In this document: piece after piece, positions 1 through 64,000 of the stretch
Layout: each line of letters begins with the position of its first letter
Position numbering within the stretch: position 1 is the first letter of the stretch
Source: Candidatus Brevundimonas colombiensis
Lineage (GTDB): Bacteria > Pseudomonadota > Alphaproteobacteria > Caulobacterales > Caulobacteraceae
Assembly (NCBI GenBank): GCA_029202665.1
Contig: CP119326.1
Span: 589,092 to 653,091 of the forward strand
Length of the DNA: 64,000 bases
Direction: 5' to 3'
Position numbers and translations under genes: made by a program
The notes under the pieces: generated by a model
Seen by the model: the letters and a program-made list of their open reading frames with translations, nothing else
What the model was told of the DNA's origin: nothing
Database searches by the model: none

Positions 1-946
1 GGAAATCATCCAGCGCGCCGTAGAAGGCCCGGGGCTGGTCGAACATGATGAAGTGGGCGCTGTCGTCGATCCGTTTCAGGGTCGCGCCCGGCAGGCCGGC
101 GTAGGAGGCCTGATAGATGGCGTCGGTGATTTCCGGCGTCATGCGCGCGTCGTTGAACTTGACGTACAGCACCTCTGTCGGGGCGGTGATCCGGGGCAGT
201 TCGGGACGCAGGTCGGTGGCGACCAGTTCGCGGAAGGCCGCAGCCGAGACCTTCTGATCGCTGTCGCGCATGTTTTGCAGGGCCAGTTCGCGGCGGGCCT
301 CGGTGTTGATCATGCCGGTGATGGAGGCCGTGGCCTGGGCGACATAGGCGTCGCGCGGGCTGTTGGCCTGGGCGGCCCAGATCTGGTCGGCGATGGGCGC
401 CGCCGTCTCGGCCGTCGCGCCGGGGGCGGCGAACATCGCGCCCATGAAGGGGACCATGTCCACCACCATCAACCGTCCGACCTGATCGGGATGGCGCGCC
501 GCCAGCATCAGGCCGATGGTCCCGCCCATCGAATGGCCGACGACGGCGGGCCTGGTCAGACCCTGTTCGCGGATGTAGCGGGCGATCTCCTCGGCGACGG
601 GCGCGGCGACAGGCGTGGGCGCCGATCCGGTCTGGGCGTTTGCGGCGGGCGGCGCCCCGGCGAAGCCGTCGACCTGGATGCGGTGGATGCGCCAGCCCAC
701 GCCGTCCTGCGCGACCAGATGATCCACCGTCCCCTGCCAGATCTGGGGCGAGGAGCTGAGGCCGGGGATCAGGATGATGTCGCACCCGTCCCCATTCCCG
801 GCTCTGTCGCCGTCGACCGTCACCTGAATGCGATCGGACTGGAAGGCCGCAGGACCTTCGCCGGAATGCGTTCCGCGCCCGTCCTGGGCCGAGGCCGCGA
901 CAGGCGCGCCCAAGATGGCGGCGGCGATGGCGAGAATGCGGAGCAT
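1..946 (-). CDS. Secreted alpha/beta-fold hydrolase (3' end runs off the window)
   Basis: Manual translation from ATG at 946: MLRILAIAAAILGAPVAASAQD (signal-peptide-like), IILIPGLSSSP oxyanion region, VVGHSMGG nucleophile elbow. Not in the ORF track in this frame. Confidence 0.85.
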   Translation of the reverse strand, partial: MLRILAIAAAILGAPVAASAQDGRGTHSGEGPAAFQSDRIQVTVDGDRAGNGDGCDIILIPGLSSSPQIWQGTVDHLVAQDGVGWRIHRIQVDGFAGAPPAANAQTGSAPTPVAAPVAEEIARYIREQGLTRPAVVGHSMGGTIGLMLAARHPDQVGRLMVVDMVPFMGAMFAAPGATAETAAPIADQIWAAQANSPRDAYVAQATASITGMINTEARRELALQNMRDSDQKVSAAAFRELVATDLRPELPRITAPTEVLYVKFNDARMTPEITDAIYQASYAGLPGATLKRIDDSAHFIMFDQPRAFYGALDDF

Positions 947-1082
947 GGCGAAACGTCCCTTCGACGCCGTGAGCGGCGTTCTTCAGAAGGGAGTTAATCG
1001 CGTCCGGCCGCCGAGGGAAAGACGTGGCTTGGACAAACCGTCCCGCTTGCCTCGGCGCACGCCCTCTATGGCTGTGACGCCT

Positions 1083-1099
1083 GCGCTGTTAAACAGCGC
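1083..1099. promoter_or_regulatory. Perfect palindrome GCGCTGTT-A-AACAGCGC, candidate operator
   Basis: 8-bp inverted repeat with 1-nt spacer directly upstream of the Rieske gene, in the divergent intergenic region. Confidence 0.4.
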
Positions 1100-1101
1100 G
1101 G

Positions 1102-2235
1102 ATGACCGCCGCTCCCGTCTCGTCTCCCCAAGCCCCCGTCATGGCCGAAGCCGCCCCGGCCAAGGTGGGCGCGCAGCCGTTCGGCAAGGGGTTCATCGCC
1201 GACGCCTGGTATTTCGTCGCCCTGGGCCGGGACGTCGCGCCCGCCAGCCTGAAACGCTACGAGATCATGGGCGAGCCGGTCCTGGTCGGCCGCACCCGCG
1301 CGGGCCAGGTCTATGCGATGCGCGACATCTGCCCCCACCGGGCCGCACCCCTGTCGGCGGGGCGTCTGGTCGAGAAGCCCGGCGAGGGCGAGACGGTGGA
1401 ATGCCCCTATCACGGCTGGCGCTTCCGGCCCGACGGGGTCTGCGCCGCCATTCCTTCGCTGGTCGAGGCGCAGGCGTTCGAGGCGAACCGCATCCGCGTG
1501 CGGTCCTATCCGGTGCGCGAAAGCCAGGGGATCGTCTTCGTCTGGATGGCGTCTGACGCCCGCAATCCGATGGAGCCGGACCACGAACCGCCCGTCTTCC
1601 CCGGCGTGGTGGGCGGCGAGGCCAAGCTGGTCGAGGCGATGGATTTCGACAGCCATATCGACCACGCCGTCGTCGGCCTGATGGACCCGGCGCACGGCCC
1701 CTATGTCCACCAGCAATGGTGGTGGCGGTCCGAACATTCGATGCACGAAAAGGCCAAGGCCTTCGCCCCGACCGAGGCCGGCTGGGCCATGGTGCGCCAC
1801 GCCCCCTCGTCGAACAGCCGCCTCTACAAGATTCTGGGCGGGGCGCCGGCGACGGAGATCACCTTCCGCCTGCCGGGCTATCGCTGGGAACATATCCAGG
1901 TGGGCGAAAAACAGGTTCTGGCCCTGACCTGCCTGACGCCGATCACCGAGACCAAGACCCGCATCACCCAGATGTTCTGGTCCGACCACTGGGTGTTCGA
2001 CATCGCCAAACCCTTCCTGCGGATGGGCGTCGTGGCCTTCCTGAAACAGGATGGCGGCATGGTGAACCTGCAGAACGAGGGCCTGCGCTACGACCCCGCC
2101 CTGATCTGGATCGACGACGCCGACAAACAGGCCAAATGGTATCAGCAGCTGAAACGGGAATGGGTCAGAAGCCGGGCCGAGGACCGCGCATTCGTCAACC
2201 CGATCCAGCCGACGACCCTGAGGTGGAAGAGCTGA
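1102..2235 (+). CDS. Rieske non-heme iron oxygenase, alpha subunit (VanA/KshA-like); start may be 1141
   Basis: CPHRAAPL...CPYHGW Rieske ligands; DPAHGPYVH mononuclear Fe motif. Confidence 0.9.
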   Translation: MTAAPVSSPQAPVMAEAAPAKVGAQPFGKGFIADAWYFVALGRDVAPASLKRYEIMGEPVLVGRTRAGQVYAMRDICPHRAAPLSAGRLVEKPGEGETVECPYHGWRFRPDGVCAAIPSLVEAQAFEANRIRVRSYPVRESQGIVFVWMASDARNPMEPDHEPPVFPGVVGGEAKLVEAMDFDSHIDHAVVGLMDPAHGPYVHQQWWWRSEHSMHEKAKAFAPTEAGWAMVRHAPSSNSRLYKILGGAPATEITFRLPGYRWEHIQVGEKQVLALTCLTPITETKTRITQMFWSDHWVFDIAKPFLRMGVVAFLKQDGGMVNLQNEGLRYDPALIWIDDADKQAKWYQQLKREWVRSRAEDRAFVNPIQPTTLRWKS

Positions 2236-2244
2236 GTCAAAAAA

Positions 2245-2386
2245 CCTCTCCTTTTGGGAGAGGGCTTGAGCGCACGGCGGCGCAGCCGCCGTCCTCGCGC
2301 GAAAGGGTGAGGGTCGTTCCTGCGAGTCGGCCCACCGGCCGACCCTCATCCGACCCTTCGGGCCACCTTCTCCCAATGGGAGAAGG
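2245..2386. repeat. CIR-like palindromic intergenic repeat
   Basis: Arms CCTCTCCTTTTGGGAGAGGG...GGGTGAGGG and CCCTCATCCGACCCTTCGGGCCACCTTCTCCCAATGGGAGAAGG; GANTC site at 2324-2328; lies between convergent genes. Confidence 0.75.
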
Positions 2387-2395
2387 ATCATGGGT

Positions 2396-3412
2396 TCAGA
2401 TCTTCAACCCGTGCTCGGCGGCCAGGTCGGCCAGTTTGACCATCGGGCGGGGGCCCCAGTGGGCGATGACTTCGGAAGCGGCCAGCGAGCCGAGCCTGGC
2501 GGCGTCTTCCAGAGGCAGGCCGCGCGCAAGACCCAGCAGGAAGCCGGCAGCGTACTGGTCGCCGGCGCCGGTGGTGTCCACGACCTTGGCGACCGGATAG
2601 GCGGCGACGGTGACGCGCTGATCGCCCCGGATCACCACCGAGCCGTGTTCGCCGCGCGTGACGGCGGCGATGTCGACGATGGCGGCCAGCCGGGCGGCGG
2701 CGGCGTCGAAGTCGTCGGTCTCGAACAGGGCGCCCAGCTCGGCCTCGTTGGCCAGGACGATGTCGGCGGACTGGGTGATGAAGTCCAGCAGTTCGGCGCG
2801 CCAGCGGGCGACGACGAAGGTGTCGGACAGGGTGATGGCGACCTTGCGGCCCGCCTGGTGCGCGGCGGCGGCGGCGCGTTCGAAGGCGGCGCGGGCCGGG
2901 GCCGGGTCGAACAGATAGCCTTCCAGATAGACGATCTGGCTGGCGCCGATCAGGGCCTGATCGATGTCGTCGGCGTAAAGCTGGTTCGCGGCCCCCAGGA
3001 AGGTGGCCATGGTGCGCGCGCCGTCGGACAGCACATTGATCAGGCAGCGGCCGGTGCCGAAGCCCTGGTCGGCGCCGCCCGTCAGGACCGGGGTGTCGAA
3101 ATGGACGCCCGCCGCGCGGATGTCGTGGGTGAAGACCTGGCCCAGCGTATCGTCGGCGACCTTGCCGATATAGGCCGCGCGCCCGCCGAACGAACCGACG
3201 CCCGCCACGGTGTTGCCCGCCGAGCCGCCGGAAGCCTCCACGCCCGGCGCCATAGCGTCGTACAGGGCGGCGCTGCGTTCGGCGTCGACCAGCTGCATCG
3301 AGTTGGGGGCCAGGTCCTGGGCCGCGAGGAAGGCGGCGTCGCAGGGGCTGAGGACATCGACGATGGCGTTGCCGACGGCGCAGACATCGTATTGGGCGGT
3401 GTTCTGGATCAT
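2396..3412 (-). CDS. Adenosine kinase / PfkB family sugar kinase
   Basis: GNAIVD, SGGSAGNT and DTTGAGDQYAAGF PfkB signatures. Confidence 0.9.
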   Translation of the reverse strand: MIQNTAQYDVCAVGNAIVDVLSPCDAAFLAAQDLAPNSMQLVDAERSAALYDAMAPGVEASGGSAGNTVAGVGSFGGRAAYIGKVADDTLGQVFTHDIRAAGVHFDTPVLTGGADQGFGTGRCLINVLSDGARTMATFLGAANQLYADDIDQALIGASQIVYLEGYLFDPAPARAAFERAAAAAHQAGRKVAITLSDTFVVARWRAELLDFITQSADIVLANEAELGALFETDDFDAAAARLAAIVDIAAVTRGEHGSVVIRGDQRVTVAAYPVAKVVDTTGAGDQYAAGFLLGLARGLPLEDAARLGSLAASEVIAHWGPRPMVKLADLAAEHGLKI

Positions 3413-3504
3413 GATCGCGCCTTAGCGGCTGGAAGGCCGCGCGTCACCCGAAATCATATAAGGATGCCCTTATATGCCCGCCCCGGCTTCGCTATGAGGA
3501 CGTC

Positions 3505-4377
3505 ATGACCCAGATCGCCGTTCTGACGCCCGACCCCCAGGACAAATCCTACATCGGACGCTGGCCCGAGGTGCTGGCGCGGCTGACGGCGGTGCTGCAG
3601 GACACGGGCGCGCGCGTGGTCGCCACGCCCTGGACCGATCATGTGGAGGACGCCTCGGGGCTGGCCGCGCACGATCTGATCCTGCCGGTCATCACCTGGG
3701 GTTATCACCGCGATCACGACCGCTGGCTGGCGGCGTGCGAGACGTGGAGCCGTGCGGGCCTGCCGGTCGCCAATCCGGCCGAGGTGCTGCGCTGGAACTC
3801 GGACAAGTCCTATTTGGCGCGGCTGGCGGACCAGGGCGTGCCGATCCCGCCGACGCGCTGGACCGACGGCGTGACCCAGGATCAGGTGAACGCCGTCTTC
3901 GCCGAGACCGGGGCGCAGGTCCTGATTGTCAAGCCCACGGTGTCGGCCGGCGCCTTCCGCACCCTGCGCCTGTCGCCGGGCGAGGCTCTGACCGAGGCGC
4001 CGGAAGGGGCGGCGATGATCCAGCCCTATCTGAAATCCATCGAGACCGAGGGCGAGACCTCGCTGCTGGTCTTCGGCGGGTGCCTCAGCCATGCGGTCAA
4101 CAAACGCCCCGTGCCGGGCGACTTCCGCATCCAGATGCAGTTCGGCGGCCTGTACCAGACCGTGACGCCAGACGCCGAGGCGATGGCCCTGGCCGAACAG
4201 GTGTTGGCGGCCATCGCCGAGCCGCTGCTTTACGCCCGCATCGACATGGCGCGCGACGACGCCGGGCGCTGGGTGCTGATGGAGGCCGAACTGATCGAGC
4301 CCGACTTCTATCTGGATTATGATCCGGCCAACGGCGCGGGTTTCGCCGCCGCCGTGGCGGCGCGCCTGAAAGCCTAG
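3505..4377 (+). CDS. RimK/DcsG-like ATP-grasp protein
   Basis: WNSDKSYL, IVKPTVSAGA, MIQPYL, YARIDM and LMEAELIEP ATP-grasp motifs. Confidence 0.8.
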   Translation: MTQIAVLTPDPQDKSYIGRWPEVLARLTAVLQDTGARVVATPWTDHVEDASGLAAHDLILPVITWGYHRDHDRWLAACETWSRAGLPVANPAEVLRWNSDKSYLARLADQGVPIPPTRWTDGVTQDQVNAVFAETGAQVLIVKPTVSAGAFRTLRLSPGEALTEAPEGAAMIQPYLKSIETEGETSLLVFGGCLSHAVNKRPVPGDFRIQMQFGGLYQTVTPDAEAMALAEQVLAAIAEPLLYARIDMARDDAGRWVLMEAELIEPDFYLDYDPANGAGFAAAVAARLKA

Positions 4378-5117
4378 GCCGCCTCGCCCAGGGCGATCAG
4401 CCCGGCCCGCGACGGACACAGGTCGGCGATCAGACACGACAGGCATTTGGGCCTGCGCGCCGTGCAGGTGTAGCGGCCGTGCAGGATCAGCCAGTGGTGC
4501 GCCTTGGGCAGCCAGTCCTCGGGCACGACCTTGAACAGCTGATCCTCGACCTTGTCGGGCGTTCCGGCATTGGCCAGACCCAGCCGGTGCGAAACGCGGA
4601 AGACGTGGGTGTCCACCGCGATGGCCGCCTCGATCCCCAGCTCGTTCAGCACCACCGAGGCGGTCTTTCGCCCCACGCCGGGCAGGGCCTGAAGGTCCTT
4701 GCGGTTCAAGGGGACCTGGCCGCCATGCTGCTCCAGCACGATGCGGCTCAGCGCGATGACGTTTCGCGCCTTGCCGCGATAAAGGCCGATGGAGGCGATG
4801 TAGGGGATCAGCCCCTCCTCGCCCAGCGCCAGCATCTTTTGCGGCGTGTCGGCGACCTGGAACAGACGGTCTGTCGCCTTGTTGACCGAGACGTCGGTGG
4901 CCTGGGCCGACAGGGCCACGGCGACGACCAGCGTATAGGGGCTGGAAAAGTTCAGCTCGGTCTTGGGATCGGGCATGACCCCCGCCAGCCGTTCGAAGAT
5001 GGCCTCGACCCGATCCTCGTCGGGGGGCCAGCGCAGCACGGGGATGGCGGCGCCGGTCATGATCGACGGGCGTTTGGCCGGTTTGGCGGCGGGCTTTCCA
5101 GCCTTGACGGGCTTCAT
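4374..5117 (-). CDS. nth: Endonuclease III
   Basis: LSAQATDVSVN, HhH LPGVGRKTA, AVDTHVFRV and CTARRPKCLSCLIADLC 4Fe-4S motif. Confidence 0.95.
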   Translation of the reverse strand: MKPVKAGKPAAKPAKRPSIMTGAAIPVLRWPPDEDRVEAIFERLAGVMPDPKTELNFSSPYTLVVAVALSAQATDVSVNKATDRLFQVADTPQKMLALGEEGLIPYIASIGLYRGKARNVIALSRIVLEQHGGQVPLNRKDLQALPGVGRKTASVVLNELGIEAAIAVDTHVFRVSHRLGLANAGTPDKVEDQLFKVVPEDWLPKAHHWLILHGRYTCTARRPKCLSCLIADLCPSRAGLIALGEAA

Positions 5118-6448
5118 GCCTCGCTGTCGCCGTCATGCCGTCGCGGGTCAATCCCCAAGGCGGTCAGGGCCGCGTCCGCCGCCCGTTCGCCCTCCATCCA
5201 GGCCCCGTGGGCCGTGCCGTAATAGAGGGGCGCGGTCGCTTCCCCGGCCAGGAAGAGGCGGTCCTCGACGGCGACGCGCAGCTTCGCCCGATCGCCCGCG
5301 TGACCCGGCAGGGCGTGGGAATAGGCGCCCCGAGACCAGGGATCGACGCCCCAACCGCTGACGGCGACCGCATCCAGCCGCCGACGCATGTCCGATCCCA
5401 GGGCCGAGACCAGTTCGGACACGGCGAAATCCGCCAGGGCCGCCGGTCCCTGCGCCTCCAGCCCCCAGGCCAGATCGGCGCCGAAATAGGCCTCGATCAT
5501 CGGCCGGCCAAAAGGCCGCAGGTGATAACCGCCGGTCTGGGCGGTGTCGGTGCGGGTCCATAACTGGGTGTCGGGCTGGAAATCGCGCGCGCCGCGCACC
5601 GTCATATGCACCTTGGACGCCAGGCCCAGCGGCACGCCGGCGGTCGCCTCCAGCAGGGCCGGAACCGGCGGGTCGATGCGGACGGTCTCGTTGGCGATCA
5701 GGCTGTTGGGCGTGGTCAGGATGACGATCCGCGCCGTCAGCTCGCCCCGGCTGGTCTCCAGCCGCAGGGAGGCGCCGGACCGATCGATCCGACGCACGGC
5801 GCAGTCCGTCACCGTGACCGGGGCCGCCGCCTCGCCCAGGCGCGCGATCAGCCGACCATAGCCCTCGCGCACACGCCAGTTTACGCCCGTGTCGCCATAG
5901 GCGTCGTAGTCCAGGGTCGAGACCTCGGCGAAACGCGCGCCGTTCAGGGCGCCGGAGATGGCGTCCATATGGGCGTTCCAGCGGCAGTCGGGCTCGAACA
6001 GGTCGGCCGCCGGGCGGTCCTCGCCCTGACCGGCCCGGCAAAGAGAAGCCGCCTCCGCCACGCGCTGATCGAAGGCGGCGAAGGCTTCGCCGAACGCGGC
6101 CTGATCCGCCGGCGTCATCTCGTGGTCGAACGCCTGTTTGCGCCAGGGCGGCGGGGTCTGGTCCAGCGTCAGCCCCTCGGCCTCCACGCGGTCCGCCAGG
6201 ACATTGTCGTCGGCCGAGTGCAGCCAGCCGCAGCCCATGTCCAGGCCTTCGCCTTCGATCCGCTGGGTGAAGGCCCGACCGCCGATCCGGCTTCGCGCCT
6301 CCAGAACCAGCAGCGACAGGCCGGGCCGCATCAGGCGGCGCGCGGCCGCGATGCCCGCGGCGCCCGCGCCGACCACGACCACGTCCACCTGGGACGGAAG
6401 GGGATTGGCGGCCTTGGCGAAGTCGGTCATGCGGCGGGAAAGATACAC
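5114..6448 (-). CDS. Flavin monoamine oxidase family protein
   Basis: VVGAGAAG dinucleotide-binding motif, LEARSRIGGR, DMGCGWLH, FLAGEAT...GTAHGAWMEG. Confidence 0.9.
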   Translation of the reverse strand: MYLSRRMTDFAKAANPLPSQVDVVVVGAGAAGIAAARRLMRPGLSLLVLEARSRIGGRAFTQRIEGEGLDMGCGWLHSADDNVLADRVEAEGLTLDQTPPPWRKQAFDHEMTPADQAAFGEAFAAFDQRVAEAASLCRAGQGEDRPAADLFEPDCRWNAHMDAISGALNGARFAEVSTLDYDAYGDTGVNWRVREGYGRLIARLGEAAAPVTVTDCAVRRIDRSGASLRLETSRGELTARIVILTTPNSLIANETVRIDPPVPALLEATAGVPLGLASKVHMTVRGARDFQPDTQLWTRTDTAQTGGYHLRPFGRPMIEAYFGADLAWGLEAQGPAALADFAVSELVSALGSDMRRRLDAVAVSGWGVDPWSRGAYSHALPGHAGDRAKLRVAVEDRLFLAGEATAPLYYGTAHGAWMEGERAADAALTALGIDPRRHDGDSEA

Positions 6449-6505
6449 GAAATCCGCCCCGTCCGGACAGGACGCAAAACATTCGCATCAAGGGTCATTG
6501 ATTTC

Positions 6506-6521
6506 TGGACGATGAAGTCCA
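6506..6521. promoter_or_regulatory. TGGAC-N6-GTCCA palindrome, candidate TetR operator of emrAB
   Basis: Inverted repeat just downstream of a TTGATT -35-like hexamer (6498-6503) upstream of the efflux operon. Confidence 0.45.
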
Positions 6522-6567
6522 TTTTAGCGCCGCTTCAATCGGTCGCACCCCTCCCCCGGATTTCCCC

Positions 6568-7686
6568 ATGTCGCCTGCACTCAAGAAACGTCTGCCGCTG
6601 ATCGCGGCGGTGATCGTCGGCCTCGCGCTGATCGTTGGCGGCGCGATCTGGTGGCTGAACGGCCAGCGGTGGGAGAGCACCGACAACGCCTTTGTCCAGG
6701 CCGACACCACCCTGGTCAGCCCGCAGCTGTCGGGGCGCGTGACCGAGGTTCTGGTCGGCGACAACCAGCGGGTCGAGGCCGGCCAGATTCTGGTGAAGCT
6801 GGATAATTCCGACCAGAAGGCCCAGTTGGCCCAGGCCGAGGCCAATCTGGCCGCCGCCCTCGCCGCCGTGGGGCACGTCGACGCCCAGGCCGAGCAGGAA
6901 CAGGCGACCATCGCCGCCCGCGCCGCCGCCGTCAGCCAAGCCCACGCACAGGCCGGCCTGGCCAGCGCCGAGGTCGACCGTTACGGCAGGCTGGCCGAAC
7001 AGGGCTGGGTCTCGCAACAACGCATCCAGACCGAACGCGCCTCGGCCGCCACCGCCGCCGCCAGCGTGCAGCAGGCCCAGGCCGCCCTGGTCGCCGAACA
7101 GCGCACCGCCGGCGTGCTGGGCTCGACCCGCCAGCAGAGCGTCGCCGCCGTCGAACAGGCCCGCGCCGTCGTCGATCAGGCGCGCATCGCCCTGGAGCGC
7201 ACGGTGATCCGCGCCCCCGCCGCAGGCGTCGTCGGCGCGCGCAGCGTCCGCCCCGGCCAGTATGTGAATGCCGGAACTCAGTTGCTGTCCATCGTGCCCC
7301 TGACCCACACCTATATCGTCGCCAACTTCAAGGAGACGCAGTTGGACAAGGTGCGCCTGGGTCAGGCCGTCGAGATTTCCGCCGACGCCTTCCCCGGCCG
7401 CAAAATCCAGGGCCGGGTCGACAGCTTCGCCCCCGCCACCGGCTCGGAATTCGCCCTGATCCCGGTCGAGAACGCCACCGGCAACTTCACCAAGATCACC
7501 CAGCGCGTGCCCGTGCGGATCGTGGTCAGCGGCGACGACCGGAACCTGGCCCTGCGACCGGGCCTGTCGGTGGACGTCAAGATCGACCTGAAGAGCCAGG
7601 GCGGCCAGAGCTTCGCCGAAGCCGCGACCGGCGCAGTCGCCTCCGCCGCCGCCCCGTCCACGACGACAGGAGCCGCAGGCCAGTGA
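6568..7686 (+). CDS. emrA: HlyD/EmrA family efflux adaptor
   Basis: STDNAFV, coiled-coil hairpin, VANFKETQL, ENATGNFTKITQRVPVRI. Confidence 0.92.
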   Translation: MSPALKKRLPLIAAVIVGLALIVGGAIWWLNGQRWESTDNAFVQADTTLVSPQLSGRVTEVLVGDNQRVEAGQILVKLDNSDQKAQLAQAEANLAAALAAVGHVDAQAEQEQATIAARAAAVSQAHAQAGLASAEVDRYGRLAEQGWVSQQRIQTERASAATAAASVQQAQAALVAEQRTAGVLGSTRQQSVAAVEQARAVVDQARIALERTVIRAPAAGVVGARSVRPGQYVNAGTQLLSIVPLTHTYIVANFKETQLDKVRLGQAVEISADAFPGRKIQGRVDSFAPATGSEFALIPVENATGNFTKITQRVPVRIVVSGDDRNLALRPGLSVDVKIDLKSQGGQSFAEAATGAVASAAAPSTTTGAAGQ

Positions 7687-9293
7687 CCGCCGCCGCCCCC
7701 GCCGCTGAAGGCGGGGCCCCCGCCGCGTCCAAGGGCCCCGTCGCCGGCCATCCCGAGATCAACTGGACCATGCTGCTGCTGGGCTTCGCCGGCATGGTGG
7801 TGGGTCAGTTCATGGCCATCCTGGACATCCAGATCGTCGCCGCCTCCCTGCCCCAGATCCAGGCGGGCGTCGGCGCTTCGGCCGACGAGATCAGCTGGAT
7901 CCAGACCGCCTATCTGATCCCCGAGGTGGTGATGATCCCGCTGTCGGGCTTCCTGTCGCGCCTATGGGGCACGCAGCGATTGTTCCTGGCCTCGTGCGCC
8001 GGCTTCGTGCTGATGAGCATCGCCACCGGCCTGTCGTCGTCCATCGACACGATGATCCTGTTCCGCGCCATCCAGGGCTTCGTCGGCGGGGCCATGATCC
8101 CGACGGTCTTCGCCGTGGCCTTCACCGCCTTCCCCCCCGACAAGCGGGTCACGGCCAGCGTGGTCATGGGGCTGATCGTCACCCTGGCCCCCACGGTCGG
8201 CCCGACGCTGGGCGGGCACCTGACCGAATGGCTGAGCTGGCGCTGGCTGTTCTTCATCAATGTCGGGCCGGGCCTGATCGTGCTGTTCCTGGTCGGCCGC
8301 TACGCCAACTTCGACAAGGGCGATCCGTCCCTGGCCAAGGGGTTCGACTGGTGGGGGCTGGGCTTCATGGCCGCCTTCCTGATGTCGATGCAGTTCGTGC
8401 TGGAGGAAGGGGCCAAGAACGACTGGTTCGACGACACCCACATCCTGCTGCTTTCGGTGGTGGCGGCGGTCGCCGGGCCGATCTTCGTCTGGCGCTCGTT
8501 GACCTATCGCCAGCCGATCGTAGAGCTGCGCGCCTTCGCCAACCGCAACTTCCTGGTCGGCTTCATCATGACCTTCATCGTCGGGTTCGCCCTGTTCGGC
8601 GGCACCTTCCTGCTGCCGCTGTTCCTGGGTCGGGTGCTGCACTATTCCTCGTCCGAGGTCGGCACCACCATGGTCGTCTCCGGCCTGGCCATGTTCGCCA
8701 CCGCCCCCTTTGCGGGACGGCTGGTGCGCAAGATGGATGCCCGTATCCTGATGTTCGGCGGCTTCATGATGTGCGCCTGGGGCATGTGGGAGGCGCGGCT
8801 CGTCACCGAGACCTGGGGCTTCTGGGAGTTCGCCTCGGTCCAGGCCTTCCGAGGCATAGGGGTAATGCTGGCCATGATCGCCTCGCAGCAGGTGACGATG
8901 GCCACCCTGCCGCCGCACATGATCAAGAACGCATCGGGGCTGGTGAATCTGGCGCGCAACGTCGGCGGGGCCTTTGGCCTGGCCATACTGAACACCAGCC
9001 TGACCTCCAACACCGCCCTGCACATGACCGAACTGACCAGCGCCATAGGCCAGGGCGACCAGGCGGTGCGTCAGATGCTGGCCGGCATGACCCAGCGCTT
9101 CGCCGGCACCATCGACCCGGCCGCCTCGGCGATGAAGGCCATCTATGGCATCCTGCAGCGTCAGGCGACGACCATGGCGTTCGGCGACGCCTTCGCCCTG
9201 TTGGGGGTGATGTGCGCGGGGGCGGCCTTCGTCACCCTGCTGGCCCAGCCGGTCAAGGCCCAGGCCGGCGCCCCGCCCTCGGACGCCCACTGA
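7683..9293 (+). CDS. emrB: DHA2 family MFS efflux permease
   Basis: FMAILDIQIV, WIQTAYL, APTVGPTLGG, WRWLFFINV; many hydrophobic segments; 4-nt overlap with emrA. Confidence 0.92.
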   Translation: MTAAAPAAEGGAPAASKGPVAGHPEINWTMLLLGFAGMVVGQFMAILDIQIVAASLPQIQAGVGASADEISWIQTAYLIPEVVMIPLSGFLSRLWGTQRLFLASCAGFVLMSIATGLSSSIDTMILFRAIQGFVGGAMIPTVFAVAFTAFPPDKRVTASVVMGLIVTLAPTVGPTLGGHLTEWLSWRWLFFINVGPGLIVLFLVGRYANFDKGDPSLAKGFDWWGLGFMAAFLMSMQFVLEEGAKNDWFDDTHILLLSVVAAVAGPIFVWRSLTYRQPIVELRAFANRNFLVGFIMTFIVGFALFGGTFLLPLFLGRVLHYSSSEVGTTMVVSGLAMFATAPFAGRLVRKMDARILMFGGFMMCAWGMWEARLVTETWGFWEFASVQAFRGIGVMLAMIASQQVTMATLPPHMIKNASGLVNLARNVGGAFGLAILNTSLTSNTALHMTELTSAIGQGDQAVRQMLAGMTQRFAGTIDPAASAMKAIYGILQRQATTMAFGDAFALLGVMCAGAAFVTLLAQPVKAQAGAPPSDAH

Positions 9294-9910
9294 TGGCGCG
9301 CCGTCGCGGACAGGTGGACGAGAAGAAGAGCGAGGCGATCCTGGACGCCGCCGCCGCCCTGTTCGCCGACAAGGGTCTGCAGGCCAAGATGAACGAGATC
9401 GCCACAAGGGCGGGCGTGTCCAAACAGACGGTCTACAACCGTTTCGCCTCCAAGCTGGAGATCGCCCAGGCCCTGGCCGCCAAACGGGTGGAGGACATCG
9501 TGGCGCCCCTGCGCACCGCCGGCGATCCGCAGACGGTGCTGGAAAACCTGGCCCTGACGTTGCTGAACCGGGTGTGCAGCGCCGACAAGGTGGGTTCGAT
9601 GCGCGGCGTGGCCCTGGTGTCGGTCGAGGCGCCGGACATCGCGCGCGCCATTTATGAATCCGGGCCGCGCCAAAGCCTGAGGGAAATGGCGGCCTGGCTG
9701 GCCGAGCAGACGCGGCTGGGCCGGCTGGATGTGGCCGATCCCGAGCAGGCGGCCGAAATGTTCTCCGGCCTGGTGCTGGGCCACGGCCATCTGCGCGCCA
9801 TGCTGGACGTGCCGCAGTTGGCGCCAGACAAGCGCGCGGCGCGGGCCAGGGAGGCGGCGCGCATCTTCGTGGCCGCCCATAAGCCGTCGTCCAAGGCGAA
9901 GACTTCCTGA
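9293..9910 (+). CDS. TetR/AcrR family transcriptional regulator
   Basis: ATG at 9293 overlaps the emrB stop; AILDAAAALFADKG...IATRAGVSKQTVYNRF HTH. Confidence 0.9.
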   Translation: MARRRGQVDEKKSEAILDAAAALFADKGLQAKMNEIATRAGVSKQTVYNRFASKLEIAQALAAKRVEDIVAPLRTAGDPQTVLENLALTLLNRVCSADKVGSMRGVALVSVEAPDIARAIYESGPRQSLREMAAWLAEQTRLGRLDVADPEQAAEMFSGLVLGHGHLRAMLDVPQLAPDKRAARAREAARIFVAAHKPSSKAKTS

Positions 9911-9957
9911 TCCCGGCGCGCTAGACTCCGCCCATCCTGTAGCCTGAGAGCGTCTTC

Positions 9958-10731
9958 ATGCTGATCCACCTGTCGTCCTGGCCCGAGATCGACGCGCGAC
10001 TGAACGATGGCGGGCCGTTGTCCAGGACGGTGGTCGTGCCGATCGGCTCCAACGAGCAGCACGGGCCGACCGGTCTTCTGGGCACCGACTGGCTGTGTCC
10101 CGAGATCATCGCCCACGAGGCCGAGAAGACCGATGCCAACCTGATCGTGGCCCCGACCTTCAATATCGGCATGGCCCAGCACCATCTGGCCTTCGCCGGC
10201 ACCATATCCTTGCGCCCCTCGACCTTCATGGCGGCGATCACCGACTGGGTCTCGTCGCTGAGCCGACACGGGTTCGAGCGGATCTACTTCCTGAACGGTC
10301 ACGGCGGCAACGTCGCCACCATCGAGGCGACCCTCTCGGAAATCTACGCCGAGTGGAGCTTCGTCGAGGACCAACCCCCCTTCATTCTCAAGTTGAAGAA
10401 CTGGTGGGACCTGCCCGGCGTGCATGGGCTGTGCAACCGCCTGTTCCCGACCGGCCATGGGATGCACGCCACCCCGTCAGAGATCGCGGTCACGCAGGCC
10501 GCCTATCCCGACCGCATCAAGACGGCCGACTACAGCCCCCGGATCGCGCCCAGCGGCCCGATCCGCGACGCCCTGGACTATCGCGCCCGCTTCCCGGACG
10601 GCCGGATCGGCTCGGACCCCGCCCAGGCCAGCCCGGAAAAGGGCCGACAGATCATCGATTCAGCCATCCCCGCCCTGCTCGGCGACGTCGCGGCCTTCGC
10701 CGCCGAAGTCCAGCCGGAGGTCGCGTCCTGA
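9958..10731 (+). CDS. Creatininase / amidohydrolase family protein
   Basis: VVPIGSNEQHGP, GTD, FLNGHGGN and HATPSE metal-binding motifs. Confidence 0.88.
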   Translation: MLIHLSSWPEIDARLNDGGPLSRTVVVPIGSNEQHGPTGLLGTDWLCPEIIAHEAEKTDANLIVAPTFNIGMAQHHLAFAGTISLRPSTFMAAITDWVSSLSRHGFERIYFLNGHGGNVATIEATLSEIYAEWSFVEDQPPFILKLKNWWDLPGVHGLCNRLFPTGHGMHATPSEIAVTQAAYPDRIKTADYSPRIAPSGPIRDALDYRARFPDGRIGSDPAQASPEKGRQIIDSAIPALLGDVAAFAAEVQPEVAS

Positions 10732-11198
10732 GCCGCCGGACCCCCACCGTCGCTGACGCCGCCGTCGTCGGGGCCGAACTGCTGGCCGCCTCCGCCGAGG
10801 TGATCGCGGCCCGCACCGGACGGATGGCGCAGGGGCTGACCAGCGCCAAGGGTCAGGACCTGAAGGAACTGTCGCTGATGGGTTCCGAGAAGGCCGAGGC
10901 CCTGACCGCCTCGGCCGGGGCCGTCGCCGCCAGCGCCGGGGCCATCGGCCGACGTCTGGGTCAAGCCGCAATGGACGAAGGCGCCCTGGCGCTGCAGGCC
11001 GCCGCCGCGATCGGCGGCGCACGCACGCCGGCCCAGGCGGCCGAGGCGCAATTCCGCTATGCCCTGGGATGGTGGAACCGCGCGGCGAACCAGGCCCTGA
11101 CGTTGAACGACGCCCTGATGAGGGCCCAGGCCGATGCGGTCGCGCCGATCCACAAGACCGCCACGGCCAACGCCAAACGGCTGCGCAGGAAGACCTGA
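10728..11198 (+). CDS. Phasin-like (polyhydroxyalkanoate granule) protein; start uncertain, CTG proposed
   Basis: Ala-rich helical ORF (AASAEVIAART...EKAEAL...PIHKTATANAKRL); only plausible start is CTG overlapping the upstream TGA. Confidence 0.6.
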   Translation: MSRRTPTVADAAVVGAELLAASAEVIAARTGRMAQGLTSAKGQDLKELSLMGSEKAEALTASAGAVAASAGAIGRRLGQAAMDEGALALQAAAAIGGARTPAQAAEAQFRYALGWWNRAANQALTLNDALMRAQADAVAPIHKTATANAKRLRRKT

Positions 11199-11221
11199 CG
11201 GCGTCGAAATCGTCGCAGCTC

Positions 11222-11273
11222 GGCTGGTCGTCATTCCAGGGCGCCCGAAGCGGTCGGCAGGGCGACGACAGCC
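11222..11273. repeat. Degenerate palindromic (RPE-like) hairpin
   Basis: GGCTGGTCGTC...GACGACAGCC arms enclosing GTCATTCCAGGGCGCCCGAAG, between convergent genes. Confidence 0.3.
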
Positions 11274-11317
11274 CGGCTTCCCGGCGATGCTCGGCGCCGG
11301 AAGGATGTGCGGTCGAG

Positions 11318-11932
11318 CTAGAGCGGCTCCACCAGCTTCAGCTTGGGCTTCTTGACCTTGGGCGCCTTGGCCGGGCGGTCGGCCTTGCGCGCCGCCTTTT
11401 CGGCCTTCCTTGTTTCCTTCTCGGCCGTCTTCAACGCCTTCTTGGCGGCCTTGGCCTCGGCCTTGGCGGCGTCGGGGGCGGCGTCGGCGGCGGCGGCCAA
11501 CTCGGCCAGTTGCGCCAGGAAGCTCTCGCGCTGCCCCTTGGGCAACAGGCCCATGATCCGCTTGTCCGCCGCCTCGACCAGCGGACGGGCGGCCTCCAGG
11601 CGCTCTGCGCCCTCCGTCGACAGGCGAACCGCCTTGGCGCGCGCGTCCAGGGTCGAACGTTCGCGCTCCAGCAGGCCCTTGGCGGTCATGCGGGTGACCA
11701 GATCGGCCAGGGTCGAACGGTCGATGCCGGTCATGCGGACCAGTTCGGTCTGGGTCAGACCCGCTTTCAGGGACACCGCCTCCAGCACGGCGAACTGACG
11801 CTGGGTCAGCCCGTCCGGTCCCGTCTCTTCCGAATAGATGTCCAGCGCCAACTGCAGGGCGCGATGCATCAGATGGCTGGGCGAGGTTCCCAACGGCCCC
11901 ACCCGTTTCGCCAGCTTACCCGCCTTGACCAT
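11318..11932 (-). CDS. MarR family regulator with Lys/Ala-rich C-terminal tail
   Basis: LTQRQFAVL, GIDRSTLADLV and DARAKAVRLS winged-helix motifs; tail KAEAKAAKKALK...KVKKPKLK. Confidence 0.88.
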   Translation of the reverse strand: MVKAGKLAKRVGPLGTSPSHLMHRALQLALDIYSEETGPDGLTQRQFAVLEAVSLKAGLTQTELVRMTGIDRSTLADLVTRMTAKGLLERERSTLDARAKAVRLSTEGAERLEAARPLVEAADKRIMGLLPKGQRESFLAQLAELAAAADAAPDAAKAEAKAAKKALKTAEKETRKAEKAARKADRPAKAPKVKKPKLKLVEPL

Positions 11933-12053
11933 GAGACCGTCCCCGAATGTTTCGTCCGAACCCGTACCAGCGACGCTTTACGTTTTGACGGGGGAAGTAT
12001 GTAGGTTGTGCGACAATTTGTCTGTAGGCGCGTCGCAGCCGTCCCACCTCACG

Positions 12054-12344
12054 TCAGGCGTCAAACCTGTCCATCAATATATAGGTTCCGGGCTTGGACT
12101 GATGAGCGTCGACCATCGGAACCAGCCGCGTGAAATGGTCGGTCCGGCAGTGGGCGTCCAGCGCCGCCCGGTCCGACCATTCCTCGATGAAGACGAAATG
12201 GCCGGGGTCCTTGTGATCCACAAACAGATCATAGGCGATGCAGCCCGGCTCCTGCCGCGTCCGCTCGATCAATTCGCGATAGAGCGGCAGGACCGCCTCG
12301 ATATGTTCAGGCCTGATGAAGTCCTGGGCGATGACCTTCAGCAC
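12054..12344 (-). CDS. Antibiotic biosynthesis monooxygenase (putative quinol monooxygenase) family protein
   Basis: TRQEPGCIAYDL, FVFIEEW, LDAHCRTDHF. Confidence 0.85.
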   Translation of the reverse strand: MLKVIAQDFIRPEHIEAVLPLYRELIERTRQEPGCIAYDLFVDHKDPGHFVFIEEWSDRAALDAHCRTDHFTRLVPMVDAHQSKPGTYILMDRFDA

Positions 12345-12351
12345 GCGGATT

Positions 12352-13056
12352 TCACAGTCCGGTGTCAGGAGAGATGGGGCCCGGCTGCTCGTCCTTGATC
12401 ATGTTCTTCATGATCAACGGAACCTGCGACAGACCAAAGACCGAGGCCGAAATCCACAGCACGCCGCGGAAGCTGGCCCAGACGTCGTTCGGGTTCGGCG
12501 TATCGCGGCCAAGGGCGTGCCAGATGGCGGTCACGGCGGCGGGGCTGCGGAAGATCTCATTCAGTATGGCGACCGTCAGGAAATAGAGCCCATAGCGCAG
12601 GGTCAGCTTGCGCCACGCCGCGTCATTGACCTTGATCGCCGACCCCAGCAGCGCCTTGAACGGATATTTCTTCAACGGGATCGACCCCAGCAGGATCACG
12701 GCCAGAAGCCCGTTCTGCACCGTCAGCTTCAGCTTCACATACAGGTCGTCGTGGGTGAAGACGGTCAGCAGGCCGAACACCAGGGCGAACAGGCCGGTGA
12801 TCAGCGGCAGGGGCGCGAACCGGCGCTCGACCGCGAACCCGACCGCCAGGGCCACGGCCGATGCGAAGACCAGCACCCAGGTCGCCAGGATCATGTCCCG
12901 GGTGACGAAATAGCTGACCATGAAGGCGGCCAGGGCGCCGAAGTCGACGACCTGCCTTATCCACTGGCGGTTCTTGGGTGCGGACGGGGGCGCGGGAACG
13001 GGGGCGGCGTCAGTCATCTCAGTCTTCCAGTCCCACCAGCGAGCGGGAAAATGCAC
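12352..13056 (-). CDS. ispZ: Inner membrane septation protein A; true start probably MTDAAPV near 13018
   Basis: VDFGALAAF, FGLLTVF, YVKLKLT, WRKLTLRYGLYF, NEIFR; follows ftsY. Confidence 0.85.
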   Translation of the reverse strand: MHFPARWWDWKTEMTDAAPVPAPPSAPKNRQWIRQVVDFGALAAFMVSYFVTRDMILATWVLVFASAVALAVGFAVERRFAPLPLITGLFALVFGLLTVFTHDDLYVKLKLTVQNGLLAVILLGSIPLKKYPFKALLGSAIKVNDAAWRKLTLRYGLYFLTVAILNEIFRSPAAVTAIWHALGRDTPNPNDVWASFRGVLWISASVFGLSQVPLIMKNMIKDEQPGPISPDTGL

Positions 13057-13954
13057 GGGCGTCGAACGGCTGCAGGTCCTCGACCCCCTCGCCCACGCCG
13101 ATCAGCATCAGGGGCGCGTCGGACGCCTGGGCCACGGGGACCAGCACCCCGCCGCGCGCCGTGCCGTCCAGCTTGGTCATGACGACGCCGGTGACGAAGG
13201 CCGTGCGGCCGAAAATCTGCTCCTGGGCCAGGGCGTTCCTGCCCACGGTGGCGTCCAGGACCAGAAGCGTGTCGTGCGGCGCCTCGGGATCGACCTTCTT
13301 CAGCACCCGGACAATCTTGAGCAGTTCATCCATCAGGGCCGACTTGTTCTGCAGCCGTCCGGCCGTGTCGATCAGGACGACGTCGTACCCTTCGGCCCTC
13401 GCCTTCTGATAGGCGTCGAAGGCCAGACCGGCGGCGTCCGCTCCGTCGCGACGGCTTTCGAAATCGGCCCCGGCCCGTTCGGCCCAGACCTTCAGCTGCT
13501 CACGCGCGGCGGCGCGGAAGGTGTCGCCGGCGACGATCATCACCTTGGCGCCCCTGCCGGTCAGGTCGGCGGCGATCTTGCCCAGGGTCGTGGTCTTGCC
13601 CGAGCCGTTCACGCCCACGAACAGGACGACATAGGGTTTGGGGCCGCTCAGCGGGTCAAAGGTCGCCTGACGCGGCGATAGTTCGGCGGCGACCGCCTCG
13701 GCCAACGCCTCCTTGACCTCGCGTTCGGGCGCATCCTTGCCGAACTTCAGGCCGCGAAAACGCTCGACGATGCGGGCCGAGGCGGCGGGGCCAAGATCGC
13801 TTTCCAGCAGATGCTCTTCCAACTGCTCCAGCGAGGCCTCCGACAGGGGTTCCTTGACGAAGGTCGCGACGACCTGATCGGTCATCTGTTTGGAGGAGCG
13901 CGAGAGCCCAGCGGACAGGCGCTGGAACCAGCCTTTTTTCGGCGTGTCGGTCAT
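13019..13954 (-). CDS. ftsY: SRP receptor FtsY (short form without acidic domain)
   Basis: GVNGSGKTTT, AGDTFRAAA, DTAGRLQN, TKLDGTARGG. Confidence 0.97.
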   Translation of the reverse strand: MTDTPKKGWFQRLSAGLSRSSKQMTDQVVATFVKEPLSEASLEQLEEHLLESDLGPAASARIVERFRGLKFGKDAPEREVKEALAEAVAAELSPRQATFDPLSGPKPYVVLFVGVNGSGKTTTLGKIAADLTGRGAKVMIVAGDTFRAAAREQLKVWAERAGADFESRRDGADAAGLAFDAYQKARAEGYDVVLIDTAGRLQNKSALMDELLKIVRVLKKVDPEAPHDTLLVLDATVGRNALAQEQIFGRTAFVTGVVMTKLDGTARGGVLVPVAQASDAPLMLIGVGEGVEDLQPFDARAFSRSLVGLED

Positions 13955-14058
13955 GGGATGGCTTTAGCGATGACGGAGCCGCGCGTCATCCGCATTCGCG
14001 AGAAGACCGCACGGACATAGCGCGCCAGAGGCATTTCGCCACGCCCTCTTCCCCAAGG

Positions 14059-14301
14059 ATGCGCCTGACCTATGACGCCGGCTCCTTGCCCCTGGTCATC
14101 AAGGTCGGCTCCAGCGAAGACACCACCCTGGTCATCAACGGCGCCAACGGCCGCTGGTACTGCGACGACGACAGCGGCGGCGGCGTGGACCCGGCCATCC
14201 GGCTGAACAACCCCGACAGCGGCGTTTATGAAATCTGGGTCGGCGCCTATGCCGACAAACCCGTCTCGGCCACCATCTTCATCACCGAGCTGGCGGATTG
14301 A
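14059..14301 (+). pseudogene. Apparent 5'-truncated copy of the small secreted Caulobacteraceae 'peptidase S1'-annotated (PPC-like) protein
   Basis: Begins MRLTYDAGSLPLVI and contains DTTLVING...WYCDDDS...SGVYEIWVG; no signal peptide. The upstream in-frame sequence does not resemble the expected N-terminal half. Confidence 0.5.
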
Positions 14302-14425
14302 TCCGACGTTCCCCGGTTTCGGCCGGGGGGCGTTTCCGCCTGTGGGGCATCTCGCCCGCGCGCCCGTTTCTCGCCTATATGAGGGCTTGAGGACCGGCGC
14401 GCGCCGGGATCAACGGAAAAGCCCG

Positions 14426-16471
14426 ATGTCCGAACCCCACGCCTTCCATTCGCCCAAGACCCACGGCTTCGTACGGGTGGCGGCGGCGACCCCGATCAGC
14501 CACGTCGGCGACCCCAGGGCCAACGCCGCCGAACATATCGCCCTGATCCGGCAGGCGGGTGAACAGGGCGCGGACCTGATGGTCTTTCCCGAGCTTTCGC
14601 TGTCGGCCTACGCCATCGACGATCTGCACATGCAGGCGGCCCTGCTGGACGAGGTGGAACGGCAGATCGCCGTGCTGGCCGAGACGACGGCGGACGCCGA
14701 TCTGATCTGCGTGGTCGGCGCGCCGATCCGCAGCGGCGACGCCCTGTTCAACTGCGCCGTGGTGATGGGCGGGGGCGAGGTGCTGGGCGTGGTTCCCAAG
14801 ACCTATCTGCCCAACTATCGCGAATATTATGAGAAACGCTGGTTCGCCCCGGCGACGGCGCGGACCGAGGACGTGATCCGTCTGAACGGCGAGACGGTGG
14901 ATTTCGCGCCGGGCCTGATCTTCGAGGCGGCGAACCGGCCGGGCTTCGTTTTCGCGGTCGAAATCTGCGAGGACTATTGGGCGCCGCTGCCGCCCTCGAC
15001 GCGCGCGGCGCTGGCGGGCGCGCGCATCCTCTTGAACCTGTCGGCGTCCAACATCGTCATCGGCAAGGCGGACGAGCGGGCGATGCTGAGCGCCAGCCAT
15101 TCGGCGCGCACCCTGTCAGCCTATGTCTTCGCCGCCTCGGGCTGGGGCGAATCGACCACAGACCTGGCCTGGGACGGTCAGGCGACGATCCACGAACTGG
15201 GCGCCAAACTGGCGGAAGGGCAGCGGTTCGCGCTGGAGAACCATCTGACGATCGCCGACGTGGACGTGGACCGGATCGGGCTGGACCGCCTGCGGAACGG
15301 CACCTTCAGCGAATGCGCCCGGAACGAGGGCGAGGCGGCGACCGTCGTGCCCTTCCTGGCGCGCGAGGACCATGAGGCCAGCGAACTGATCCGGCCGCTG
15401 GACCGCTTCCCCTTCGTGCCCGACGACGCCGGGCGGCTGGATCAGGACTGCTACGAGGCGTTCAACATCCAGGTGCAGGGGCTGATGCGCCGGATGACGG
15501 CGACGGGGGCCAGGTCGCTGGTCATCGGGGTGTCCGGCGGGCTGGATTCGACCCAGGCCCTGCTGGTCGCCTGCCGCGCCTTCGACCGGCTGGACCTGCC
15601 GAGGACCAGCATCCTGGCCTATACGATGCCGGGGTTCGCGACATCGGACGGGACGAAATCCAACGCCTGGGCGCTGATGAACGCGCTGGGCGTGACGGGC
15701 GCCGAGATCGACATTCGCCCCGCCGCCGAACAGATGTTCAAGGACATCGGCCACGCCTACGCCGAGGGTCAGCCGGTCCACGACATCACCTTCGAGAACG
15801 TGCAGGCGGGCCTCAGGACCGACTATCTGTTCCGGCTGGCGAACCAGAACAAGGCGTTCGTCCTGGGGACCGGCGACCTGTCGGAACTGGCGCTGGGCTG
15901 GGCCACCTATGGCGTCGGCGACCATATGAGCCACTATAATGTCAACGGCGGGGTGGCGAAGACGCTGATCCGGCACCTGATCCGCTGGGTGGCGGGGGGC
16001 GACCTGATCGGCGACACGGCGCGCGAGACGCTGCACGCCATTCTGGACACGGAGATTTCGCCCGAACTGGTGCCGGCCAAGGACGGGGTGATCCAGTCGA
16101 CCGAGGGAACGGTCGGCCCCTATGCGCTGAACGACTTCTTCCTCTTCTACATCAGCCGGTTCGGCCTGGCGCCGTCCAAGGTCGCCTTCCTGGCGCATCA
16201 GGCCTGGGGCGACCGGACCGTGGGCGAATGGCCCGCCAATACGCCCGAGAACGAAAAGGTCGACTATGATCTGGCGACCATCAAGGCCTGGCTGAGGAAG
16301 TTCCTGATCCGCTTCTTCCAGACCGCCCAGTTCAAACGCTCGGCCCTGCCCAACGGCCCCAAGGTGGTGACCGGCGGCTCTCTGTCGCCGCGCGGCGACT
16401 GGCGGGCGCCGTCGGACGGCAATGCGCGGGTGTGGCTGGACGAACTGGACGCGAACGTTCCTGACGCCTGA
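14426..16471 (+). CDS. nadE: Glutamine-dependent NAD+ synthetase
   Basis: Nitrilase domain (FPELSL, EYYEKRWF, EICEDYW) plus GVSGGLDST, ENVQAG, GTGDLSE. Confidence 0.96.
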   Translation: MSEPHAFHSPKTHGFVRVAAATPISHVGDPRANAAEHIALIRQAGEQGADLMVFPELSLSAYAIDDLHMQAALLDEVERQIAVLAETTADADLICVVGAPIRSGDALFNCAVVMGGGEVLGVVPKTYLPNYREYYEKRWFAPATARTEDVIRLNGETVDFAPGLIFEAANRPGFVFAVEICEDYWAPLPPSTRAALAGARILLNLSASNIVIGKADERAMLSASHSARTLSAYVFAASGWGESTTDLAWDGQATIHELGAKLAEGQRFALENHLTIADVDVDRIGLDRLRNGTFSECARNEGEAATVVPFLAREDHEASELIRPLDRFPFVPDDAGRLDQDCYEAFNIQVQGLMRRMTATGARSLVIGVSGGLDSTQALLVACRAFDRLDLPRTSILAYTMPGFATSDGTKSNAWALMNALGVTGAEIDIRPAAEQMFKDIGHAYAEGQPVHDITFENVQAGLRTDYLFRLANQNKAFVLGTGDLSELALGWATYGVGDHMSHYNVNGGVAKTLIRHLIRWVAGGDLIGDTARETLHAILDTEISPELVPAKDGVIQSTEGTVGPYALNDFFLFYISRFGLAPSKVAFLAHQAWGDRTVGEWPANTPENEKVDYDLATIKAWLRKFLIRFFQTAQFKRSALPNGPKVVTGGSLSPRGDWRAPSDGNARVWLDELDANVPDA

Positions 16472-16530
16472 GGCGAAATCCCGCGCTTGCCGTATGGATA
16501 TTCGGACCGCCGGGCGCTAGAAGCTTGGCC

Positions 16531-16755
16531 ATGACCGAAGACGTGACCAAAGACTCCAACGGCAACATCCTGGCCGACGGCGACAGCGTGACCCTGATCA
16601 AGGACCTGAAGGTCAAGGGGTCGGGCGGCGTGACGCTGAAGCGCGGCACGATGGTCAAGAACATCCGCTTGACCGGCGATCCCGACGAGATCGAGGCCAA
16701 TGTGGAAAAGGTGCGCGGCCTGGTCCTGCGCACCGAGTTCGTCAAGAAGGCCTAA
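16531..16755 (+). CDS. PhnA/YjdM C-terminal-domain protein (no zinc ribbon)
   Basis: KDSNGNILADGDSVTLIKDLKVKG...LKRGTMVKNIRL. Confidence 0.85.
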   Translation: MTEDVTKDSNGNILADGDSVTLIKDLKVKGSGGVTLKRGTMVKNIRLTGDPDEIEANVEKVRGLVLRTEFVKKA

Positions 16756-16798
16756 AGCCCCCTTTTCAAGCGGGGACGCAGCCGCCATCTAGCGGCCT

Positions 16799-17920
16799 AT
16801 GACCGACACCCTCGCCGCCCCCGCCTCGACCGCTGCGTCCAGCGGAAAAATCCCCGTCACCGTCCTGACCGGCTATCTCGGCGCGGGCAAGACGACGCTG
16901 CTGAACCGGATCCTGACCGAGGACCACGGCAAGCGATACGCCGTCATCGTCAACGAGTTCGGCGAGATCGGCATCGACAACGACCTGGTGGTCGGCGCCG
17001 ACGAGGACGTGTTCGAAATGAACAACGGCTGCGTCTGCTGCACGGTGCGCGGCGACCTGATCCGCGTCGTCGCGGGCCTGATGAAGCGTCAACGCCCCGG
17101 AAAGCCCGCCTTCGACGCCATCATCGTGGAGACGACGGGTCTGGCCGACCCCGGCCCGGTGGCCCAAACCTTCTTCGTCGACGAGGACGTCAAGGCCAAG
17201 ACCCAGTTGGACAGCGTCACCGCCCTGGTCGACGCCAAACATGTGATGGCGCGGCTGGACGATTCGAAAGAGGCGCGCGAACAGGTGGCCTTCGCCGACC
17301 GGATCATCCTGAACAAGGTCGATCTGGCGACGGCGGACGAACTGGACGCGGTCGAGGCGCGTCTGCGGGCGCTGAACCCGCTGGCCCCCATCGTGCGCGC
17401 GGAACGCTCCAACGTGCCGCTGGACCAGGTGCTGGGCCTGCACGCCTTCGACCTGGACCGGATTCTGGAGGTGAAGCCCGACTGGGTGAACCCACCCCAC
17501 GGCGCAGACGGCCATGTGCATGACGAACACTGCGGCCACGACCACCACCATCATGACCATGACCATGGGCATGATCACCACGACCACGACCACGCTCATG
17601 GGGCGCGAGGTCACGCGCACCAGGACGACATCAAGGGCATCTCCCTGTCGCTGGACCGCCCGCTGGACGGGGGCAAGTTCACGGCCTGGCTGGACAAGCT
17701 GCTGGGCGAGCAGGGCCAGAACATCCTTCGCGCCAAGGGCATAATCGACCTGAAGGGCGAGGACCGCCGCCTGGTCTTCCAGGCCGTTCACATGATCCTG
17801 GAAGGCGATCTGCAACGCGAATGGGGCGTCGCCGAACGCCGCTGGAGCCGCGCGGTCTTCATCGGCCGTGATCTGGACGAAGCCGAACTGCGCAAGGGGT
17901 TCGAAGCCTGCGCGGCCTAA
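16799..17920 (+). CDS. CobW/COG0523 metallochaperone GTPase with His-rich insert
   Basis: [37 protein letters not shown]; [10 protein letters not shown] tract. Confidence 0.95.
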
Positions 17921-17980
17921 CGGCCCCGCCACTTTTCCGCCCCACTCTCTCCGCAGCCTGGAGTTAGGCGGAGAGAAACC

Positions 17981-18703
17981 ATGAAGCGATTGATTCTGGC
18001 GGCCTGCATGGCTCTGCTGTGCGGCTGTTCGACCTATACGACGCCCGGCGCCGGTGTCGAACTGGGCGCGATCACCGAGGCGGATGGCGACATCGCTGCG
18101 GCTTTTGCGCGTCAACCGGCCGTTGTCTTCCCCGCTCGGCTGGCCGTCGCGCGCGTCGCTTCAGCCGGCTATCGAACCGCATCCAACAGCAGCATCGGCA
18201 ATGGCGCGTTCGGCATCGTCACGACACGGGATATCGAGACGGACGAAAGTCTCGCGCGGCTGGCGCAGATGCCGCGGATTTCCGGCGTCGCCCCGGTAAG
18301 TCGTCTTCTGGTCTCGCCAGACCTGAAGGACACCCGCGACTTGCGCGCCGCCGCCGCCCAGCTGAGGGCGGACGTCATACTCATCTATACGATCGACACC
18401 CGCTTCCGCACCGAGAGCGCAGCTTTGGGGCCCCTGCAAACCATCGCTCTCGGTTTTCTGCCCAGCAAGAAGGCGGTCGTGAACGCCACCTGCGCCTTCA
18501 TCCTCATCGATGTGCGAACCGGCTTTGTTTACGGAACAGGCGAGACGACGGCGACCGAGGATCAGCGTTCCAATGTCTGGGGCAGCGAGAACGCTATCGA
18601 GGCGGCGCGCCTGAGGGCCGAACGCAAGGCGTTCGAAGACGGCCTGGGCGAAGTCGCCAAGCTCTGGTCATCCGTGGTCGCAACGCATGGCGGCCAAGGC
18701 TGA
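17981..18703 (+). CDS. Hypothetical lipoprotein
   Basis: MKR plus hydrophobic core and LLCG|C lipobox; GGAGAGA RBS; many A/T-ending codons relative to neighbours. Confidence 0.75.
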   Translation: MKRLILAACMALLCGCSTYTTPGAGVELGAITEADGDIAAAFARQPAVVFPARLAVARVASAGYRTASNSSIGNGAFGIVTTRDIETDESLARLAQMPRISGVAPVSRLLVSPDLKDTRDLRAAAAQLRADVILIYTIDTRFRTESAALGPLQTIALGFLPSKKAVVNATCAFILIDVRTGFVYGTGETTATEDQRSNVWGSENAIEAARLRAERKAFEDGLGEVAKLWSSVVATHGGQG

Positions 18704-18749
18704 GGAAACGCTAAGACCGCCGGATCGCTCCAGCGGTTTCTATCTTCGA

Positions 18750-19802
18750 CTATTTGCCGAACAGCTTGTTCCAGCGGCGCTTGTCGCGGGCCTTCCAGGC
18801 GCCGCGGTGGTAGGCGTCGGAGGCGATCAGGGGGACGACGGTGGTGGCTTCGGCGAAGACCATCTGTTCGTGGGTGGTCTGGACCTTGCCCCAAGACGCC
18901 GCCTCTTTCAGCGTGGACGACGAGCAGGCGCCGTCGCGGACATCGGCGACGGTGATCTGGACCGCATAGCGGTGCATCTCGGCCTCGACGCCCAGGATTT
19001 CGGCGCAGACGACGGTGTCCTGGGCGAAGTTCTTGGGCACGCCGCCGCCGACCATGAACAGGCCGGTGACGCCCGCCGCGATCTTGATGTCGGTCAGTTC
19101 GCGGAAGTCGGCGATGGCGTCCAGCATCAGATAGGGCTGACCGGCGGCCGCCCGTTCCTTCTGGTGCTTGACCAGGCCGAAACCGGCGGACGAGTCGACG
19201 AAGGCCGGGCAGAAGATCGGCACGCCCTCTTCATAGGCGGTCTGGATCAGGCAGCCGGGCTTTTTGGCGTTGCCCTCGCTCAGCCATTTGCCCATTTCCC
19301 AGATGAACTCGCGGCTGGAATAGCCGCGCGGCTCCAGCCGATTGGCGATCTCCAGAATGGTGTGGTCGCAGGCCTGAAGCTCTTCCTCGTCGATATAGGT
19401 GTCGTAGATGCGGTCGATGTAGTTTTCGCGCAGCACGTTGTCATCGACCTGACCGGCGGCCTGATAGTGTTTGAAGCCCAGGGCCTCGAAGAAATCCATA
19501 TCGACGATGGAGGCGCCGGTGGCGACCACGGCGTCGACCATGCCGAACTTCACCATGTCGCGGTACACGTCCATGCAGCCGCCGGCCGAAGTCGAGCCGG
19601 CCAGGATCAGCCAGGGCGAGCAGTCCGCATCCTCGATGGCCATCGACAAGATGTCGGCGGCGCGGGCGGTGTCCCGGCTGCTGAACGACATCTTGCGCAT
19701 GGAATCGATGATCGGACGCGCATCGAAGCTGGTGATGTCGACATGCTCGACGATGTTCTGCAGCAACTGCGCCTTGGTGTTGGACGAGGCGGGAGCGTTC
19801 AT
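18750..19802 (-). CDS. Deoxyhypusine synthase-like protein (SpeY-type); start placed at MNAP (19802), ORF track extends to 19841
   Basis: IDRIYDT, PIFCPAFVDSSAG, VGGGVPKNF, DGACSSSTLKEAASWGK. Confidence 0.9.
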   Translation of the reverse strand: MNAPASSNTKAQLLQNIVEHVDITSFDARPIIDSMRKMSFSSRDTARAADILSMAIEDADCSPWLILAGSTSAGGCMDVYRDMVKFGMVDAVVATGASIVDMDFFEALGFKHYQAAGQVDDNVLRENYIDRIYDTYIDEEELQACDHTILEIANRLEPRGYSSREFIWEMGKWLSEGNAKKPGCLIQTAYEEGVPIFCPAFVDSSAGFGLVKHQKERAAAGQPYLMLDAIADFRELTDIKIAAGVTGLFMVGGGVPKNFAQDTVVCAEILGVEAEMHRYAVQITVADVRDGACSSSTLKEAASWGKVQTTHEQMVFAEATTVVPLIASDAYHRGAWKARDKRRWNKLFGK

Positions 19803-19895
19803 TTCGGCGGTTACCCTGTGATTTGAGCGCCCGTCGAACAAGCAGACGTGCCGGGACGGAGCGACCGACAGGACCGATAGACTCCCAACCTCAAG

Positions 19896-19999
19896 CCGTC
19901 ACCCTCGGACTTGATCCGAGGGTCGGATACGCAGCCGCATGACTTCCGACAGAGAAGACGCGGATGGCCCGATCCTCGGGTCGAGCCCGAGGATGACGG
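19896..19999. repeat. RPE/MITE-like palindromic element
   Basis: Terminal arms CCGTCACCCTCGGACTTGATCCGAGGGTC and GATCCTCGGGTCGAGCCCGAGGATGACGG are mutually inverted and each is internally palindromic. Confidence 0.75.
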
Positions 20000-20015
20000 A
20001 TTGGGTTGAAGCGCC

Positions 20016-21281
20016 CTACTTCCGGCGCGACTTGCGCTGACCGGCCTTACCCTTGGGACGTGACAGACGCACGACCTTGCGGGCGTTCTCTTCCGCCGTG
20101 GTGCGCACGGTGGGGATGGAGCGCGGGGCCAGACCATAAAGCGAAGCCATGGGGGCGTCCTCGACCACGGCGAGATCGTGCTCGCCATAGCCGTTGAAGC
20201 CGGTCGACATCGCGACGCCGTAAGCGCCCAACATGCCGATCTCGATGAAGTCGCCTTCGCGCACATCGGCCGGCAGCCAGAAGGGTCCCGGCATATGGTC
20301 GATGGAATCGCAGGTCGGACCGTAGAACTGGAACGCCTTCAGCTCGCCCGAGCTTTCCCCGTCCCGGACCAGCTTGGTCGGGAAGGGCCAGCGCGAGTGG
20401 GTCGCATCGAACAGCGAGCCGTATGAGCCGTCGTTCAGATACAGGGCGTCGCCCTTGCGCAGATCGACGCGCGCCAGGATCGACGAGGATTCGGCGACCA
20501 GCGACCGGCCGGGCTCGCACCACAGTTCGGTCGTTTCCGACACCGGCATCTCGTTGAAGCCGCGATGGATGGCGTCGGCGTATTCGCTCATGTCCGGCGG
20601 GACCATGCCCGGATAGACCGAGGGGAAACCGCCGCCGACATCAACCACGTCGACGATCACGCCTGCGCGGCTGATCGACCGACCGACCTGGGCCATCGCC
20701 GCCTGATAGGCGGTGGGGCGCATGCACTGCGAACCGACATGGAAGCTGACGCCCATCAGCCCTTCCTTTACCGCCTGGCGCGTGGCCAGCAGCAGGGCCG
20801 GAGCCTGGTCCGACGAGACGCCGAATTTGCCCGACAGGGTATAGGCGGCGCCGTCGGCCGAAACGGCCATACGCACGATCAGATTCAGGTCGTCCGCGCC
20901 GCCGGTGGCGTCGAGGATCTTGTTCAGCTCTTCCACGCAGTCGAGCGAGAAGGTGCGGACGCCGTGGTCGAAATAGGCCTTGGTGATCGCAGAGCGGCTC
21001 TTGACCGGATGCATGAAGGCCAGGCGCGCGTCATCGCTGACCGAACGGACCAGTTCGATTTCGGCGATGGACGCCACGTCGAAGGCGCGAACGCCTGCCT
21101 CGACCAGGGTCTCGATGACCCAGCGCGACGGGTTCGCCTTCACCGCATAGAAGACGTCGGCTTTTAAATTATCCTGGAACCAGCGCGCCGCTACGGAAAC
21201 CGAACGCGGCCGCACGAGTGCGACGGGACGTTCAGGAGGCCGCTCACGGACCAGGTCCAGGGGAAGTTGGTACGTGCGCAA
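20016..21281 (-). CDS. Fold-type III PLP-dependent ornithine/lysine decarboxylase (TTG start)
   Basis: FYAVKANP PLP lysine, FDVAS, GVSFHVGSQ, VDVGGGF, EPGR, GPTCDSID, GAY. Confidence 0.93.
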   Translation of the reverse strand: MRTYQLPLDLVRERPPERPVALVRPRSVSVAARWFQDNLKADVFYAVKANPSRWVIETLVEAGVRAFDVASIAEIELVRSVSDDARLAFMHPVKSRSAITKAYFDHGVRTFSLDCVEELNKILDATGGADDLNLIVRMAVSADGAAYTLSGKFGVSSDQAPALLLATRQAVKEGLMGVSFHVGSQCMRPTAYQAAMAQVGRSISRAGVIVDVVDVGGGFPSVYPGMVPPDMSEYADAIHRGFNEMPVSETTELWCEPGRSLVAESSSILARVDLRKGDALYLNDGSYGSLFDATHSRWPFPTKLVRDGESSGELKAFQFYGPTCDSIDHMPGPFWLPADVREGDFIEIGMLGAYGVAMSTGFNGYGEHDLAVVEDAPMASLYGLAPRSIPTVRTTAEENARKVVRLSRPKGKAGQRKSRRK

Positions 21282-21362
21282 TTCACGTAGCCCCCTGCTA
21301 ATTGTTAACCCAGACCGGCGTTAGCAGCGCGTAACGGTTAGACCTACGGGGTCCGCCGGAAA
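21282..21362 (-). promoter_or_regulatory. Candidate cis-regulatory RNA (H-type pseudoknot) in the decarboxylase leader
   Basis: CCGGCG (21359-54)/CGCCGG (21320-15) crosses CUGCUAA (21327-21)/UUAGCAG (21301-295); the second stem overlaps the AGGGGG SD. Confidence 0.6.
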
Positions 21363-21523
21363 CGGGGATATGGGGGCTGTGGACTGTCATGTAAAGCGGT
21401 AATTTCATGGCAGGGCCTGGGTTTGGCCCGGCCCGGACTGTCACAAATGTCCGTCCACCCTCGTAATGGTGCGCGAAGGGCAACCTTGGCCTTTGGCCAT
21501 CGTTGAGACCAGGGGAGGCCTGA

Positions 21524-22747
21524 ATGAACCGCTGGATATTCCTGTTTCGACGCATGTCGCGCCAGCTGTGGTGGCGCGCCAGCCTGTACGCCGCCTTGGG
21601 CGTGGTCGCCGCCCTGGCCGCGGCCTGGGGCGCGCCCTTCGCGCCGCCGGTGCTGGCCGAGCGGTTCGGCGGCGATTCCGTCGAGGCGGTGCTGACCATA
21701 CTGGCGTCCAGCCTGCTGGCCGTGGCGACCTTTTCGCTGGGGGCCATGGTCACGGCCTATACCAGCGTATCCAGCGCCGCGACGCCCCGCGCCGCCGCTC
21801 TGATCACCGGCGACGAAAGCACCCAGAAGGCGCTGGCCACCTTCGTCGGCGCCTTTCTCTACGCCATCGTCGGGGTCACGGCGATCAATGCGCAGTATTA
21901 CGGGCCGGGCGGCCGGGCGATCATCTTCGTGTTCAGCCTGGTCGTGGTCGCCCTGGTCGCGTTTCGCCTGCTGACCTGGGTCAGCCGACTGACGCGGCTG
22001 GCGCGGTTAAGCCACACGGTCGAGCGGATCGAGGCCGAGGCCCAGGCCGCCCTGACGGCCGAGGCGAGACGACCCCGAATGGGGGCCTCGTCCGGCGTCC
22101 TGGACCAGGGGCCGGTCGTGACCGCGCCCCAGACCGGCTATGTGCTGAACGTGGACGTTCAACGTCTGCAAGCCACGGCCGAGCGGGCCGAGGGGCGGAT
22201 ACAGGTGATCGCCCGCCCCGGCGCCTTCGTCATGCGCGGCGAGCCTCTGGCCCGGCTGAGCGGCGAGGCCGTCGATGCGGACGCGGTGCAGACGGCCTTC
22301 TCCCTGGGGCGCGAACGGTCGTTCGACCAGGATCCCCGCTACGGCCTGATCGTGCTGGGCGAGATCGCGGACAAGGCCTTGTCGGCCGCCGTCAACGACA
22401 TCGGCACTGTCGTCGGCGTGATCGGTTCGGGGGTGCGGCTTCTGGACCTGTGGGCCGAAACGACGCCGGACGATCGGGCGCCCTGCGACCGCGTGCTGGC
22501 TGAGCCCTTGTCGGCGGACGATCTGCTGGACGACATCTTCGGCCCCGTGGTGCGCCACGGCGCCCACGATCTGACCAGCGCGGTTCGTTTGCGAAAGGCG
22601 CTGACCTCCCTGTCCGTTCATCCGGTCCTGTCGAACGCCGCGCAGGCCATGGATGCGCGGCTGATGCAGGATGCGGATTTCGCCAACGTCGCGGACATGG
22701 AACGGCTGCGGCGTTGCGGCGGCGGGGGCCGGACAAGGGCAGGCTAG
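21524..22747 (+). CDS. DUF2254 family membrane protein
   Basis: ILASSLLAVATFSLG, TQKALATFVGAF, RSFDQDPRYGL, KALSAAVND. Confidence 0.85.
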   Translation: MNRWIFLFRRMSRQLWWRASLYAALGVVAALAAAWGAPFAPPVLAERFGGDSVEAVLTILASSLLAVATFSLGAMVTAYTSVSSAATPRAAALITGDESTQKALATFVGAFLYAIVGVTAINAQYYGPGGRAIIFVFSLVVVALVAFRLLTWVSRLTRLARLSHTVERIEAEAQAALTAEARRPRMGASSGVLDQGPVVTAPQTGYVLNVDVQRLQATAERAEGRIQVIARPGAFVMRGEPLARLSGEAVDADAVQTAFSLGRERSFDQDPRYGLIVLGEIADKALSAAVNDIGTVVGVIGSGVRLLDLWAETTPDDRAPCDRVLAEPLSADDLLDDIFGPVVRHGAHDLTSAVRLRKALTSLSVHPVLSNAAQAMDARLMQDADFANVADMERLRRCGGGGRTRAG

Positions 22748-22838
22748 ACGAAATCCCTCGCGCCGTGCGATTAAGACTTGCCCAAACGCCTTCGTCGCGT
22801 CATGCGGCGCCCCTTCGCCACAGCCTCCTAGCGAGTTC

Positions 22839-23648
22839 ATGAGTTCATCCGCAGCCGCCGTCGCCCCCGGGCTAGTCCAGGCGCGTGACGTGTCGAAGAC
22901 CTTCGGATCGCGAAAGGCGCTGGACGGCGTCTCGATCTCGGTCGCCTCGGGCGAGATGGTCGCCCTGATCGGGCCGTCCGGGTCGGGCAAGTCCACCCTG
23001 TTGCGCTCCATCACCGGTCTGCAGTCGATCGACGCGGGCAAGGGAACCATCCAGGTCTTCGGCGAAACCGTTCAAAAGGACGGCCGCGTCACCGGCGCCG
23101 TGCGCAAGGCGCGCGGCAAGCTGGGCATGATCTTCCAGCAGTTCAACCTGGTCGGCCGCCTCAGCCTGTTCTCCAACGTCATGCTGGGCGCCCTGGGCCG
23201 CCTGCCGTCGTGGCAGGGACTTCTGGGGATGTGGCCGCAGGCGGACAAGGACAAGGCCATGGCGGCCATGCACCGCGTCGGCGTCAGCGACTACGCCGCC
23301 CAGCGCGCCAACACCCTGTCGGGCGGCCAGCAGCAGCGCGGCGCCATCGCCCGCGCCATCGTGCAGGGCGCCAAGGCCATCCTTGCCGACGAACCGGTCG
23401 CCTCGCTGGACCCGGTGTCCGCCCGCAAGGTGATGGAGCTGTTGGTCGAGCTGAACAAGCGCGACGGCCTGGGCGTGATCGTCACCCTGCACCAGGTCGA
23501 CTACGCCATCCGCTACTGCGACCGGGTCATCGCCTTGCAGGGCGGCAAGATCGTCTATGACGGCCCTTCCACGGCGCTGGACCAAAAGCGCCTGATCGAA
23601 ATCTACGGTCCCGAGTTCGAGGACGCGTTCTGGGAGACCAAGGCATGA
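22839..23648 (+). CDS. phnC: Phosphonate ABC transporter ATPase
   Basis: GPSGSGKSTL, IFQQFNLV, LSGGQQQR, LADEPVASLDP. Confidence 0.93.
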   Translation: MSSSAAAVAPGLVQARDVSKTFGSRKALDGVSISVASGEMVALIGPSGSGKSTLLRSITGLQSIDAGKGTIQVFGETVQKDGRVTGAVRKARGKLGMIFQQFNLVGRLSLFSNVMLGALGRLPSWQGLLGMWPQADKDKAMAAMHRVGVSDYAAQRANTLSGGQQQRGAIARAIVQGAKAILADEPVASLDPVSARKVMELLVELNKRDGLGVIVTLHQVDYAIRYCDRVIALQGGKIVYDGPSTALDQKRLIEIYGPEFEDAFWETKA

Positions 23649-24658
23649 GCCTGTCCCGTATTGCCCCCACCCGCCGTCTGATGGCGGCGGCCGGCGCCGC
23701 CGTGATGATCCTGGGCCTGGCCGCGTGTGGCGGCGGCGACAAGAAGACCGCAGGCGGCGCGCCCACGGAACTGACCTTCTCCATTCTGTCGGCGGAAGGC
23801 CAGGCCTCGGCCGGCCCGCTGTGGCAGCCGCTGCTGGACGACATGTCCAAGGCCGTCGGCGTGCCGGTGAAACCCTATTTCGGCTCGAACTACACGGTCC
23901 TGGTCGAGGCCATGCGCGGCAACCACACCCAGGTCGGCTGGTTCTCGGCCAAGCCTGAGGTCGAGGCCATCGACCGCGCCAACGCCGAGGTCATCGCCCG
24001 CACCGTCAACCGCGAGGGTCTGGACAGCTATCAGTCGACCCTGATCGTCAAGAAGGGTTCGGGCATTACGCTGGACAAGGTTCTGGCGTGCGGCAAGCAG
24101 TACAATTTCGGCATCGGCGACGCCCAGTCGACGTCCGGCACGCTGGCGCCGCTGACCTTCCTGTTCAATCCTCGCGGCGTGGTTCCCAGCCAGTGCTTCA
24201 AGACGGTGCGCTCGGCCAACCACCAGGCCAACGCCTTCGGCGTGGCGACCGGCGTGATCGACGTGGCCACCTCCAACAGCGTCAACACCCTGTTCATGCG
24301 CAAGGAGAACCCGCAGCTGGCCGCCCAGGTGGAGGACATCTGGACCTCACCCCCCATCCCAGAGAGCGGCATCGTCGTGCGCGAGGATCTGGACCCGGCG
24401 CTGAAGGAAAAAATCCGCAGCTTCTTCCTGACCTATGGCCAGGGCGAAGGCGCCGAGGCCGAGCGTCAGCGCAAAATCCTGGCGGACCTGGAATATTCGC
24501 GCTTCGCCGCCGCCGACGACAGCTATCTGGACCCGATCCGCGAGATGATCGCCGACCAGAAGCTGGGCGAGGCCCGCGCCAAGGGCGATGCCGCCGGCAC
24601 GGCCGCCGCCGAACGCGAACTGCAACGCCTGCGCAGCCTGCGCGAGGTCCGGCCTTGA
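23645..24658 (+). CDS. phnD: Phosphonate/phosphite ABC substrate-binding lipoprotein
   Basis: LAA|C lipobox, STSG ligand loop, NH, DVAT. Confidence 0.9.
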   Translation: MSLSRIAPTRRLMAAAGAAVMILGLAACGGGDKKTAGGAPTELTFSILSAEGQASAGPLWQPLLDDMSKAVGVPVKPYFGSNYTVLVEAMRGNHTQVGWFSAKPEVEAIDRANAEVIARTVNREGLDSYQSTLIVKKGSGITLDKVLACGKQYNFGIGDAQSTSGTLAPLTFLFNPRGVVPSQCFKTVRSANHQANAFGVATGVIDVATSNSVNTLFMRKENPQLAAQVEDIWTSPPIPESGIVVREDLDPALKEKIRSFFLTYGQGEGAEAERQRKILADLEYSRFAAADDSYLDPIREMIADQKLGEARAKGDAAGTAAAERELQRLRSLREVRP

Positions 24659-25467
24659 CCGCAGCCGCGTCGCCCGCGCTGGCCATTCCGGCCGCGCCCA
24701 AGAAATCGACCCTGGCCTGGGTCGCCGACATTCTGGTCTGGGGCGGCGTGGCGGCCGTCCTGCTCTACAGCATCGACGCGGTGGATCTGGGCAACATCTC
24801 GCGCCTGTTCGCGGGCAACGACAGCACCAAACTGTTCGTCCACGACCTGATGCGGCCCGACTTCGCCGACTGGAAGATGTTCGTCGCCAAGATGTGGGAG
24901 ACGGTCCAGATCGCCCTTTGGGGCACCTTCCTGGCCGTGATCCTGGGCATTCCGCTGGGTCTGGCGGCGGCGCGCAATATCGCCCCCGTCTGGATCGTGA
25001 CGCCGGTGCGCTGGGTGATGAACCTGCTGCGTTCGGTGCCCGACCTGGTCATCGGCCTGCTGTTCGTGACGGCCGTCGGCCTTGGGCCTCTGGCCGGCGT
25101 GCTGGCCATCACCCTGAACACGGCCGGCGTGCTGGCCAAACTGTTCTCGGAAGCCGTGGAATCCATCGACAAGGGGCCGGTCGAGGGCGTGCGCGCCACC
25201 GGCGCAGGCAAGCTGCACGAGATCGTCTGGGGCGTGCTGCCGCAGGTGGCGCCGCTATGGACCTCGTTCGCCCTGTACCGTTTCGAATCCAACAGCCGTT
25301 CGGCGACGGTGCTGGGTCTGATCGGGGCCGGCGGCATCGGCCAGGTGCTGTTCGACAGCATGAACGCCTTCGATTTCCGCGCCGTCTCGGCCATCGTGAT
25401 CGTCGTCGTGGTCGCCGTGACCCTGATCGACACCCTGTCGCAGGTCATGCGCCGCCGCCTGCTGTGA
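24655..25467 (+). CDS. phnE: Phosphonate ABC transporter permease (TTG start overlapping phnD stop)
   Basis: ETVQIALWGT, LRSVPDLV, KLFSEAVESID, FESNSRSATVLGLIGAGGIG. Confidence 0.93.
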   Translation: MTAAASPALAIPAAPKKSTLAWVADILVWGGVAAVLLYSIDAVDLGNISRLFAGNDSTKLFVHDLMRPDFADWKMFVAKMWETVQIALWGTFLAVILGIPLGLAAARNIAPVWIVTPVRWVMNLLRSVPDLVIGLLFVTAVGLGPLAGVLAITLNTAGVLAKLFSEAVESIDKGPVEGVRATGAGKLHEIVWGVLPQVAPLWTSFALYRFESNSRSATVLGLIGAGGIGQVLFDSMNAFDFRAVSAIVIVVVVAVTLIDTLSQVMRRRLL

Positions 25468-25490
25468 CGGCGGCGGTTCCGTTCGCGGGA

Positions 25491-25497
25491 CTGTCAT
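25491..25497 (+). promoter_or_regulatory. Pho-box half site CTGTCAT upstream of pstS
   Basis: Exact half-site consensus; no good partner half-site at 11-bp spacing. Confidence 0.3.
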
Positions 25498-25547
25498 AAT
25501 CCTCTGCTCTAAAGCGTCGCGAAATCGATGCTCAAGGAGAGCCTTGG

Positions 25548-26618
25548 ATGATCCGCACCCTTAAACTGGCGGCTTCGGCCGCCGCCCTTCTGGCGCTTGC
25601 GGCCTGCGGCGACAGCAGCGGCGGCGGCGGTTCGTCCTCGGGAACCCGCTCGGGCATCTGGGCGGCGGGTTCGTCCACCGTCTTCCCGTTCGCCACCCGT
25701 GTCGCCGAAACCTTCGCCCGCACCTCAAGCGGGGCGGCGCCGCGCGTCGAATCGCTGGGCACAGGCGGCGGCATCCAGGCCTTCTGCCAAGGTGTGGGTC
25801 CCAACACGCCCGATATCGCCAACGCCTCGCGCCAGATGAAGGCGTCCGAGTTCGACCTGTGCGCCAAGAACGGCGTCAAGGACATCGTCGAGATCAAGAT
25901 CGGCTTCGACGGCATCGTCATCGCCACCGCCCGCAACGGCAACGGCTTCAACTTCGAACTGAACGACCTCTATGAAGGTCTGGCCAAGGAAGTCCCCGGA
26001 GCCAACGGTCAGTTCGTCGCCAACCCGACCAAGACCTGGAACGATGTGAACAAGGGCCTGCCGAACCAGCGCATCCAGGTCTATGGCCCGCCGCCCACCT
26101 CGGGCACGCGCGACGCCTTCCTGGAGCTGGGCATGACGCCGGGCGCCAAGCTGGTGCCGGGGGTCAAGGCCATCGAGGGCGACAAGGATCGGTTCGAAGC
26201 CATCGCCCACACCCTGCGCGAAGACGGCGCCTGGATCGACTCGGGCGAGAACGACAACGCCATCGTCCAGACCCTGACCCGCACGCCGGGATCCCTGGGC
26301 GTGTTCGGCTATTCCTTCCTGGAGCAGAACCTGGACACGGTGAAGGCCGAGACCATCGACGGCGTCTCGCCCACCGCCGACACCATCGCCAGCGGCGAAT
26401 ACCCGCTGTCTCGCAGCCTCTACATCTATGTGAAGAAGGCCCACATCGGCGTCATCCCCGGCCTGCAGCAGTTCGTGCAGGAGTTCCTGTCGGAAGGTTC
26501 GGCCGGCAAGGGCGGCTATCTGGCCGATCGCGGCCTGATCCCACTGCCGGAAGATCAGCTTCAGGCCCAGCGCGCTCTGGCCGCCGCCATGACTCCGATG
26601 GCGCGCCCCGCCAAATAG
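25548..26618 (+). CDS. pstS: Phosphate-binding lipoprotein PstS
   Basis: LAA|C lipobox, AAGSSTVFP, GTGGG, DIANASR, PPTSGTRDAF, YPLSRSLYIYVK. Confidence 0.9.
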   Translation: MIRTLKLAASAAALLALAACGDSSGGGGSSSGTRSGIWAAGSSTVFPFATRVAETFARTSSGAAPRVESLGTGGGIQAFCQGVGPNTPDIANASRQMKASEFDLCAKNGVKDIVEIKIGFDGIVIATARNGNGFNFELNDLYEGLAKEVPGANGQFVANPTKTWNDVNKGLPNQRIQVYGPPPTSGTRDAFLELGMTPGAKLVPGVKAIEGDKDRFEAIAHTLREDGAWIDSGENDNAIVQTLTRTPGSLGVFGYSFLEQNLDTVKAETIDGVSPTADTIASGEYPLSRSLYIYVKKAHIGVIPGLQQFVQEFLSEGSAGKGGYLADRGLIPLPEDQLQAQRALAAAMTPMARPAK

Positions 26619-26698
26619 GGGCGGAACCTACAGACGTGCCGCCCCTTCTTTCGCCGGCTCGCACCGGCTAGAAGGGGCGGGATAACTGTCAGGAAACA

Positions 26699-27580
26699 TT
26701 GATGACCTCCACGCCCGCGCGTCTGCGCAAGGCCGTACTGCCCGTCGCGGGTCTCGGCACACGGGTTCTGCCCGGCACCAAGACGACGCCGAAGGAACTG
26801 CTGAACGTCGTCGATCGACCCATTCTGTCCTACATCGTCGAAGAGGCGCGCGAGGCGGGGATCGAACACATCGTCTTTGTGACCGGCCGCTCCAAAGGCG
26901 CCATCGAGGACTATTTCGACCACCAGATCGAGCTTGAGGCCCAGCTGGAGGCCAAGGGCAAGACGGCCATCCTGGAGATGATGAACGCCGAACTGGCCAA
27001 GGCCGGCGAGATGAGCTTCACCCGCCAGATGCAGCCCAAGGGCCTGGGCCACGCCGTCTGGTGCGCGCGCGACATCATCGGTCATGAGCCGTTCGCCGTC
27101 ATTCTGCCGGACGTCATCGTCGATGGTCAGCCGGGCGCGCTGAAACAGCTGGTCGATGTCTATGCCGAAACCGGCGGCAATCTGGTCGGCGTCGAATCCG
27201 TCGACATCGCCGATGCCCATAAATACGGCATCGTCGATCCCGAAAGCCGCGACGGCAACCGGATCACCATGAAGGGGATGGTCGAAAAGCCCGCCCCGGG
27301 CACGGCGCCGTCCAATCTGTCCATCGCGGGCCGCTACATCCTGCAGCCGGAAATCTTCGATCTGTTGGCGACGCAGGAGCGGGGCGCCGGCGGCGAGATC
27401 CAGCTGACCGACGCCATGGACCGGCTGATGCATCAGCAGAGCTTCACCGCCGTCGAATATGAAGGCGTGACCCACGACTGCGGCGACAAGATCGGCCTGT
27501 TGCGCGCCAATGTCGCCCTGGCCCTGAAACGCCCGGATCTGGGCGAAGCGGCGCGGGCGGCGATTTCGGCCCTGCTTTAA
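26699..27580 (+). CDS. galU: UTP-glucose-1-phosphate uridylyltransferase
   Basis: KAVLPVAGLGTRVLPGTK..PKELL, GLGHAV, VEKP, EIQLTDA, HDCGDK. Confidence 0.96.
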   Translation: MMTSTPARLRKAVLPVAGLGTRVLPGTKTTPKELLNVVDRPILSYIVEEAREAGIEHIVFVTGRSKGAIEDYFDHQIELEAQLEAKGKTAILEMMNAELAKAGEMSFTRQMQPKGLGHAVWCARDIIGHEPFAVILPDVIVDGQPGALKQLVDVYAETGGNLVGVESVDIADAHKYGIVDPESRDGNRITMKGMVEKPAPGTAPSNLSIAGRYILQPEIFDLLATQERGAGGEIQLTDAMDRLMHQQSFTAVEYEGVTHDCGDKIGLLRANVALALKRPDLGEAARAAISALL

Positions 27581-27682
27581 GGCCCGGGCCACGCCTTACG
27601 CCTCACCTGCGGCGGGAGGGTGGGGCGTTGAGCCTGCTGCTCGCCCCTGCTAACCCTCCGACAAATCATCAGGAGACATACA

Positions 27683-28504
27683 ATGGCGACGAGCGAAGGC
27701 TGGGACATGCCCACCGGAGACCTCATGAAGGGCAAGAAGGGCCTGATCATGGGGGTCGCGAACTCCAGCTCCATCGCCTGGGGCATCGCATCGCAACTGG
27801 CCGCCCAGGGCGCCGAACTGGCCTTCACCTATCTGGGTGAAAGCCTGGAGCGCCGCGTGCGCCCCCTGGCCGAAAGCGTCGGCGCTCGCTTGCTTATCCA
27901 GGCCGACGTCACCGACGACGCCTCGATGGACAAGGCGTTCGAGGAACTGGAGAAGGAATTCGGCACGATCGACTTCGTCGTCCACTCGGTCGCCTTCGCC
28001 AACAAGGACGAGCTGAAGGGTTCGTTCGTCGACAACACCACGCGCGACAGCTTTCTGTTGGCCATGAACATCTCGGCCTTCAGCTTCGTGGACGTGGCCA
28101 AGCGTTCGGCCAGGCTGATGCCCAACGGCGGCTCGATGATCACCCTGACCTATCTGGGGTCGGAACGGGTCATTCCGAACTACAACACCATGGGCGTGGC
28201 CAAGGCCGCGCTGGAGGCCGCGACCCGCTATATCGCGCGCGACCTGGGACCGAAGAACATCCGCGTCAACGCCATCTCGGCGGGCGCCATGCGCACCCTG
28301 TCGCTGGCGGGGATTTCGGGCGGACGCGGCCTGCACTCCAAGTCGGCGCAGTTCTCGCTGATCAAGGAAGAGACCTCGATGGAGGGCGTCGCGGGCGCGG
28401 CCCTGTGGCTGTGCTCGGACCTGGGCCGGTCGACCACGGGCGAAGTCGTCCACGTCGATGCGGGCTTCCACGCCGTCGGCCTGCCGGAAGACATCGAAGC
28501 CTGA
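27683..28504 (+). CDS. fabI: Enoyl-ACP reductase; start may be 27707
   Basis: GLIMGVAN..SIAWGIA, VHSVAFA, YNTMGVAKAALE, RVNAISAG. Confidence 0.93.
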   Translation: MATSEGWDMPTGDLMKGKKGLIMGVANSSSIAWGIASQLAAQGAELAFTYLGESLERRVRPLAESVGARLLIQADVTDDASMDKAFEELEKEFGTIDFVVHSVAFANKDELKGSFVDNTTRDSFLLAMNISAFSFVDVAKRSARLMPNGGSMITLTYLGSERVIPNYNTMGVAKAALEAATRYIARDLGPKNIRVNAISAGAMRTLSLAGISGGRGLHSKSAQFSLIKEETSMEGVAGAALWLCSDLGRSTTGEVVHVDAGFHAVGLPEDIEA

Positions 28505-28529
28505 TCCGGACGGATCGGTGAACAAGGAG

Positions 28530-28558
28530 GGGCCGTCGGATCACCGACGGCCCTTTTT
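28530..28558 (+). terminator. Intrinsic terminator after fabI
   Basis: GGGCCGTCGG-ATCA-CCGACGGCCC-TTTTT. Confidence 0.85.
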
Positions 28559-28596
28559 GCTTTCGGGGCGCCACGGCCCCGCCTATCCGTAGAGCC

Positions 28597-29769
28597 ATGA
28601 CGACGCCGCGCCTGCCCCCGCCCGCCAGCTTCTCCGCCGCCGCCGTGGCCACCGTCATCGGCTTCGGCGGCACGGTCGCTCTGGTCGTCCAGGCGGGTCA
28701 GGTGCTGGGGGCCAGCCCCAACCAGATCATTTCGATGGTGACGGCCCTGTGTCTGGGCATCGGCCTGCCGGGGATGCTGCTGAGCTGGCGGTTCAGGATG
28801 CCGGTCGTGCTGGCCTGGTCGACGCCGGGTGCGGCTCTGCTGGCGGCCTCCACGCTGGGTCTGGGGTGGGCCAACGCCGTCGGGGCCTTCGTGTTTGCGG
28901 CCCTGTTGATGGTGCTGACGGGGCTGCTACCCGTGTTGGGGCGGCTGGCGCAGAGGATACCGGCATCCGTGGCCTCGGCCATGCTGGCGGGCGTGCTGCT
29001 GCCGTTCGTGCTGAGGTTGTTCAAGGTCGCGCCGGAAGAGATGGGCCTGGCGGTCGGACTGCTGGCCGTCTTCATCGTCACGCGGCGGATCTGGCCCGCC
29101 TGGGCCCTGCCTGCCGTGCTGGTCGTCGCCTTTGCGGCGCTGGGTTTCAGGGGGGAGATCGGCCTGCCGCCGGGGACAGGCTTGTTCGGCGGTCTGTCCC
29201 CGGTCATGCCCGCCTTCGACTGGACAGTCGCGGTCAGCCTGGGTCTGCCGTTGTTTCTGGTCACCCTGGCCTCGCAAAACCTGCCGGGACTGGTGGTGTT
29301 AAGAGCCGCCGGATATGAGCCGTCCGCCAACCGCCTGATCTTCGCCACAGGCCTGACCAGCCTGATCGCGGCTCCGTTCGGGGCCCACGGCGTCAATCTG
29401 GCCGCCATCACCGCCGCCATATGCACCGGGCCGGACGCCCATCCTGATCCAGCGAAACGATGGATTGTCGGGGTCATCTATGGTGGGTTTTATGTGGTGG
29501 TGGCGCTGTTCGCGGCGCCTCTGGCCGGACTGTTCATAGCCATGCCGCCTGCGGTGCTGGCGATCATAACGGGCTTGGCCCTGATCGCCGCCCTGACCGG
29601 GGCGCTGGGGGCCATGCTGGCCAAGCCGGACGAGCGGGAGGCGGCCGTCCTGACCTTCGCCGCCACGGGATCGGGCGTCGCCCTGTTCGGGATCGGCTCC
29701 GCCTTCTGGGGGCTGGTCGTGGGGTTCGCCGCCCTGGCGGCGATGCGCTGGATCAGACCGACGGCCTGA
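28597..29769 (+). CDS. benE: BenE family benzoate/H+ symporter
   Basis: PVVLAWSTPGAALL, ASAMLAGVLLPF, LASQNLPG, NLAAITAAIC, IGSAFWGL. Confidence 0.9.
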   Translation: MTTPRLPPPASFSAAAVATVIGFGGTVALVVQAGQVLGASPNQIISMVTALCLGIGLPGMLLSWRFRMPVVLAWSTPGAALLAASTLGLGWANAVGAFVFAALLMVLTGLLPVLGRLAQRIPASVASAMLAGVLLPFVLRLFKVAPEEMGLAVGLLAVFIVTRRIWPAWALPAVLVVAFAALGFRGEIGLPPGTGLFGGLSPVMPAFDWTVAVSLGLPLFLVTLASQNLPGLVVLRAAGYEPSANRLIFATGLTSLIAAPFGAHGVNLAAITAAICTGPDAHPDPAKRWIVGVIYGGFYVVVALFAAPLAGLFIAMPPAVLAIITGLALIAALTGALGAMLAKPDEREAAVLTFAATGSGVALFGIGSAFWGLVVGFAALAAMRWIRPTA

Positions 29770-29787
29770 CCCAGCGTCGCTTCTTTC

Positions 29788-30052
29788 TTTGGCCTACCGC
29801 GCTCCGCGCTGCTTGAGGCCGGCTATTTGGCCTACCGCGCTTCGCGCTGCTTGAGGCCGGCTATTTGGCCTACCGCGCTTCGCGCTGCTTGAGGCCGGCT
29901 ATTTGGCCTACCGCGCTTCGCGCTGCTTGAGGCCGGCTATTTGGCCTACCGCGCTTCGCGCTGCTTGAGGCCGGCTATTTGGCCTACCGCGCTTCGCGCT
30001 GCTTGAGGCCGACTATTTGGCCTACCGCGCTTCGCGCTGCTTGAGGCCGGCT
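29788..30052. repeat. Tandem array of 7 x 38-bp structured repeat (no spacers)
   Basis: Unit TTTGGCCTACCGCGCTTCGCGCTGCTTGAGGCCGGCTA starting at 29788, 29826, 29864, 29902, 29940, 29978 and 30016; single substitutions in copies 1 and 6. Confidence 0.97.
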
Positions 30053-30432
30053 TAGTCGCGCAGCGAGGCCGGGACCTGGCCGCCGTTTTCGGCCAGCTTG
30101 CGCCAGACCGCCTTGGACAGGGCGATGTTCTGTTCGGCCGAGCCGTGTTCCCCAGCGTGGACGTTAAGCTCCTCGGCCAGTTCCTTGCGGGCAGACAGGC
30201 TGGAATCGAGGTCGAGCAGCTTCAGCAGATCGACGATCGAGGTGCGCCAGTTGCCGCCGCCGCCCTTGTTGGCCGCCAGACCGCTCAGAACGGCTTCGAC
30301 GTCGACAGGCGGCAGGGCCGCGGGCGCAGCAGTCGGCGCAGCGCCTGCCGGCGCGGCGGTCGGTGCAGGGGCCGGAGCCGCCGCAGGCTTGTGGTTGGTG
30401 ATCTTGTTCCAGATCGAAGAGAAGATGCCCAT
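30052..30432 (-). CDS. DUF3597 family protein
   Basis: MGIFSSIWNKI, Ala/Pro linker, VDVEAVL, NWRTSIVDLLKLLDLDSSLSARKELA. Confidence 0.88.
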   Translation of the reverse strand: MGIFSSIWNKITNHKPAAAPAPAPTAAPAGAAPTAAPAALPPVDVEAVLSGLAANKGGGGNWRTSIVDLLKLLDLDSSLSARKELAEELNVHAGEHGSAEQNIALSKAVWRKLAENGGQVPASLRD

Positions 30433-30463
30433 TGGGGAGTGGCTCCTGTTGAGGTTGCGGACT

Positions 30464-30488
30464 AACGCAACCGGAACAGTATGGTTCA
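30464..30488 (-). promoter_or_regulatory. SigT/EcfG-type promoter for the DUF3597 gene
   Basis: TGAAC-N16-CGTT on the minus strand; the -35 overlaps the GST stop codon. Confidence 0.6.
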
Positions 30489-31202
30489 TGTTCGTGACGG
30501 AATCTCAAGCCCGCGTTTCACAGCCGGCCGGGCCAGCCCGCGCTCCAGCCACGCGGCGACGTGCGGGAAATCCTTGAACCCCACGATATCGCCCGCCTCA
30601 TAGAAGCCGATCAGGTTGCGGACCCAGCCCAGGGTGGCGATGTCGGCGATGGAATAGTCGCCGACGATCCAGTCGCGGGGCGCGCCGCCCTCGTTGGCCA
30701 GCCGCGTCTCCAGCACGCCCAGCAGACGACGGGATTCGGCGACGTAGCGATCGCGCGGGCGCTTGTCCTCATATTCGCGACCGGCGAAGCGGTGGAAAAA
30801 GCCCAACTGGCCGAACATCGGGCCGACGGCCCCCATCTGGAACATCAGCCACTGGATCGTTTCGTAGCGGGTCGCGGGATCGGCCGAGAGCAGTTTGCCG
30901 CTCTTCTCAGCCAGATAGATCAGGATGGCGCCGGATTCGAACAGGGCCAGCGGCTGGCCGCCGGGACCATCGGGGTCGATGATGGCGGGGATCTTGCCAT
31001 TGGGGTTCAGCGACAGAAACTCCGGTCCCCAGGTTTCATTGGCCATGATGTCGATCAGGTGCGGCTCATAGGCCAGGCCGATCTCTTCCAGCATGATGGA
31101 GACCTTCACCCCGTTGGGCGTCGGCAGCGAATAGAGCTGGATGCGGTCGGGATGCTGGGCGGGCCAGCGCCGGGTGATCGGAAAGACGGACAGGTCGGTC
31201 AT
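30486..31202 (-). CDS. Glutathione S-transferase (YfcG/Nu-class-like)
   Basis: LYSLPTPNG, NPNGKIPAI, LFESGAILIYLA, WLMFQMG..GP. Confidence 0.92.
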   Translation of the reverse strand: MTDLSVFPITRRWPAQHPDRIQLYSLPTPNGVKVSIMLEEIGLAYEPHLIDIMANETWGPEFLSLNPNGKIPAIIDPDGPGGQPLALFESGAILIYLAEKSGKLLSADPATRYETIQWLMFQMGAVGPMFGQLGFFHRFAGREYEDKRPRDRYVAESRRLLGVLETRLANEGGAPRDWIVGDYSIADIATLGWVRNLIGFYEAGDIVGFKDFPHVAAWLERGLARPAVKRGLEIPSRT

Positions 31203-31365
31203 GGGGGCGAACCTTTGGCGGTTGAACCTCCCATGTCGGTAGGGCGCCGCGCTTTAGCAACCGCGTTGGGCGCCGTTTTGATCGCGCGCTTGTGTCTGGA
31301 ACCGCACACGCAGCGGCGCCAGCTTGGCCGTGACCGACAGTCGGTCGAAGTCATGGAGACGCCCG

Positions 31366-31539
31366 ATGGCGCACAAGTTCGAAGTCTATAAGGACAAGGC
31401 GGGCGAATACCGCGTCCGCTTCAAATACAATTCCGAGATCATCTTCTCGACCGAAGGCTATTCCGACAAGTCGGGCGCCAAACGGGCGATCGAATCGATC
31501 AAGAAACATGTCGGCGACGCGCCGGTCGAGGACGCATAA
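31366..31539 (+). CDS. DUF1508/YegP family small protein
   Basis: FEVYKDKAGEYRVRFK.NSEII..TEGYSDK..AKRAIESIK. Confidence 0.88.
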   Translation: MAHKFEVYKDKAGEYRVRFKYNSEIIFSTEGYSDKSGAKRAIESIKKHVGDAPVEDA

Positions 31540-31556
31540 GGACGAAGCAGCCTGCC

Positions 31557-32084
31557 CTAGTCGGGTTCGCGCTCGCCCACCTCGGTCGGCGGCGCCGCCA
31601 TTAACCAGCCGTCGGCCAGATGCAGTTCGGGCGTGGCTTCCTTGGTGAAGGGCAGATACCAGGTCGGGCCGCCCGTCTCGGGCGCGATCTCCAGCATGTC
31701 GTCGGCGCCGAAGTTCTGGACCGACTTCACCGCGCCCAGCACGGCGCCGGCGACATCGCGTACCTCCACGCCTAGAAGATCCGCGAGATAGAACTCGTCC
31801 TCTTCCGGCTCAGGAAAGCGGTCGCGGGGCACGTGCAGCTTCAGACCGCGCAGGGCGTCGGCCTGTTCCTTTGTGGCGATCTCCTTGGCGCGGCCGACGA
31901 CGCCGTTCTTGTCGGGCCGGGTCGAGGTCAAGGTCAGGGCCACGGAACCATCGGCGCGCAGCAGCGGGCCATAGGCGGTCAGGGCCAGGGGATCGGCGGT
32001 GAAGGCGGTCACCCGCACCTCGCCCCGCACCCCGAAACCGCCGCCGACCTGGCCGACGAGGATCAATCTGCTGTCCGTGGTCAT
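31557..32084 (-). CDS. rimM: 16S rRNA processing protein RimM
   Basis: GGFGVRGEV, EFYLADLLG, NFGADDMLEI, LPFTKEA. Confidence 0.93.
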   Translation of the reverse strand: MTTDSRLILVGQVGGGFGVRGEVRVTAFTADPLALTAYGPLLRADGSVALTLTSTRPDKNGVVGRAKEIATKEQADALRGLKLHVPRDRFPEPEEDEFYLADLLGVEVRDVAGAVLGAVKSVQNFGADDMLEIAPETGGPTWYLPFTKEATPELHLADGWLMAAPPTEVGEREPD

Positions 32085-32102
32085 CTCTGTCCTTAACGCA
32101 TG

Positions 32103-32130
32103 AAAAAGGCGGCGCCGAAAGACGCCGCCT
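32103..32130 (-). terminator. Intrinsic terminator between rpsP and rimM
   Basis: Minus strand AGGCGGCG-loop-CGCCGCCT followed by TTTT. Confidence 0.75.
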
Positions 32131-32153
32131 CGATCATCGTCGAACCGAAAGGC

Positions 32154-32705
32154 TTAGCCTTCGGCCTTTTCCTCGGTGGCTTCGGCAGCCGGAGCCTCTT
32201 CAGCGGCGACGTCAGCGGCCGGGGCCTCTTCGGCAGGGACGTCTTCAGCAGCGGGGGCGTTCTTGGCGGCTTCGGCGGCGGCGGCGGCCTCTTCCTTGGC
32301 GCGGGCGGCGGCTTCAGCGGCCTCGACCTTGGCGGCGGCTTCGGCTTCCAGGCGGTCGGCTTCGCGCTGGGCGCGCTCGGCGGCGCGCTCTTGCGCCTTC
32401 TTGCCGGGCTGGGCCTTGTTCGGGTTGTTGGACTGGGTCCACTTGACCTTCTGGCCCAGGGTCTCGTCCTGCGACAGGAAGCGAGCGACGCGGTCGGTCG
32501 GCTGGGCGCCCTTGCCGAGCCATTCGGCGATGCGTTCAACCTTCAGTGCGACGCGCGGCTGGGCGCCGTCCTTGGGCAGCATCGGGTTGTAGGAGCCGAC
32601 CTTCTCGATGAACTTGCCGTCGCGGGGCGAGTGCGAGTCGGCGACGACGATGTGGTAGTAGGGGCGCTTCTTGGCGCCGCCGCGGGCCAGACGAATCTTC
32701 AGCAT
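32154..32705 (-). CDS. rpsP: 30S ribosomal protein S16 with Ala/Glu-rich C-terminal extension
   Basis: [47 protein letters not shown]. Confidence 0.97.
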
Positions 32706-32729
32706 TTCAAGTCTCTTTCTAGGAAGTCG

Positions 32730-34280
32730 TTATTTCTTGGGAGGGAAGCCGGGAAGGCCCGGAAGGCCTCCCGGAAGTTGTCCGCCGCCCCCGAGAGGGT
32801 TTCCAAGCCCGGCGAGCCGGTCCTGGATGGCTTTCAGATCGTCGGCGGAGGGTTCGGCCATCTTGCCGCCGCCCAGCGCCTTGAGGCGGGCCATGTCGGG
32901 GCCGCCGCCGCCCATGCCGGGCATTCCGCCGCCGAGACCGCCCAGCATGGCGGCCATCTGCTGCATCTTCTTGGGTCCGCCGCGCGCCATCGACTTGACC
33001 ACATCGGCCATCTGGCGGTGCTGTTTCAGAACCCGGTTCACGTCCTGCACATCGACCCCTGCGCCCGCCGCGATCCGCTTCTTGCGGCTGGCGTTCAGCA
33101 GGTCCGGCTTCTTGCGCTCGGCCTTGGTCATGGAGGAGATGATGGCTTCCTGACGCAGGATCATGCGGTCGTCGATGCCGCTGTCGGCCATCTGGTTCTT
33201 CATCTTGGCCACGCCGGGCAGCATGCCCATGATGCCCTGAAGACCGCCCATCTTCTTCATCTGCTGAAGCTGACCGGCCAGATCGTCCAGATCGAACTGG
33301 CCCTTGGCCAGCTTCCTGGCCATCTTCTCGGCCTTGGCCTGATCCAGGTCCTGGCTGGCCTTTTCGACCAGGGCGACGATATCGCCCTGCCCCAGGATGC
33401 GGCCGGCGACGCGGCGGGCGTCGAAGACGTCCAGCGCATCGACCTTTTCGCCGGCGCCTAGATATTTGATCGGCAGGCCGGTGACGGCTCGCATCGACAA
33501 CATGGCGCCGCCGCGCCCGTCGCCGTCGGCGCGGGTCAGGACCAGACCCGTCAGGGGCAGGCGCTCATGGAAGGCCTTGGCCGTGCGGACCGCGTCCTGG
33601 CCGGTCAGGCTGTCGGCGACCAGCAGGGTCTCGACCGGCTTGGAGATCTCGGCGACCTCGGCCACCTCGTTCATCAGCCCTTCGTCCAGGGTGATGCGGC
33701 CGGCGGTGTCCAGGATCAGAACGTCGAAGCCCTGAAGCTTGGCGGCGGTCAGGGCGCGCCTGGTGATCTGGACCGCGCTCTCGCCCTGAACGATGGGCAG
33801 GGTCGCGACCTCGATCTGTTTGCCCAGGGTGGCCAGCTGCTCCATCGCGGCCGGACGGCGCGTATCGAGCGAGGCCATCATGACCTTCTTGCGATCGAAC
33901 TTGGTCAGGCGCAGCGCCAGCTTGGCCGAGGTCGTGGTCTTGCCCGAGCCCTGCAGACCGGCCATCAGCACGACGGCGGGCGGATTGGCGTTGGTATTAA
34001 GAGGGACAGGCTCTTCGCCGCCCAGCATCTCGATCAGGCCGTCATAGACGATCTTGACCACCTGGTCGGCGGGCTTGACCGAACGGATGACTTCTTCGCC
34101 GGTGGCGCGTTCGGTGGCGAAGGCGATGAATTCCTTGACGACCGGCAGGGCGACGTCGGCCTCGAGCAGGGCCACGCGCACCTCGCGCATCGCCTCGGCG
34201 ACATCCTTTTCGGACAGGGCGCCGCGGCCGGTGATCCGGTCGAAGACGCCTGTCAGCCGCTCGTTCAGAGCCTCGAACAT
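32730..34280 (-). CDS. ffh: Signal recognition particle protein Ffh
   Basis: ALLEADV, GLQGSGKTTT, DTAGR, DGDGRGGA, M-domain RKKRIAAGAG. Confidence 0.98.
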   Translation of the reverse strand: MFEALNERLTGVFDRITGRGALSEKDVAEAMREVRVALLEADVALPVVKEFIAFATERATGEEVIRSVKPADQVVKIVYDGLIEMLGGEEPVPLNTNANPPAVVLMAGLQGSGKTTTSAKLALRLTKFDRKKVMMASLDTRRPAAMEQLATLGKQIEVATLPIVQGESAVQITRRALTAAKLQGFDVLILDTAGRITLDEGLMNEVAEVAEISKPVETLLVADSLTGQDAVRTAKAFHERLPLTGLVLTRADGDGRGGAMLSMRAVTGLPIKYLGAGEKVDALDVFDARRVAGRILGQGDIVALVEKASQDLDQAKAEKMARKLAKGQFDLDDLAGQLQQMKKMGGLQGIMGMLPGVAKMKNQMADSGIDDRMILRQEAIISSMTKAERKKPDLLNASRKKRIAAGAGVDVQDVNRVLKQHRQMADVVKSMARGGPKKMQQMAAMLGGLGGGMPGMGGGGPDMARLKALGGGKMAEPSADDLKAIQDRLAGLGNPLGGGGQLPGGLPGLPGFPPKK

Positions 34281-34284
34281 TCAC

Positions 34285-34370
34285 TACCTCATATCGACGG
34301 GTGAAACGGCTCCATACGACAACGGCCCCCGGCGACGATCACGTCGGCGGAGGGTTCTCGCCCACCTCGT
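34285..34370 (-). promoter_or_regulatory. Candidate ffh leader RNA motif
   Basis: Hairpin CCUCCG-C-CGACG-UGAU-CGUCG-C-CGGGGG (34353-34326) in the ffh 5' region, where an alphaproteobacterial ffh motif is known to lie. Confidence 0.5.
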
Positions 34371-34380
34371 TCCTTTTTGC

Positions 34381-34450
34381 GGGCTATCGGCCTTGCGGCC
34401 TGCTTGAGCCCGAGAGGGCTGTGCTCAAGCAGCGCGAAGCGCGGTAGCAC
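34381..34450. repeat. Inverted pair of variants of the 38-bp-array element
   Basis: GGGC-TATCG-GCCTTGCGGC-CTGCTTGA-GCCC (+, 34381-34411) and GTGC-TACCG-CGCTTCGCG-CTGCTTGA-GCAC (-, 34450-34421). Confidence 0.85.
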
Positions 34451-34671
34451 GACAAAAAAGCTGTCGTGTGGGTGGAGACGCGAGGTTCACTTGCGTCGGA
34501 AGCGGCGGCTTATGAAGGAAAACAGGCGAGAAGGCAACCACGGCGAGTCAATCGCGCTATAAGCCCGGTGCGCGCCAAGGCATTTAGCGGATTGTCATCA
34601 TCGTGCTAAGAGCCGCGCCCTTTATAGGGGCGGCGTTGTCGCCAGGGTTTCAGACTTCGGGAGAAGCACGA

Positions 34672-35877
34672 ATGAGCAAGGTGCTGGTTATCGGCGCAGG
34701 CGGCGTCAGTTCGGTGGCCGTCCACAAGATGGCGATGAATACGGACATCTTCTCGCATATCACCCTGGCCAGCCGCACCAAGTCCAAGTGCGACGCCATC
34801 GCCGAGTCCGTGAAGTCGCGTTTCGGCGTGACCATCGACACGGCGGCCATCGACGCCGACGACGTGGCGGCGACCACGGCGCTGATCCAGTCGGTCCAGC
34901 CCCAACTGGTCGTGAACCTGGCCCTGCCCTATCAGGACCTGTCGATCATGGACGCCTGTCTGGCGGCGGGCGTCGACTATCTGGACACCGCCAACTACGA
35001 GCCGCGCGACGAGGCCAAGTTCGAATACAAGTGGCAGTGGGCCTATCAGGACCGCTTCAAGGACGCCGGCCTGATGGCGCTGCTGGGTTCGGGCTTCGAC
35101 CCCGGCGTGACCTCGGTCTTCACCACCTACGTCAAGAAGCACCTGCTGGATTCCATCGAGACGCTGGACATCCTGGACTGCAACGGCGGCGACACCGGCC
35201 TGCCCTTCGCGACCAATTTCAACCCCGAGATCAACCTGCGCGAAGTGACCGCCAACTCGCGTCACTGGGAGAACGGCCAGTGGGTCGAGGGCCCGGCGCT
35301 GAGCCACAAACAGACTTTCGACTTCGAGGGCGTGGGTCAGAAGAACATGTACCTCATGTATCATGAGGAGCTGGAATCGCTGGCGAAATTCTATCCAGAG
35401 ATCAAGCGCATCCGCTTCTGGATGACGTTCGGCGACAGCTATCTGAAGCACCTGGAGGTGCTGGAAAACATCGGCATGACCTCGATCGAGCCGATGGCGT
35501 TCCAGGGCCGCGAGATCATTCCGATCGAGTTCCTGAAGGCCCTGCTGCCGGAACCCGCCTCGCTGGGTCCGATCACCAAGGGCAAGACCAATATCGGCGT
35601 CATCGCCACCGGCCTGAAGGACGGGGTCAGGAAGACGGTTTACGTCAACAACATCTGCGACCACGAAGAGGCCTATGCCGAGACCGGCAACCAGGCCGTC
35701 AGCTATACCACCGGCGTTCCGGCCATGATCGGCGCGGCCCTGATGGTGACGGGCCAGTGGAAGGGCGACGGCGTGTTCAACATGGAGCAGCTGGACCCCG
35801 ATCCCTTCATGGACATGCTGAACCAGCACGGCCTGCCGTGGAAGGTTCAGGACCTGGACGCCCCTCTGGACTTCTGA
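34672..35877 (+). CDS. Carboxy(nor)spermidine dehydrogenase (saccharopine dehydrogenase family)
   Basis: VIGAGGV, NLALPYQDL, YLDTANYE, GSGFDPG, FATNFNPEINLRE; directly upstream of nspC. Confidence 0.9.
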   Translation: MSKVLVIGAGGVSSVAVHKMAMNTDIFSHITLASRTKSKCDAIAESVKSRFGVTIDTAAIDADDVAATTALIQSVQPQLVVNLALPYQDLSIMDACLAAGVDYLDTANYEPRDEAKFEYKWQWAYQDRFKDAGLMALLGSGFDPGVTSVFTTYVKKHLLDSIETLDILDCNGGDTGLPFATNFNPEINLREVTANSRHWENGQWVEGPALSHKQTFDFEGVGQKNMYLMYHEELESLAKFYPEIKRIRFWMTFGDSYLKHLEVLENIGMTSIEPMAFQGREIIPIEFLKALLPEPASLGPITKGKTNIGVIATGLKDGVRKTVYVNNICDHEEAYAETGNQAVSYTTGVPAMIGAALMVTGQWKGDGVFNMEQLDPDPFMDMLNQHGLPWKVQDLDAPLDF

Positions 35878-35890
35878 TCGGAGCCGCTGA

Positions 35891-37063
35891 ATGCAGACCC
35901 AGGCCGGCGATCCGGGCGCCTTTGCGCATTTCGACCTGAACCGCGTCGCCTCGCCCGCCTTCGTGGTGGACGAGGCGGCCATCCGTCGCAATCTGTCCGT
36001 GCTGAAGGGCGTGCGCGACGGGGCGGAGGCGCGCGTACTTCTGGCGCTGAAGGCGTTTTCGATGTGGTCGCTGGCCGATGTGGTCGGCGAATACCTCGAC
36101 GGGGTCTGCGCCTCGGGCCTGTGGGAGGCGCGGCTGGCGCGCGAGTTCTACAAGGGCGAACTGACGACCTATTCGCCGGCCTATACGGCGGAGGACCTGC
36201 CCGAGATCCTGCGTCTGTCGGACCACGTCATCTTCAACAACCCGGCCCAGATCGCCCGGTTCGCCGACCTGATCGCGGCGGCGCGGACAGACGGCCAAGT
36301 GTTCGAGATCGGCCTGCGGCTGAACCCCGAACATTCGGAAGGCGAGGTCGCCAAATACGATCCGGCCCAACCCTGTTCGCGCCTGGGCTTTCCGGTGTCT
36401 CAGCTGACGGCCGAGCATCTGATCGGCGTCGATGGCCTGCATATGCATGCGCTGTGCGAGCAGGATTTCGAACCCCTGTCGCGCATCTGGGCGGCGGTGG
36501 AGCCCAAGCTCCAGCCGCTGCTGGGCGGGATCAAATGGCTGAACCTGGGCGGGGGCCACCACATCACCCGCGCCGATTATCAGCGGGACGACCTGATCGC
36601 CTTCGTGCGCGATCTGCAGGCGCGTCATGGGGTTCAGGTCTATCTGGAGCCGGGCGAGGCCGTGGCGCTGGACGCCGGCATCCTGATCGGCGAGGTGCTG
36701 GACGTGTTCGACAACGGCATGCCCATCGGCATCACCGACATCTCCGCCACCTGCCACATGCCCGATGTGATCGAGGCGCCCTATCGTCCCGCCCTGCTGG
36801 GCGAGCCCGATCAAGGCGTGACGGTGCGGTTGGGCGGCCCGTCGTGCCTGGCCGGCGACATCATCGGCGACTATGTCTTCGCCGAGCGGCCGACGCCCGG
36901 AACGCGGATCGCGTTCCTGGATCAGGCCCACTATTCGATGGTCAAAACCAACACCTTCAACGGCGTGCCACTGCCCTCCATCGTGCTGTGGAACTCGGAG
37001 ACGGACGCGTTGAGGACGGTGCGGGACTTCGACTATTCGGCCTTCCGCGATCGCCTGTCCTAG
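35891..37063 (+). CDS. nspC: Carboxynorspermidine decarboxylase
   Basis: LLALKAFS, CASGLWEA, GLHMHALCEQ, NLGGGH, LEPGEA, HMPDVIE.PY, HYSMVKTNTFNG. Confidence 0.92.
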   Translation: MQTQAGDPGAFAHFDLNRVASPAFVVDEAAIRRNLSVLKGVRDGAEARVLLALKAFSMWSLADVVGEYLDGVCASGLWEARLAREFYKGELTTYSPAYTAEDLPEILRLSDHVIFNNPAQIARFADLIAAARTDGQVFEIGLRLNPEHSEGEVAKYDPAQPCSRLGFPVSQLTAEHLIGVDGLHMHALCEQDFEPLSRIWAAVEPKLQPLLGGIKWLNLGGGHHITRADYQRDDLIAFVRDLQARHGVQVYLEPGEAVALDAGILIGEVLDVFDNGMPIGITDISATCHMPDVIEAPYRPALLGEPDQGVTVRLGGPSCLAGDIIGDYVFAERPTPGTRIAFLDQAHYSMVKTNTFNGVPLPSIVLWNSETDALRTVRDFDYSAFRDRLS

Positions 37064-37070
37064 GCGCAAG

Positions 37071-37096
37071 AAAAAAGGCGGCTCGCGCCGCCCTTT
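37071..37096. terminator. Bidirectional terminator between nspC and ctpA
   Basis: A6-GGCGGC-TCGC-GCCGCC-CTTT. Confidence 0.7.
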
Positions 37097-37102
37097 CCCG
37101 AC

Positions 37103-38479
37103 CTATTCTTCCTTGGGTTCGTCCGCCGCCGGGGCGGCGTCGGGCTTGGGCGTCGAGCCCGGTTCGGTGACGACGATCCCTTCCGGCGCCTTGGGCAGTT
37201 TCGTCAGGTCGCCGCCGGCGCGCAGCACATCCAGCGCCCGTTCCAGCTGATAGTCCTTTTCCTTGTCGAACTTGTCGCCCGGCGCCTCGCGCGGCGTGTG
37301 CGGCCCCTTGCGCTCGGCGCCGATGGAGGCGTCCAGCGCCGTGGCGTAGGCGGCCTCGGAATAGATGAAGCTGGAGCGCGAGACGATGCGGGCCTCAGCC
37401 TCCGAACGGGCGACCTCCAGGTCCGGTTCGATGCCGATCTTCTGGATCGAGGCGCCCGAGGGGGTGTAGTAGCGCGCCGTCGTGATCGACAGGGCGCCGT
37501 CCTGGCCCTGACGCAGCGGAATCACGGTCTGGACCGACCCCTTGCCGAAGCTGGTCAGGCCCACGACGGTCGCGCGCTGATGATCCTTCAGGGCGCCGGC
37601 GACGATCTCGGACGCCGAAGCCGAGCCGTAGTTGACCAGAACGACCAGCGGCAGCCCGCCGGTGATGTCGCCCGGCTTGGCCGAATAACGCTGGATCTGC
37701 TCAGGCTTCCTGCCCCGCTGGCTGACGATCTCGCCGCGCTCCAGGAAGGCGTCGGACACGTCGATGGCGGCGTTCAGCAGGCCGCCGCCGTTATTCCGCA
37801 GGTCCAGGACATAGCCCTTCACGCCCGGCTTCTCGGCCTTGATCTTGGCGATGGCCTCGTTCAGCTCGCGGCCGGTGTTCTCGTTGAAGGTCGAGACGCG
37901 CAGATAGCCGAAATCGCCCTCGACCCGGCCCGTGACCGACTGGACCTTGATGACCTCGCGGGTCAGGACGACCTCCAGCGGGTCGGAGCCGTCGCGCAGG
38001 AAGGTCACCTTGACGCTGGTGCCCACCGCGCCGCGAAGCTTCTCGGACACCTGGCTGACCGTCAGGCCGGCCGCGTTCTGGCCCTCGATGGAAGAGATGA
38101 CGTCGCCCGCCTGGACCCCGGCCTTGGCGGCGGGGCTGTCGTCCATCGGCGAGATGACCTTCACCATCCCGCCGTCGGCGCTGATGGTCAGGCCGACGCC
38201 CGAATACTGACCCTCGGTGCGTTCGCGCAACTCGTTGTAGTTGGACGGCGGCAGATAGTTGGAGTGCGGGTCCAGGGCGGTCATCATGCCCGCCAGCGCC
38301 GCCTCGATCAGCTTCTTGTTGTCGACCGGAACGACATAGGCCTGCTCCAAGATGCCGACCACGTCGCCGAACAGCTCCAGCATGCGGAAGGTTTCGTTGC
38401 GAGGGGTCTGGCTTGAGACAGCAGCGGCGGAGCCGCCGAGCACCAGTGCGGCGCAGCCGACGAGGAGCAGTTTACGCAT
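37103..38479 (-). CDS. ctpA: S41 family carboxy-terminal processing protease; start placed at MRKLLL
   Basis: LDPHS, PDZ domain, LDLRNNGGG, GSASASEIVAGAL, SFGKGSVQT. Confidence 0.95.
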   Translation of the reverse strand: MRKLLLVGCAALVLGGSAAAVSSQTPRNETFRMLELFGDVVGILEQAYVVPVDNKKLIEAALAGMMTALDPHSNYLPPSNYNELRERTEGQYSGVGLTISADGGMVKVISPMDDSPAAKAGVQAGDVISSIEGQNAAGLTVSQVSEKLRGAVGTSVKVTFLRDGSDPLEVVLTREVIKVQSVTGRVEGDFGYLRVSTFNENTGRELNEAIAKIKAEKPGVKGYVLDLRNNGGGLLNAAIDVSDAFLERGEIVSQRGRKPEQIQRYSAKPGDITGGLPLVVLVNYGSASASEIVAGALKDHQRATVVGLTSFGKGSVQTVIPLRQGQDGALSITTARYYTPSGASIQKIGIEPDLEVARSEAEARIVSRSSFIYSEAAYATALDASIGAERKGPHTPREAPGDKFDKEKDYQLERALDVLRAGGDLTKLPKAPEGIVVTEPGSTPKPDAAPAADEPKEE

Positions 38480-38618
38480 TCGGTCTCTTTCGGTCGGGCC
38501 GATCATTCAAGGCGCCCGTTGGAAGGGTAAGGCCCCGCAGACACGACCAAATCGTGGCGACGCGGCGTCCCGCCGATAAAATCAGCGTCGGAGGATAATG
38601 CAAAGGACTATTGCAGGT

Positions 38619-39698
38619 TCAGCGCAACCACGGCCCCGGATCAATTGGCCGTTCGTCGCGACGCAGTTCGAAATAGACGTCGCCGTCCGGGCCGCTGCGG
38701 CCCAGGGTCTGGCCGTCCGCGACACGCGCGTCGCCGTGGACGTCGACGCTTTCAAGCCCCGCGATGACGGCGCGCCAGCCCGGGCCCAGGTCCAGCACCA
38801 CCACCTGCCCCCATCCGGCCAGCGGCCCGGCATAGGCGACCTTGGCGTCGGCGGGCGCCTTGACCGCAGCGCGGTCCGCGCGCCATCGCCAGCCGGAGGT
38901 CCCCTGCCCCCAGGTCTGGGTCGGGGCGCCGCCGACCGGCGGGCTGAGGCGGGCGCGGTTGGCGGGCAGGCGCGCCGTGGGCGTCTCGACGGCCTCGGCC
39001 TGGGGCACGGCGCCGCCCAGTTCGCGGATGCGGCGTTCCAGAACATCGGCGGCGCGTTCGGCGGCGCGCGCCTCGGCGTTCAGGACGGCGGTCAGGGCGG
39101 TCTTGCGCGATGTCAGCCCCTCGATCTCGGCCCGACGGTCCCCTTGGGCGCTCTCGGTCGTCAGCAGCCGTTCCGAGGACAGGACGGCCAGGCGCCGGAT
39201 GCGCATGATCTCGGCCTGACGCGCCGCCAGGGCCTGGGCGCGGGTCTCCAGGTCCGGCGTCATGGCCTTGAGCAGGATGGAGGCGCGCACCGTGTCGATG
39301 GCCTTGTCCGCCGGAACCAGCAGCGGCGGGGGCGGGCGGCGGCTCATCATCTGCAGCGCGCTGAGCAGGCGGCTCTGGGCGCCGCGTTCACGGGCCAGAC
39401 TGGACACCAGCTCGGCCTCGCGCTCGCTGAGTTGCCGCAGGCGCGCGCGCTGATCGTCGATCTGGCGGTCGTCGTTGCGCGCATCGGCTCTCAGGGTCGC
39501 CAGCCGGCGCTCCAGCTGCGCCAGTTCGGCCTTGGCGGCGTCGGCGTCGGCGCGCAGACGCCGGGCGCGCACCGCCTCGTCGCGGTATTCGGCCTGGATG
39601 CGCGACAGCTCGTTTTCCGGCGCCTGACGGCTCATGGCCGGGGCGGCGCAGACGAAACCCGTCAGCAAGGCGAGGGAAAGAGGAAGGGCGCGACGCAT
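38619..39698 (-). CDS. envC: EnvC-like murein hydrolase activator (degenerate M23/LytM)
   Basis: Signal peptide, long coiled coil, VAYAGPLAGWGQVVVLD and YFELR (no HxH); between rlmH and ctpA. Confidence 0.85.
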   Translation of the reverse strand: MRRALPLSLALLTGFVCAAPAMSRQAPENELSRIQAEYRDEAVRARRLRADADAAKAELAQLERRLATLRADARNDDRQIDDQRARLRQLSEREAELVSSLARERGAQSRLLSALQMMSRRPPPPLLVPADKAIDTVRASILLKAMTPDLETRAQALAARQAEIMRIRRLAVLSSERLLTTESAQGDRRAEIEGLTSRKTALTAVLNAEARAAERAADVLERRIRELGGAVPQAEAVETPTARLPANRARLSPPVGGAPTQTWGQGTSGWRWRADRAAVKAPADAKVAYAGPLAGWGQVVVLDLGPGWRAVIAGLESVDVHGDARVADGQTLGRSGPDGDVYFELRRDERPIDPGPWLR

Positions 39699-39699
39699 C

Positions 39700-40164
39700 T
39701 CAGTCGCGATGATAGGGAGATCCGGCCAGGATGGTCACGGCCCGATAAAGCTGTTCCGCCAGCATGGCGCGGGCCAGGGCGTGAGGCCAGGTCTGGGGAC
39801 CGAAGGCCAGGGTCGAGGCGGCGGCGGCCCGCACGCTCTCGTCCAGCCCGTCCGCCCCGCCGATGGCGAAGACCAGCCGACGTTCGCCCTGATCGCGCAG
39901 TTTGGCGACATGGTCGGCGAAGGCGCGCGAGGAATAGGTCTTGCCCCGTTCGTCGCAGGCGATCAGGTGCGCGCCCTCGGCGGCGGCCAGGATCAGTTCG
40001 GCCTCCGGCGCCTTGCCGGGCTTCCTGGGTTCCAGATCGATCAGTTCGAGAGGGCCGAGGCCCAGCGCGCGCCCCGCCAGGGTGGCGCGCCGGGCGTAGT
40101 CGTCGGCCAGCGTCGTCTCGGGGCCCCGGCCCGGCCGGCCGATGGCGACGATGCCCAACTTCAT
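39700..40164 (-). CDS. rlmH: 23S rRNA m3Psi1915 methyltransferase
   Basis: FAIGGADG, TWPHALAR.ML.EQLYRA, GSPYHR. Confidence 0.95.
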   Translation of the reverse strand: MKLGIVAIGRPGRGPETTLADDYARRATLAGRALGLGPLELIDLEPRKPGKAPEAELILAAAEGAHLIACDERGKTYSSRAFADHVAKLRDQGERRLVFAIGGADGLDESVRAAAASTLAFGPQTWPHALARAMLAEQLYRAVTILAGSPYHRD

Positions 40165-40168
40165 GGGG

Positions 40169-40696
40169 TCAGTCGCGCGCGGTGCGGTGGGCGGAATCGA
40201 CCGCCCAGATCTTCTCGATGTTGTAGAAGGTGCGGACCTCGGGGCGGAACAGGTGGACGATCACGTCGCCGACGTCGATCAGCACCCAGTCGCAGTGTGG
40301 CAGGCCCTCGACCTTGGCCTTGCCCAGCCCCTGTTCCTTCAGGGTGCGCAGCAGGTGGTCGGCGATGGCGCCGACGTGACGGTGCGAGCGGCCGGACGCC
40401 ACGATCATGGTGTCAGCCATGGCGCTCTTGCCCTTCAGGTCGATCAGGACGAGATCCTGGGCCTTGTCCTCGTCGAGGCGGCTCAGCAGGGCTTCTTCCA
40501 GCGGGGTCGAGCCGACGGGGCGCGGCGCGGCATCGCCGATAGCCAGGTTGGAGTCTGAGCCGTCTTCGGAATGGAGAGGTTCGATAGGGTCCATCTCGTG
40601 CGCCGTATTCGAAACGGCGGCGTCTTGCGTATCGTACGCGGGCGAGGGGGTCAGCGGAGGGCTCCGGGAGCGTTGACTAAAGACCTCCTCTAGCAC
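40169..40696 (-). CDS. rsfS: Ribosome silencing factor RsfS (start uncertain)
   Basis: LDEDKAQD, IVASGRSHRHV, DWVLIDVGDVIVHLFRPEVRTFYNIEKIW. Confidence 0.93.
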   Translation of the reverse strand: MLEEVFSQRSRSPPLTPSPAYDTQDAAVSNTAHEMDPIEPLHSEDGSDSNLAIGDAAPRPVGSTPLEEALLSRLDEDKAQDLVLIDLKGKSAMADTMIVASGRSHRHVGAIADHLLRTLKEQGLGKAKVEGLPHCDWVLIDVGDVIVHLFRPEVRTFYNIEKIWAVDSAHRTARD

Positions 40697-40739
40697 GGAT
40701 GGGCCGAAACGTGAACCGGCGCCGCAATCAGGCCGCCGT

Positions 40740-41417
40740 TTATGCCGCTGGGGGCTCGGTCGGGCGACGCGGCCCCGCGCTGCGGATAGCCGTCGATGAC
40801 AACGGATTCAGCGGAGCGGTCAGATAGGTCCAGGCCGGGGCGGACAGGCTGGGCAGCAGGCCCGCCTCGCGCTCCGGCACGCGGAAGCCGGCGAACCGGG
40901 CGGCCGCCGGCGCCGTGCGACTGTCCAGCAGCGAACCCGGTCGGGCGATCACCGCGACCGGCATCAGCCGCATGATGTCGGTCCAGCCGCGCCAGCGGTG
41001 GAAGCTGGCCAGATTGTCCGATCCCATCAGCCAGACGAAATGCACGCCAGGATGCCGCGCGACCAGAAGGCGCAGGGTGTCGACCGTCCAGCCCGTTCCC
41101 GCCCGGCTCTCGAAGTCCGAGACGATCATGGACGGTCCGTGGGCGTGGGCGCGGGCCGAGGCCATACGCTCCACCAAAGGCGCGCTGTGGCGAGCGTCCT
41201 TCAGCGGATTCTGCGGCGAAACCAGCCAGACCACACGATCCAGGCCCAGGCGGCGTCTGGCGGTTTCCGCAACATGGGCGTGGCCGTCGTGCGCCGGATT
41301 GAACGAGCCGCCGAACAGGCCGACCTTCATCCCCGGCGCCAGGATCAACCCGTCGCGCAGCGCCCCGGAACGGGGGCCGGCGCCTTTGGGCGCGGGACCG
41401 GCGTGGAAGAAGGACAA
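40740..41417 (-). CDS. nadD: Nicotinate-nucleotide adenylyltransferase
   Basis: GLFGGSFNPAHDGH, WLMGSDNL, LSSTAIR. Confidence 0.95.
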   Translation of the reverse strand: MSFFHAGPAPKGAGPRSGALRDGLILAPGMKVGLFGGSFNPAHDGHAHVAETARRRLGLDRVVWLVSPQNPLKDARHSAPLVERMASARAHAHGPSMIVSDFESRAGTGWTVDTLRLLVARHPGVHFVWLMGSDNLASFHRWRGWTDIMRLMPVAVIARPGSLLDSRTAPAAARFAGFRVPEREAGLLPSLSAPAWTYLTAPLNPLSSTAIRSAGPRRPTEPPAA

Positions 41418-41488
41418 GCGGCGTCTCGGGGAGTTATGCTCAGCGGCGTCCTTATAACGCGGGACTTTGTTCAGCCTACAGAAATCAT

Positions 41489-42391
41489 TCAGACGGCCGC
41501 GTCGAACAGGGCGTCACGCGCCACATCGGCATGGGTCATGGGAAACAGATGCCCGCCGCCGGGAACCACATCGACCCTGACGTTGGGCAGGCCGCGCGGC
41601 GCCGCGGGCAGCTGGGTCAGGGCCCCATGCTCGGCCTTCAGGATATGGACGGGGCCGGGATAGCGGCGCAGGGCGCGCCAGGGATCGTGCGCCTGGGCGG
41701 CGTAGTTGGCCGCCTCCCACGCCGGGGCGGCGGCCAGATCGAAGCCGTCCGCGCCCGGCGCGGCGATCAGTCCCTCGGACAGGTAATCGGCCAGCACCCC
41801 GTCGGGCCATCCCTTGAAGGCGCCTCGCCCGCGATAGGCCGCCATGGCCTGTTCGCGGCTGTCGAAGCGGCTGCGACGCCGACGCGCGGCGGTCGCGATG
41901 GGAATATGTTCCACGAACCGATGGGCGAACGGCAGATTGAAGGCCATGACCGCCGCCCGTTTCCAGATCACCGGATCGAACAGCACCAGGCTGGAGACGC
42001 GCTCGGGCCGTTCGGCCGCCGCCAGCAGCGAGGCGGTTGCGCCCATCGAGTGACCGGCCATGACCACCGGCGGCCCCGCCACAGCCGCCAACAGCGCCAG
42101 CAGATCGTCGCGATGATCGCGCCAGCTGGTCTTGGGTCGGGCGAAAGTCGGCAGGGTCGAGCCCCCATGGCCCCGCAGGTCCGGCGCCCAGATGCGCAAG
42201 CTGGTCGACAGCGGCGACAGCAGCCGACGATAGGTGGCGGCGTTGAACCCGTTGGCGTGGCTGAAGATCAGATCGACGGGCCGGTTCGGATCGCCGAAGT
42301 CCAGCACCGCCATCTCGCCTGCGCCCCAGCGGTTGTCGATGGGCACGGACAGGCGACGCGGCGGGGACATCAGCGCCGCGTCCATGATCAC
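41489..42391 (-). CDS. Alpha/beta-fold hydrolase
   Basis: FSHANGF, PDLRGHG, AGHSMGA, GGGHLFPM. Confidence 0.9.
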   Translation of the reverse strand: MIMDAALMSPPRRLSVPIDNRWGAGEMAVLDFGDPNRPVDLIFSHANGFNAATYRRLLSPLSTSLRIWAPDLRGHGGSTLPTFARPKTSWRDHRDDLLALLAAVAGPPVVMAGHSMGATASLLAAAERPERVSSLVLFDPVIWKRAAVMAFNLPFAHRFVEHIPIATAARRRRSRFDSREQAMAAYRGRGAFKGWPDGVLADYLSEGLIAAPGADGFDLAAAPAWEAANYAAQAHDPWRALRRYPGPVHILKAEHGALTQLPAAPRGLPNVRVDVVPGGGHLFPMTHADVARDALFDAAV

Positions 42392-42879
42392 GCCGCCTCG
42401 CGACAGGCGGCGCAGCGGCCATGGGCCTCTATGGTGGTGCGGGCGATGGCGTAGCCGGCGGCCGAGGCGGCGACCGCCATGGCGCCTTGGTCCGGCCCGC
42501 TGACCTCGCGCGTCGCGCCGCAGCAGTCGCAGATCAGGAAGGCGGCGGCGTGGATGGCGTCGCCTTCGTCGCTGCTGCAGGCGACATAGGCGCTGATGGA
42601 GGCGATGCGGTGGGCCATGCCCAGTCGCTCCAGGAACTCCAGCGCGCGATAGACGGTGGGGGGTTTGGCGGCCTGGCCGTCCTCGCCGAAGCGGGCGATC
42701 AGATCATAGGCCTTGACCGGGCCTCCGGCCTCCAGCAGCAGGGCCAGGACGCGGCGGCGCTGGGCGGTCATCCGCTCGCCGTCCTTGACCGCGCGCGCCT
42801 CGGCCAGGGCGAGGGCGCGATCCAGCGCGCCGCCCTTCAGGCCGGAATGGTCGTGATCGTGATCGCAGGCGCTGCCCAT
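42388..42879 (-). CDS. zur: Zur-type Fur family regulator with His-rich N-terminus
   Basis: KAYDLI, KPPTVYRALEFL, FLICDCCG, HGRCAAC. Confidence 0.82.
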   Translation of the reverse strand: MGSACDHDHDHSGLKGGALDRALALAEARAVKDGERMTAQRRRVLALLLEAGGPVKAYDLIARFGEDGQAAKPPTVYRALEFLERLGMAHRIASISAYVACSSDEGDAIHAAAFLICDCCGATREVSGPDQGAMAVAASAAGYAIARTTIEAHGRCAACREAA

Positions 42880-42998
42880 GGCCCACAGCTAATGGCTGAA
42901 CCCTTCCGCTGCAACCGACGCATCACGGGTTTGCCGCTGAGGCGGGCTTGGGCTAGAAGGCGCGCCTCATATCTCATTATCCAGAGCGTCCTCGCTTC

Positions 42999-43778
42999 AT
43001 GACCGACACGAACAACTCGCCGCTCGAAGGCAACGTCCTCTTCTATGTGAATCCTGAGCCGCTGGATCAGGGCGCTCATGCGAACCTGGGCGTCAATCCG
43101 ACCGACAAGCCCTACGCCTTCGTGGCCCAGACGAACATCGTGCCGCTGACGGTCACCGAGTTCGCCGCCGCCGCCCTGTCCTATCCGATCATCTTCACCG
43201 GCGACAACCGCCAGCCGGTCGTGGTGATGGGCCTGCGCCAGGGCGAGAACCTGTTCGTCGCCGATGACGGCGAGTTCCGCGCCGACGCCTATGTGCCCGC
43301 CTATGTGCGCCGCTATCCGTTCGTCTTCGCCGACGACAAGCAGAACCAGCGCCTGATCCTGTGCATCGACCGCGGCGCCGCCATCGTGACCGAGGGCGGC
43401 GAGAACCCGCTGTTCGTCGACGGTCAGCCCAGCGACTACACCAACATGGCCATGGAGTTCTGCAACAACTTCGAACAGGAGCGCCAGCGCACGGAAAGCT
43501 TCGTCCAGCTGATCAAGGATCTGGACCTGCTGGACACGCGCGACGCCGTGTTCACGCCGCGCAACCCCGACGGCACGCCGGGCGAACCGCAGAAGCTGGC
43601 CGAATATTATGCGGTGTCGGAAGACAAGCTGCGCGCCCTGCCGGCCGAGAAGCTGGCCGAACTGCGCGACAACGGCGCCCTGGGTCAGATCTACGCCCAC
43701 CTGGTGTCACTGCTGGGCTGGGATCGTCTGATCGCCCTGGCCTTCCTGCGCCAGGCCCAGTCGACGACCGTCAACTAG
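42999..43778 (+). CDS. SapC family protein
   Basis: PLTVTEFAAAALSYPIIF, VMGLRQGENLF, YVPAYVRRYPF, LGQIYAHLVSL. Confidence 0.88.
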   Translation: MTDTNNSPLEGNVLFYVNPEPLDQGAHANLGVNPTDKPYAFVAQTNIVPLTVTEFAAAALSYPIIFTGDNRQPVVVMGLRQGENLFVADDGEFRADAYVPAYVRRYPFVFADDKQNQRLILCIDRGAAIVTEGGENPLFVDGQPSDYTNMAMEFCNNFEQERQRTESFVQLIKDLDLLDTRDAVFTPRNPDGTPGEPQKLAEYYAVSEDKLRALPAEKLAELRDNGALGQIYAHLVSLLGWDRLIALAFLRQAQSTTVN

Positions 43779-43794
43779 GACGGACGGTCAGCTC

Positions 43795-43840
43795 CAAAAG
43801 AAACGCCCCGACGGTTCGCGCCGTCGGGGCGTTTTTCGTT
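43795..43840. terminator. Bidirectional terminator
   Basis: AAACGCCCCGACGG-TTCGCG-CCGTCGGGGCGTTT with A and T tracts on either side. Confidence 0.85.
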
Positions 43841-44248
43841 TCAGCGACGGGAGAAGACCGCGCGCGTCAGGCATGAGAAGACCAGCCGCCCCGCCTCGTC
43901 CAACAGGTCGTGCGAAGCGATGACGATGCCCTTCTCGTCGCCGACCGGATCCTTGCCCATCACCGTCATCCGCCCGCGCAGCAGCTCGCCCGCCGGGGGA
44001 TTGCGCATGTAACGCAGGCCGTCGACGGCCAGGACCTTGGTCTGGGCCCATCCGCCCGACTTGTCGGCGGCCAGGCGGCTCCACAACACATAGACCATGG
44101 CGTCGGGCGCGCCGTAGGCCGGGTCCCAACCCGGGGCGAATCGCTCCACGAAGACCTCCAGCGCCGCCTGATCGACCGCGCAGGCGCCCAGGGGCACGAC
44201 CTGCCCCACTTCCAGGTCTTCGAAATGGACGTGCAGCGGGTCGCTCAT
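43841..44248 (-). CDS. MaoC-like hotdog-fold protein
   Basis: HFEDLEVGQ, VDGLRYMRNPPAGELLRGRMTV, GRLVFSC. Confidence 0.75.
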   Translation of the reverse strand: MSDPLHVHFEDLEVGQVVPLGACAVDQAALEVFVERFAPGWDPAYGAPDAMVYVLWSRLAADKSGGWAQTKVLAVDGLRYMRNPPAGELLRGRMTVMGKDPVGDEKGIVIASHDLLDEAGRLVFSCLTRAVFSRR

Positions 44249-44270
44249 GCGCGGGCCTTTCGGGACGGGG

Positions 44271-45311
44271 TCAGGCGGGTTCCTCGGAAACCCGGACCAG
44301 CAGCTTGCCGTCGTGATCGCCGGTGAACAAGCGATTCAGCGAATCGACCGCCCCGTCCAGGCCGTCGTCGACATGCACCTTCCACTTCACCCGCCCGTCG
44401 GCCAGCCACGGCCCCATTTCGGCGACCATCTCCCTGGCCCGCCCGGCGTAGTCCAGCACGAGGAAGCCCTGGACCTGAAGCCGGTGGGTGATGATGCGCG
44501 AGAAATTCGGCGAAGGCGGCGCCTTGGTCGCATTGTAGGCCGAGACCAGGCCGCACACCGCCATCCGGCCATGCACCTTGAGGCGGTTGAACACCGCGAT
44601 CATGATGTCGCCGCCGACGTTTTCGAAGTTCAGGTCGATGCCGTCGGGGGCCACCCGGTCCAGCGCCTCGCCAACATCCTCGTTCTTGTAGTCGATGGCC
44701 GCATCGAAGCCGAGTTCGTCGGTCAGCCAAGCGCATTTCTGTGGTCCGCCGGCGATGCCGATGACCCGGCATCCGCGCTGTTTGGCGATCTGGCCGGCGA
44801 TGGAGCCGACCGCGCCGGCCGCCGCCGAAATGACGATGGTCTCGCCGGCCTTGGCTTTCAACACGTCGGTCACGCCGAAATAGGCGGTCAGGCCGGTCAT
44901 GCCCAAAACCGACATATTGGCCGTCAGCGGCAGGCCCGGCGCGCGGTGGACGGGACGCAAGCCGCCCTCAGGGATCACGGCGTAATCGGCCCAGCCGCCC
45001 GAGGCCGGCATGACCACGTCGCCGGTCTTGAAGCGGTCTGACCTGGACGCCTCGACCACGCCCAGGGTCAGGCCGCGCATGACCTCGCCCAGACCCACCG
45101 GCGGCAGATAGCCCTCGATGTCGTTCATCCAGGTGCGGTTGGTCGGGTCCAGCGACAGATAGACGGTGCGGACCAGCACTTCGCCCTCGCCCACGTCCGG
45201 CACGGGGGTCTCGACCAGTTCCAGGTCGCCGGGCTGGATCAGACCCCTGGGTCGCTGACGCAGCACCCACTGCCGGTTCATCTTGCCGTCTTGCGAAGTC
45301 ATCAGCATCAC
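44271..45311 (-). CDS. NADP-dependent oxidoreductase (PTGR/CurA type); start may be 45280
   Basis: YLSLDP, LGMTGLTAYFG, SAAAGAVGS, GIAGG, FENVGG. Confidence 0.93.
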   Translation of the reverse strand: MMLMTSQDGKMNRQWVLRQRPRGLIQPGDLELVETPVPDVGEGEVLVRTVYLSLDPTNRTWMNDIEGYLPPVGLGEVMRGLTLGVVEASRSDRFKTGDVVMPASGGWADYAVIPEGGLRPVHRAPGLPLTANMSVLGMTGLTAYFGVTDVLKAKAGETIVISAAAGAVGSIAGQIAKQRGCRVIGIAGGPQKCAWLTDELGFDAAIDYKNEDVGEALDRVAPDGIDLNFENVGGDIMIAVFNRLKVHGRMAVCGLVSAYNATKAPPSPNFSRIITHRLQVQGFLVLDYAGRAREMVAEMGPWLADGRVKWKVHVDDGLDGAVDSLNRLFTGDHDGKLLVRVSEEPA

Positions 45312-45377
45312 TCCCGAAGGTTTTCTTTGACCACCATCTTGAGCCGAGTAAGGCGACGGGTCGAGGCGAGGCGCAAG

Positions 45378-45488
45378 AAAAAAGCGGTCCTTTCGGACCG
45401 CCTTGAAGTGGCATCATCGAGAATGAGGTGCGGAGGCAGCATGACCGGCCTGGGCCAGTCAAGTCGGGGGGCGTCGCCGCCTCCACAT
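45378..45488 (-). ncRNA. gsrN: GsrN-like general-stress-response sRNA
   Basis: SigT promoter upstream; 5' stem UGGAGGCGGC/GCUGCCUCCG enclosing a CCCCCC loop and a UGACUGGC/GCCGGUCA hairpin; terminator GCGGUCC-GAAA-GGACCGC-U6; adjacent to phyR and a maoC-like gene. 5' end estimated. Confidence 0.8.
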
Positions 45489-45494
45489 GCCGAT

Positions 45495-45519
45495 AACGAC
45501 GCCGTCTGGCGGCGGTTCC
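45495..45519 (-). promoter_or_regulatory. SigT/EcfG promoter of the sRNA
   Basis: GGAAC-N16-CGTT. Confidence 0.85.
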
Positions 45520-45581
45520 CGGTGCGGCTCTTTTTCTTTTGCGCGTCGTTCGCGCGTCGAAGGGCCCCAGGCGCATAAACG

Positions 45582-45616
45582 AAAAAGGCCGTGTCGCCGT
45601 GGGCGAACAAGGCCTT
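45582..45616 (-). terminator. Terminator after phyR
   Basis: GGCC...UCGCC-CAC-GGCGA...GGCC-U5 on the minus strand. Confidence 0.65.
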
Positions 45617-45639
45617 CTCAGCGTCGGTGGATTCGGGCT

Positions 45640-46434
45640 TTAGGCGGCCTGTTTCTGACGCGACGGATGGAAGAACAACGCCTGACTGATCGCCGCCTTC
45701 ACCGTCTCGGGTTGGAACGGCTTGGTGATCAGGAAGGTCGGCTCAGGGCGCTCACCCGTCAGCAGACGCTCCGGGAAGGCGGTGATGAAGATCACCGGCA
45801 CATCCAGCGTCTTGAGGATGTCCTTCACTGCGTCGATGCCGGACGACCCGTCGGCCAGCTGTATGTCGGCCAGAACCAGGCCCGGCTTGTGACGGGCGAC
45901 GGCGTCGATGGCCTCGTCATGAGTGGTGGCGGTGCCGGTGACGCGGTGGCCCAACTCCTGCACCAGGCTCTGGATATCGGCCGAGATGATCGCCTCGTCC
46001 TCGATCACCAGAACGTCGGTGGCCAGTTCGGCGTCGATGTCGGCCTGGGCGTCGGCGATCAGGCGCTCGACGTCGCGCGGGTCTGCCGACAGGATCTGAG
46101 CCGCCTCGGACGGGGTGAACCCCTCCAGCGCGGTCAGAAGGAAGGCCTGGCGCGAGCGGGGCGCGATACGCAGCAGACGCTGCGAGGCGTCGCTTCCGGT
46201 CGTTTCAAGGCCGCCGGCTTCCAGCTGCGCCCCGGTCGAGGACCAGATGGCGTGAAACACATGATACAGGGCCACCCGCGGCGTCATGTCCGAGGACAGT
46301 TGCTGCTCGCCCGCCGCCAGGGCTTCGAGCGCCACGCGCACATAGTTGTCGCCCGTTGATTGATCGCCGGTCAGGGCGCGAGCGTAGCGGCGCACATAAG
46401 GAAGGTGCGGCGCGAGTCTAGCCAAAAGGCTCAT
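45640..46434 (-). CDS. phyR: Anti-anti-sigma factor PhyR
   Basis: N-terminal sigma-like domain (LPYVRRYARALTG) plus receiver domain (IEDE, LADIQLADGSSG, ITKPF). Confidence 0.97.
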   Translation of the reverse strand: MSLLARLAPHLPYVRRYARALTGDQSTGDNYVRVALEALAAGEQQLSSDMTPRVALYHVFHAIWSSTGAQLEAGGLETTGSDASQRLLRIAPRSRQAFLLTALEGFTPSEAAQILSADPRDVERLIADAQADIDAELATDVLVIEDEAIISADIQSLVQELGHRVTGTATTHDEAIDAVARHKPGLVLADIQLADGSSGIDAVKDILKTLDVPVIFITAFPERLLTGERPEPTFLITKPFQPETVKAAISQALFFHPSRQKQAA

Positions 46435-46494
46435 TCAGATAGTCCCCGACAAATCTCCGCCGTCCCGGCAAGGGAAAGCGCTACAGCGGCATTG

Positions 46495-46519
46495 AACGTA
46501 TCATATCGGTCGCGGTTCC
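46495..46519 (-). promoter_or_regulatory. SigT/EcfG promoter of phyR
   Basis: GGAAC-N16-CGTT. Confidence 0.85.
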
Positions 46520-46560
46520 CCAGATTACATCAAGCTTGAGCATAAAATCTCCTGAAGGCA

Positions 46561-46585
46561 GGAACCGCCGGGCAAGGATGGCGTT
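46561..46585 (+). promoter_or_regulatory. SigT/EcfG promoter of nepR-sigT
   Basis: GGAAC-N16-CGTT. Confidence 0.85.
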
Positions 46586-46632
46586 AAGCGCTGGCATCTC
46601 TGCGACGACGTTGGGTGGGCCTTGTTCTGTCT

Positions 46633-46836
46633 ATGATTGATTCTATCGACTCCTCGCGCGCCCCGGGCGCAGACACCAAAGGGGAGGCCGGCCTCGAAGA
46701 AGCGCGTCTTCGCCAACAGGCCATCGGCGTGAAGCTGCGGCATATGTTCGACGAGGTCGTCAACGAACCGGTCCCCGACGAGTTCCTGGAAATCCTGAAG
46801 CGCGCCGACGCCAAGGCTGCGGAAAGCCCCGCATGA
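46633..46836 (+). CDS. nepR: Anti-sigma factor NepR
   Basis: AIGVKLRHMFDEVVNEPVPDEFLEIL; overlaps the sigT start by 4 nt. Confidence 0.93.
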   Translation: MIDSIDSSRAPGADTKGEAGLEEARLRQQAIGVKLRHMFDEVVNEPVPDEFLEILKRADAKAAESPA

Positions 46837-47444
46837 GCACCTCACGCCTGGGAGCGGCCCCCAAGCCGGCGTCCGCCGACGACGAAGGCTTCAAGCGCGA
46901 ACTGGTCCTGCTGATCCCGCATCTGCGCGCCTTCGCCCGAACCCTGACCGGCGATCCCACCGCCGCCGACGATCTGGCGCAGGACGCCATGATGAAGGCC
47001 TGGGACGCCCGCGCCAGCTATCAGATGGGCACCAACATGAAGGCCTGGACCTTCATGATCCTGCGCAACCAATTCTATTCCGAAAAGCGACGGTCGTGGC
47101 GGCAGTCGCAACTGGACCAGGAAGCGGCTGAACGCACCCTGGTCGCCGTGGACGATCCCGAGGCGCCCGTCGCGCTGGACGAACTGCGTCAGGCGCTGAA
47201 GACCCTGCCGGAAGAGCAGCGCGAAGCCCTGATACTGGTCGGCGCCGGCGGGTTCGCCTACGAGGAAGCGGCCGAAATCTGCGGCTGCGCGGTCGGCACG
47301 GTCAAGAGCCGGGTCAGCCGCGCGCGCCGGGCCCTTCAGGCCACATTGGAACGCGGCGGTTACAGCCGCGACGGCCAAGCGGCCGGCGAGGCTATGCGCA
47401 CCATTCTGGGCGAGGCCGACAGGCTGGCCGGCGCACGGAGCTGA
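46833..47444 (+). CDS. sigT: ECF15 sigma factor SigT/EcfG
   Basis: IPHLRAFARTLTG, AWTFMILRNQFYS, YEEAAEICGCAVGTVKSRVSRAR. Confidence 0.96.
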   Translation: MSTSRLGAAPKPASADDEGFKRELVLLIPHLRAFARTLTGDPTAADDLAQDAMMKAWDARASYQMGTNMKAWTFMILRNQFYSEKRRSWRQSQLDQEAAERTLVAVDDPEAPVALDELRQALKTLPEEQREALILVGAGGFAYEEAAEICGCAVGTVKSRVSRARRALQATLERGGYSRDGQAAGEAMRTILGEADRLAGARS

Positions 47445-47450
47445 TCGACG

Positions 47451-49247
47451 GTGAATGCGCCGTCTGACGCCACACGGCCCCGACTGGCCAGAGCATGGAC
47501 GAAGGACCGATTCCAGGGCATTCGCTTTCGGCTGGGCGCGGCCATGGCCATGGCTCTGCTGCCGATCTTCGTCCTCAGCCTGATCCAGACCCAGGCGGAT
47601 TTCCGTCGCCAGGCCGAGGATCGCCAGGTCGATCTGCAACTGGCGGCGGAACGCAGCGCTTCTGACGCCAAGGCCCAGCTGGACAGCGCTCAGGTCCTGC
47701 TGCGCGCCCTCAGCCCCGACGCCGCCGGCCCCTATTGCCCGGCGCGCCTGACCAACCTGGTCGGTCGGCTGGACGGCTATGAGGGGCTTTATCGCATCAG
47801 TCCGACCGGCGAGGCGACCTGCGCCTCCGGCCGACCCGCCGGCCTGCGATCCGGTGTGGCGCCGGCGGCGAACTCCCAATGGTTTCAGCGGCTGCGCAAC
47901 GGCGAAGACATGGTGGTCATGCGCGCGCCGGACGACGCCGGCTATCGCGCCGCCCTGATCGTGGCGACACGGGCCGAGCGGCCGATGGGCCGTTTCGACG
48001 GGGCCATGGTGGCGGTGATCCCCCTGTCGGCGCTGCAACCCGATCTGGATGATCCCGCCCTGCCCTCCGGGTCCCAGGCGGCCCTGACCGACGGCGCCGG
48101 ACGCATTCTGACGGCCAGCGAGGCCGGGGTCTTCCACCTGTCGGGCGGGGATGACCTGGCGGGCTGGGTGTCGCGGGCGCGGGCGGACGGGTCGGCGGTG
48201 TTCGAGGCGCGCGACGCGGGCGGCGAACGGCGCGACTACGCCGGCGCGGCCCTGGCCGGCGGCGACCTCTACGCCCTGCTGTCCGCGCCATCCCAGGGAT
48301 GGCTGTCCTGGGCGCGGCTCAATCCGATCGGCACGCTTCTGCTGCCTCTGGGCGCCTGGCTGACCGCGTTCGCGGCGGTGATGCTGCTGTCCGAACGCAT
48401 CTTCATCCGCTGGCTGGACTATCTGGAGCGGGTGGCGGCCATCTATACGCGCGGACGGTTTTCCGTGCGGCCGCTGCAGGCCATGAACGCGCCCGCCGAA
48501 ATCCGCACCATGGCCAAGACCCTGGACGAGATGGCCGAAGCCATCACCGTGCGCGACCGGGAACTGACCGACGCCCTGGCCGAGAAGGACGCGCTGATGC
48601 GCGAAATCCATCACCGGGTGAAGAACAATCTTCAGATCATCTCGTCCCTGCTGTCGATGCAGCAACGGGCTCTGACCGACGCTCCCGCCAAGGCGGCGCT
48701 GGGCGACACCCGTCAGCGGATTTCGGCCCTGGCCCTGATCTATCGCACCCTCTACCAGAGCGCCGACATTCGTCACGCGGATGCGCGTGAGTTCCTGAAT
48801 GAACTGGTTGGCCAGTTGATCGCCAGCGAAGCCGGGCGCGGCCCCGTGGTGATCAGTTCGGTGGACGCCGATTCCCTGCATGTCGACCCGGACAAGCTGG
48901 CGCCGCTGGCGCTGTGGCTGGTCGAGGCTGTGACCAACGCCCAGAAGCACGCGTTTGCGCTGAACGGCGGCGAGCTGAAAGTCCGCTTCCGTGTTCAGGG
49001 CGACACGTCGGTTCTCGAGGTCGAGGACGACGGCCCCGGCGCGCCGGCCGGCGCCGAGGTCGGGGTCGGACGCACCCTGATGAGCGCCTTCGCCAAACAG
49101 CTGCGCGGCGAGACCGAATTCGTGGCGGCGCCGGGCGGCGGAACCATCGCCCGCATGACCTTCGCCACGCCCGAGGCGTTGATGCCGGTCGACCCTGCCG
49201 ACAAGTCGTCGGTCGAAAAAGGAACCGGAGCCGTGGGGTCGCGTTGA
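47451..49247 (+). CDS. Membrane sensor histidine kinase (HisKA_2), PhyK-like
   Basis: Two TM segments, periplasmic sensor, REIHHRVKNNLQIISSLL, EAVTNAQKHAF, VEDDGPG. Confidence 0.9.
   Translation: MNAPSDATRPRLARAWTKDRFQGIRFRLGAAMAMALLPIFVLSLIQTQADFRRQAEDRQVDLQLAAERSASDAKAQLDSAQVLLRALSPDAAGPYCPARLTNLVGRLDGYEGLYRISPTGEATCASGRPAGLRSGVAPAANSQWFQRLRNGEDMVVMRAPDDAGYRAALIVATRAERPMGRFDGAMVAVIPLSALQPDLDDPALPSGSQAALTDGAGRILTASEAGVFHLSGGDDLAGWVSRARADGSAVFEARDAGGERRDYAGAALAGGDLYALLSAPSQGWLSWARLNPIGTLLLPLGAWLTAFAAVMLLSERIFIRWLDYLERVAAIYTRGRFSVRPLQAMNAPAEIRTMAKTLDEMAEAITVRDRELTDALAEKDALMREIHHRVKNNLQIISSLLSMQQRALTDAPAKAALGDTRQRISALALIYRTLYQSADIRHADAREFLNELVGQLIASEAGRGPVVISSVDADSLHVDPDKLAPLALWLVEAVTNAQKHAFALNGGELKVRFRVQGDTSVLEVEDDGPGAPAGAEVGVGRTLMSAFAKQLRGETEFVAAPGGGTIARMTFATPEALMPVDPADKSSVEKGTGAVGSR
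49221..49245 (+). promoter_or_regulatory. SigT/EcfG promoter of the entericidin gene, inside the kinase 3' end
   Basis: GGAAC-N16-CGTT. Confidence 0.8.
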
Positions 49248-49294
49248 TACGGCAAGACCGCGGCGCTGGCCTCGGCTAACCTTTGGAGTCTCTC

Positions 49295-49432
49295 ATGCGC
49301 AAGATTTTCGTTCTGGTCGCCGCCGCCGCCGCCCTGACCACCGCCGCCTGCAACACTGTCGAAGGCGTGGGCCGTGACACCGCCGCCGCCGGCCACGCCG
49401 TCACCGGCGCCGCCCAGGACGCCAAGAACTGA
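49295..49432 (+). CDS. Entericidin EcnA/B family lipoprotein (45 aa; missed by the ORF track)
   Basis: MRKIFVLVAAAAALTTAA|CNTVEGVGRD...; GGAG RBS; terminator follows. Confidence 0.92.
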   Translation: MRKIFVLVAAAAALTTAACNTVEGVGRDTAAAGHAVTGAAQDAKN

Positions 49433-49466
49433 TCGTCTAGCGGCCGCAACGCCGCCCAGACGCTTG

Positions 49467-49500
49467 CAAGGCCCCGCTTCGTCGGGGCCTTGTTCGTTTC
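49467..49500 (+). terminator. Terminator after the entericidin gene
   Basis: CAAGGCCCCG-loop-CGGGGCCTTG-TTCGTTTC. Confidence 0.7.
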
Positions 49501-49522
49501 AAGTCCCCTCCAGGAGATCGCC

Positions 49523-50977
49523 GTGAACCAGACCGCCCGTAAAGCCGGCCTCGCCCTGCTGAAACAGCACGCCCTGATCGCGGGCGAAGCCGTCCCCGCG
49601 AATGGCGCGGGCGTCGCCGTTGACGACCCGGCGACCGGCGAGATCATCGGCCATGTGCCCGATCTGGGCGCGGCCGAAACGGAGCGCGCCATTGCGGCGG
49701 CGACTGAAAGCTTCGCCGACTGGTCCCGGCGCGATCCGCACAAACGCGCGGCCTTCCTGCGGGCCTGGGCGGCGCTGATCGACGAGAACACCGAGGGGCT
49801 GGGCGCCCTGATGGCGCTGGAGAACGGCAAGCCTTTCGAGGAGGCCAGGGGCGAGGTCGCCTACGCCAACAGCTTTCTGAAATGGTTCGCCGGCCAGGCC
49901 GAGCGTCTGATCGGCGAGACCCAGGACAGCCCGCTGGGCCATCTGATCCTGACCTATCGCGAGGCGGTGGGGCCGTGCGCCCTGATCACGCCGTGGAACT
50001 TCCCCGCCGCCATGCTGACGCGGAAACTGGGTCCGGCCTTCGCGGCGGGCTGCACCGCCGTGGTCAAGCCCGCCAGCCAGACGCCGTTCACCGCCATCGC
50101 CCTGGCCGAGCTGGCCTATCAGGCGGGGCTGCCCAAGGGGGCGCTGTCCGTCGTCACCGGCGATGCGGCGACCATCGGCAAGGTGCTGACCGACAGTCCC
50201 GACATCCGCAAACTGAGCTTCACCGGTTCGACCGGCGTGGGCCGCAAGCTGGCCGAACAGTGCGCCCCGACGCTGAAGCGGGTGTCGATGGAACTGGGCG
50301 GCGCGGCGCCCCTGATCGTCTTCGCCGACTCCGATCTGGACCTGGCCGTAGCCGAAACCATCAAGGGCAAGTTCAGGAACGCGGGCCAGACCTGCGTCTG
50401 CCCCAACCGGGTCTATGTGGAGCGGTCGGTCGCCGAGACCTATGCCGAAAAACTGGCCGCCGAGGTGGCCAGGATCAAGGTCGGCGCCGCCTTCGACGAC
50501 GGGGTCAAGGTCGGACCGCTGATCGAGGACAAGGCCATCGACAAGGTCGAGAAACACGTCGCGGCGATCAAGGCCGACGGCGGCCGGGTGCTGACCGGCG
50601 GATCGCGCCACGAGCTGGGCGGCCGCTTCTTCCAGCCCACCGTGACCTTGGGCGGCAACGACGCCCTGTTCCGCGAGGAAGAGACCTTCGGCCCGATGAT
50701 CCCCGTCTTCGCGTTCGACACCGAAGAAGAGGCGCTGGAGAAGGCCAACGCCAGCGATTACGGCCTGGCCTCCTATCTGTTCACCCGCGATCTGGACCGC
50801 GCCATGCGGTTCAGCCGCCGGATCGAAGCGGGGATGTGCGGGGTCAACACCGGCCTGATCTCCACCGCCGTCGCCCCGTTCGGGGGCGTCAAACAGTCGG
50901 GCTATGGCCGCGAAGGCTCGATCCACGGCATCGAAGAATATGTGGACATCAAAACCGTGACCCTGGCGCTGAAATAG
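49523..50977 (+). CDS. gabD: NAD(P)-dependent succinate-semialdehyde dehydrogenase (GTG start)
   Basis: ITPWNFP, SFTGST, MELGG, FRNAGQTCVC, EETFGP, PFGGVKQSGYGREGS. Confidence 0.9.
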   Translation: MNQTARKAGLALLKQHALIAGEAVPANGAGVAVDDPATGEIIGHVPDLGAAETERAIAAATESFADWSRRDPHKRAAFLRAWAALIDENTEGLGALMALENGKPFEEARGEVAYANSFLKWFAGQAERLIGETQDSPLGHLILTYREAVGPCALITPWNFPAAMLTRKLGPAFAAGCTAVVKPASQTPFTAIALAELAYQAGLPKGALSVVTGDAATIGKVLTDSPDIRKLSFTGSTGVGRKLAEQCAPTLKRVSMELGGAAPLIVFADSDLDLAVAETIKGKFRNAGQTCVCPNRVYVERSVAETYAEKLAAEVARIKVGAAFDDGVKVGPLIEDKAIDKVEKHVAAIKADGGRVLTGGSRHELGGRFFQPTVTLGGNDALFREEETFGPMIPVFAFDTEEEALEKANASDYGLASYLFTRDLDRAMRFSRRIEAGMCGVNTGLISTAVAPFGGVKQSGYGREGSIHGIEEYVDIKTVTLALK

Positions 50978-51002
50978 CGCCGGGCGGCCGCCCCATCTGT
51001 AA

Positions 51003-52079
<1,077 letters not shown>

Positions 52080-53213
52080 TCAGGCGTCTGACGCAGGCGC
52101 GATCCCGGGCTTGCGCCGAGGCGTTTTGGACGTCGCGGATGTCTTCGTCTCGTCCGCATAGGGTTCGCCGTCGCCGGACAGCAGGACCGCCATCCAGCGC
52201 GATCCCCGGAACTCGGCCAGGATGGCCATCGCCATGACCGCCAACGGCGTGGACAGGAACATGCCGACCACGCCCCACATCTTGCCGCAGAAGGCCAGGG
52301 CCAGCAGCACCACGACCGGGTCGATGTTCTGGTTGTCGCCCTGCATCCGGGGCTGGATGAAGTTGCCGACTACGAACAGAATGACCTGCAGCCCGACCAG
52401 CAGGATGACGGCCGGCCAATAGCTTTCGAACTGCGCCAGGGCGAACAGCGGCGGCGCCAGGCCAGCGACCGCGCCGCCCAGCACAGGGATGAAGCCAACG
52501 ATGAAGATGACGAAGGTCCAGAACTCCGGATTCTGAAGCCCCACCGCCCGCATCAGGATCCAGGCGACCACGCAGATCATCACCCCGGTCACCGACTGAA
52601 CCCAGATATAACCCTCGACACCGCCGCGCACGCGCTGGAACACCGCCACGGCCTCGTCGCGCTGGGTCTTCTGCGGGAACATGGCCACGATCTTCTTCCT
52701 GAACCCCGCCTGCGAGGCCAGCAGGAAACCCAGATAGACCAGGACGAAGAAGGCGCCCGACGCGATCCCCTGGGCCTGGAAGGCCATGGACGTCAGCCAG
52801 CCGCGCACGTCCACGCCATTGATCAGGTCCTGGGCCGTGGGCGGATTGGCCAGCCTGACCAGACCATAGACGTCGCGAATGATCTGATCGATGCGTGGGC
52901 CGATGTTCTGGGACACCCCCGACGCCTCGCCGAAGAAGCCGGCGGCCCCGTTCACGATGATCGCGATGGACACAAAGAAGGCCAGCACCACCAGGGTCAG
53001 GGCCGCGATCCCCGCCCAGCGGCTGGTCAGCGGCGTGCGCGCCTCCACCGACCGCTTCACCCCGTCGATCATGATCAGCAGGAAGATGGCCATGGCCAGG
53101 GGCGTCAGTATGTCCCGCAACCAGTAAAGCGCCGCCCCAGCGGCCACGGTGGCGATCAGGGCCAGGGCGTTTCGGGATGCGGTCGAGGAGGGCACGGCGA
53201 CGGGCGTTTTCAT
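52080..53213 (-). CDS. AI-2E family transporter
   Basis: Hydrophobic profile, FIPVLGG, GNFIQPRMQG, WGVVGMFLSTPL. Confidence 0.9.
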   Translation of the reverse strand: MKTPVAVPSSTASRNALALIATVAAGAALYWLRDILTPLAMAIFLLIMIDGVKRSVEARTPLTSRWAGIAALTLVVLAFFVSIAIIVNGAAGFFGEASGVSQNIGPRIDQIIRDVYGLVRLANPPTAQDLINGVDVRGWLTSMAFQAQGIASGAFFVLVYLGFLLASQAGFRKKIVAMFPQKTQRDEAVAVFQRVRGGVEGYIWVQSVTGVMICVVAWILMRAVGLQNPEFWTFVIFIVGFIPVLGGAVAGLAPPLFALAQFESYWPAVILLVGLQVILFVVGNFIQPRMQGDNQNIDPVVVLLALAFCGKMWGVVGMFLSTPLAVMAMAILAEFRGSRWMAVLLSGDGEPYADETKTSATSKTPRRKPGIAPASDA

Positions 53214-53311
53214 ACGCGTGTTGTCGAACCAGGCGACGGCGACGTCAATCGCTGTTCCGGCGCGGTTTGTAACGCGCTAGAGCTTTCGACGAGACCCCAT
53301 CGGAGACCCCA

Positions 53312-54874
53312 ATGCCCGACGCCCTGCCCGGCCTGTTCCTCGGCCAGTCCGACGCCGCCCAGCCCGAAAACCTGCTGTTCAACCGCGCCAACCGCCACGG
53401 CGTGGTGGCGGGCGCGACCGGCACAGGCAAGACGGTGACGTTGCAGATCATGGCCCAGGGCTTTTCCGACGCCGGGGTGCCGGTCTTCTGCGCCGACGTG
53501 AAAGGCGACCTGTCGGGCATTTCGCAGATCGGGACGCCCAGCGAGAAGCTGGTCGCGCGGGCGACCGAAATGGGCCTGACCCTGACGCCGCGCGCCGCGC
53601 CCGTCGTCTTTTGGGACCTGTACGGCCAGAAGGGTCATCCGATCCGCACCACGGTCTCGGAAATCGGGCCGGTGCTGATGGCGCGGATGCTGAACCTGAA
53701 CGAGGTGCAGGAGGGTGTGCTGACCGTGGTCTTCCACGTCGCGGACAAGGAGGGCCTGCTGCTGCTGGATCTGGACGATCTGCGCAGCCTTCTGGTCTAT
53801 GTGGGCGAGAACGCCGACCGGATCGGGCGCGAGGTCGGCAATGTGGCCCCCGCCTCCATCGCCGCCATCCAGCGTTCGTTGCTGCAGGTCGAGCAACAGG
53901 GCGGCGACGCCTTCTTCGGCGAGCCGGCCCTGAAGCTGGAGGACATGATCCGTGTCGGCCTGGACGGCCGGGGCCAGGTCAATGTGCTGGACTCGACGCG
54001 GCTGATGAACAGTCCGCGCCTGTATGCGGCCTTCCTGCTGTGGCTGCTGTCGGAACTGTTCGAACAGCTTCCCGAGGTCGGCGACCCGGACAAGCCGCGC
54101 CTGGTTTTCTTCTTCGACGAGGCCCACCTGCTGTTCAACGACGCCCCGCGCGCCCTGCTGGAAAAGGTCGAACAGGTCGTGCGCCTGATCCGCTCCAAGG
54201 GGGTCGGCGTCTATTTCGTCACCCAGAACCCGGCCGACATTCCCGACAGCGTCCTGGCCCAGTTGGGCAATCGCATCCAGCACGCGCTGCGCGCCTATAC
54301 GCCGTCCGAGCAAAAGGGGTTGAAGGCGGCCTCGCAAAGCTTCCGCGTCAATCCCGCCTTCGATACGGCCGAGGCCATCCAGGCCCTGGGCGTCGGCGAG
54401 GCCCTGGTCTCGGTTCTGGACGAGAAGGGCGCCCCGACCATCGTGGCGCGCACCAAGATCCGTCCGCCCGCCTCGCGCCTGGGACCGGCGACCGACGCCG
54501 AGCGTGCGGCGATCATGGCCGCCAGCCCGGTGCGCGGTCTTTACGATCAGGTTCTGAACCGCGAATCCGCCGCCGAAATCCTGGCCAACCGCCACAGCGC
54601 GGCCGATCAGGCGGCAGTTCAGGCGAAGGCTCAGGCCGAGGCGGCCAAGGCCGCCGAGGTTCAGGCCAGGGCCGATGAGAAGGCGGCCCAGGCTCAGACC
54701 CAAGCTCAGGCCAAGGCCGAGGCGCGCGCCGCGCGCGCGGCGGCGACCCCGGCGCGCCGCTCCACTCGCGAAACGCCGATTGAAGCCATGACCAAATCTG
54801 TCCTTCGCACCGCCGGATCGACCCTGACCCGCGAACTGATGCGCGGCATCCTGGGCGGGTTGAAAAAGCGCTAG
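53312..54874 (+). CDS. DUF853/YjgR HerA-like ATPase
   Basis: NRHGVVAGATGTGKTVTLQ, DVKGDLSG, FFDEAH, RLIRSKGVG..TQNP.D, GNRIQHALRA. Confidence 0.93.
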   Translation: MPDALPGLFLGQSDAAQPENLLFNRANRHGVVAGATGTGKTVTLQIMAQGFSDAGVPVFCADVKGDLSGISQIGTPSEKLVARATEMGLTLTPRAAPVVFWDLYGQKGHPIRTTVSEIGPVLMARMLNLNEVQEGVLTVVFHVADKEGLLLLDLDDLRSLLVYVGENADRIGREVGNVAPASIAAIQRSLLQVEQQGGDAFFGEPALKLEDMIRVGLDGRGQVNVLDSTRLMNSPRLYAAFLLWLLSELFEQLPEVGDPDKPRLVFFFDEAHLLFNDAPRALLEKVEQVVRLIRSKGVGVYFVTQNPADIPDSVLAQLGNRIQHALRAYTPSEQKGLKAASQSFRVNPAFDTAEAIQALGVGEALVSVLDEKGAPTIVARTKIRPPASRLGPATDAERAAIMAASPVRGLYDQVLNRESAAEILANRHSAADQAAVQAKAQAEAAKAAEVQARADEKAAQAQTQAQAKAEARAARAAATPARRSTRETPIEAMTKSVLRTAGSTLTRELMRGILGGLKKR

Positions 54875-54912
54875 GTCTTGCAACGGGGCGGGGGCGAGCG
54901 CATCTCCCGCCC

Positions 54913-55473
54913 ATGTTCATCCAGACCGAACCCACGCCCAATCCGAATGTGCTGAAGTTCCTGCCCGGCCGCGACGTGTCGCCAGCCGCCGCCTTGGAGT
55001 ATCGCACCATCGACGAGGCGACGGCCTCTCCTCTGGCCGAGGCCCTGTTCGAGGTCGAGGGCGTCGACGGCGTCTTCTTCGGCGCCGACTATGTGTCGGT
55101 GACGCGCCAGGCCCAGGGACCGGAGTGGTCGGAGATGAAGGCGCCGATTCTGGGCGTCGTCATGGATCATTTCGTCTCGGGTCAGGCGTTGACGCGCGGC
55201 GCGGACGGCGCCGCCGACGACCATGCCGAGGACGACAGCGAGATCGTCGCCGAGATCAAGGCCCTGCTGGACAGCCGCATCCGCCCGGCGGTGGCCCAGG
55301 ACGGCGGGGATATCCTGTTCGATTCCTTCGACGAGGCGACCGGGGTGCTGAACCTTCGGATGCGCGGCGCCTGCGCCGGTTGCCCCTCCTCGTCCGCCAC
55401 GCTGAAGGCCGGCGTCGAGCAGATGATGCGCCATTATGTGCCCGAAGTGACGCGGGTCGAGCAGACGTTGTAA
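54913..55473 (+). CDS. NifU/NfuA family Fe-S carrier
   Basis: MFIQTEPTPNPNVLKF, IRPAVAQDGGDI, GACAGCPSS. Confidence 0.95.
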   Translation: MFIQTEPTPNPNVLKFLPGRDVSPAAALEYRTIDEATASPLAEALFEVEGVDGVFFGADYVSVTRQAQGPEWSEMKAPILGVVMDHFVSGQALTRGADGAADDHAEDDSEIVAEIKALLDSRIRPAVAQDGGDILFDSFDEATGVLNLRMRGACAGCPSSSATLKAGVEQMMRHYVPEVTRVEQTL

Positions 55474-55530
55474 CCGGCTGAAATCTTTTCGTCCTCGCCA
55501 TGGGCGAGCCGGTGCGCCATCCTGCCCGCG

Positions 55531-56130
55531 ATGTCGCGTTTCATTCCCGATCCCGAAACCCTGCGCCTGGGCGAGGCGCTGGCCGCCTTGCGACGCGACC
55601 GTGGCCTGTCGCAGGCCGAGGCCGGCGCGCGGCTGAACATGACCAGCCAGGGATGGGGCCTGTATGAAGCGGGCCGCCGCTCCGGCCTGTTTCGCCCCGA
55701 CGTACAACGCCGCCTGACCGGTGCGCTGGGCTCCACGCCCGAGGCGCTGGCCCTGGCGCTGTCGACGGCGGTCGCGCCTTCGACCGACGATACGCCGACC
55801 GCCGTCTCGTCCTTATCCGCCGTCGAAAGCCGGGGCCGCGACTTCGCCGGCGCCCCGGCCCAGGTCCGTCGCCTGCAGATCCTGAATGATGATCTGTCCC
55901 CCTGGGCGGATTCGGGCGTGGTGCTGGAATATGCGCTCGGTGTCTGGCCGCGGCGGGGACAGGGCTGCGTGATCGAAGCGGGCGGCGAGACCCGCGTCCG
56001 CATCTATGAGACCGGCGACACGCAGACCGTCACCGTCCGCGGTGCGGCGCCTTCCGACAAGCCGGAGGTGCTGCCTCGCCAGACCATCGATCGCCTGTCG
56101 GCCGTGACGGCCCGCATCGAACAGCAATGA
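55531..56130 (+). CDS. XRE HTH regulator with degenerate S24-like C-terminal domain
   Basis: LRRDRGLSQAEAG...WGLYEAGRR HTH; C-terminal NDDLSP...G and RVRIY where S24 enzymes have GDSMxP and VKR. Confidence 0.7.
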   Translation: MSRFIPDPETLRLGEALAALRRDRGLSQAEAGARLNMTSQGWGLYEAGRRSGLFRPDVQRRLTGALGSTPEALALALSTAVAPSTDDTPTAVSSLSAVESRGRDFAGAPAQVRRLQILNDDLSPWADSGVVLEYALGVWPRRGQGCVIEAGGETRVRIYETGDTQTVTVRGAAPSDKPEVLPRQTIDRLSAVTARIEQQ

Positions 56131-56167
56131 AACAAAATAGTTGATTTCATCGCCGGACCATGAAACA
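56127..56167. promoter_or_regulatory. AT-rich operator candidate ATGAAA-N12-TTTCAT plus a third ATGAAACA half-site
   Basis: Inverted repeat 56127-56150 and direct repeat at 56160-56167 between two XRE genes. Confidence 0.45.
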
Positions 56168-56175
56168 TATCCGTT

Positions 56176-56577
56176 ATGGTCAATCGTCGTCGAAATCCGT
56201 TTCCCCGCGCCGCCGAGCCGGTCGATGTCTTCGTCGGGGCCCAGATCGCGGCGCGGCGCATGGCGTTGGGGCTGTCCCAGTCGGCGCTTGGCGATCAGGT
56301 GGGCGTCAGCTTCCAGCAGATGCAGAAATACGAAAGCGGCCGTAACCGCATATCGGCGTCCCGCCTGCATGGATTGGCTGTCGCACTGGGCGCGCCGGTT
56401 CAGGCCTTCTTTCCCCAGCGGGTCGAACCGTCGCACGACCCGGACGTCGCCCTGGTGCACGCGGTTTGCGCCACGGCCGAAGGTCGGACGCTGGCGTTGA
56501 GTTTCGCGCGAATGGAAAGCCGGGCCGTGCGCCAGGCTGTCACGCAGCTAGTAGAGGTTCTGGCCAAGGCCGCCTAA
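56176..56577 (+). CDS. XRE family HTH regulator (Caulobacter Rtr/Cdx-like)
   Basis: VDVFVGAQI..RR..LGLSQ..LG..VGVSFQQMQKYESGRNRISASRL. Confidence 0.9.
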   Translation: MVNRRRNPFPRAAEPVDVFVGAQIAARRMALGLSQSALGDQVGVSFQQMQKYESGRNRISASRLHGLAVALGAPVQAFFPQRVEPSHDPDVALVHAVCATAEGRTLALSFARMESRAVRQAVTQLVEVLAKAA

Positions 56578-56586
56578 AAGGCCGCC

Positions 56587-57279
56587 ATGAGACTTCTGGT
56601 TATCGATACGGCGCTCGGCGCCTGCACGGCGGCGGTGTTCGAGGATGACCATGCGCTGGCCCTGCGATTCGAGCCGATGACCAAGGGTCACCAGGAACGG
56701 ATTGGCGGCATGGTGCGAGACGTAATGGCCGAGGCGGGGGGCGGTTTCGACGGGCTGGACCGGATCGGCGTCACCGTCGGCCCTGGTTCGTTCACGGGTC
56801 TGCGCGTAGGTCTAGCCTTCGCCCAGGGGCTGGGCGCCGCGCTGGACCGGCCGGTGGTCGGGATTTCGGCGCTGGACGGCCTGGCAGGTTCGCTGACCGA
56901 GGATGGATCGCCTGTCGCCGCCCTGATCGACGCGCGCCGGGGACAGGTTTACACTAAACTGTTTGTCGACGGCGTCGCCACCGGCCCGGACGAAGCCCTG
57001 ACGCTGGAAGAGGCCGCACAGCGGGCCGCCGCGCTTGGCCCCGGTGTACGCTTAGTCGGCAATGGGGCGCCGGTTCTGACCGACGCCTTTCCTGATCTGA
57101 AATACGCCCTGATCGACGACCGTGCGGCCCCCTCGCCAGAGGCTCTGGCGCGGCTGGCGGCAACTGCCGATCCCGCGCTCAACCTGCCCAGACCGCTTTA
57201 TCTGCGGGCGCCCGACGCCACTCCGCCCAGCCGTTTGCCGGGGCAGCCGCGTCAGCCCGCCGCCTCCGCCGCAACATGA
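56587..57279 (+). CDS. tsaB: t6A biosynthesis protein TsaB
   Basis: LVIDTA, GHQE, VGPGSFTGLRVG, IDARRGQVY, PLYLRAPDA. Confidence 0.95.
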   Translation: MRLLVIDTALGACTAAVFEDDHALALRFEPMTKGHQERIGGMVRDVMAEAGGGFDGLDRIGVTVGPGSFTGLRVGLAFAQGLGAALDRPVVGISALDGLAGSLTEDGSPVAALIDARRGQVYTKLFVDGVATGPDEALTLEEAAQRAAALGPGVRLVGNGAPVLTDAFPDLKYALIDDRAAPSPEALARLAATADPALNLPRPLYLRAPDATPPSRLPGQPRQPAASAAT

Positions 57280-57704
57280 CCGCGCCCGCCCGTCTGACCG
57301 CTCGTCTGGCCGCCCTCCACGCCGAAGCCTTCGCTGCGCCTTGGAACGAGGCGGAGATCGCGGATCTGCTGCAACAGGCCGGGGTGTTCGCGGTCGAGGA
57401 GGCGGACGGCTTCATCCTGATTCGCGTGGTGCTGGACGAGGCGGAAATTCTGACCCTGGCCGTGCGCCCGGAGGCGCGTCGCGTTGGTCTGGGCGGACGG
57501 CTGGTCGGACACGGAGCGCTCAGGGCGGCGCAGGCTGGGGCCGTGCGTCTGTTCCTTGAAGTGGCTGAGGATAATGTCGCCGCCCGCGCCCTTTATCAGC
57601 GGGCGGGCTTCGCACAGATCGGGCGGCGAAAGGCCTATTATGCGGCCCCGACCGGCGGGCGGACCGACGCCCTGGTGCTGGGTCTGGACCTGACGGTGGG
57701 CTGA
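57276..57704 (+). CDS. rimI: RimI-like GNAT acetyltransferase
   Basis: EAEILTLAV.PE.RR.GLG, FLEVAEDN..ARALY..AGF...GRRKAYY. Confidence 0.85.
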   Translation: MTAPARLTARLAALHAEAFAAPWNEAEIADLLQQAGVFAVEEADGFILIRVVLDEAEILTLAVRPEARRVGLGGRLVGHGALRAAQAGAVRLFLEVAEDNVAARALYQRAGFAQIGRRKAYYAAPTGGRTDALVLGLDLTVG

Positions 57705-57740
57705 AAGCTGAAAGGGGGCAAGGTCACGCTTCCCTGATGC

Positions 57741-57759
57741 GTTGCGAATGCTTATCCTA
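57741..57759. promoter_or_regulatory. Possible Fur box upstream of fur
   Basis: TGCGAAT-G-CTTATCC, a 7-1-7 arrangement resembling TGATAAT-N-ATTATCA. Confidence 0.35.
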
Positions 57760-57764
57760 GGGTC

Positions 57765-58250
57765 ATGGACCGGATCGAAAAACTTTGCGCCGACCGCGGC
57801 ATGCGTATGACCGAACAGCGTCGGGTGATCGCCCGCGTGCTGTCGAACGCCGAAGACCACCCCGATGTCGAGGAGCTGTATCGCCGCGCCTCGGCCATTG
57901 ATCCGCATATCTCCATCGCCACCGTCTATCGCACGGTGCGCCTGTTCGAAGAGGCGGGCGTGGTCGAGAAGCACGACTTCGGCGACGGCCGAAGCCGCTA
58001 CGAAGAGGCGGGCGACGACCATCACGACCACCTGATCGACACCAAGACCGGGGAGGTGATCGAGTTCTTCGACGCCGAGATCGAGCGCCTGAAGGCAGAG
58101 ATCGCCGAACGTCTGGGCTTCCAGCTGATCGGCCACAAGCTGGAGCTTTACGGCGTGCCGATCGAAGGCGCCGAACCGTCCAGCCGTGAAGGCCTGATCT
58201 TCACCCGCCACGCCGCACGGGTCGTTCCGGCCGATGTGGATGCGGGCTGA
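57765..58250 (+). CDS. fur: Ferric uptake regulator
   Basis: MTEQRRVI, DHPDVEELY, IATVYRTVRLFEE, HHDHLID, HKLELYG. Confidence 0.93.
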   Translation: MDRIEKLCADRGMRMTEQRRVIARVLSNAEDHPDVEELYRRASAIDPHISIATVYRTVRLFEEAGVVEKHDFGDGRSRYEEAGDDHHDHLIDTKTGEVIEFFDAEIERLKAEIAERLGFQLIGHKLELYGVPIEGAEPSSREGLIFTRHAARVVPADVDAG

Positions 58251-58304
58251 GCCTGTTACCGCCCCTGTCTTGTCGTCGCCTGTCCGGGCGATCATAAGCC
58301 GCCC

Positions 58305-59720
58305 ATGATCGACACCCTGGTTTCCAAGCCAGCCAAGGCGGCGGACCGGCCCAAGCGTCTGTTCATCAAGACCTATGGCTGTCAGATGAATGTCTATGAC
58401 AGCGAGCGCATGGCCGATGTCCTGCGTCCGCTGGGCTATGCAACGACGCAGGATGTGGCCGAGGCCGACTTCGTCATCCTGAACACCTGCCATATCCGCG
58501 AGAAGGCGGCGGAAAAGGTCTATTCCGAACTGGGCAAGATGCGCGAGCTGCGCGACATCAAGCGCGAGACGGGCGGCGACATGACCATCGCCGTCGCCGG
58601 CTGCGTCGCCCAGGCCGAGGGCGAGGAGATCATGAAACGCCAGCCGGCGGTCGATATCGTCGTCGGCCCTCAGGCCTATCATCAGCTGCCCGAGCTTCTG
58701 ACCCGCACGGCGCGGGCGCGGGGCGAGCGGATCGGCGCCGACTTCGCCCCCGACGACAAGTTCGACGCCCTGCCCGCCGCACGCTTCACCGAGGGGCCGA
58801 CCGCCTTCCTGACCGTGCAGGAGGGGTGCGACAAGTTCTGCACCTTCTGCGTCGTGCCCTATACGCGCGGCGCCGAATGGTCGCGGCCGATGGCGGCGGT
58901 GCTGGACGAGGCGCGCCAGCTGGCGGATCGCGGCGTGCGCGAGGTCACCCTGCTGGGCCAGAACGTCAACGCCTATGACGGCGAACGGGCGGATGGGAAA
59001 AAGGCGACCCTGGCGGAACTGGCCTATGCCCTGGCCGAAATCCCCGGTCTGGACCGCATCCGCTATACGACCAGCCACCCCAATGACATGAGCGACGACC
59101 TGATCGCCGCCCATGCCGATCTGGACGCCCTGATGCCCTATCTGCACCTGCCGGTTCAGACGGGGTCGGACCGCATCCTGCGGCTGATGAACCGCAAGCA
59201 TGGGCGTCAGAAATACTTCGACCTGATCGACCGCATCCGTCAGGCGCGGCCCGACATGGCGCTGGCGGGCGACTTCATCGTCGGCTTCCCCGGCGAGACG
59301 GACCGGGAGTTCGAGGACACGCTGGATCTGGTGCGGCGGGTGAACTACGCGGGGGCCTTCGCCTTCGCCTATTCGCCGCGTCCCGGCACCCCGGCGGCGG
59401 GCATGGGCAAGCAGGTGGAACCGGAGGTGGCCAGGGAACGGCTGCACCGCCTGATCGCCCTGCTGACCGAACAGCAGACCGCCTTCAATGAATCGCAGGC
59501 CGGAAGGACCCTGAACGTCCTGTTCGACAAGCCGGGGCGTCATGCCCACCGTCGTCAGGCCGTCGGTCGGTCCCCCTATCTGCAGTCGGTTCACGTCGAT
59601 GACGCGGATCATCTGATCGGCCAGATCGTTCCCGTCGAGATCATATCGGGCCAGCAGAACAGCCTGCACGGCCGTCTCATCACCGAAGGGCGCAAGGCCC
59701 AAAAAGAAAAGGCGGCCTAG
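58305..59720 (+). CDS. miaB: tRNA 2-methylthio-N6-isopentenyl-A37 methylthiotransferase
   Basis: [45 protein letters not shown]-terminal TRAM domain. Confidence 0.97.
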
Positions 59721-60706
59721 TGGCGCGAGAATCCGAATTCGTCCCGTTGAACGACGCCGAGCTGCGCGCAGTCATCGGGCCGAACAGCCGCCACGTCGCC
59801 CTGATCGAGGACGCCTTCAAGGTGTTGGTCGAGGCGCCGGGCGGCGGGGTTTCGGTCAATGGCGGCACGCGCGACCGATCCGACGCCCGCCGGGTGATCG
59901 AGGATCTGGCCAAGCGCGCGGCCCTGGGCGCCGAGGTCACTGAGGCCGACGTGCGCGCCGCCCTGGGTCAGGCGCGGGGCGGCAAGGGCACGCCGGGCAT
60001 GGCGGCGGCGGGCGTGTCCCTGCCCGGCGGCAAGCGCGGCGCCATCGTGCCCAAGACCAAGGCCCAGGCAGCCTATCTGGACATGCTGGGCCGGTGCGAA
60101 CTGTCGTTCGGCGTGGGGCCTGCGGGCACCGGCAAGACGTTTCTGGCGGCAGCCTATGGCGCCTCGCTGCTGCGGCGCGGACAGGTGGACCGGCTGGTCA
60201 TCACCCGCCCGGCGGTCGAGGCGGGCGAGAAGCTGGGCTTCCTGCCCGGCGATCTGAACGAGAAGGTCGATCCCTATCTGGCGCCGATCTGGGAGGCGCT
60301 GAACGACATTCTGGGCGCCGAGGACGTGCAGCGGCGCCGCGACAAGGGCGAGATCGAGGCCGCCCCCATCGCCTTCATGCGGGGCCGCACCCTGAGCCAC
60401 GCCTTCGTCATCGTGGATGAGGCGCAAAACACCAGCCGCCTTCAGATGAAGATGGTCCTGACGCGGCTGGGCGAAGGCGCGCGGATGGTGGTGACGGGCG
60501 ATCCGTCGCAGATCGACCTGTTGAACCCGCGCGATTCCGGCCTGGCCCACGCCCTGCGGATTCTGGACGGGGTTCAGGGCGTCGGCATCCTGAAGTTCGA
60601 GGCTTCGGACGTGGTGCGTCACGCCATGGTCGAGCGGATCGTGCGCGCCTATGACGCCGACGCCGCGCGCGGACGGCCTGCTCCGGACACCGAAGACCCC
60701 GCATGA
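59720..60706 (+). CDS. phoH: PhoH/YbeZ family ATPase
   Basis: GPAGTGKTFLA, TRPAVEAGEKLGFLPGD, AFMRGRT, DEAQN, VVRH. Confidence 0.95.
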   Translation: MARESEFVPLNDAELRAVIGPNSRHVALIEDAFKVLVEAPGGGVSVNGGTRDRSDARRVIEDLAKRAALGAEVTEADVRAALGQARGGKGTPGMAAAGVSLPGGKRGAIVPKTKAQAAYLDMLGRCELSFGVGPAGTGKTFLAAAYGASLLRRGQVDRLVITRPAVEAGEKLGFLPGDLNEKVDPYLAPIWEALNDILGAEDVQRRRDKGEIEAAPIAFMRGRTLSHAFVIVDEAQNTSRLQMKMVLTRLGEGARMVVTGDPSQIDLLNPRDSGLAHALRILDGVQGVGILKFEASDVVRHAMVERIVRAYDADAARGRPAPDTEDPA

Positions 60707-61170
60707 CCGCTCGCACAATCGAAGTCGAGGTCGAGGCGGCGGCCTGGACCGACGCCCTGCCGGACGCCGCGGCGGCGGCCGAACGGGCGGCCCTCGCCGC
60801 TTTGGGTACGGTCGCGGGCGATGTCGTCATTCTGTTGACGGACAATGAGACCGTGCGCGACCTGAACGCCCGCTTCCGCGACAAGGACAGGCCGACCAAT
60901 GTCCTGTCCTTCCCGGCCAATGAGAGTGCGGCGCCGCATCTGGGCGACATCGTCCTGGCTTACGGCGTCTGCGCCGACGAGGCCGCAGCGCAGGACAAGA
61001 CCCTGGCCGATCACCTCAGCCATCTGGTCGTTCACGGCGTGTTGCACCTGCTGGGCCGCGACCACGAGGACGACGCCGAGGCCGAGGAGATGGAGGCCGA
61101 GGAGCGCGAAATCCTGGCCGACATCGGCGTGGCCGACCCCTATGCCGCAGATGCCGAAAGCGCCGACTGA
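60703..61170 (+). CDS. ybeY: rRNA maturation RNase YbeY
   Basis: RDKDRPTNVLSFP, HLVVHGVLHLLGRDH, ME.EE..IL. Confidence 0.96.
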   Translation: MTARTIEVEVEAAAWTDALPDAAAAAERAALAALGTVAGDVVILLTDNETVRDLNARFRDKDRPTNVLSFPANESAAPHLGDIVLAYGVCADEAAAQDKTLADHLSHLVVHGVLHLLGRDHEDDAEAEEMEAEEREILADIGVADPYAADAESAD

Positions 61171-61171
61171 C

Positions 61172-62821
61172 ATGATGATCGACGCCCTGCTGGACCGTTT
61201 CGCCGCGCCGATCCGCGCCTTGCCGGACAAGAAGCGCACCCTGATCTGGCGTCTGGTCCGCATTGTTCTGGCCCTGGTTGCGGGGGCAGGCACAGCCTTC
61301 GCCCATCCGCCGTTCGGGGTGTTGATCGGCCTGTTGGGCTATCCGCTGCTGATGATCCTGTCGGAGCGGTCCGACACGGTGCGCGGCGCCTTCTGGATGG
61401 GCTGGCTGGCCGGATTCGCCTATTTCTTCGTCGGCTGCTGGTGGGTGGCCGAGGCCTTCTTCGTCAATCCCGAACAGGCGTGGATGGCGCCCTTCGCGGC
61501 CAGTTTGCTGCCTGCGGGTCTGGGCCTGTTCTGGGGCGCGGCGACGGCGCTCTATCGCCGGTTCGCCCCCATCGGATCGGTGCGGGTCCTGTTGTTCGCC
61601 GCCCTGTTCTGCGCCGCCGAATGGCTGCGCGGCCATGTGCTGACCGGGTTTCCGTGGAACCCGGCGGGCGCGACCTGGAGGGCGGGCGGCGGCATGTCCC
61701 AGTTCGCCTCGGTCGTCGGGGTCTATGGGCTGAGCCTGGTTACGGTCGCCGCCATCTCGGCCTTCGCGCCGCTGGTCGGGCCGGGTCTGAAGCGCGACCG
61801 CCTGATCTCAGCGGGGTTGGGCGCCCTCGCCTTGATTTCTGTCGGCGTCTTCGGCGCGGTGCGATTGGCCCAGTCGGAGCTTCAGTTCACCGACACGGTG
61901 GTGCGTCTGGTCCAGGCCGATGTGAAACAGGAGACGAAATGGTCGCCAGAGACCTATCGCTCCATCGTCGACCGCTATATCCGCCTGACCGCGCAATCGA
62001 CCGCCAAACCGGGCGGCCGTGCGCCCAATGTCATCGTCTGGCCAGAAGGGTCGCTGCCCGCCTCGGCCAACGACGTGTTCGCGTCGCAAGACGCGCGCGC
62101 CATCGCCACCGCCGTGCGGCCCGGCCAGACCCTGCTGGTCGGTCTGGCCCGTGGACAGATCGACCCGACCGCGCCCGACGGCGCCCGCTATTACAACAGC
62201 CTGTTCGCCCTGGCCGATCAGGACGGGGCGGGCCTGCGGGTCGCCGCTGTCTATGACAAGCACCGTCTGGTGCCGTTCGGCGAATACCTGCCGCTGGGGT
62301 CGGTGATGACCTCCATCGGCCTGCGCAGTCTGGTGCATATGCCCAGCGACTTTTCGGCCGGGCCGAAACCGGAGCCGATCTCGATTCCCGGAGCGCCGCG
62401 CGCCCAGATCCTGATCTGCTACGAAAGCCTCTATCCCGGCTTCACGCCCGGTGCGGCGGGACGTCCGGACTGGATCGTCAATGCGTCCAACGACGCCTGG
62501 TTCGGCGCCACATCCGGCCCGCGCCAGCATCTGAACCTGGCCAGCTATCGCGCCATAGAGACCGGCCTGCCCATCGCGCGGGCCACGCCGACCGGCATTT
62601 CGGCCATGATCGATCCCTGGGGCCGGATCGTTGACGGCGAGAAGCTGGAGCCCGGAGTCATGGGCGTGATCGACGCCGCCCTGCCGCGCCCGACCAGGAT
62701 CACCCTCTATGGCCGGTTCGGCGACTGGCTGCTGGCGCTGATGTTGCTAACAGCGTTCACCCTGTCCTTGGCGCCGTCGATCCGACGATCTAGGTTCCGG
62801 CCGAATCAGTCGGAAATCTGA
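61172..62821 (+). CDS. lnt: Apolipoprotein N-acyltransferase
   Basis: LTGFPW, WPE, YDKHRLVPFGEYLP, ICYES, NDAWFG, RAIETG. Confidence 0.96.
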   Translation: MMIDALLDRFAAPIRALPDKKRTLIWRLVRIVLALVAGAGTAFAHPPFGVLIGLLGYPLLMILSERSDTVRGAFWMGWLAGFAYFFVGCWWVAEAFFVNPEQAWMAPFAASLLPAGLGLFWGAATALYRRFAPIGSVRVLLFAALFCAAEWLRGHVLTGFPWNPAGATWRAGGGMSQFASVVGVYGLSLVTVAAISAFAPLVGPGLKRDRLISAGLGALALISVGVFGAVRLAQSELQFTDTVVRLVQADVKQETKWSPETYRSIVDRYIRLTAQSTAKPGGRAPNVIVWPEGSLPASANDVFASQDARAIATAVRPGQTLLVGLARGQIDPTAPDGARYYNSLFALADQDGAGLRVAAVYDKHRLVPFGEYLPLGSVMTSIGLRSLVHMPSDFSAGPKPEPISIPGAPRAQILICYESLYPGFTPGAAGRPDWIVNASNDAWFGATSGPRQHLNLASYRAIETGLPIARATPTGISAMIDPWGRIVDGEKLEPGVMGVIDAALPRPTRITLYGRFGDWLLALMLLTAFTLSLAPSIRRSRFRPNQSEI

Positions 62822-62832
62822 GGCGAGACACT

Positions 62833-63246
62833 ATGGCGCGTGAAATGGACGAGGACATACATCCTGTCGACCGTCATGTCGGCCGCCGCGTTCAGGAAAA
62901 ACGGTTGGACCTGGGCATGACCCAGACGGCTCTGGCCAAGGCCGTGGGCGTCAGCTTTCAGCAGGTCCAGAAATACGAAAAGGGCACGAACCGCGTCTCC
63001 GCCTCGAAGCTGTTCGAAATGGCCGAGTTCATGCAGGTCGGCATCCCCTTCTTCTTCGAGGGATTCAATCGGGCTCAGCCGGGTGTCGCCGAGACGGCCT
63101 CTGCGAGCTTCGTCCACGACTTTCCCACCACCAAACACAGCGCAGAAATCGCGCGCCTTGCGCCCCGCCTTCCTGCGCGCAAGCAAAAGGCGGTCGTGCA
63201 GATCATGCGCGAGATGCTGGATGAAGGCGCCGTCAACGACGCCTGA
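62833..63246 (+). CDS. XRE family HTH regulator (Rtr/Cdx-like) downstream of lnt
   Basis: HPVDRHVGRRV, GMTQTALAKAVGVSFQQVQKYEKGTNRVSASKL, FFFEG. Confidence 0.92.
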   Translation: MAREMDEDIHPVDRHVGRRVQEKRLDLGMTQTALAKAVGVSFQQVQKYEKGTNRVSASKLFEMAEFMQVGIPFFFEGFNRAQPGVAETASASFVHDFPTTKHSAEIARLAPRLPARKQKAVVQIMREMLDEGAVNDA

Positions 63247-63249
63247 AAT

Positions 63250-63729
63250 CTAGCCGACGGCCGTGATCTCGGCCGCCTGCCCCGCCACCATCACTTCATC
63301 TCCGACGCGGCGGCCCATGACGGCGCGCGACAGCGGCGAGACATGGCTGACCGAGCCGGTCGCAGGATCGGCCTCGTCCTCGCCGACGATGCGCCAGGTC
63401 TGGGTGCGGCCGTCGTCGCGTTCGATCGTGACCGAGCCCCCGAAGCGCACGGCGCCCTCGTCTTCGCCGGGTTCGACCCTCTGGGCCGAGGCCCGCCGGG
63501 CGGACCAATAGCGCAGGTCGCGAGTAGCGCGGGCCATGGCGGTGCGGTCGCTCTCGATCGAGCCCTGAACCTGGGCCGCCGTATAGGCGGCGCGAGCCGC
63601 CGCCAGCTCGGCCTCAATCATGGCCAGGCCCTGCGGCGTGACCAGATTGGGGTGGGGCGAGATCGGGCGGTCCGCCAGGTCGGCGGCGGTGGCCTCAAGA
63701 TCTTCTTCTCGGGTGAAGGCGACGCTCAT
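63250..63729 (-). CDS. GreA/GreB-family paralogue
   Basis: MSVAFTREED, PNLVTPQG, DLRYW, VRFGGSVT, IVGEDEADP..G.VSHVSPL.RA..G. Confidence 0.85.
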   Translation of the reverse strand: MSVAFTREEDLEATAADLADRPISPHPNLVTPQGLAMIEAELAAARAAYTAAQVQGSIESDRTAMARATRDLRYWSARRASAQRVEPGEDEGAVRFGGSVTIERDDGRTQTWRIVGEDEADPATGSVSHVSPLSRAVMGRRVGDEVMVAGQAAEITAVG

Positions 63730-63793
63730 GGTACGGAACATAGCGACGCCGTCGCCTATAGCCAGAGCGGACCCGACCGGGCAAAGCGGGGCG

Positions 63794-64000
63794 ATGAGCA
63801 AATCCGTCAGACAGGTTCATGTGATCGGCGCCGGTCCGGCCGGGCTGATGGCGGCCGAACGACTGGCCCAGGACGGGATCCGGGTCGTGGTGCATGACCG
63901 GATGCCGTCGGTCGCCCGCAAGCTTCTGATGGCCGGTCGTGGCGGACTGAACCTGACCCATTCCGAACCGCTGGATCGGTTCGCGACCCGTTACGGCGAC
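63794..64000 (+). CDS. HI0933/BaiN-like flavoprotein, 5' part only
   Basis: VIGAGPAGLMAA, RKLLMAGRGGLNLTHSE; runs off the window. Confidence 0.88.
   Translation, partial: MSKSVRQVHVIGAGPAGLMAAERLAQDGIRVVVHDRMPSVARKLLMAGRGGLNLTHSEPLDRFATRYGD

Follow-up and report, generated by a model that had tools for sequence, protein, structure and literature searches.

The decarboxylase gene described here, which lies on the minus strand of a 64,000-nucleotide stretch of the Candidatus Brevundimonas colombiensis genome (the window), is preceded by an untranslated leader of ~95 nt that is conserved, structured, present in single copy and tied to this one gene, and that belongs to a family spanning the order Caulobacterales, with members in Brevundimonas, Caulobacter, Phenylobacterium, Asticcacaulis, Hyphomonadaceae and others. 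This leader looks like an undescribed local version of the translation-control RNA odc1, to which it is probably related. The element can be regarded as a real cis-regulatory leader, its action probably being exerted at translation, and the reading that we favour, with some reserve, is that a lineage-specific relative of odc1, composed of a sensor half and an output placed in the initiation region, tunes translation of the decarboxylase.

The odc1 motif (uORF-25-1) has been described from 272 alphaproteobacterial examples located before ODC genes (Brewer et al. 2021, RNA Biol 18:2417; PMC8632094). In its structure the 5' terminus forms a pseudoknot with the loop closed by a long stem, the RBS being located on the right shoulder of this stem, its main start is a UUG, and a second start two nucleotides upstream opens an 11-codon uORF with a conserved peptide (PMC8632094). 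It has been demonstrated in E. coli reporters that both starts are in use with modest output, and that the main frame ceases to be expressed when the invariant CCGCAAG that precedes the pseudoknot arm carries point mutations (PMC8632094).

In the window, the gene in question, whose start position is kept in 30 loci of the genus, specifies a PLP-dependent decarboxylase of the ornithine/arginine/DAP type (Pfam Orn_Arg_deC_N at 1.1e-40), for which no NCBIfam equivalog was reached, and it probably forms one operon with a deoxyhypusine-synthase-like gene. The product of the latter matches NCBIfam NF002699, '1,9-bis(guanidino)-5-aza-nonane synthase', at 563 bits, above the cut-off of 500. The function attached to NF002699 is the homospermidine route via agmatine, and the Arginase/agmatinase family is represented in this genome by just one borderline match of 22.8 bits. 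The leader sequence is contained in a 242-bp gap between the decarboxylase and a divergent DUF2254 membrane-protein gene (start 21524, plus strand), a neighbour that is not conserved, the upstream DNA being unalignable even within Brevundimonas. In the order in which the minus strand is read, the elements of the locus are the following:

21390 to 21395, minus strand: predicted -35 box TTTACA (CTTTACATGAC invariant in 30 Brevundimonas loci)
21367 to 21374, minus strand: predicted -10 box CCCATATC, 17 nt past the -35 box (CCTAAATC in relatives), its position conserved in the genus alignment
21360 to 21362, minus strand: UUU
21354 to 21359, minus strand: 5' arm of helix P1 (stem 1), CCGGCG, paired in 100% of 80 distinct leaders
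21341 to 21353, minus strand: hairpin P2, GACC-CCGUA-GGUC, immediately 3' of the P1 5' arm
21328 to 21340, minus strand: variable linker UAACCGUUACGCG, whose length and sequence vary even within the genus
21321 to 21327, minus strand: CUGCUAA (stem 2 5' arm), of which the final CUAA is the invariant junction before the P1 3' arm
21315 to 21320, minus strand: 3' arm of P1, CGCCGG, identified from pair counts across leaders
21302 to 21314, minus strand: conserved tail UCUGGGUUAACAA, consensus YUGGGUUNAAC, directly 3' of P1 in all types
21295 to 21301, minus strand: UUAGCAG (stem 2 3' arm), a variable linker except for CAG
21291 to 21297, minus strand: CAGGGGG, Shine-Dalgarno (SD; AGGGGG at 21291-21296) and candidate P5 5' arm, GGGG invariant
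21271 to 21289, minus strand: hairpin P4, UACGUG-AAUUGCG-CACGUA, predicted to hold the UUG in its loop and the GUG in its stem
21284 to 21286, minus strand: out-of-frame GUG, two bases ahead of the main start, opening an overlapping frame of 31 codons
21279 to 21281, minus strand: UUG start of the decarboxylase ORF, a conserved start position
21258 to 21264, minus strand: UCCCCUG, codons 8-10, candidate P5 3' arm, proposed from MFE/centroid folds and pair counts
20016 to 21281, minus strand: decarboxylase gene, UUG start, 421 aa
18750 to 19841, minus strand: deoxyhypusine-synthase-like gene (Pfam DS, 1.9e-87), co-oriented and 3' of the decarboxylase

An alignment of 30 same-genus genomes is near-invariant from TTTACA to the start codon and becomes unalignable farther upstream. 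The promoter boxes were deduced from this conservation and not from a sigma-70 scan; sigma-70 and intrinsic terminator scans of the locus called nothing, TTTACA included. The predicted -10 box is similar to the Caulobacter -10 consensus, GCTANAWC. Because the predicted boxes stand at a fixed distance, P1 is located at the predicted 5' end of the RNA, which would fall at ~21358-21364, a few bases ahead of CCGGCG. The segment CATGAAATTACCGC (21396-21412, minus strand; genus consensus GAAAWWACCGC) adjoins the -35 box upstream and is possibly an UP-like element or a site for a regulator. Also upstream of the predicted -35 box, AACCCAGGCC (21414-21423, minus strand), which is kept solely in the closest Brevundimonas, complements the leader tail GGUCUGGGUU (21306-21315) over 10 pairs including one wobble, and the Hyphomonadaceae leaders contain within their insert an invariant CCCAGGCC that is complementary to their own tail GGCCUGGG; such complementarity between an upstream segment and the tail may be due to chance or to an isoform with an upstream start.

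A common core was found in 106 of 130 decarboxylase upstream regions drawn from six families of Caulobacterales. Its 5' part comprises (Y)CCGGCGGA(C), an insert, (A/G)CUAACGCCGG, YUGGGUUNAAC and a short linker, and its 3' part GGGGG, N4-5, GUG, NN and (U/A/G)UG. The leaders fall into five types, which are set by the insert:

Type A: Caulobacteraceae, window included; insert of 26-33 nt
Type B: family f5; insert of 12 nt (GGAGGNNACGAU)
Type C: Hyphomonadaceae; insert of 135-190 nt with a duplicated module
Type D: family f2, genera g10, g13 and g38; insert of 60-170 nt
Type E: family f2, genus g2; shortened P1 (GGCG/CGCC) and a clear hairpin around the tail

The 80 distinct leaders in which P1 is fully paired belong to types A, B and D and display a single G-C/G-U alternation, no covariation of P1 was seen within types A-D, and its arms remain complementary across inserts of 12 to ~190 nt. 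The GAC/GUC hairpin P2 follows P1 in 63 of the 106 leaders with a variable loop (CCGUA, CCGU, CGAA, CGAU, CCGUU or 10-16 nt), and the blocks GGA(C), CUAA and the tail YUGGGUUNAAC are invariant and unpaired. The junction reads GCUAACGCCGG or ACUAACGCCGG in 80 of the 106 leaders and RACGAWGCCGG in type B, and all that is conserved of the linker is GCGCYG, at and slightly past its 3' end, in family f1. It is this 5' domain, made up of P1, P2 and the unpaired blocks, that is under the strongest selection, which makes it the likely sensor. In other lineages the tail forms the loop of a hairpin with a covarying stem (GCUU/AAGC, CAAAGC/GCCCUUUG, GAUUG/CAAUC or GGAUUA/UAAUCU). Neither P2/GACCC nor the CUAAC junction nor the 5' flank, where a partner for the tail was sought, offered one that is consistent across types, and a mutual-information scan of the 80-sequence structural alignment returned lineage-linked signals only. 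The nested folding energy of the leader is ordinary relative to shuffles (z = 0.02 in one test and -0.38 in another).

The variable spacing of the P1 arms, together with the position of the element past the promoter and its run into the SD, speaks for action as RNA and not as a DNA operator. An operator whose conserved blocks bind a transcription factor of the divergent promoter region would agree with CCGGCG/CGCCGG being an inverted repeat and with the intergenic region being common to the divergent DUF2254 gene, but its half-sites would have to tolerate a spacing of 12 to ~190 bp, the element follows the conserved promoter boxes in the direction of transcription, the divergent gene is not maintained in a genus in which upstream DNA cannot be aligned, and the related helix of odc1 covaries as RNA; we consider this explanation very improbable.

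The distribution of the element was further assessed by an exact-pattern scan, genome-wide over 185,579 species, which gave at least 120 matches. Among the first 80 of these, 76 have a decarboxylase motif within 420 nt, 2 are at contig ends and 2 are chance-like, 78 being counted as Caulobacterales decarboxylase leaders, and the taxa among the matches listed are Brevundimonas, Caulobacter, Phenylobacterium, Asticcacaulis, Hyphomonadaceae and Caulobacterales. A covariance model, R1, was built from type A only, because MAFFT misaligned type B against type A, and the other types were aligned to it. With R1 a single copy is detected in the window, as in the whole 3.3-Mb genome, which is in line with an earlier, sequence-only reading of the window in so far as it took the segment for a structured leader of the decarboxylase gene. 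Across the class (401 genomes, strict filters) R1 yielded nothing convincing outside the order, and a match outside the order (G420), being inside a methyltransferase-like coding frame, was rejected as a false positive.

The leaders of type C (L072-L090) are without the dual start and carry a tandem duplication of the module GGCGGAC..GUCC(G)ACUAACGCC, and their anti-SD segment CCGGCGYAAGCUCCCAAG pairs with UUGGGAG..GCCGG just ahead of the AUG. The RBS-sequestering stem that results (CUCCCAA:UUGGGAG plus CCGGC:GCCGG) has a duplex z of -3 to -4. In one leader of family f5 (L100, genome G100) the P1 domain is replaced by an unrelated hairpin, CACUCGCGUUUUAAAACGUGAGU, and the linker, SD, GUG-NN-UUG and coding start are retained, a replacement which suggests that sensor and platform may be separable modules.

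The sequence-only reading had assigned to this leader an H-type pseudoknot over the RBS, in which stem 1 (CCGGCG/CGCCGG) and stem 2 (CUGCUAA/UUAGCAG) would occlude the beginning of the SD and be stabilised by a polyamine-related ligand. Its sequence letters and coordinates are exact and both stems do cross in the window with a zero-nucleotide junction, a topology identical to that of the odc1 model, in which a 5' stem crosses an RBS-holding stem. When the 81 nt were shuffled 3000 times with dinucleotide content preserved, perfect stems of >=6 and >=7 bp that cross appeared 52 times (1.7%), which is unusual for a single sequence but carries no correction for the 64 kb that had been scanned. When the conservation of the two stems was evaluated in 27 distinct Caulobacteraceae leaders, stem 1 held, being 100% paired and invariant with no varying pair, but stem 2 did not (71.9% paired): five of its seven pairs depart through unpaired cells alone and are left uncompensated, zero pairs are changed on both sides, and all seven are kept in just 5 of 28 distinct Brevundimonas leaders. 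The region of its 3' arm is the most variable stretch of the leader, and none of the variants found there (UUAUCAG, UCAACAG, UCAUCAG, UUA-CAG, UUUACAG, CAAUCAG and CUAACAG) is accompanied by a change in the partner, the 5' arm being fixed because it ends in the invariant GCUAA. Besides, the duplex energy between the stem-1 loop and the SD/start region equals that of shuffled loops (z = -0.06 in the window; mean of -0.11 for 35 type A leaders), and types B to E contain no sequence equivalent to stem 2. With stem 2 unconserved in relatives and loop complementarity at the level of shuffles, the pseudoknot as drawn is not supported; this comparison of sequences appears to refute it largely, and we attribute to it only a slight probability. 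Of the alternative pairings that accompanied it, CGUAG/CUACG, which is 84.6% paired where present but absent from Caulobacter-type leaders, was rejected on pair counts and on duplex energy relative to shuffles, and the UAACC of UAACC/GGUUA belongs to a linker that is missing from most Brevundimonas.

The same reading had placed the switch over the RBS, and the RBS and start region are indeed likely to be the expression platform. The arrangement SD-N4/5-GUG-NN-(U/A/G)UG is present in 89 of the 106 leaders; in the window the GUG is 4 nt past the SD and two bases ahead of the UUG (GUG-AA-UUG, 21286-21279). The length of the frame opened by this GUG ranges overall from 1 to >31 codons (31 in the window, 17 in one genus, 1-2 in a second genus), and the peptide of this frame is dictated by the main frame. 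Hairpin P4 is 83.5% paired in fixed register, and in other lineages its position is occupied by a hairpin of different sequence or register (UGUG/CACA, AGUGA/UCACU, CUCG/CGAG and UGAG/CUCA). Helix P5 (CAGGGGG/UCCCCUG) is 89% paired in 44 leaders, and in 2 sequences one of its pairs has passed from G-C to A-U by a change on both sides, alongside CCC-CUG to CCU-CUG. Taken together in the 44 leaders, P4 and P5 attain 86.6% pairing and include 5 pairs in which both partners have changed, values reached by shuffles in 0-4 of 500 depending on the measure, and both helices are part of the MFE and centroid folds. The P5 3' arm encodes a conserved Pro-Leu, and thus its conservation needs no RNA explanation; from these alignments P4 and P5 would appear to be modestly supported as helices, the evidence for the P5 3' arm being weak. 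In type B, a loop GUGAC can be matched with GUCAC past the SD in three Watson-Crick variants (U-A, C-G and A-U), with about half of the sequences mismatched and with the partner base covarying within P4 too, and this pairing is considered unproven.

An initiation region of this kind could instead serve constitutive tuning, whereby a weak UUG, a decoy GUG and P4/P5 fix a low translation rate with no sensing, the upstream conservation then serving mRNA stability or standby ribosome binding. The recurrence of P4 and P5 in both predicted folds is compatible with this explanation, as are the use of both odc1 starts with modest output in E. coli reporters (PMC8632094) and the fact that a switch-like alternative pairing was sought and none established. 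Nevertheless, ~25 unpaired nt that are invariant order-wide exceed what stability or standby binding usually need, and L100 exchanged its 5' domain yet kept the SD and the dual start, suggesting separable modules, and we deem constitutive tuning improbable.

With regard to known RNA families, a cmscan against Rfam 15 of positions 21150-21650 on both strands gave 0 matches at E<=10 (SAM-II, SAM-V, preQ1 and guanidine classes included), a search of the whole window at the gathering threshold gave no match in the leader, and 20 other distant leaders matched no family, apart from a chance alpha_tmRNA fragment. At the gathering threshold the window matches a single Rfam family, RF01529 (Caulobacter sRNA CC3552), which is matched in full length at 45382-45484 on the minus strand with 84.6 bits versus a gathering score of 50. 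The speF leader is an orphan structured leader of alphaproteobacterial ODC-type genes, for which six compounds of the pathway were tested and none was bound (Corbino et al. 2005, PMC1273637). A search for speF (RF00518) returned matches above the cut-off in 0 of 61 genomes of the order, a result to be read alongside 14 control genomes that were without a match too, so that it has no positive control. An identity with speF was rejected on the grounds that no Rfam model matches and that the RF00518 seed alignment is unlike the leader. Consequently, of the two possibilities that the sequence-only reading had raised, a divergent speF leader fails, and an undescribed class is half right, given that odc1, with several shared hallmarks, had already been published.

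The link with odc1 is best appreciated in family f6, of the same order, which possesses odc1 leaders of typical form; these and the published S. echinoides construct can be aligned column by column. In this family the pseudoknot and the long stem P1 covary (96.8% paired, 5 double-changed pairs, 0 of 500 shuffles), and CUUGGUUGAAGC, directly after the pseudoknot arm, is the same box as the window-type YUGGGUUNAAC, type E having GCUGGUUAAAAGC at that place. Like odc1, the window leader precedes an ornithine-decarboxylase-type gene in Alphaproteobacteria and begins near the RNA 5' end; it has a 5' stem whose 3' arm is preceded by an invariant C-N-A-A(G), which is (G/A)CUAA in the window type; it follows the succession of SD, 4 nt, first start, 2 nt and main UUG start; a hairpin joins its first start to codons 2-3 (CUUG/CAAG in S. 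echinoides, ACGUG/CACGU in the window); and it shares with the odc1 of f6 the GGKUU tail box. Helix P1 occupies the same position as the odc1 pseudoknot stem, although its letters differ and it is without covariation in types A-D. Unlike odc1, the window leader has no conserved stem pairing the loop to the RBS or first start (the z of -0.06 and the type A mean of -0.11 reported above), a stem of this RBS-sequestering kind being present in f6 and in Hyphomonadaceae type C; its first start is GUG instead of UUG; its uORF has 31 codons, and 1 to >31 elsewhere, versus a constant 11; the signatures CCAUGGGAC and CCGCAAG are absent; and window-type leaders have the extra invariant blocks GGAC, CUAA and YUGGGUUNAAC. 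A covariance model of odc1 (R2), built on 12 f6 leaders together with the published sequence of S. echinoides, scored 91-101 bits on held-out f6 leaders but left the window and types A-E without a match at E<=10. Conversely, R1 reaches 13 bits at most in f6, in one leader. Class-wide, R2 gave one match in a sample of about one genome per genus under strict filters. Lacking the RBS stem, the fixed uORF length and detection by R2, the leader is therefore set apart as a variant of odc1 and not as a detectable member. On the other hand, the tail box, the C-N-A-A, the dual start, the gene and the order that both have in common would hardly have been acquired twice by chance. Decarboxylase homologues at 47-52% identity (L047-L050; family f2, genus g7, and family f5, genus g14) have neither motif, being preceded instead by a GC-rich hairpin, GTAGCGGGCC..GCCCGCC, that resembles the terminator of the upstream gene, and they are probably a different paralogue.

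It is also conceivable, if unlikely, that the leader is a self-standing riboswitch class with no descent from odc1, in which a ~45-nt core, as in type B, gates the SD and has a pathway metabolite (putrescine, homospermidine, agmatine, ornithine or arginine) as its ligand. Near-invariant unpaired nucleotides beside a helix that tolerates inserts of 12 to ~190 nt are typical of aptamers, the association with the gene is strict, with one copy per genome, and neither Rfam nor the odc1 model matches. Against these points stand the conserved blocks for which the search across types found no partner, the several features common to odc1, hard to gain twice by chance, and the failure of the related orphan speF RNA to bind any of the six pathway compounds (PMC1273637).

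In the favoured reading, that of a lineage-specific odc1 relative, the segment would be the 5' leader of an mRNA encoding a polyamine-pathway decarboxylase and a deoxyhypusine-synthase-like enzyme. At or near the RNA 5' end, P1, a stacked P2 and the single-stranded GGA(C), CUAA and YUGGGUUNAAC would form the sensor half, and the translation-initiation region, with its SD GGGGG, decoy GUG and true UUG, would form the output half. P4 would bury the GUG and show the UUG in its loop, pairing of the SD with codons 8-10 (P5) may occur as well, and on the basis of these modelled helices P4/P5 would provide the output platform. A signal, either a pathway metabolite or a protein, would then set the amount of initiation and the choice between the two starts. 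That the element is a metabolite riboswitch is rather unlikely, and that it is a binding site for a protein is, if anything, slightly more doubtful.

Understanding how polyamine synthesis is fed back at the RNA level in bacteria is of interest, as this process is poorly understood and as the alphaproteobacterial ODC leaders on record, speF (2005) and odc1 (2021), are both still orphans. The variant occurs in Caulobacter, a genetically tractable model genus, and it offers a natural size series, from ~60 nt in type B to ~250 nt in Hyphomonadaceae, in which invariant blocks mark the functional core and which connects textbook odc1 (f6) with forms that have lost the RBS-sequestering stem. From this series of sizes and forms it follows which parts of odc1 can be dispensed with and which cannot, the latter being the dual start, the 5' helix, the GGKUU box and the C-N-A-A junction. 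Sensing of the odc1 type and the choice of start codon thereby become directly testable with small constructs. In this regard, a compact riboswitch of ~45 nt (P1, GGA/CUAA and GGGUU tail) that senses a polyamine-pathway compound and steers ribosomes between the decoy GUG and the UUG is a long shot, but if this were true, a ligand would for the first time have been validated for odc1-type RNAs and the polyamine pathway would have its first natural riboswitch.

Apart from odc1, the leader can be compared with several known systems. It resembles speF RF00518 in that conservation sets in at the 5' end, that a stem is capped by a variable insertion and that the gene which follows is of the ODC type (PMC1273637). 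It differs from it in having an unrelated sequence, and in that speF is ~350 nt long with its start codon >150 nt away. The translational riboswitches that adopt an H-type pseudoknot (SAM-II, preQ1-I/II and guanidine-III) are small, are located over or next to the SD and operate through SD occlusion. The leader is like them in size, in its SD-adjacent position and in the SD-occlusion logic that had been proposed for it, but it has no Rfam match at E<=10 and the crossing stem is not conserved. Finally, SpeFL of Gammaproteobacteria is an ornithine-sensing arrest peptide ahead of speF, in which the peptide is the sensor and control is exerted by transcription termination. Although the overlapping frame of the present leader has no conserved length and its sequence is set by the main frame, both systems have in common a short upstream or overlapping frame that is tied to an ornithine decarboxylase.

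Follow-up and report, generated by a model that had tools for sequence, protein, structure and literature searches.

A tandem array of a dispersed REP-like hairpin repeat between convergent BenE and DUF3597 genes in Brevundimonas

The analyzed window is a stretch of 64,000 nucleotides (G000:C1:589092-653091) of the single-contig, 3.30-Mb genome of Candidatus Brevundimonas colombiensis (66.8% GC, 99.98% complete), and the relatives of the flanking genes place this host in the vesicularis/nasdae clade of Brevundimonas. At the locus studied here, a gene for a BenE-family membrane transporter and a DUF3597 gene are convergent, and the gap between them is filled by a tandem array of a short structured unit (Table 1). 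Tandem Repeats Finder (TRF) reported this array on the forward strand with a period of 38, 7.0 copies, 98% matches, no indels and a score of 516, which makes it by far the strongest tandem array of the 64-kb window. It starts 18 bp after the BenE stop codon, and at its other end the TAA stop codon of DUF3597 (complement 30052-30054) shares one base, 30052, with the end of copy 7. The DUF3597 mRNA would carry the array as its reverse-complement form, from 3 nt past the stop codon. The BenE stop codon lies within a weak hairpin (CGACG-N11-CGTCG) upstream of the T-rich leader preceding the first unit, and a scan for intrinsic terminators detected no terminator-like site in 29788-30052 on either strand.

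An earlier note, made from the letters of this DNA alone, had described seven head-to-tail copies, a single substitution in each of copies 1 and 6, and a position between convergent genes with the array touching the DUF3597 stop codon. All of this agrees with the present results: the TRF consensus is identical to that of the note, both substitutions were located (29804 and 30012), and the Pfam gene calls together with the one-base overlap confirm the position. The note had also called DUF3597 sigmaT-promoted. Here, a promoter-like motif was found about 30 nt upstream of the start of the gene, and its form, TGAAC-N16-CGTT, recurs in the window at 45495 (GsrN) and at 46495-46785 (stress locus). 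Since this form is common to the promoters of GsrN and of the stress locus, an EcfG/sigmaT-type promoter for DUF3597 is plausible, and the claim stands in that weaker version.

Table 1. Positions of the array, its flanking genes and other copies of the repeat. Bare numbers are positions in the window; those preceded by C1 are positions in the contig of the host genome (G000).
Feature	Position	Strand	Basis
BenE-family membrane transporter gene	28597-29769	+	Pfam PF03594, E 4.8e-109
T-rich leader TTCTTTCTTT, directly 5' of unit 1	29781-29790	+	sequence
Seven head-to-tail 38-bp units, TTTGGCCTACCGCGCTTCGCGCTGCTTGAGGCCGGCTA	29788-30052	+	TRF and sequence
Composition of each unit: 30-nt two-tier hairpin element and 8-nt linker GGCTATTT	within 29788-30052	+	
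Variant T>C, apical loop TCC for TTC, edge copy 1	29804	+	sequence
Variant G>A, linker of copy 6 = GGCCGACTA	30012	+	sequence
DUF3597 gene	30052-30432	-	Pfam PF12200, E 5.9e-41
EcfG/sigmaT-type promoter-like motif TGAAC-N16-CGTT	30464-30487	-	pattern search
Second family site in the window, outer GGGC/GCCC, inner GGCC-TTGC-GGCC	34377-34414 (C1:623468-623505)	+	model R1, E 3e-9
Its inverted partner, outer GTGC/GCAC	34418-34454 (C1:623509-623545)	-	model R1, E 9e-11; exact core match
Array B, 12 copies, period 40, linker ATCGTTGTGT	C1:667822-668298 (L104:1323-1799)		
Three-copy array of the element	C1:1095775-1095887		
Three diverged copies	C1:2921093-2921211		
Copy in anti-Shine-Dalgarno context, rpmI	C1:1435129		
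Further copies in anti-Shine-Dalgarno context	C1:1395119, 962201, 799343, 1095851		
Sites of the subfamily with a longer inner hairpin	C1:1435427-1435468, 378896, 1165379, 1715908, 2343449, 1123264, 1395119, 1098291, 328685, 1011535		

Every unit of the array scored 54-58 bits with a covariance model of the element (R1), and the units abut through an identical 8-nt linker. A CRISPR array was also considered and excluded, since unique spacers of similar length are absent between the units. The 24-mer core occurs eight times in the window, as against 0.00 occurrences expected by chance. The TCC loop variant of copy 1 marks the final copy of the 12-copy array B as well, and edge copies that escape homogenization in this way are typical of arrays evolving by slippage or unequal exchange. 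Repeats of another kind were seen on the minus strand at 32154-32705 of the window, where an ORF for an S16-like ribosomal protein has a long Ala/Glu/Lys-rich C-terminal extension coded by imperfect tandem repeats of 15-33 bp (TRF rows 32180-32348).

The element itself is about 30 nt long and is built from two stems, a 5-bp outer one (GGCCU/AGGCC) and a 4-bp inner one (GCGC/GCGC) that is mostly closed by a UUC loop. Its asymmetric internal loop is near-invariant (5' A-Y-C, 3' UGCUUG), and the invariant letters, CTAYC and TGCTTGA, are unpaired; unpaired TGCTTGA is present in 54 of 75 distinct copies and CTTGA in 70. The outer stem occurs as GGCC, GCGC, GGGC/GCCC, GTGC/GCAC or GTCC/GGAC, and the inner stem as GCGC, GCCC/GGGC, GGCC or GCTC/GAGC. 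Among 17 distinct paralogues, 98% of cells are paired versus 83% in shuffles, and changes on both sides of a stem occur in 16 cells versus 4. In addition, C-G to U-A switches in the inner helix were found in seven and five species among 18 orthologues from the rpmI leader, and a compensatory change in the outer stem distinguishes this genome from its closest relative (G002) at one orthologous site. Folding of a single unit is not more stable than that of shuffled sequence (z -0.5 and -1.4); the same is true of the whole array on the plus strand (z -0.1), and the minus strand folds weakly better than shuffles (z -2.4). Because thermodynamic stability does not exceed that of shuffles, the case for structure rests on covariation, and the sequence comparison supports two stems maintained by compensatory changes, namely the outer GGCCT/AGGCC stem and the inner GCGC-TTC-GCGC hairpin that had previously been proposed and are also predicted for the unit. 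Stem pairs comprise 586 Watson-Crick, 6 G-U and 8 A-C pairs; the last two counts assign no strand and do not distinguish a DNA hairpin from an RNA hairpin.

Copies of the element are dispersed throughout the genome. A search with the core gave 30 matches versus 0 in the control, a structure-aware pattern identified 37-39 copies at 17 loci versus 0-1 in reversed-genome controls, and R1 gave 58 matches; the family is put at about 40-58 copies at 17-30 loci of the 3.3-Mb genome. These counts, together with the covarying stems, uphold the proposal of a dispersed, structured REP-like family. Among the 17 strict loci, 11 are singlets, and the multi-copy loci are direct repeats of 2, 2, 3, 7 and 12 copies and one inverted pair. 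Several further pairs are also present, and the two copies at the second site in the window stand tail to tail. Array B lies about 49 kb downstream of the array between BenE and DUF3597; its neighbors are a small conserved ORF (ending in VALIFSIFS*) past a PhaR-like gene and an uncharacterized 200-aa gene whose stop codon is 3 nt away. Decay of a copy can be seen at C1:1835400-1835426, where one intact copy is accompanied by an internally deleted remnant (TTGGCC followed by CACTTGAGGTC); the orthologous site of G002 (L196:2170-2260) has two intact copies.

A subfamily with a longer inner hairpin keeps the outer stem and the internal-loop letters (for example, CTATCG-TTCGCCGCGCGGCGGCTCA-CTGTTTGAG) and adds about ten copies in this genome, and a BLAST search with one of them returned dozens of matches per genome across Brevundimonas. 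Rfam 15 gave no match over the array or over the pair at 34377-34454 at E-values up to 5, and no Rfam match was found over the rpmI leader copy. Papers were searched for the motif and for Brevundimonas repeats of REP type, and only chance primer matches and mentions of rep-PCR came up.

Most copies follow directly after a T-rich tract of the host. When 75 distinct copies are read in the plus form, the preceding ten bases are 44-74% T, versus about 17% T genome-wide at 67% GC. The host provides this T-rich flank in three unrelated ways: through the U-tract of canonical terminators (C1:953475, 1100411, 2051903, 2154275, 2421092 and 2921093, and likewise a conserved site of the diminuta group), through the complement of the Shine-Dalgarno sequence and start codon of a divergent gene, and, at array B, through the T-rich last codons of the small ORF. 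This would favor a positional or target preference of the element. However, at the BenE/DUF3597 gap, sites that are empty in other species have no T-rich leader, which fits co-insertion of the leader over target preference.

Based on crude, GC3-based gene calls, the intergenic regions of 48 loci were classed as convergent (18), co-directional (26) or divergent (4); the family avoids divergent promoter regions, which is a REP-like pattern. With respect to transcription, the reverse-complement form is in raw excess (20 vs 6), and about 10 vs 6 independent co-directional sites remain when orthologous copies are counted once, which is no significant bias. With respect to replication, no bias was observed (16 vs 16).

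We also compared copy numbers between species at orthologous sites. The BenE/DUF3597 gap has no copy in five cases (L021, L026, L028, L048 and L046, B. vesicularis NBRC 12165), where only 19-45 bp and no terminator separate the two stop codons. It has one copy in L023, L025 and the metagenome contig L112, two diverged copies in L022 and L027, four diverged copies in L045, and seven near-identical copies in this genome. The linkers at this gap are homologous between species (GTCTCTTT, GCCTCTGT, ATCTATTT and GGCTATTT, with GYCTCTKT as a degenerate form beside ATCTATTT and GGCTATTT) and resemble the final bases of the T-rich leader, so the duplicated piece was the element plus part of the leader. 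Array B similarly has 0, 1, 2, 3 (in G002, the closest relative) or 12 copies (here), and array C has one copy in G002 versus three here. Linkers are identical inside each array and different between arrays, variant units are located at or near array edges, and other species have arrays of 2-5 units with periods of 37-40 bp. The copy-number series and the homologous linkers indicate that the arrays grew in place by tandem duplication and not by repeated insertion. A recent local amplification had been suggested by the earlier note, and the comparison supports local and fairly recent growth; the suggested VNTR-type variability is seen as a difference between species (0, 1, 2, 4 or 7 copies at the BenE/DUF3597 gap). 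At the same gap, B. nasdae JCM 11415 (L024:3700-3870) lacks the hairpin element and contains another palindromic, MITE-like insert of about 150 bp (CGTCATTCCGGGGC…GCCCCGGAATGACG), and insertions appear to recur in this short space between the converging genes.

Members of the family were looked for and found in all of the 36 sampled Brevundimonas species, with 2-61 matches per genome and typically about 20-60 copies. Within Caulobacteraceae, 7 of 27 genera have matches, and many copies are present only in Brevundimonas and one sister genus; across the order Caulobacterales, matches occur in 5 of 45 genera. A 2.4-Mb low-GC genome from another family of the order (G052) contains 110 matches, versus 1 in its congener G189. 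The copies of G052 keep the invariant letters (T-tract, GTCC/GGAC or GCGC stems, CTAYCG, a small hairpin and CTACTTGAG), and 37-bp head-to-tail runs of the element are also found there. The family had been described as lineage-specific, which holds only approximately, given its abundance in Brevundimonas and the sister genus on the one hand and the 110 copies of G052 on the other.

Three observations were made on the larger sequences in which copies are embedded. In G052 (L152, L154, L157 and L160), many copies form the middle of a larger, roughly 100-bp repeat whose ends are inverted (GCATTTTTAGCAAAAGTGGGAAGGTTTTTTTG[element]GGGTTTTGCGGCCAAAAATGCGACAGATAAAGATTT), which looks like a composite, MITE-like unit. 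Brevundimonas sp. CEF1 (G147) has four copies of a repeat of more than 800 bp (C1:1327700, 2445300, 3639100 and 739900; L105-L108), which contains two elements 330 bp apart and follows another palindromic repeat, CCTTCTCCCCTTGCGGGAGAAGGTGGC…GCCACCTTCTCCCGCAAGGGGAGAAGG; this long repeat may represent a repeated leader or a mobile element's non-coding end. In three IMG/VR contigs of about 70% GC, copies lie in phage- or GTA-like structural modules (L113:1764-1800, L114:488-524 and L115:6289-6325), one directly after a major head protein gene (phrog_3437) and another between the tail protein genes phrog_394 and phrog_376. Such modules are a possible route between lineages, or the hairpin may be used inside these operons.

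Taken as a whole, the array is probably the product of local tandem amplification of one copy of a dispersed REP-like hairpin repeat that has no tie to RAYT. One copy entered the 19-45 bp gap in an ancestor shared by some species of the vesicularis/nasdae clade. Duplication in place of the element and part of its T-rich leader then gave the 1, 2, 4 and 7 copies seen in different species; growth may have proceeded by replication slippage or by unequal exchange between the direct repeats, a process that the hairpins probably assisted. By analogy with known repeats of this kind, the hairpin stack, 3 nt past the DUF3597 stop codon and 18 nt past the BenE stop codon, may shield both mRNA 3' ends from 3' exonucleases, and, in a gap that has no canonical terminator, it may reduce read-through from either converging gene. 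A hairpin so close to the DUF3597 stop codon could also interfere with translation termination.

Some copies are conserved between species. In about 24 of 29 species, the sense strand upstream of rpmI has the reverse-complement form of the element, placed after a conserved leader and before the Shine-Dalgarno sequence; the internal-loop letters are conserved amid a scrambled neighboring spacer, and in four species a plain hairpin replaces the element. At least 12 species of the diminuta group retain an inverted pair following a bidirectional terminator, and copies are present 3' of both tuf genes. The rpmI 5' UTR and terminator-adjacent orthologous copies indicate that at least some copies are under selection, and a role in the host would explain the conserved copies at least as well as purely selfish spread. 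Upstream of rpmI (L35), a stretch of about 55 nt, GCGCCTTCGCGTACCGAACCGCCGGGCGAACAGGCATGCCTGGGCGGTTC, is itself strongly conserved (L116:230-300, that is, G000:C1:1435030-1435100; orthologues in L121-L149); it matches no Rfam family and is probably a ribosomal-protein leader.

The main rival explanation, which is favored by these conserved sites and which we think rather unlikely, is that the element is primarily a host-functional structured module, acting as RNA or single-stranded DNA, whose internal loop is read by a conserved cellular protein. Copies would then be retained in the untranslated regions at both ends of mRNAs because they serve stability, processing or the control of translation, and the array would be a selected multi-hairpin insulator or stabilizer between convergent genes that lack a terminator. 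Besides the rpmI leader with its four plain-hairpin species, the diminuta-group pair and the tuf copies, the explanation gains from the persistence of the invariant letters in the low-GC genome of another family and from the empty orthologous gaps, which are only 19-45 bp long and have no terminator. However, the element has a patchy distribution with bursts in copy number (G052 has 110 copies and its congener 1), most Caulobacteraceae genera are without it, and its presence varies at orthologous sites among close relatives. Moreover, a transcript-borne module receives no support from orientation relative to transcription or from the stems, in which G-U pairs do not outnumber A-C pairs, and the added copies of the array bring nothing obvious beyond the first hairpin. 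The mobile repeat and the host module are not exclusive, since some copies of a mobile repeat can be co-opted.

A classical REP/REPIN family spread by a RAYT (TnpA-REP) Y1 transposase, as favored in the earlier note, would share several features with the element, which is a short, imperfect, extragenic palindrome in many copies, forms some tail-to-tail inverted pairs and carries GTAG on the minus strand of the array; tandem REP arrays are also known (PMC3116915). Nevertheless, a profile search detected no PF01797 (Y1 HUH transposase, RAYT) in this 99.98%-complete genome. Only two of 61 Brevundimonas genomes encode it (it is absent from the other 59), and in both of these no element lies within 1.5 kb of the Y1 gene. 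PF01797 is also absent from the copy-rich genomes G052 (110 copies), G147 (67) and G112 (53), as well as from G122 and G130, and the control genomes of the search scored as expected. In REPs, a conserved GTAG lies 5' of the hairpin foot and is needed for binding and cleavage by TnpA-REP (PMC3479197); the corresponding tetranucleotide here, on the minus strand, is GTAG in 37 of 75 distinct copies (49%), ATAG in 24 and other in 14, and it is located between the inner hairpin and the outer 3' arm. A GTAG signature of the family is not supported. In addition, most loci are singlets or direct repeats, and no replication-strand bias is present, and we regard a RAYT-driven family as very improbable. 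An IS91-type rolling-circle element, a class with CTTG/GTTC-adjacent ends, was examined as well, prompted by the similarity of the invariant CTTG to the nick or target sites of such elements. Its Y2 transposase (PF04986) is absent from G000, G052, G112 and nine other genomes and present in 2 of 14; it is unrelated to copy number, and this candidate was rejected. Neither a Y1 (RAYT/IS200) nor a Y2 (IS91) transposase accounts for the dispersal of the family.

It is highly doubtful that the seven copies are an assembly artefact of a true locus with one or two: although perfect short tandem repeats are prone to assembly error, the genome is a single 3.30-Mb contig of 99.98% completeness, two variant copies anchor the array, and independent assemblies of other species show arrays of the 2-, 4-, 5- and 12-copy type whose copies differ by point mutations.

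The preferred reading, local amplification of a RAYT-independent repeat, places the family close to the REP, BIME and REPIN sequences of enterobacteria and pseudomonads. Like them, it consists of short GC-rich imperfect palindromes in tens to hundreds of extragenic copies, mainly at gene 3' ends and in convergent gaps, with a conserved mismatched internal loop and covarying stems, and it would have similar consequences for mRNA 3'-end stability and read-through. It also shares their occasional ordered tandem arrays with flanking sequence, which are known in Pseudomonas fluorescens SBW25 (PMC3116915). Unlike REPs and REPINs, the Brevundimonas element occurs in genomes without RAYT or another Y1 transposase, and its GTAG varies between copies and does not precede the hairpin foot on the 5' side. 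Its units are mostly singlets or direct repeats, whereas inverted doublets predominate in REPINs. A consistent T-rich tract on one side is a further difference, and the motif persists in two families of the order, a wider range than the single species or genus that is usual for a REP family. With intrinsic terminators, the element shares a GC-rich hairpin beside a T-rich tract at gene ends, and many copies directly adjoin real terminators; however, its T-tract lies 5' of the hairpin and not 3', and its internal loop is conserved in sequence, which terminators do not need.

The mycobacterial MIRU-VNTR loci offer a second parallel, with a short unit at a few dozen intergenic loci, some of them spacerless head-to-tail arrays, and with copy numbers that differ between relatives, so that such loci could be VNTR markers. 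MIRUs are reportedly 40-100 bp long (Supply et al. 1997), located inside operons, with small reading frames that overlap the neighboring genes. The Brevundimonas unit, by contrast, forms a hairpin with covarying stems, its periods of 38 and 40 bp are not multiples of three, which does not suit a MIRU-type frame coupled to the flanking genes, and its large arrays are found in convergent gaps. With tandem REP arrays on record (PMC3116915) and a near parallel in MIRU-type VNTRs, the array itself is ordinary for such repeats. Taken alone it matters little: it could be used for typing strains, and it may have a tuning effect on the 3' ends of its two neighbors, a general-stress gene and a transporter gene.

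The family is of broader interest. Some chance, though a small one, is given to the element being the substrate of a new nuclease or recombinase, or of a host nucleic-acid-binding protein, neither Y1 nor Y2, that would read the CTAYC / TGCTTGA loop and place or maintain the hairpin directly 3' of oligo-T tracts. If true, this would account for the same letters in two Caulobacterales families of very different GC, for burst-like copy numbers (110 versus 1 in one genus) and for the copies in phage or GTA modules, which could carry the element between lineages; some copies, such as that of the rpmI leader, would have been taken over as working mRNA parts.

Regardless of how the element spreads, the family is a clean and easily modeled REP-like repeat that persists and amplifies without RAYT in its copy-rich carriers, stands at a well-defined place beside T-tracts, has the same internal-loop letters in two families of an order, and includes orthologous copies conserved genus-wide, one of them in a ribosomal-protein leader. 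A covariance model of the element could improve the annotation of Brevundimonas intergenic regions, and the family provides a tractable system for the spread of REP-like repeats without a known enzyme and for the way in which repeats become functional parts of transcripts.

What the first reader, a model, noticed from the sequence alone, without database searches (positions are those of the whole stretch)
34381..34450. Inverted pair of the same element upstream of ffh shows compensatory base changes
Seen: two variants face each other 9 bp apart. The closing stems differ but stay paired (GGCC/GGCC in the array, GGGC/GCCC and GTGC/GCAC here). The inner hairpin also changes while staying paired (GCGC-TTC-GCGC versus GGCC-TTGC-GGCC). 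The linkers TA(C/T)CG and CTGCTTGA are constant. Inference: selection acts on a single-stranded DNA or RNA fold with a sequence-specific internal loop, as expected for a protein-recognised REP/REPIN unit. Its position between the divergent ffh and carboxynorspermidine operons may affect either.
Basis: seen in the sequence. Interest (0 to 1): 0.6.

Follow-up and report, generated by a model that had tools for sequence, protein, structure and literature searches.

The report
Hairpin repeat pair inserted upstream of ffh
The two facing hairpins upstream of ffh are copies of a small repeated DNA element, found patchily across Alphaproteobacteria, that keeps an unpaired core while its stems change in matched pairs; it resembles REP repeats but lacks their known enzymes, and here it sits in the tip of a conserved ffh leader hairpin.

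Summary
Unit A (34381-34411, +) and unit B (34421-34450, -) face each other 9 nt apart. Both have a 4-bp outer stem, TAYC, an inner hairpin, TRCTTGA, then the outer stem again.

- **Stem pairing.** In 75 distinct copies chosen only by the loop motifs, 96% of stem positions pair, against 73% after shuffling. There are at least 9 outer and 5 inner stem types.
- **Distribution.** The family occurs in every Brevundimonas genome searched and in two other Caulobacterales genera. It also occurs in scattered other alphaproteobacteria (Tritonibacter, Ruegeria, Sulfitobacter), always with the same unpaired core. The inner hairpin varies from 2 to 9 bp, so the core motifs meet only in a folded strand.
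- **Enzymes.** I found no RAYT, IS91-type, Rep_1, phiX-A or ToxN gene, and no Rfam family matches.
- **The ffh site.** The pair is an insertion into the apical loop of a conserved, covarying structure upstream of ffh. About 45 species have an empty site, about 15 have the pair, and at least four other lineages carry independent single-unit insertions there.

The REP/REPIN analogy holds for behaviour but not for membership. I did not test for any effect on ffh.

The parts
34370..34380 (+). T-rich 5' flank of unit A (TTCCTTTTTGC). It travels with the unit.
   Evidence: It is absent from empty orthologous sites. In 73 units, T makes up 56-75% of positions -9 to -5.
34381..34411 (+). Unit A: GGGC TATC GGCC TTGC GGCC TGCTTGA GCCC
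   Evidence: covariance model R1 scores it 51.5 bits, E 9e-9; it folds as two stems around an internal loop.
34412..34420 (.). 9-nt spacer GAGAGGGCT. With the 3' arm of unit A it can form GCCC-GAGA-GGGC.
   Evidence: It is conserved, as GA[AG][AT]GGGCT, wherever the pair occurs.
34421..34450 (-). Unit B: GTGC TACC GCGC TTC GCGC TGCTTGA GCAC (read on the - strand)
   Evidence: R1 scores it 56.2 bits, E 6e-10.
34451..34462 (-). T-rich 5' flank of unit B (reads GACAAAAAAGCT on the + strand)
   Evidence: Absent from empty sites.
34310..34369 (-). ffh-proximal half of the conserved structured ffh-upstream region: outer helix arm CTCCATA, hairpin 34324-34355, and the arm TCTCGCC-CACC-TCGT of the hairpin whose tip holds the pair.
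   Evidence: RNAalifold on 21 empty-site species gives 35-40 pairs, 10-11 of them with compensatory changes. One hairpin gives a weak Rfam ffh-motif hit. The strand is inferred.
34463..34520 (-). ffh-distal half of the same conserved structure: arm GTCGT-GTGG-GTGGAGA, hairpin GACGC...GCGTC at 34477-34497, and TATGAAG.
   Evidence: It is 82-97% identical across the genus and stays beside ffh.
29791..30048 (+). Seven-unit tandem array of the same family (period 38), between convergent benE and DUF3597 genes.
32730..34280 (-). ffh (516 aa)
   Evidence: Pfam SRP54, SRP_SPB, SRP54_N.
34603..35877 (+). Saccharopine-dehydrogenase-like gene (carboxynorspermidine synthase type)
   Evidence: Pfam Sacchrp_dh_NADP and Sacchrp_dh_C. 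It is not next to ffh in many relatives.

Best explanation
The pair is two copies of a small (about 30 nt plus a T-rich flank) non-coding repeat that spreads or is maintained in alphaproteobacterial genomes in the manner of REP elements.

Each unit folds, in a single strand, into an outer 4-bp stem and an inner hairpin of variable length. These stems bring two conserved unpaired motifs (TAYC and TRCTTGA) face to face. I infer that this folded internal loop is what a protein recognises, that the stems are needed only as structure, and that this is why the stems change in matched pairs.

Shown: the anatomy, the covariation, the wide but patchy distribution, and presence/absence between relatives. 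Inferred: recognition by a protein, its identity (not RAYT), and which strand folds.

The copy pair at 34381-34450 was inserted, with its own T-rich flanks pointing outwards, into the apical loop of a conserved hairpin of the ffh-upstream structure. It extends that hairpin without breaking it, so it is most likely tolerated rather than functional there.
For: - **Family and fold.** There are 56 model hits at about 30 loci in the genome. Pairing-blind covariation is strong.
- **Folded recognition.** The inner hairpin ranges from 2 bp (GC TTC GC) through 4 bp to a 9-bp long form, GC-TCG-NNNN-GCG-N'N'N'N'-CTC-GC. The apical 4 bp of the long form takes at least 11 complementary forms. The two core motifs therefore lie 7 to 22 nt apart in duplex DNA and are juxtaposed only in the fold.
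- **Same core across orders.** Brevundimonas 28/28; two other Caulobacterales genera 2/2 and 11/11; the other 45 genera of the order at the level of the reversed-pattern control. Other carriers give 101, 42, 33 and 18 matches. Named carriers are Tritonibacter, Ruegeria and Sulfitobacter. Stems differ between them while the core is kept.
- **Insertion at ffh.** The pair is present in about 15 of the species and in 7 genomes, and the site is empty in about 45. Metatranscriptome contigs about 95% identical to the window carry the empty allele. Independent single units lie at the same loop in L052, L071, L093/L037 and L106/L024/L033. The T-rich flanks are absent from empty sites.
- **Other filled/empty sites and copy-number change:**
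- **Strand.** Loops on the complementary strand are GAA 33, GGA 9, GCAA 7, and so on; 65 of 73 start with G. That strand folds more stably. It is the sense strand in 11 of 14 co-directional gene contexts.
Against: - No cognate protein was found. Y1_Tnp, Y2_Tnp, Rep_1, Phage_GPA and ToxN are absent from this complete genome. The control genomes gave no hit for Y2_Tnp, Rep_1 or ToxN, so those three negatives are weak.
- Genes next to arrays and doublets are ordinary housekeeping genes.
- No target-site duplication or clean insertion junction was seen, so transposition is not shown.
- G-T against C-A counts in stems do not favour either strand.
- Units at the rpsO and rpmI sites persist across distant species with compensatory changes. 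That fits a host function as well as it fits re-insertion or gene conversion.
- The orientation bias is modest (11:3 here, about 16:6 with other genomes).
Confidence: 0.7

Rival explanations
1. The units are host cis-acting RNA elements. Read on the complementary strand (GSSC-UCAAGYA-hairpin-GRUA-GSSC followed by an A-rich or Shine-Dalgarno stretch), they would sit in intercistronic regions and 5' leaders and bind an RNA-binding protein or nuclease that sets mRNA stability, processing or translation of the downstream gene. The pair would then modulate ffh.
For: - That strand is the sense strand in 11 of 14 co-directional contexts.
- The unit ends a median of 23 nt from the gene boundary on that side, against 138 nt on the other. 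It often lies directly 5' of the Shine-Dalgarno site of rpsO, rpmI, rpmA, thiolase and ADH genes.
- GNA/GNRA-like loops lie on that strand.
- Units are kept at the rpsO and rpmI sites across species, with compensatory stem changes.
- All four independent single insertions at ffh have this strand in ffh sense.
Against: - Many copies lie between convergent genes, after terminators, after a tRNA gene, or in arrays of 7-12.
- Presence at a given gene is not conserved. Most species lack the ffh pair.
- Copy number ranges from 1 to about 70 per Brevundimonas genome.
- No transcript data could be obtained; only contigs were available.
- This reading can coexist with the best explanation, as it does for E. 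coli REPs.
Confidence: 0.2
2. No specific recognition is involved. The units are hairpin-forming DNA that multiplies by slippage, unequal recombination and gene conversion. Matched stem changes arise mechanically, by intrastrand template switching within the palindrome rather than by selection. The core is shared only by descent.
For: - Arrays have array-specific spacers and change copy number between close relatives (12 against 3 units). A tandem pair collapsed to a hybrid unit.
- Single mismatched intermediates are rare, as templated correction would predict.
- No enzyme was found.
Against: - The unpaired core is kept across different orders while the stems and loop turn over. Descent alone would not do that to unpaired bases.
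- Dispersal to about 30 unlinked loci, and repeated independent arrival at one hairpin loop, need more than local slippage.
Confidence: 0.08
3. The inverted pair is a palindromic double-stranded operator for a dimeric regulator of ffh or of the polyamine genes.
For: It is an inverted repeat in a divergent intergenic region.
Against: - The same units occur singly, in direct tandem arrays, and at about 30 unrelated loci.
- The spacing between core motifs varies with inner hairpin length.
- Most relatives lack the pair.
- The neighbouring + strand gene lies elsewhere in many genomes.
Confidence: 0.02

Closest known systems
REP / BIME / REPIN elements with RAYT (TnpA-REP, HUH Y1 transposase) of enterobacteria and pseudomonads (GTAG superfamily; PMC3733652)
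   Same: Both are short GC-rich extragenic hairpins in tens to hundreds of copies. They occur as singletons, tandem clusters and inverted doublets. They show complementary stem changes between subfamilies, presence/absence between relatives, and a location between co-directional and convergent genes.
   Different: There is no RAYT gene in this genome and only 2 of 41 in the genus. There is no unpaired GTAG at the 5' end of the stem; here GRTA lies 3' of the inner hairpin, inside an asymmetric internal loop, and half the copies read GATA. The stem is split in two with a conserved 4/7-nt internal loop. Units lie closer to the downstream gene start than to the upstream stop. The family spans several orders with one core.
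CGTC-tagged REPs / NTS-SRM repeats with Ssn GIY-YIG single-strand nucleases (PMC3733652, PMC11893778)
   Same: Both are mainly alphaproteobacterial hairpin repeats that long lacked a known enzyme and are recognised as folded single strands. This is a model for how a cognate protein might be found.
   Different: The sequence and anatomy differ: there is no CGTC tag and no ATTCC...GGAAT stem. This genome carries a separate CGTCATTCC family (about 92 copies), and a GIY-YIG gene preceded by that kind of hairpin rather than by TAYC/CTTGA units.
Subterminal hairpins of IS200/IS605 and nick sites of HUH replication proteins (CTTG|ATA in pC194/phiX174-type origins; own knowledge)
   Same: In both, a hairpin presents a short conserved single-stranded motif. 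The core here contains CTTGA.
   Different: The match is only five bases and is recalled from memory. No HUH family tested is present in the genome.
d(GCGAAGC)-type GNA mini-hairpins (own knowledge)
   Same: On the complementary strand the commonest inner hairpin is GC(GC)-GAA-(GC)GC.
   Different: That is a thermodynamic motif, not an element family. It explains the loop preference but not the conserved internal loop.
ffh RNA motif, Rfam RF01793 (PMC2704228)
   Same: A conserved bulged hairpin lies just upstream of ffh in alphaproteobacteria. One hairpin beside the pair gives a weak match.
   Different: The score is 26.2 bits against a threshold of 35, and it was obtained on a relative. The paper reports the motif as not found in Caulobacterales. 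The pair lies in a different, neighbouring hairpin.

Membership tests
REP/REPIN (GTAG superfamily) | Short extragenic palindromic repeat in many dispersed copies | tested here: met
   56 model hits at about 30 loci, nearly all intergenic.
REP/REPIN (GTAG superfamily) | Unpaired GTAG (or a close variant) at the 5' end of the stem | tested here: not met
   GRTA lies 3' of the inner hairpin within an internal loop. TATC (giving GATA) and TACC (giving GGTA) are about equally common.
REP/REPIN (GTAG superfamily) | Cognate RAYT (Y1_Tnp) gene in the genome, flanked by the repeats | tested here: not met
   PF01797: 0 hits in the own genome (99.98% complete). 2 of 41 genus genomes have a hit. 0 hits in the carriers G040 and G027.
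REP/REPIN (GTAG superfamily) | Inverted doublets as the main replicating form | tested here: inconclusive
   Tail-to-tail doublets recur at ffh, at 1098287/1098392, in the G051 rrn spacer, and in G055 and G122. Most units, however, are singletons or direct arrays.
CGTC-REP / NTS-SRM with Ssn | CGTC tag and ATTCC...GGAAT-type stem | tested here: not met
   Unit sequence. The CGTCATTCC repeats are a separate family in this genome.
CGTC-REP / NTS-SRM with Ssn | GIY-YIG Ssn gene flanked by the repeat | tested here: not met
   There are three GIY-YIG hits, none near a TAYC/CTTGA unit. The one at 2823746 is preceded by an SRM-like hairpin.
Any Rfam 15 RNA family | Covariance-model match | tested here: not met
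   No hit overlaps the pair or the array at E up to 10.
Type III toxin-antitoxin antitoxin array (ToxI-like) | Tandem repeats of about 36 nt directly upstream of a ToxN-type toxin gene | tested here: not met
   No ToxN hit, though the control genomes gave none either. Array neighbours are benE, DUF3597, ADH and FtsJ genes.
Intrinsic terminator | GC-rich hairpin followed by a U run | tested here: not met
   The T run precedes the hairpin on one strand and an A run follows it on the other. The scan finds none.
ffh motif RF01793 (for the neighbouring hairpin, not the pair) | Match above the Rfam gathering score, located 5' of ffh | tested here: inconclusive
   26.2 bits against 35, on L066, in ffh sense.

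The most novel reading that the evidence does not exclude
The conserved TAYC/TRCTTGA internal loop is the recognition site of an undiscovered protein that acts on folded single strands in Alphaproteobacteria. This would make the family a third REP-type system beside GTAG-RAYT and CGTC-Ssn. Its partner could be a nuclease or recombinase, or a host RNA-binding factor. It could be found by correlating gene content with unit copy number across carriers and non-carriers.
Probability: 0.35. Interest if true: 0.75.

Novelty: new variant of a known kind. Interest (0 to 1): 0.58.

Why it matters
Small palindromic repeats are common in bacterial genomes. Only two kinds have a known partner enzyme: RAYT for GTAG repeats, and since 2025 Ssn for CGTC repeats.

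This family keeps the same unpaired core in at least two orders of Alphaproteobacteria (Caulobacterales and Rhodobacterales) while its stems turn over freely. No known partner is present, and no Rfam entry or description turned up in the literature I could search. It therefore points to a specific, findable recognition factor for folded DNA or RNA.

It also offers a natural experiment. The same essential-gene leader (ffh) exists with no insert, with single units, and with the doublet in related species. The arrays are hypervariable and could serve as strain markers. If the element is only a passive palindrome, the finding is an ordinary REP-like repeat.

Tried and rejected
- **Transcription.** The only RNA-labelled runs are kept as contigs, so they show neither strand, ends nor level. 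They did show the empty allele in a 95% relative.
- **Replication-coupled orientation.** The origin is near 1.07 Mb and the terminus near 2.49 Mb. Unit strand does not flip between replichores (10:4 and 11:7), so this is rejected.
- **An extra base pair between Y of TAYC and R of TRCTTGA.** The four combinations occur 37/28/26/26, so the positions are independent; rejected.
- **Strand from G-T against C-A in stems.** Counts were 3 against 2, which is uninformative.
- **Candidate partners.** Y1_Tnp, Y2_Tnp, Rep_1, Phage_GPA and ToxN were all absent. GIY-YIG genes are not linked to the units.
- **Neighbour genes.** Those beside arrays and doublets in G000, G040 and an IMG/VR contig with six units include no nuclease or transposase. 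The 196-aa ORF beside the 12-unit array looks spurious.
- **Target-site duplication.** Flanks at filled/empty sites are too diverged to read junctions.
- **Phage records** gave no match, and the IMG/VR matches are mostly chance.
- **Promoter and terminator consensus scan** of the intergenic region found nothing, and it does not cover Caulobacterales promoters.
- **Known RNA motifs.** By inspection and from memory only, the loop does not fit a K-turn, the sarcin-ricin/loop E motif or the 11-nt tetraloop receptor.
- **Literature.** Searches by organism, by REP terms and by the core sequence found no description.

Full report
**Observation.** The region reads exactly as described.
- Unit A, 34381-34411 (+): GGGC TATC GGCC TTGC GGCC TGCTTGA GCCC.
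- A 9-nt spacer, GAGAGGGCT.
- Unit B, 34421-34450 on the - strand: GTGC TACC GCGC TTC GCGC TGCTTGA GCAC.

The 3' (CTTGA) ends face each other. Each unit carries a T-rich flank on its outer side (34370-34380 and 34451-34462). TGCTTGAG occurs 9 times in the window against 1.3 expected. ffh is 32730-34280 (-), and the + strand neighbour at 34603-35877 is a saccharopine-dehydrogenase-type gene.

**Family and covariation.**
- The window lies in a complete 3.30-Mb, 66.8% GC chromosome of a Brevundimonas. The nearest Ffh sequences are from B. vesicularis, B. nasdae and B. huaxiensis.
- A covariance model built from 19 distinct units finds 56 hits at about 30 loci, including arrays of 12, 7, 3, 3, 2, 2 and 2 units.
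- That first set was chosen for pairing, so I repeated the test on units picked only by the two loop motifs plus the closing C-G pair. This gave 75 distinct sequences from this genome and from loci of about 110 other genomes.
- In that set, 96.0% of stem cells pair, against 72.8% after shuffling and 21-50% with slid partners. 118 cells have both sides changed. The covariation score is 0.50 against 0.13, reached by 0 of 500 shuffles.
- Three of the 75 are evident chance matches inside genes, and they supply most of the unpaired cells.
- Outer stems include GGCC/GGCC, GGGC/GCCC, GTGC/GCAC, GCGC/GCGC, GCCC/GGGC, CGCC/GGCG and GTCC/GGAC. Inner stems include GCGC, GGCC, GCCC/GGGC, GCTC/GAGC and GTCC/GGAC.
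- Compensatory changes also occur between copies at one site. At the rpmI site, GCTC/GAGC here corresponds to GCCC/GGGC in G018. At the rpsO site, GGCC/GGCC here corresponds to GCCC/GGGC in G009 and G041. Unit A in one species has GGTC/GACC.
- Within most orthologous copies of the ffh pair the stems are constant, and only the hairpin loop and the R of TRCTTGA vary.

**Anatomy.**
- The consistently kept parts are a T-rich run 5' of the unit, the 5' loop TA(C/T, rarely A)C and the 3' loop T(G/A)CTTGA. The two variable loop positions are independent of each other.
- The inner hairpin is 2 bp (GC TTC GC), 4 bp, or a long form, GC-TCG-NNNN-GCG-N'N'N'N'-CTC-GC. The apical four pairs of the long form take at least 11 complementary forms.
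- The two core motifs are therefore 7 to 22 nt apart in duplex DNA and meet only in the fold. This is my main argument that the element is read as a folded single strand. It also argues against a duplex operator.
65 of 73 begin with G. From my own knowledge, these match the GNA/GNRA classes of unusually stable loops.
- That complementary strand also folds 1-2.5 kcal/mol better, with better z-scores.
- The pair as a whole can alternatively form one long hairpin.

**Distribution.**
- The model hits all 24 genus genomes first sampled, with 1-43 hits each.
- I then used a loop-only pattern with a reversed-pattern control (0-3 matches per genome).
- In the order scan, Brevundimonas is 28/28 (up to 69 copies). 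Two other Caulobacterales genera from other families are 2/2 (183 copies in G040) and 11/11. The remaining 45 genera, including the sister genera of the same family, are at control level.
- In a class-wide sample of 401 genomes, further carriers appear in unrelated families, with 101, 42, 33, 18, 6, 6, 5 and 5 matches.
- Units lie on chromids or plasmids of Tritonibacter mobilis, Ruegeria sp. TM1040 and Sulfitobacter pontiacus.
- Sequences fetched from these carriers show the same flank, two stems and core, with their own preferred stems, and tandem arrays of period 35-40.
- One genome in that sample (G577) is unpublished.

**What the pair is doing at ffh.**
- Alignment of the orthologous region shows a conserved structure of about 200 nt that stays beside ffh even where the + strand gene lies elsewhere.
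- RNAalifold on 21 empty-site species predicts several helices, 10-11 pairs of which have compensatory changes. For example, the helix CACC/GTGG here is ATCC/GATGG, GGGC/CCCG or TGCC/GCAG elsewhere.
- One hairpin (34324-34355 here) gives a sub-threshold match to the Rfam ffh motif in a relative: 26.2 bits against 35. That motif was reported as not found in Caulobacterales (PMC2704228).
- In about 45 species the neighbouring hairpin ends in a 10-15-nt apical stem-loop. In about 15 species, and in 7 of the genomes, that tip is replaced by T-run, unit A, spacer, unit B, A-run.
- In at least four other lineages a single unit of a different subtype sits in the same loop (L052; L071; L093/L037; L106/L024/L033). 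Two more lineages carry differently built doublets (L045, L108).
- All the single insertions have the same orientation.
- Genomes whose ffh flank is 94-98% identical to this one have the empty site. Contigs from two metatranscriptome runs, about 95% identical and with the same gene order, also carry the empty allele.
- The pair is therefore an insertion, or its allele has been exchanged by recombination. The loop is either a preferred target or simply the only place in this conserved region where an insert is tolerated. I cannot tell these apart.

**Behaviour elsewhere.**
- Filled/empty differences occur at other loci. One example is a unit 7 nt upstream of a start codon in G002 but not here. 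Others are two units in G052 at an empty site here, and a unit between rplU and rpmA in G002 and G013.
- Arrays change copy number (12 units here against 3 in G002), and a tandem pair has collapsed to a hybrid unit here.
- No target duplication could be read, because the flanks are too diverged.
- Orientation does not follow the replichore. It leans with transcription: the complementary strand is the sense strand in 11 of 14 co-directional contexts here, and in about 16 of 22 when other genomes are added.
- The T-rich side lies a median of 23 nt from a gene boundary, against 138 nt on the other side. It often directly abuts the Shine-Dalgarno site of the downstream gene.
- Neighbours are often highly expressed genes (rpsO, rpmI, rpmA, rplL, tuf, tRNA-Leu, the 23S-5S spacer in G051). 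I did not test this for enrichment.

**Partner.**
- No Y1_Tnp is present in this genome, in 39 of 41 genus genomes, or in the carriers G040 and G027.
- No Y2_Tnp, Rep_1, Phage_GPA or ToxN is present either. The control genomes were silent for three of these families, so those negatives are weak.
- The genome does hold a separate CGTCATTCC repeat family (about 92 copies), and a GIY-YIG gene preceded by that kind of hairpin. This fits the Ssn-SRM system of PMC11893778 and is not linked to the present units.
- Genes beside arrays and doublets are ordinary.

**Comparison and verdict.**
- The element works like a REP: a dispersed, hairpin-forming, copy-number-variable extragenic repeat with complementary stem variation and inverted doublets.
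- It fails the tested defining features of both described REP superfamilies, namely the terminal tag and the cognate enzyme. It matches no Rfam family.
- I found no description of it in the REP surveys or by text search. That search covers only open-access papers.
- New here are the insertion into the ffh-upstream hairpin, the variable inner hairpin with a conserved core, the strand evidence, and the spread beyond the genus to other orders.
- I rate it a new variant of a known kind. The mechanism (recognition of the folded core by an unknown protein) is inferred, not shown.

Noticed in passing
window 34310-34369 and 34463-34520: A conserved multi-helix structure of about 200 nt lies upstream of ffh and covaries across Brevundimonas. 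One hairpin gives a sub-threshold match to the Rfam ffh motif, which the original paper reported as not found in Caulobacterales. It may be a diverged, extended ffh leader.
   Followed up: partly
own genome G000:C1, e.g. 1134891-1135088, 182101, 363186; GIY-YIG gene near 2823746: A separate repeat family carries CGTCATTCC (about 92 copies; CGTC/NTS-SRM type). A GIY-YIG gene is preceded by a CTCATCCCCGCGAAGGCGGGGAC hairpin, which suggests a resident Ssn-type nuclease with its repeats.
   Followed up: partly
own genome, e.g. 800274-800406, 1526135-1526265, 2685567-2685700, 2921932-2922061, 3123818-3123947: A palindromic repeat of about 130 bp (TCATCCCGGCGAAAGCCGGG... on both arms) is present at many loci, often near TAYC/CTTGA units. 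It was seen as multiple BLAST hits of G002/G052 flanks.
   Followed up: no
L192 (G122:C2:715170-715259): A tail-to-tail doublet of long-form units flanks a perfect parS-like palindrome, GTTTCACGTGAAAC.
   Followed up: no
L190/L191 (G051); own genome about 846,900-847,100 and about 300-450: In G051 a doublet sits in the 23S-5S rRNA spacer of both rrn operons. The same spacer in this genome holds only a decayed single unit.
   Followed up: partly
own genome 667826-668295 (L001), compared with L156 (G002): A twelve-unit array (period 40) here corresponds to three units in a close relative. The arrays behave as hypervariable tandem repeats.
   Followed up: partly
own genome 328686-328735, 559153-559202, 3024633-3024668: Three model hits fall inside long ORFs of my crude gene calls. 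I did not determine whether these are real intragenic units or over-extended ORFs.
   Followed up: no
L175, L179 (G040): In this other genus the unit is embedded in a longer repeat of about 100 nt (AAAGTGGGAAGG-T run-unit-GGGTTTTGCGGCCAAAAATGCGACAGATAAAG...), itself tandemly arrayed.
   Followed up: no

Follow-up and report, generated by a model that had tools for sequence, protein, structure and literature searches.

A probable orthologue of the general-stress-response small RNA GsrN directly after phyR in Candidatus Brevundimonas colombiensis

The window analysed in this study is a stretch of 64,000 nucleotides of the Candidatus Brevundimonas colombiensis genome (contig CP119326.1, positions 589,092 to 653,091), and positions are counted from its first letter unless otherwise indicated. 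It contains a general stress locus with phyR, nepR, ecfG and a sensor kinase gene, a short structured RNA directly after phyR and, further along the strand of that RNA, an oxidoreductase gene and a conserved ORF which we call orf135. The genes and the elements of the RNA are the following:

43841-44248, minus strand: orf135, a conserved ORF of 135 aa, two genes after gsrN
44271-45311, minus strand: medium-chain NADP-dependent oxidoreductase, CurA/PTGR-like (Pfam ADH_N_2, ADH_zinc_N), downstream of gsrN
45375-45484, minus strand: predicted GsrN RNA body including the U-tail, about 105-110 nt (RF01529 match, single-copy)
45381-45404, minus strand: intrinsic terminator hairpin of 10 bp (6 G-C) with a GAAA loop and a U-tail to about 45375
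45405-45431, minus strand: linker GCACCUCAUUCUCGAUGAUGCCACUUC, 27 nt, its core invariant or near-invariant in Brevundimonas
45432-45441, minus strand: 3' arm of the closing stem, UGCUGCCUCC, pairing with 45475-45484; by analogy with C. crescentus, the likely processing site is just 3' of it
45442-45461, minus strand: inner hairpin UGACUGGC-CCAG-GCCGGUCA, with compensatory changes at 5 of 7 pairs
45462-45474, minus strand: exposed C-rich putative recognition loop ACGCCCCCCGACU, 13 nt, with the C6 tract at 45471-45466 (nt 14-19)
45475-45484, minus strand: 5' arm of the closing stem, GGAGGCGGCG, pairing with 45441-45432; the minimum free energy (MFE) and consensus folds agree
G 45484 or G 45486, minus strand: predicted transcription start, by homology with the C. 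crescentus 5' end mapped by primer extension; the Rfam model begins at 45484
45495-45519, minus strand: promoter of the sigma-EcfG/sigma-T type, an exact match with GGAAC at 45519-45515, a 16-nt spacer and CGTT at 45498-45495
45528-45540, minus strand: A-rich tract AAAAGAAAAAGAG, 9-21 nt upstream of the -35 element and possibly UP-element-like in function
45640-46434, minus strand: phyR, anti-anti-sigma response regulator (Pfam PhyR_sigma2, PhyR_sigma-like, Response_reg)
46615-46836, plus strand: nepR, anti-sigma factor (Pfam NepR)
46833-47444, plus strand: ecfG/sigT, the ECF sigma factor expected to read the gsrN promoter (Pfam Sigma70_r2, Sigma70_r4_2)
47451-49247, plus strand: PhyK-like HisKA_2/HWE sensor kinase (Pfam HisKA_2, HATPase_c, dCache_1)

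The stop codon of phyR lies 155 nt upstream of the small RNA, on the same strand. A previous reading, made from the letters of the sequence and hereafter called the sequence-only reading, had placed phyR at 45640 and an NADP oxidoreductase gene between the RNA and an ORF labelled maoC-like. Pfam confirmed the first two (45640-46434 and 44271-45311, respectively), while the label given to 43841-44248 found no support, with no Pfam, NCBIfam or significant PDB sequence match. The oxidoreductase scored 357.8 bits with NCBIfam NF058644, below its cut-off of 440, and its true start is probably an ATG near 45281, since its orthologues align from residue 10-12. With respect to orf135, it is 70-99% identical across Brevundimonas and shows 72 invariant columns in 25 sequences. 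Neither this ORF nor its 24 orthologues gave a Pfam or NCBIfam match even at E ≤ 1, and the comparison with PDB sequences gave nothing significant (best E-value 0.34). Its AlphaFold2 model, obtained from a shallow alignment, had a pLDDT of 48.5, a confidence at which the Foldseek matches are meaningless; orf135 may still have a hot-dog fold.

Some further genes of this region must be mentioned. A SapC-family protein is encoded at 42999-43778 on the plus strand (Pfam PF07277, E = 5e-66), and the two ORFs upstream of it (41531-42454 and 42421-43002) gave no family match. At L165:2360-2665 of G018 (minus strand), and at the equivalent place in 15 of the 21 loci of the genus, phyR and gsrN have between them a gene encoding a single-pass membrane protein of some 100 aa, with its own EcfG-type promoter, divergent from gsrN. 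This gene is absent from the 155-nt gap of the window, and a 43%-identical copy is found elsewhere in the genome, at C1:1170366-1170653.

The covariance-model search that the sequence-only reading had proposed as a check gave a full-length match of the RNA to Rfam family RF01529 ("CC3552") at 45484-45382. The match covered model positions 1-106 of 106, was not truncated, and reached 84.6 bits (gathering score 50; E = 4e-12). It was the single match at gathering level in the Rfam scan of the whole window and the only match to RF01529 in the 3.30-Mb single-contig genome. The best match to this model family-wide (G188, 113.3 bits) was letter-identical to the published gsrN gene and promoter of C. 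crescentus (Tien et al. 2018, supplement) and, in addition, the 106 positions of the model equal the 106 nt of C. crescentus GsrN. Because of this letter identity, RF01529 is, judged by sequence, the GsrN family. In C. crescentus, gsrN (CCNA_R0081, 106 nt) carries a consensus sigma-T site and depends on sigT for its transcription (Tien, Fiebig & Crosson 2018, PMC5869019); it had been first reported as an sRNA by Landt et al. 2008 (per PMC5869019).

The distribution of the family was determined in the same way. Across the GTDB family, RF01529 was found in 85 of 151 genomes and in 21 of 27 genera, always as a single match, and 16 genomes from other families of the order gave 0 matches. Within the genus, 21 of the 25 Brevundimonas genomes had one match each, and all 21 loci showed the order phyR, gsrN, oxidoreductase, orf135 on one strand. 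Three further Brevundimonas genomes carry diverged copies at the same site after phyR. Among the 20 loci of other genera, the order sigT, nepR, phyR, gsrN is kept in 14. It had been stated that gsrN homologues lie near general-stress and maoC-like genes. The first part of this statement holds, as phyR is upstream in those 14 loci, but the second does not, an orf135 homologue being found in 1 of the 20. At the Caulobacter-identical locus, neither an orf135 homologue nor stress genes were found within 4 kb. On these gene orders, gsrN does not generally have a maoC-like gene beside it.

The promoter announced at 45519-45495 is present, with every base of the GGAAC-N16-CGTT motif exact. Searching the window for GGAAC-N15-17-CGTT revealed 5 sites where 1.5 were expected, a number that was reached by 2 of 100 shuffles. 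The stress locus and its immediate borders account for four of the five (the gsrN site, one ahead of phyR, one ahead of nepR and one within nepR), and the fifth is at the end of the kinase gene. As regards the sites other than that of gsrN, the one preceding phyR is at 46495-46519 (minus strand), the nepR-ecfG pair has its own EcfG-type promoter at 46561-46585 (plus strand), and the site inside nepR is antisense, at 46762-46786 (minus strand). The site at the end of the kinase gene (49221-49245, plus strand) precedes an aldehyde dehydrogenase gene (49490-50977) by about 245 nt. Because an exact EcfG-type site stands at this distance, the aldehyde dehydrogenase gene may be a member of the stress regulon.

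The gsrN promoter is also found in the relatives. In Brevundimonas, the -35 GGAAC was present in 21 of 21 gsrN loci, as was (C/G/A)(G/A)TT at -13 to -10, and 13 of the 21 had the exact GGAAC-N15-17-CGTT. The loci of other genera had the -35 GGAAC in 20 of 20 and a -10 element ending in GTT also in 20 of 20, with CGTT in 5 of them, so that the -35 element is conserved in all 41 loci examined. Most of the 21 Brevundimonas loci, like the C. crescentus promoter (CTCTTCAAAAAAATCG), have an A-run at the place of the A-rich tract of the window. Reading the minus strand, the CGTT of the promoter is followed by ten bases and then by GGAGGCGGCGACGCCCCCCGACUUGACUGGCCCAGGCCGGUCAUGCUGCCUCCGCACCUCAUUCUCGAUGAUGCCACUUCAAGGCGGUCCGAAAGGACCGCUUUUUUCUU. 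The distance from CGTT to the 5' end of the RNA is 8-10 nt, a spacing equal to that of the sigT-dependent PgsrN of C. crescentus. As regards the two candidate starts, the oligonucleotide labels of Tien et al. 2018 (PMC5869019) imply two +1 numberings that are 2 nt apart: according to probe 10-57 and primer 81-105, +1 is the G of GAAGG, while primers 18-36 and 72-89 and the PP7 insertion sites place +1 at the G two bases further upstream. The homologous positions are G 45484 and G 45486, and the start previously assigned to 45488 is thus 2-4 nt too far upstream.

From 45486 or 45484 to about 45376, the predicted RNA measures 105-110 nt, in agreement with the structured transcript of about 110 nt that had been described. 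The MFE of the 113-nt stretch was -54.9 kcal/mol, compared with -36.1 ± 3.3 in 200 shuffles (z = -5.7), none of which was as good. The long 5' stem of the sequence-only reading corresponds in the MFE structure to the closing stem, in which nt 1-10 pair with nt 44-53 (10 bp) and 98.9% of the cells are paired across 21 sequences. The CCCCCC tract had been presented as an exposed loop. It is indeed exposed, with an unpaired probability of 0.82-0.99 (0.82-1.0 for the whole loop), but it is not the apex of a hairpin: the closing stem and the inner hairpin are separated by an asymmetric internal loop, and the tract sits on its 5' side. Similarly, the second hairpin that had been described is predicted as a small UCAUU/GAUGA stem in the linker, though this stem shows no covariation. 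The terminator scan of positions 45000-46000 gave exactly one site, with its stem at 45404-45381, close to the GC stem-GAAA-U6 element that had been located at 45401-45378.

Base changes among the relatives agree with this fold. In the alignment of the 21 Brevundimonas sequences, changes on both sides of a pair were observed at 13 of 32 pairs, compared with 4.9 ± 1.5 in shuffled alignments (0 of 500 reached the observed value) and 1-6 in the slid controls. Such changes keep the pairing at 5 of 7 pairs of the inner hairpin and at 7 of 8 counted pairs of the terminator. In the same 21 sequences the linker mini-hairpin covaried at 0 of 8 pairs and, for this reason, the linker is taken as constrained in sequence and not in structure. 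Over 43 sequences of the family, the mean column identity was highest in the loop (0.94), followed by the two arms of the closing stem (0.93 and 0.85) and the linker core (0.87). This agrees with the C-rich loop being the best-conserved part of GsrN (Tien et al. 2018, PMC5869019).

The four Brevundimonas genomes lacking a model match were G014, G003, G018 and G011. In the first, an incomplete genome, no phyR orthologue was found by the search. Each of the other three carries a diverged GsrN-like RNA with an EcfG promoter after phyR, at L165:2766-2905 (G018), L166:2753-2890 (G003) and L167:2332-2460 (G011), and RF01529 misses these copies even at E ≤ 1 with permissive filters. In G003 and G018 the closing stem has been fully rebuilt (CGAGGGC/GCCCUCG), and the CCCCC loop, the linker and the terminator are kept. 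In G011 the C-rich loop is gone, the linker CCUCAUUUCUCGAUGAUGC and the terminator are kept, and the oxidoreductase gene is absent.

The RNA of the window is 73% identical to C. crescentus GsrN and has the same MFE architecture of closing stem, inner hairpin and terminator. The loop (ACGCCCCCCGACUU in C. crescentus) is identical, and nt 1-24 differ at position 2 only, a change that is compensated because the pair is A-U in Caulobacter and G-C here. The promoter also aligns with PgsrN over the A-tract, GGAAC, the 16 nt, CGTT and the distance to the RNA, and the gene is single-copy in both genomes. With respect to the differences, the RNA of the window lacks 2 nt before the inner hairpin and has 1 extra nt after it, and its linker contains CCUCAUUCUCGAUGAUGC, the consensus of most Caulobacteraceae genera, in place of the CCCCUUUGUUGAUGCG of C. 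crescentus. Moreover, C. crescentus, which was described as the exception (PMC5869019), has its gene far away from the stress locus, whereas the copy of the window follows phyR directly. BLASTn searches have revealed gsrN homologues in Brevundimonas, which as a rule lie close to the GSR locus (Tien et al. 2018, PMC5869019). The window locus shows no substantial difference from these Brevundimonas and Phenylobacterium homologues, which are BLASTn predictions (PMC5869019, Figure 9); those of Brevundimonas belong to the same genus, occupy the same place beside phyR/nepR/ecfG and have the same conserved C-rich loop. For Rhizobiaceae, Brucella and Bradyrhizobiaceae, EcfG-dependent GsrN-like sRNAs next to the stress locus have also been predicted (PMC5869019, Figure 9C). 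They resemble the RNA of the window in their EcfG promoter, in their closeness to phyR and in a 5' domain with an exposed recognition loop. However, they are analogues by position and promoter with no detectable homology to GsrN, whereas the RNA of the window is a true sequence homologue.

Other explanations of these observations must be considered. One of them is that the RNA acts in cis, as the terminated leader of an oxidoreductase-orf135 operon driven by the EcfG promoter, with regulated read-through. Both genes share the strand of the RNA, at 67-100 nt on its downstream side, and come after it in 21 of 21 Brevundimonas loci; orf135 still follows directly in G011, in which the oxidoreductase is missing, and removal of the terminator in C. 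crescentus gives a run-on transcript. Such an attenuator is difficult to reconcile with a terminator that is strong (10 bp, 6 G-C, U-run) and maintained by compensatory changes, or with the presence of the RNA, free of these downstream genes, at the Caulobacter-identical locus and at 19 other non-Brevundimonas loci (orf135 homologue in 1 of 20). In addition, action in trans is proven in Caulobacter, and the most conserved part is the C-loop rather than features specific to a leader. We consider this explanation very unlikely.

The two remaining explanations deny the existence of a separate RNA gene. A promoter-like motif could by chance stand beside ordinary GC-rich hairpins, for example in the tail of phyR, and it must be noted that the strict N16 motif occurs 39 times in the 3.3-Mb genome while about 21 sites are expected from base composition, so that single matches can be due to chance. 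Against this are the RF01529 match above the gathering score, the conservation of promoter, covarying stems and terminator in 21 Brevundimonas loci, the fact that 20 loci of other genera retain the closing stem, the C-rich loop and the promoter -35 element, and the fold z-score of -5.7, which together leave a chance origin extremely improbable. The region could also correspond to a small protein-coding gene, such as the ORF at 45308-45610 (minus strand, 100 aa), given that open frames exist here as everywhere at 67% G+C. The sequence-only reading had found no credible ORF, and the results agree: no Pfam family reached threshold, the only one listed being POM121 (19.8 bits, cut-off 27), the internal ATG is not conserved, and the substitutions are those of paired-stem covariation and not codon-like. 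Since indels of 1 and 2 nt distinguish the relatives within the RNA, the region is non-coding, and a protein-coding gene is hardly conceivable.

With these alternatives weighed, the locus is very probably the Brevundimonas orthologue of gsrN, the general-stress-response sRNA of Caulobacteraceae. The proposal that this is the local GsrN is supported by the RF01529 match, the promoter, the C-rich loop, the terminator and the place beside phyR. Given that Tien et al. 2018 (PMC5869019) had reported Brevundimonas gsrN homologues beside the stress locus, the kind of locus was already known, and the gene of the window is an ordinary orthologue in a published family that is present in Rfam.

The way in which this RNA would act can be outlined on the analogy of C. 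crescentus. Under stress, phosphorylated PhyR would bind NepR and free sigma-EcfG/SigT, whose genes (nepR and ecfG) are 1 kb away. The sigma factor would then read GGAAC-N16-CGTT and transcribe an RNA of about 105-110 nt, stopping at the strong intrinsic terminator. In the predicted fold, the long closing stem would present the 13-nt internal loop, followed by the inner hairpin, the conserved linker and the terminator. In C. crescentus, cleavage near C53/T54 produces a stable 5' isoform that is sufficient for function, and Hfq stabilises full-length GsrN. Likewise, the RNA of the window would probably be cut just 3' of the closing stem, leaving a stable 5' half, and its full-length form would probably be stabilised by Hfq; hfq is present in the genome. 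The six-cytosine loop of C. crescentus GsrN pairs with the G-tract of the katG leader, raising KatG synthesis, and pairs as well with the osrP leader, being needed for osmotic survival and osrP activation. In the same manner, the C-tract of the window would probably base-pair with G-rich mRNA 5' leaders, altering their translation or stability. Action as in Caulobacter is the best-supported reading, given an identical loop presented in the identical way, a matching promoter, neighbouring stress regulators and an hfq gene in the genome; in this reading the steps beyond promoter motif and fold are drawn from that species.

As to the targets, katG is at genome position 1107200 and its leader contains CAGGGGC 46-49 nt upstream, of which only GGGGC matches the loop; the GUCGGGG site of C. 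crescentus is absent. The duplex between this leader and the loop had an energy of -11.8 kcal/mol, worse than 87% of 9004 ORF-start regions, a measure that does not discriminate in a G+C-rich genome because the known C. crescentus katG pair scores -16.1 by the same measure, about the background mean. The G-tract of the katG leader was not conserved across 20 genomes of the genus, the nearest relatives being the only ones to share it. A search of the whole genome, around ORF starts, for loop-complementary 9-mers yielded 145 candidates, which at 67% G+C were dropped as non-discriminating. It was also observed that KatG has two kinds of N-terminus in Brevundimonas (L142-L161), MTTEAKCP... and MDG...PLSDPKKE..., with unrelated leaders. 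Both types follow an OxyR-box-like ATCGATT motif, and the GGGG leader tract occurs only in katG of the MTTEAKCP type, which includes that of this genome.

The search for catalase-peroxidase katG (TIGR00198) in the complete single-contig genomes G003 and G018 found none. An apparent co-loss of gsrN and katG in these two genomes was rejected, as both hold the diverged gsrN after phyR. Since they keep gsrN without katG, the sRNA of Brevundimonas must have targets other than katG, and the Caulobacter target set is not simply transferable.

The linker (CUCGAUGAUG) could be of importance in this regard. An exact search showed that the linker 18-mer is unique in the genome. In the scan of genome contigs with the linker pattern CCGCNCCTCATTNTNGATGA, whose 17 specified bases are too few for 596 Gb, many unrelated phyla were among the matches listed. 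We tentatively propose, as a possible but rather doubtful idea, that the invariant linker CCUCAUUCUCGAUGAUGC might be a second functional module (an additional seed or an RNase E/Hfq site), acting at least in part independently of the C-loop and katG, in Brevundimonas and most non-model Caulobacteraceae. This idea derives from the survival of the linker in G011, which has lost the C-loop, and from the retention of the sRNA in the two complete genomes lacking katG.

The value of this finding is mostly one of annotation: the post-transcriptional arm of the alphaproteobacterial general stress response is present in this genome, and its gene is now placed precisely. For those who work on GsrN, it is a modest pointer that the Rfam model misses the diverged copies of Brevundimonas. 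Finally, the linker motif and the retention of gsrN in genomes without katG suggest a conserved core function of GsrN other than katG activation, this, like the preceding point, being a lead for target studies rather than a finding.
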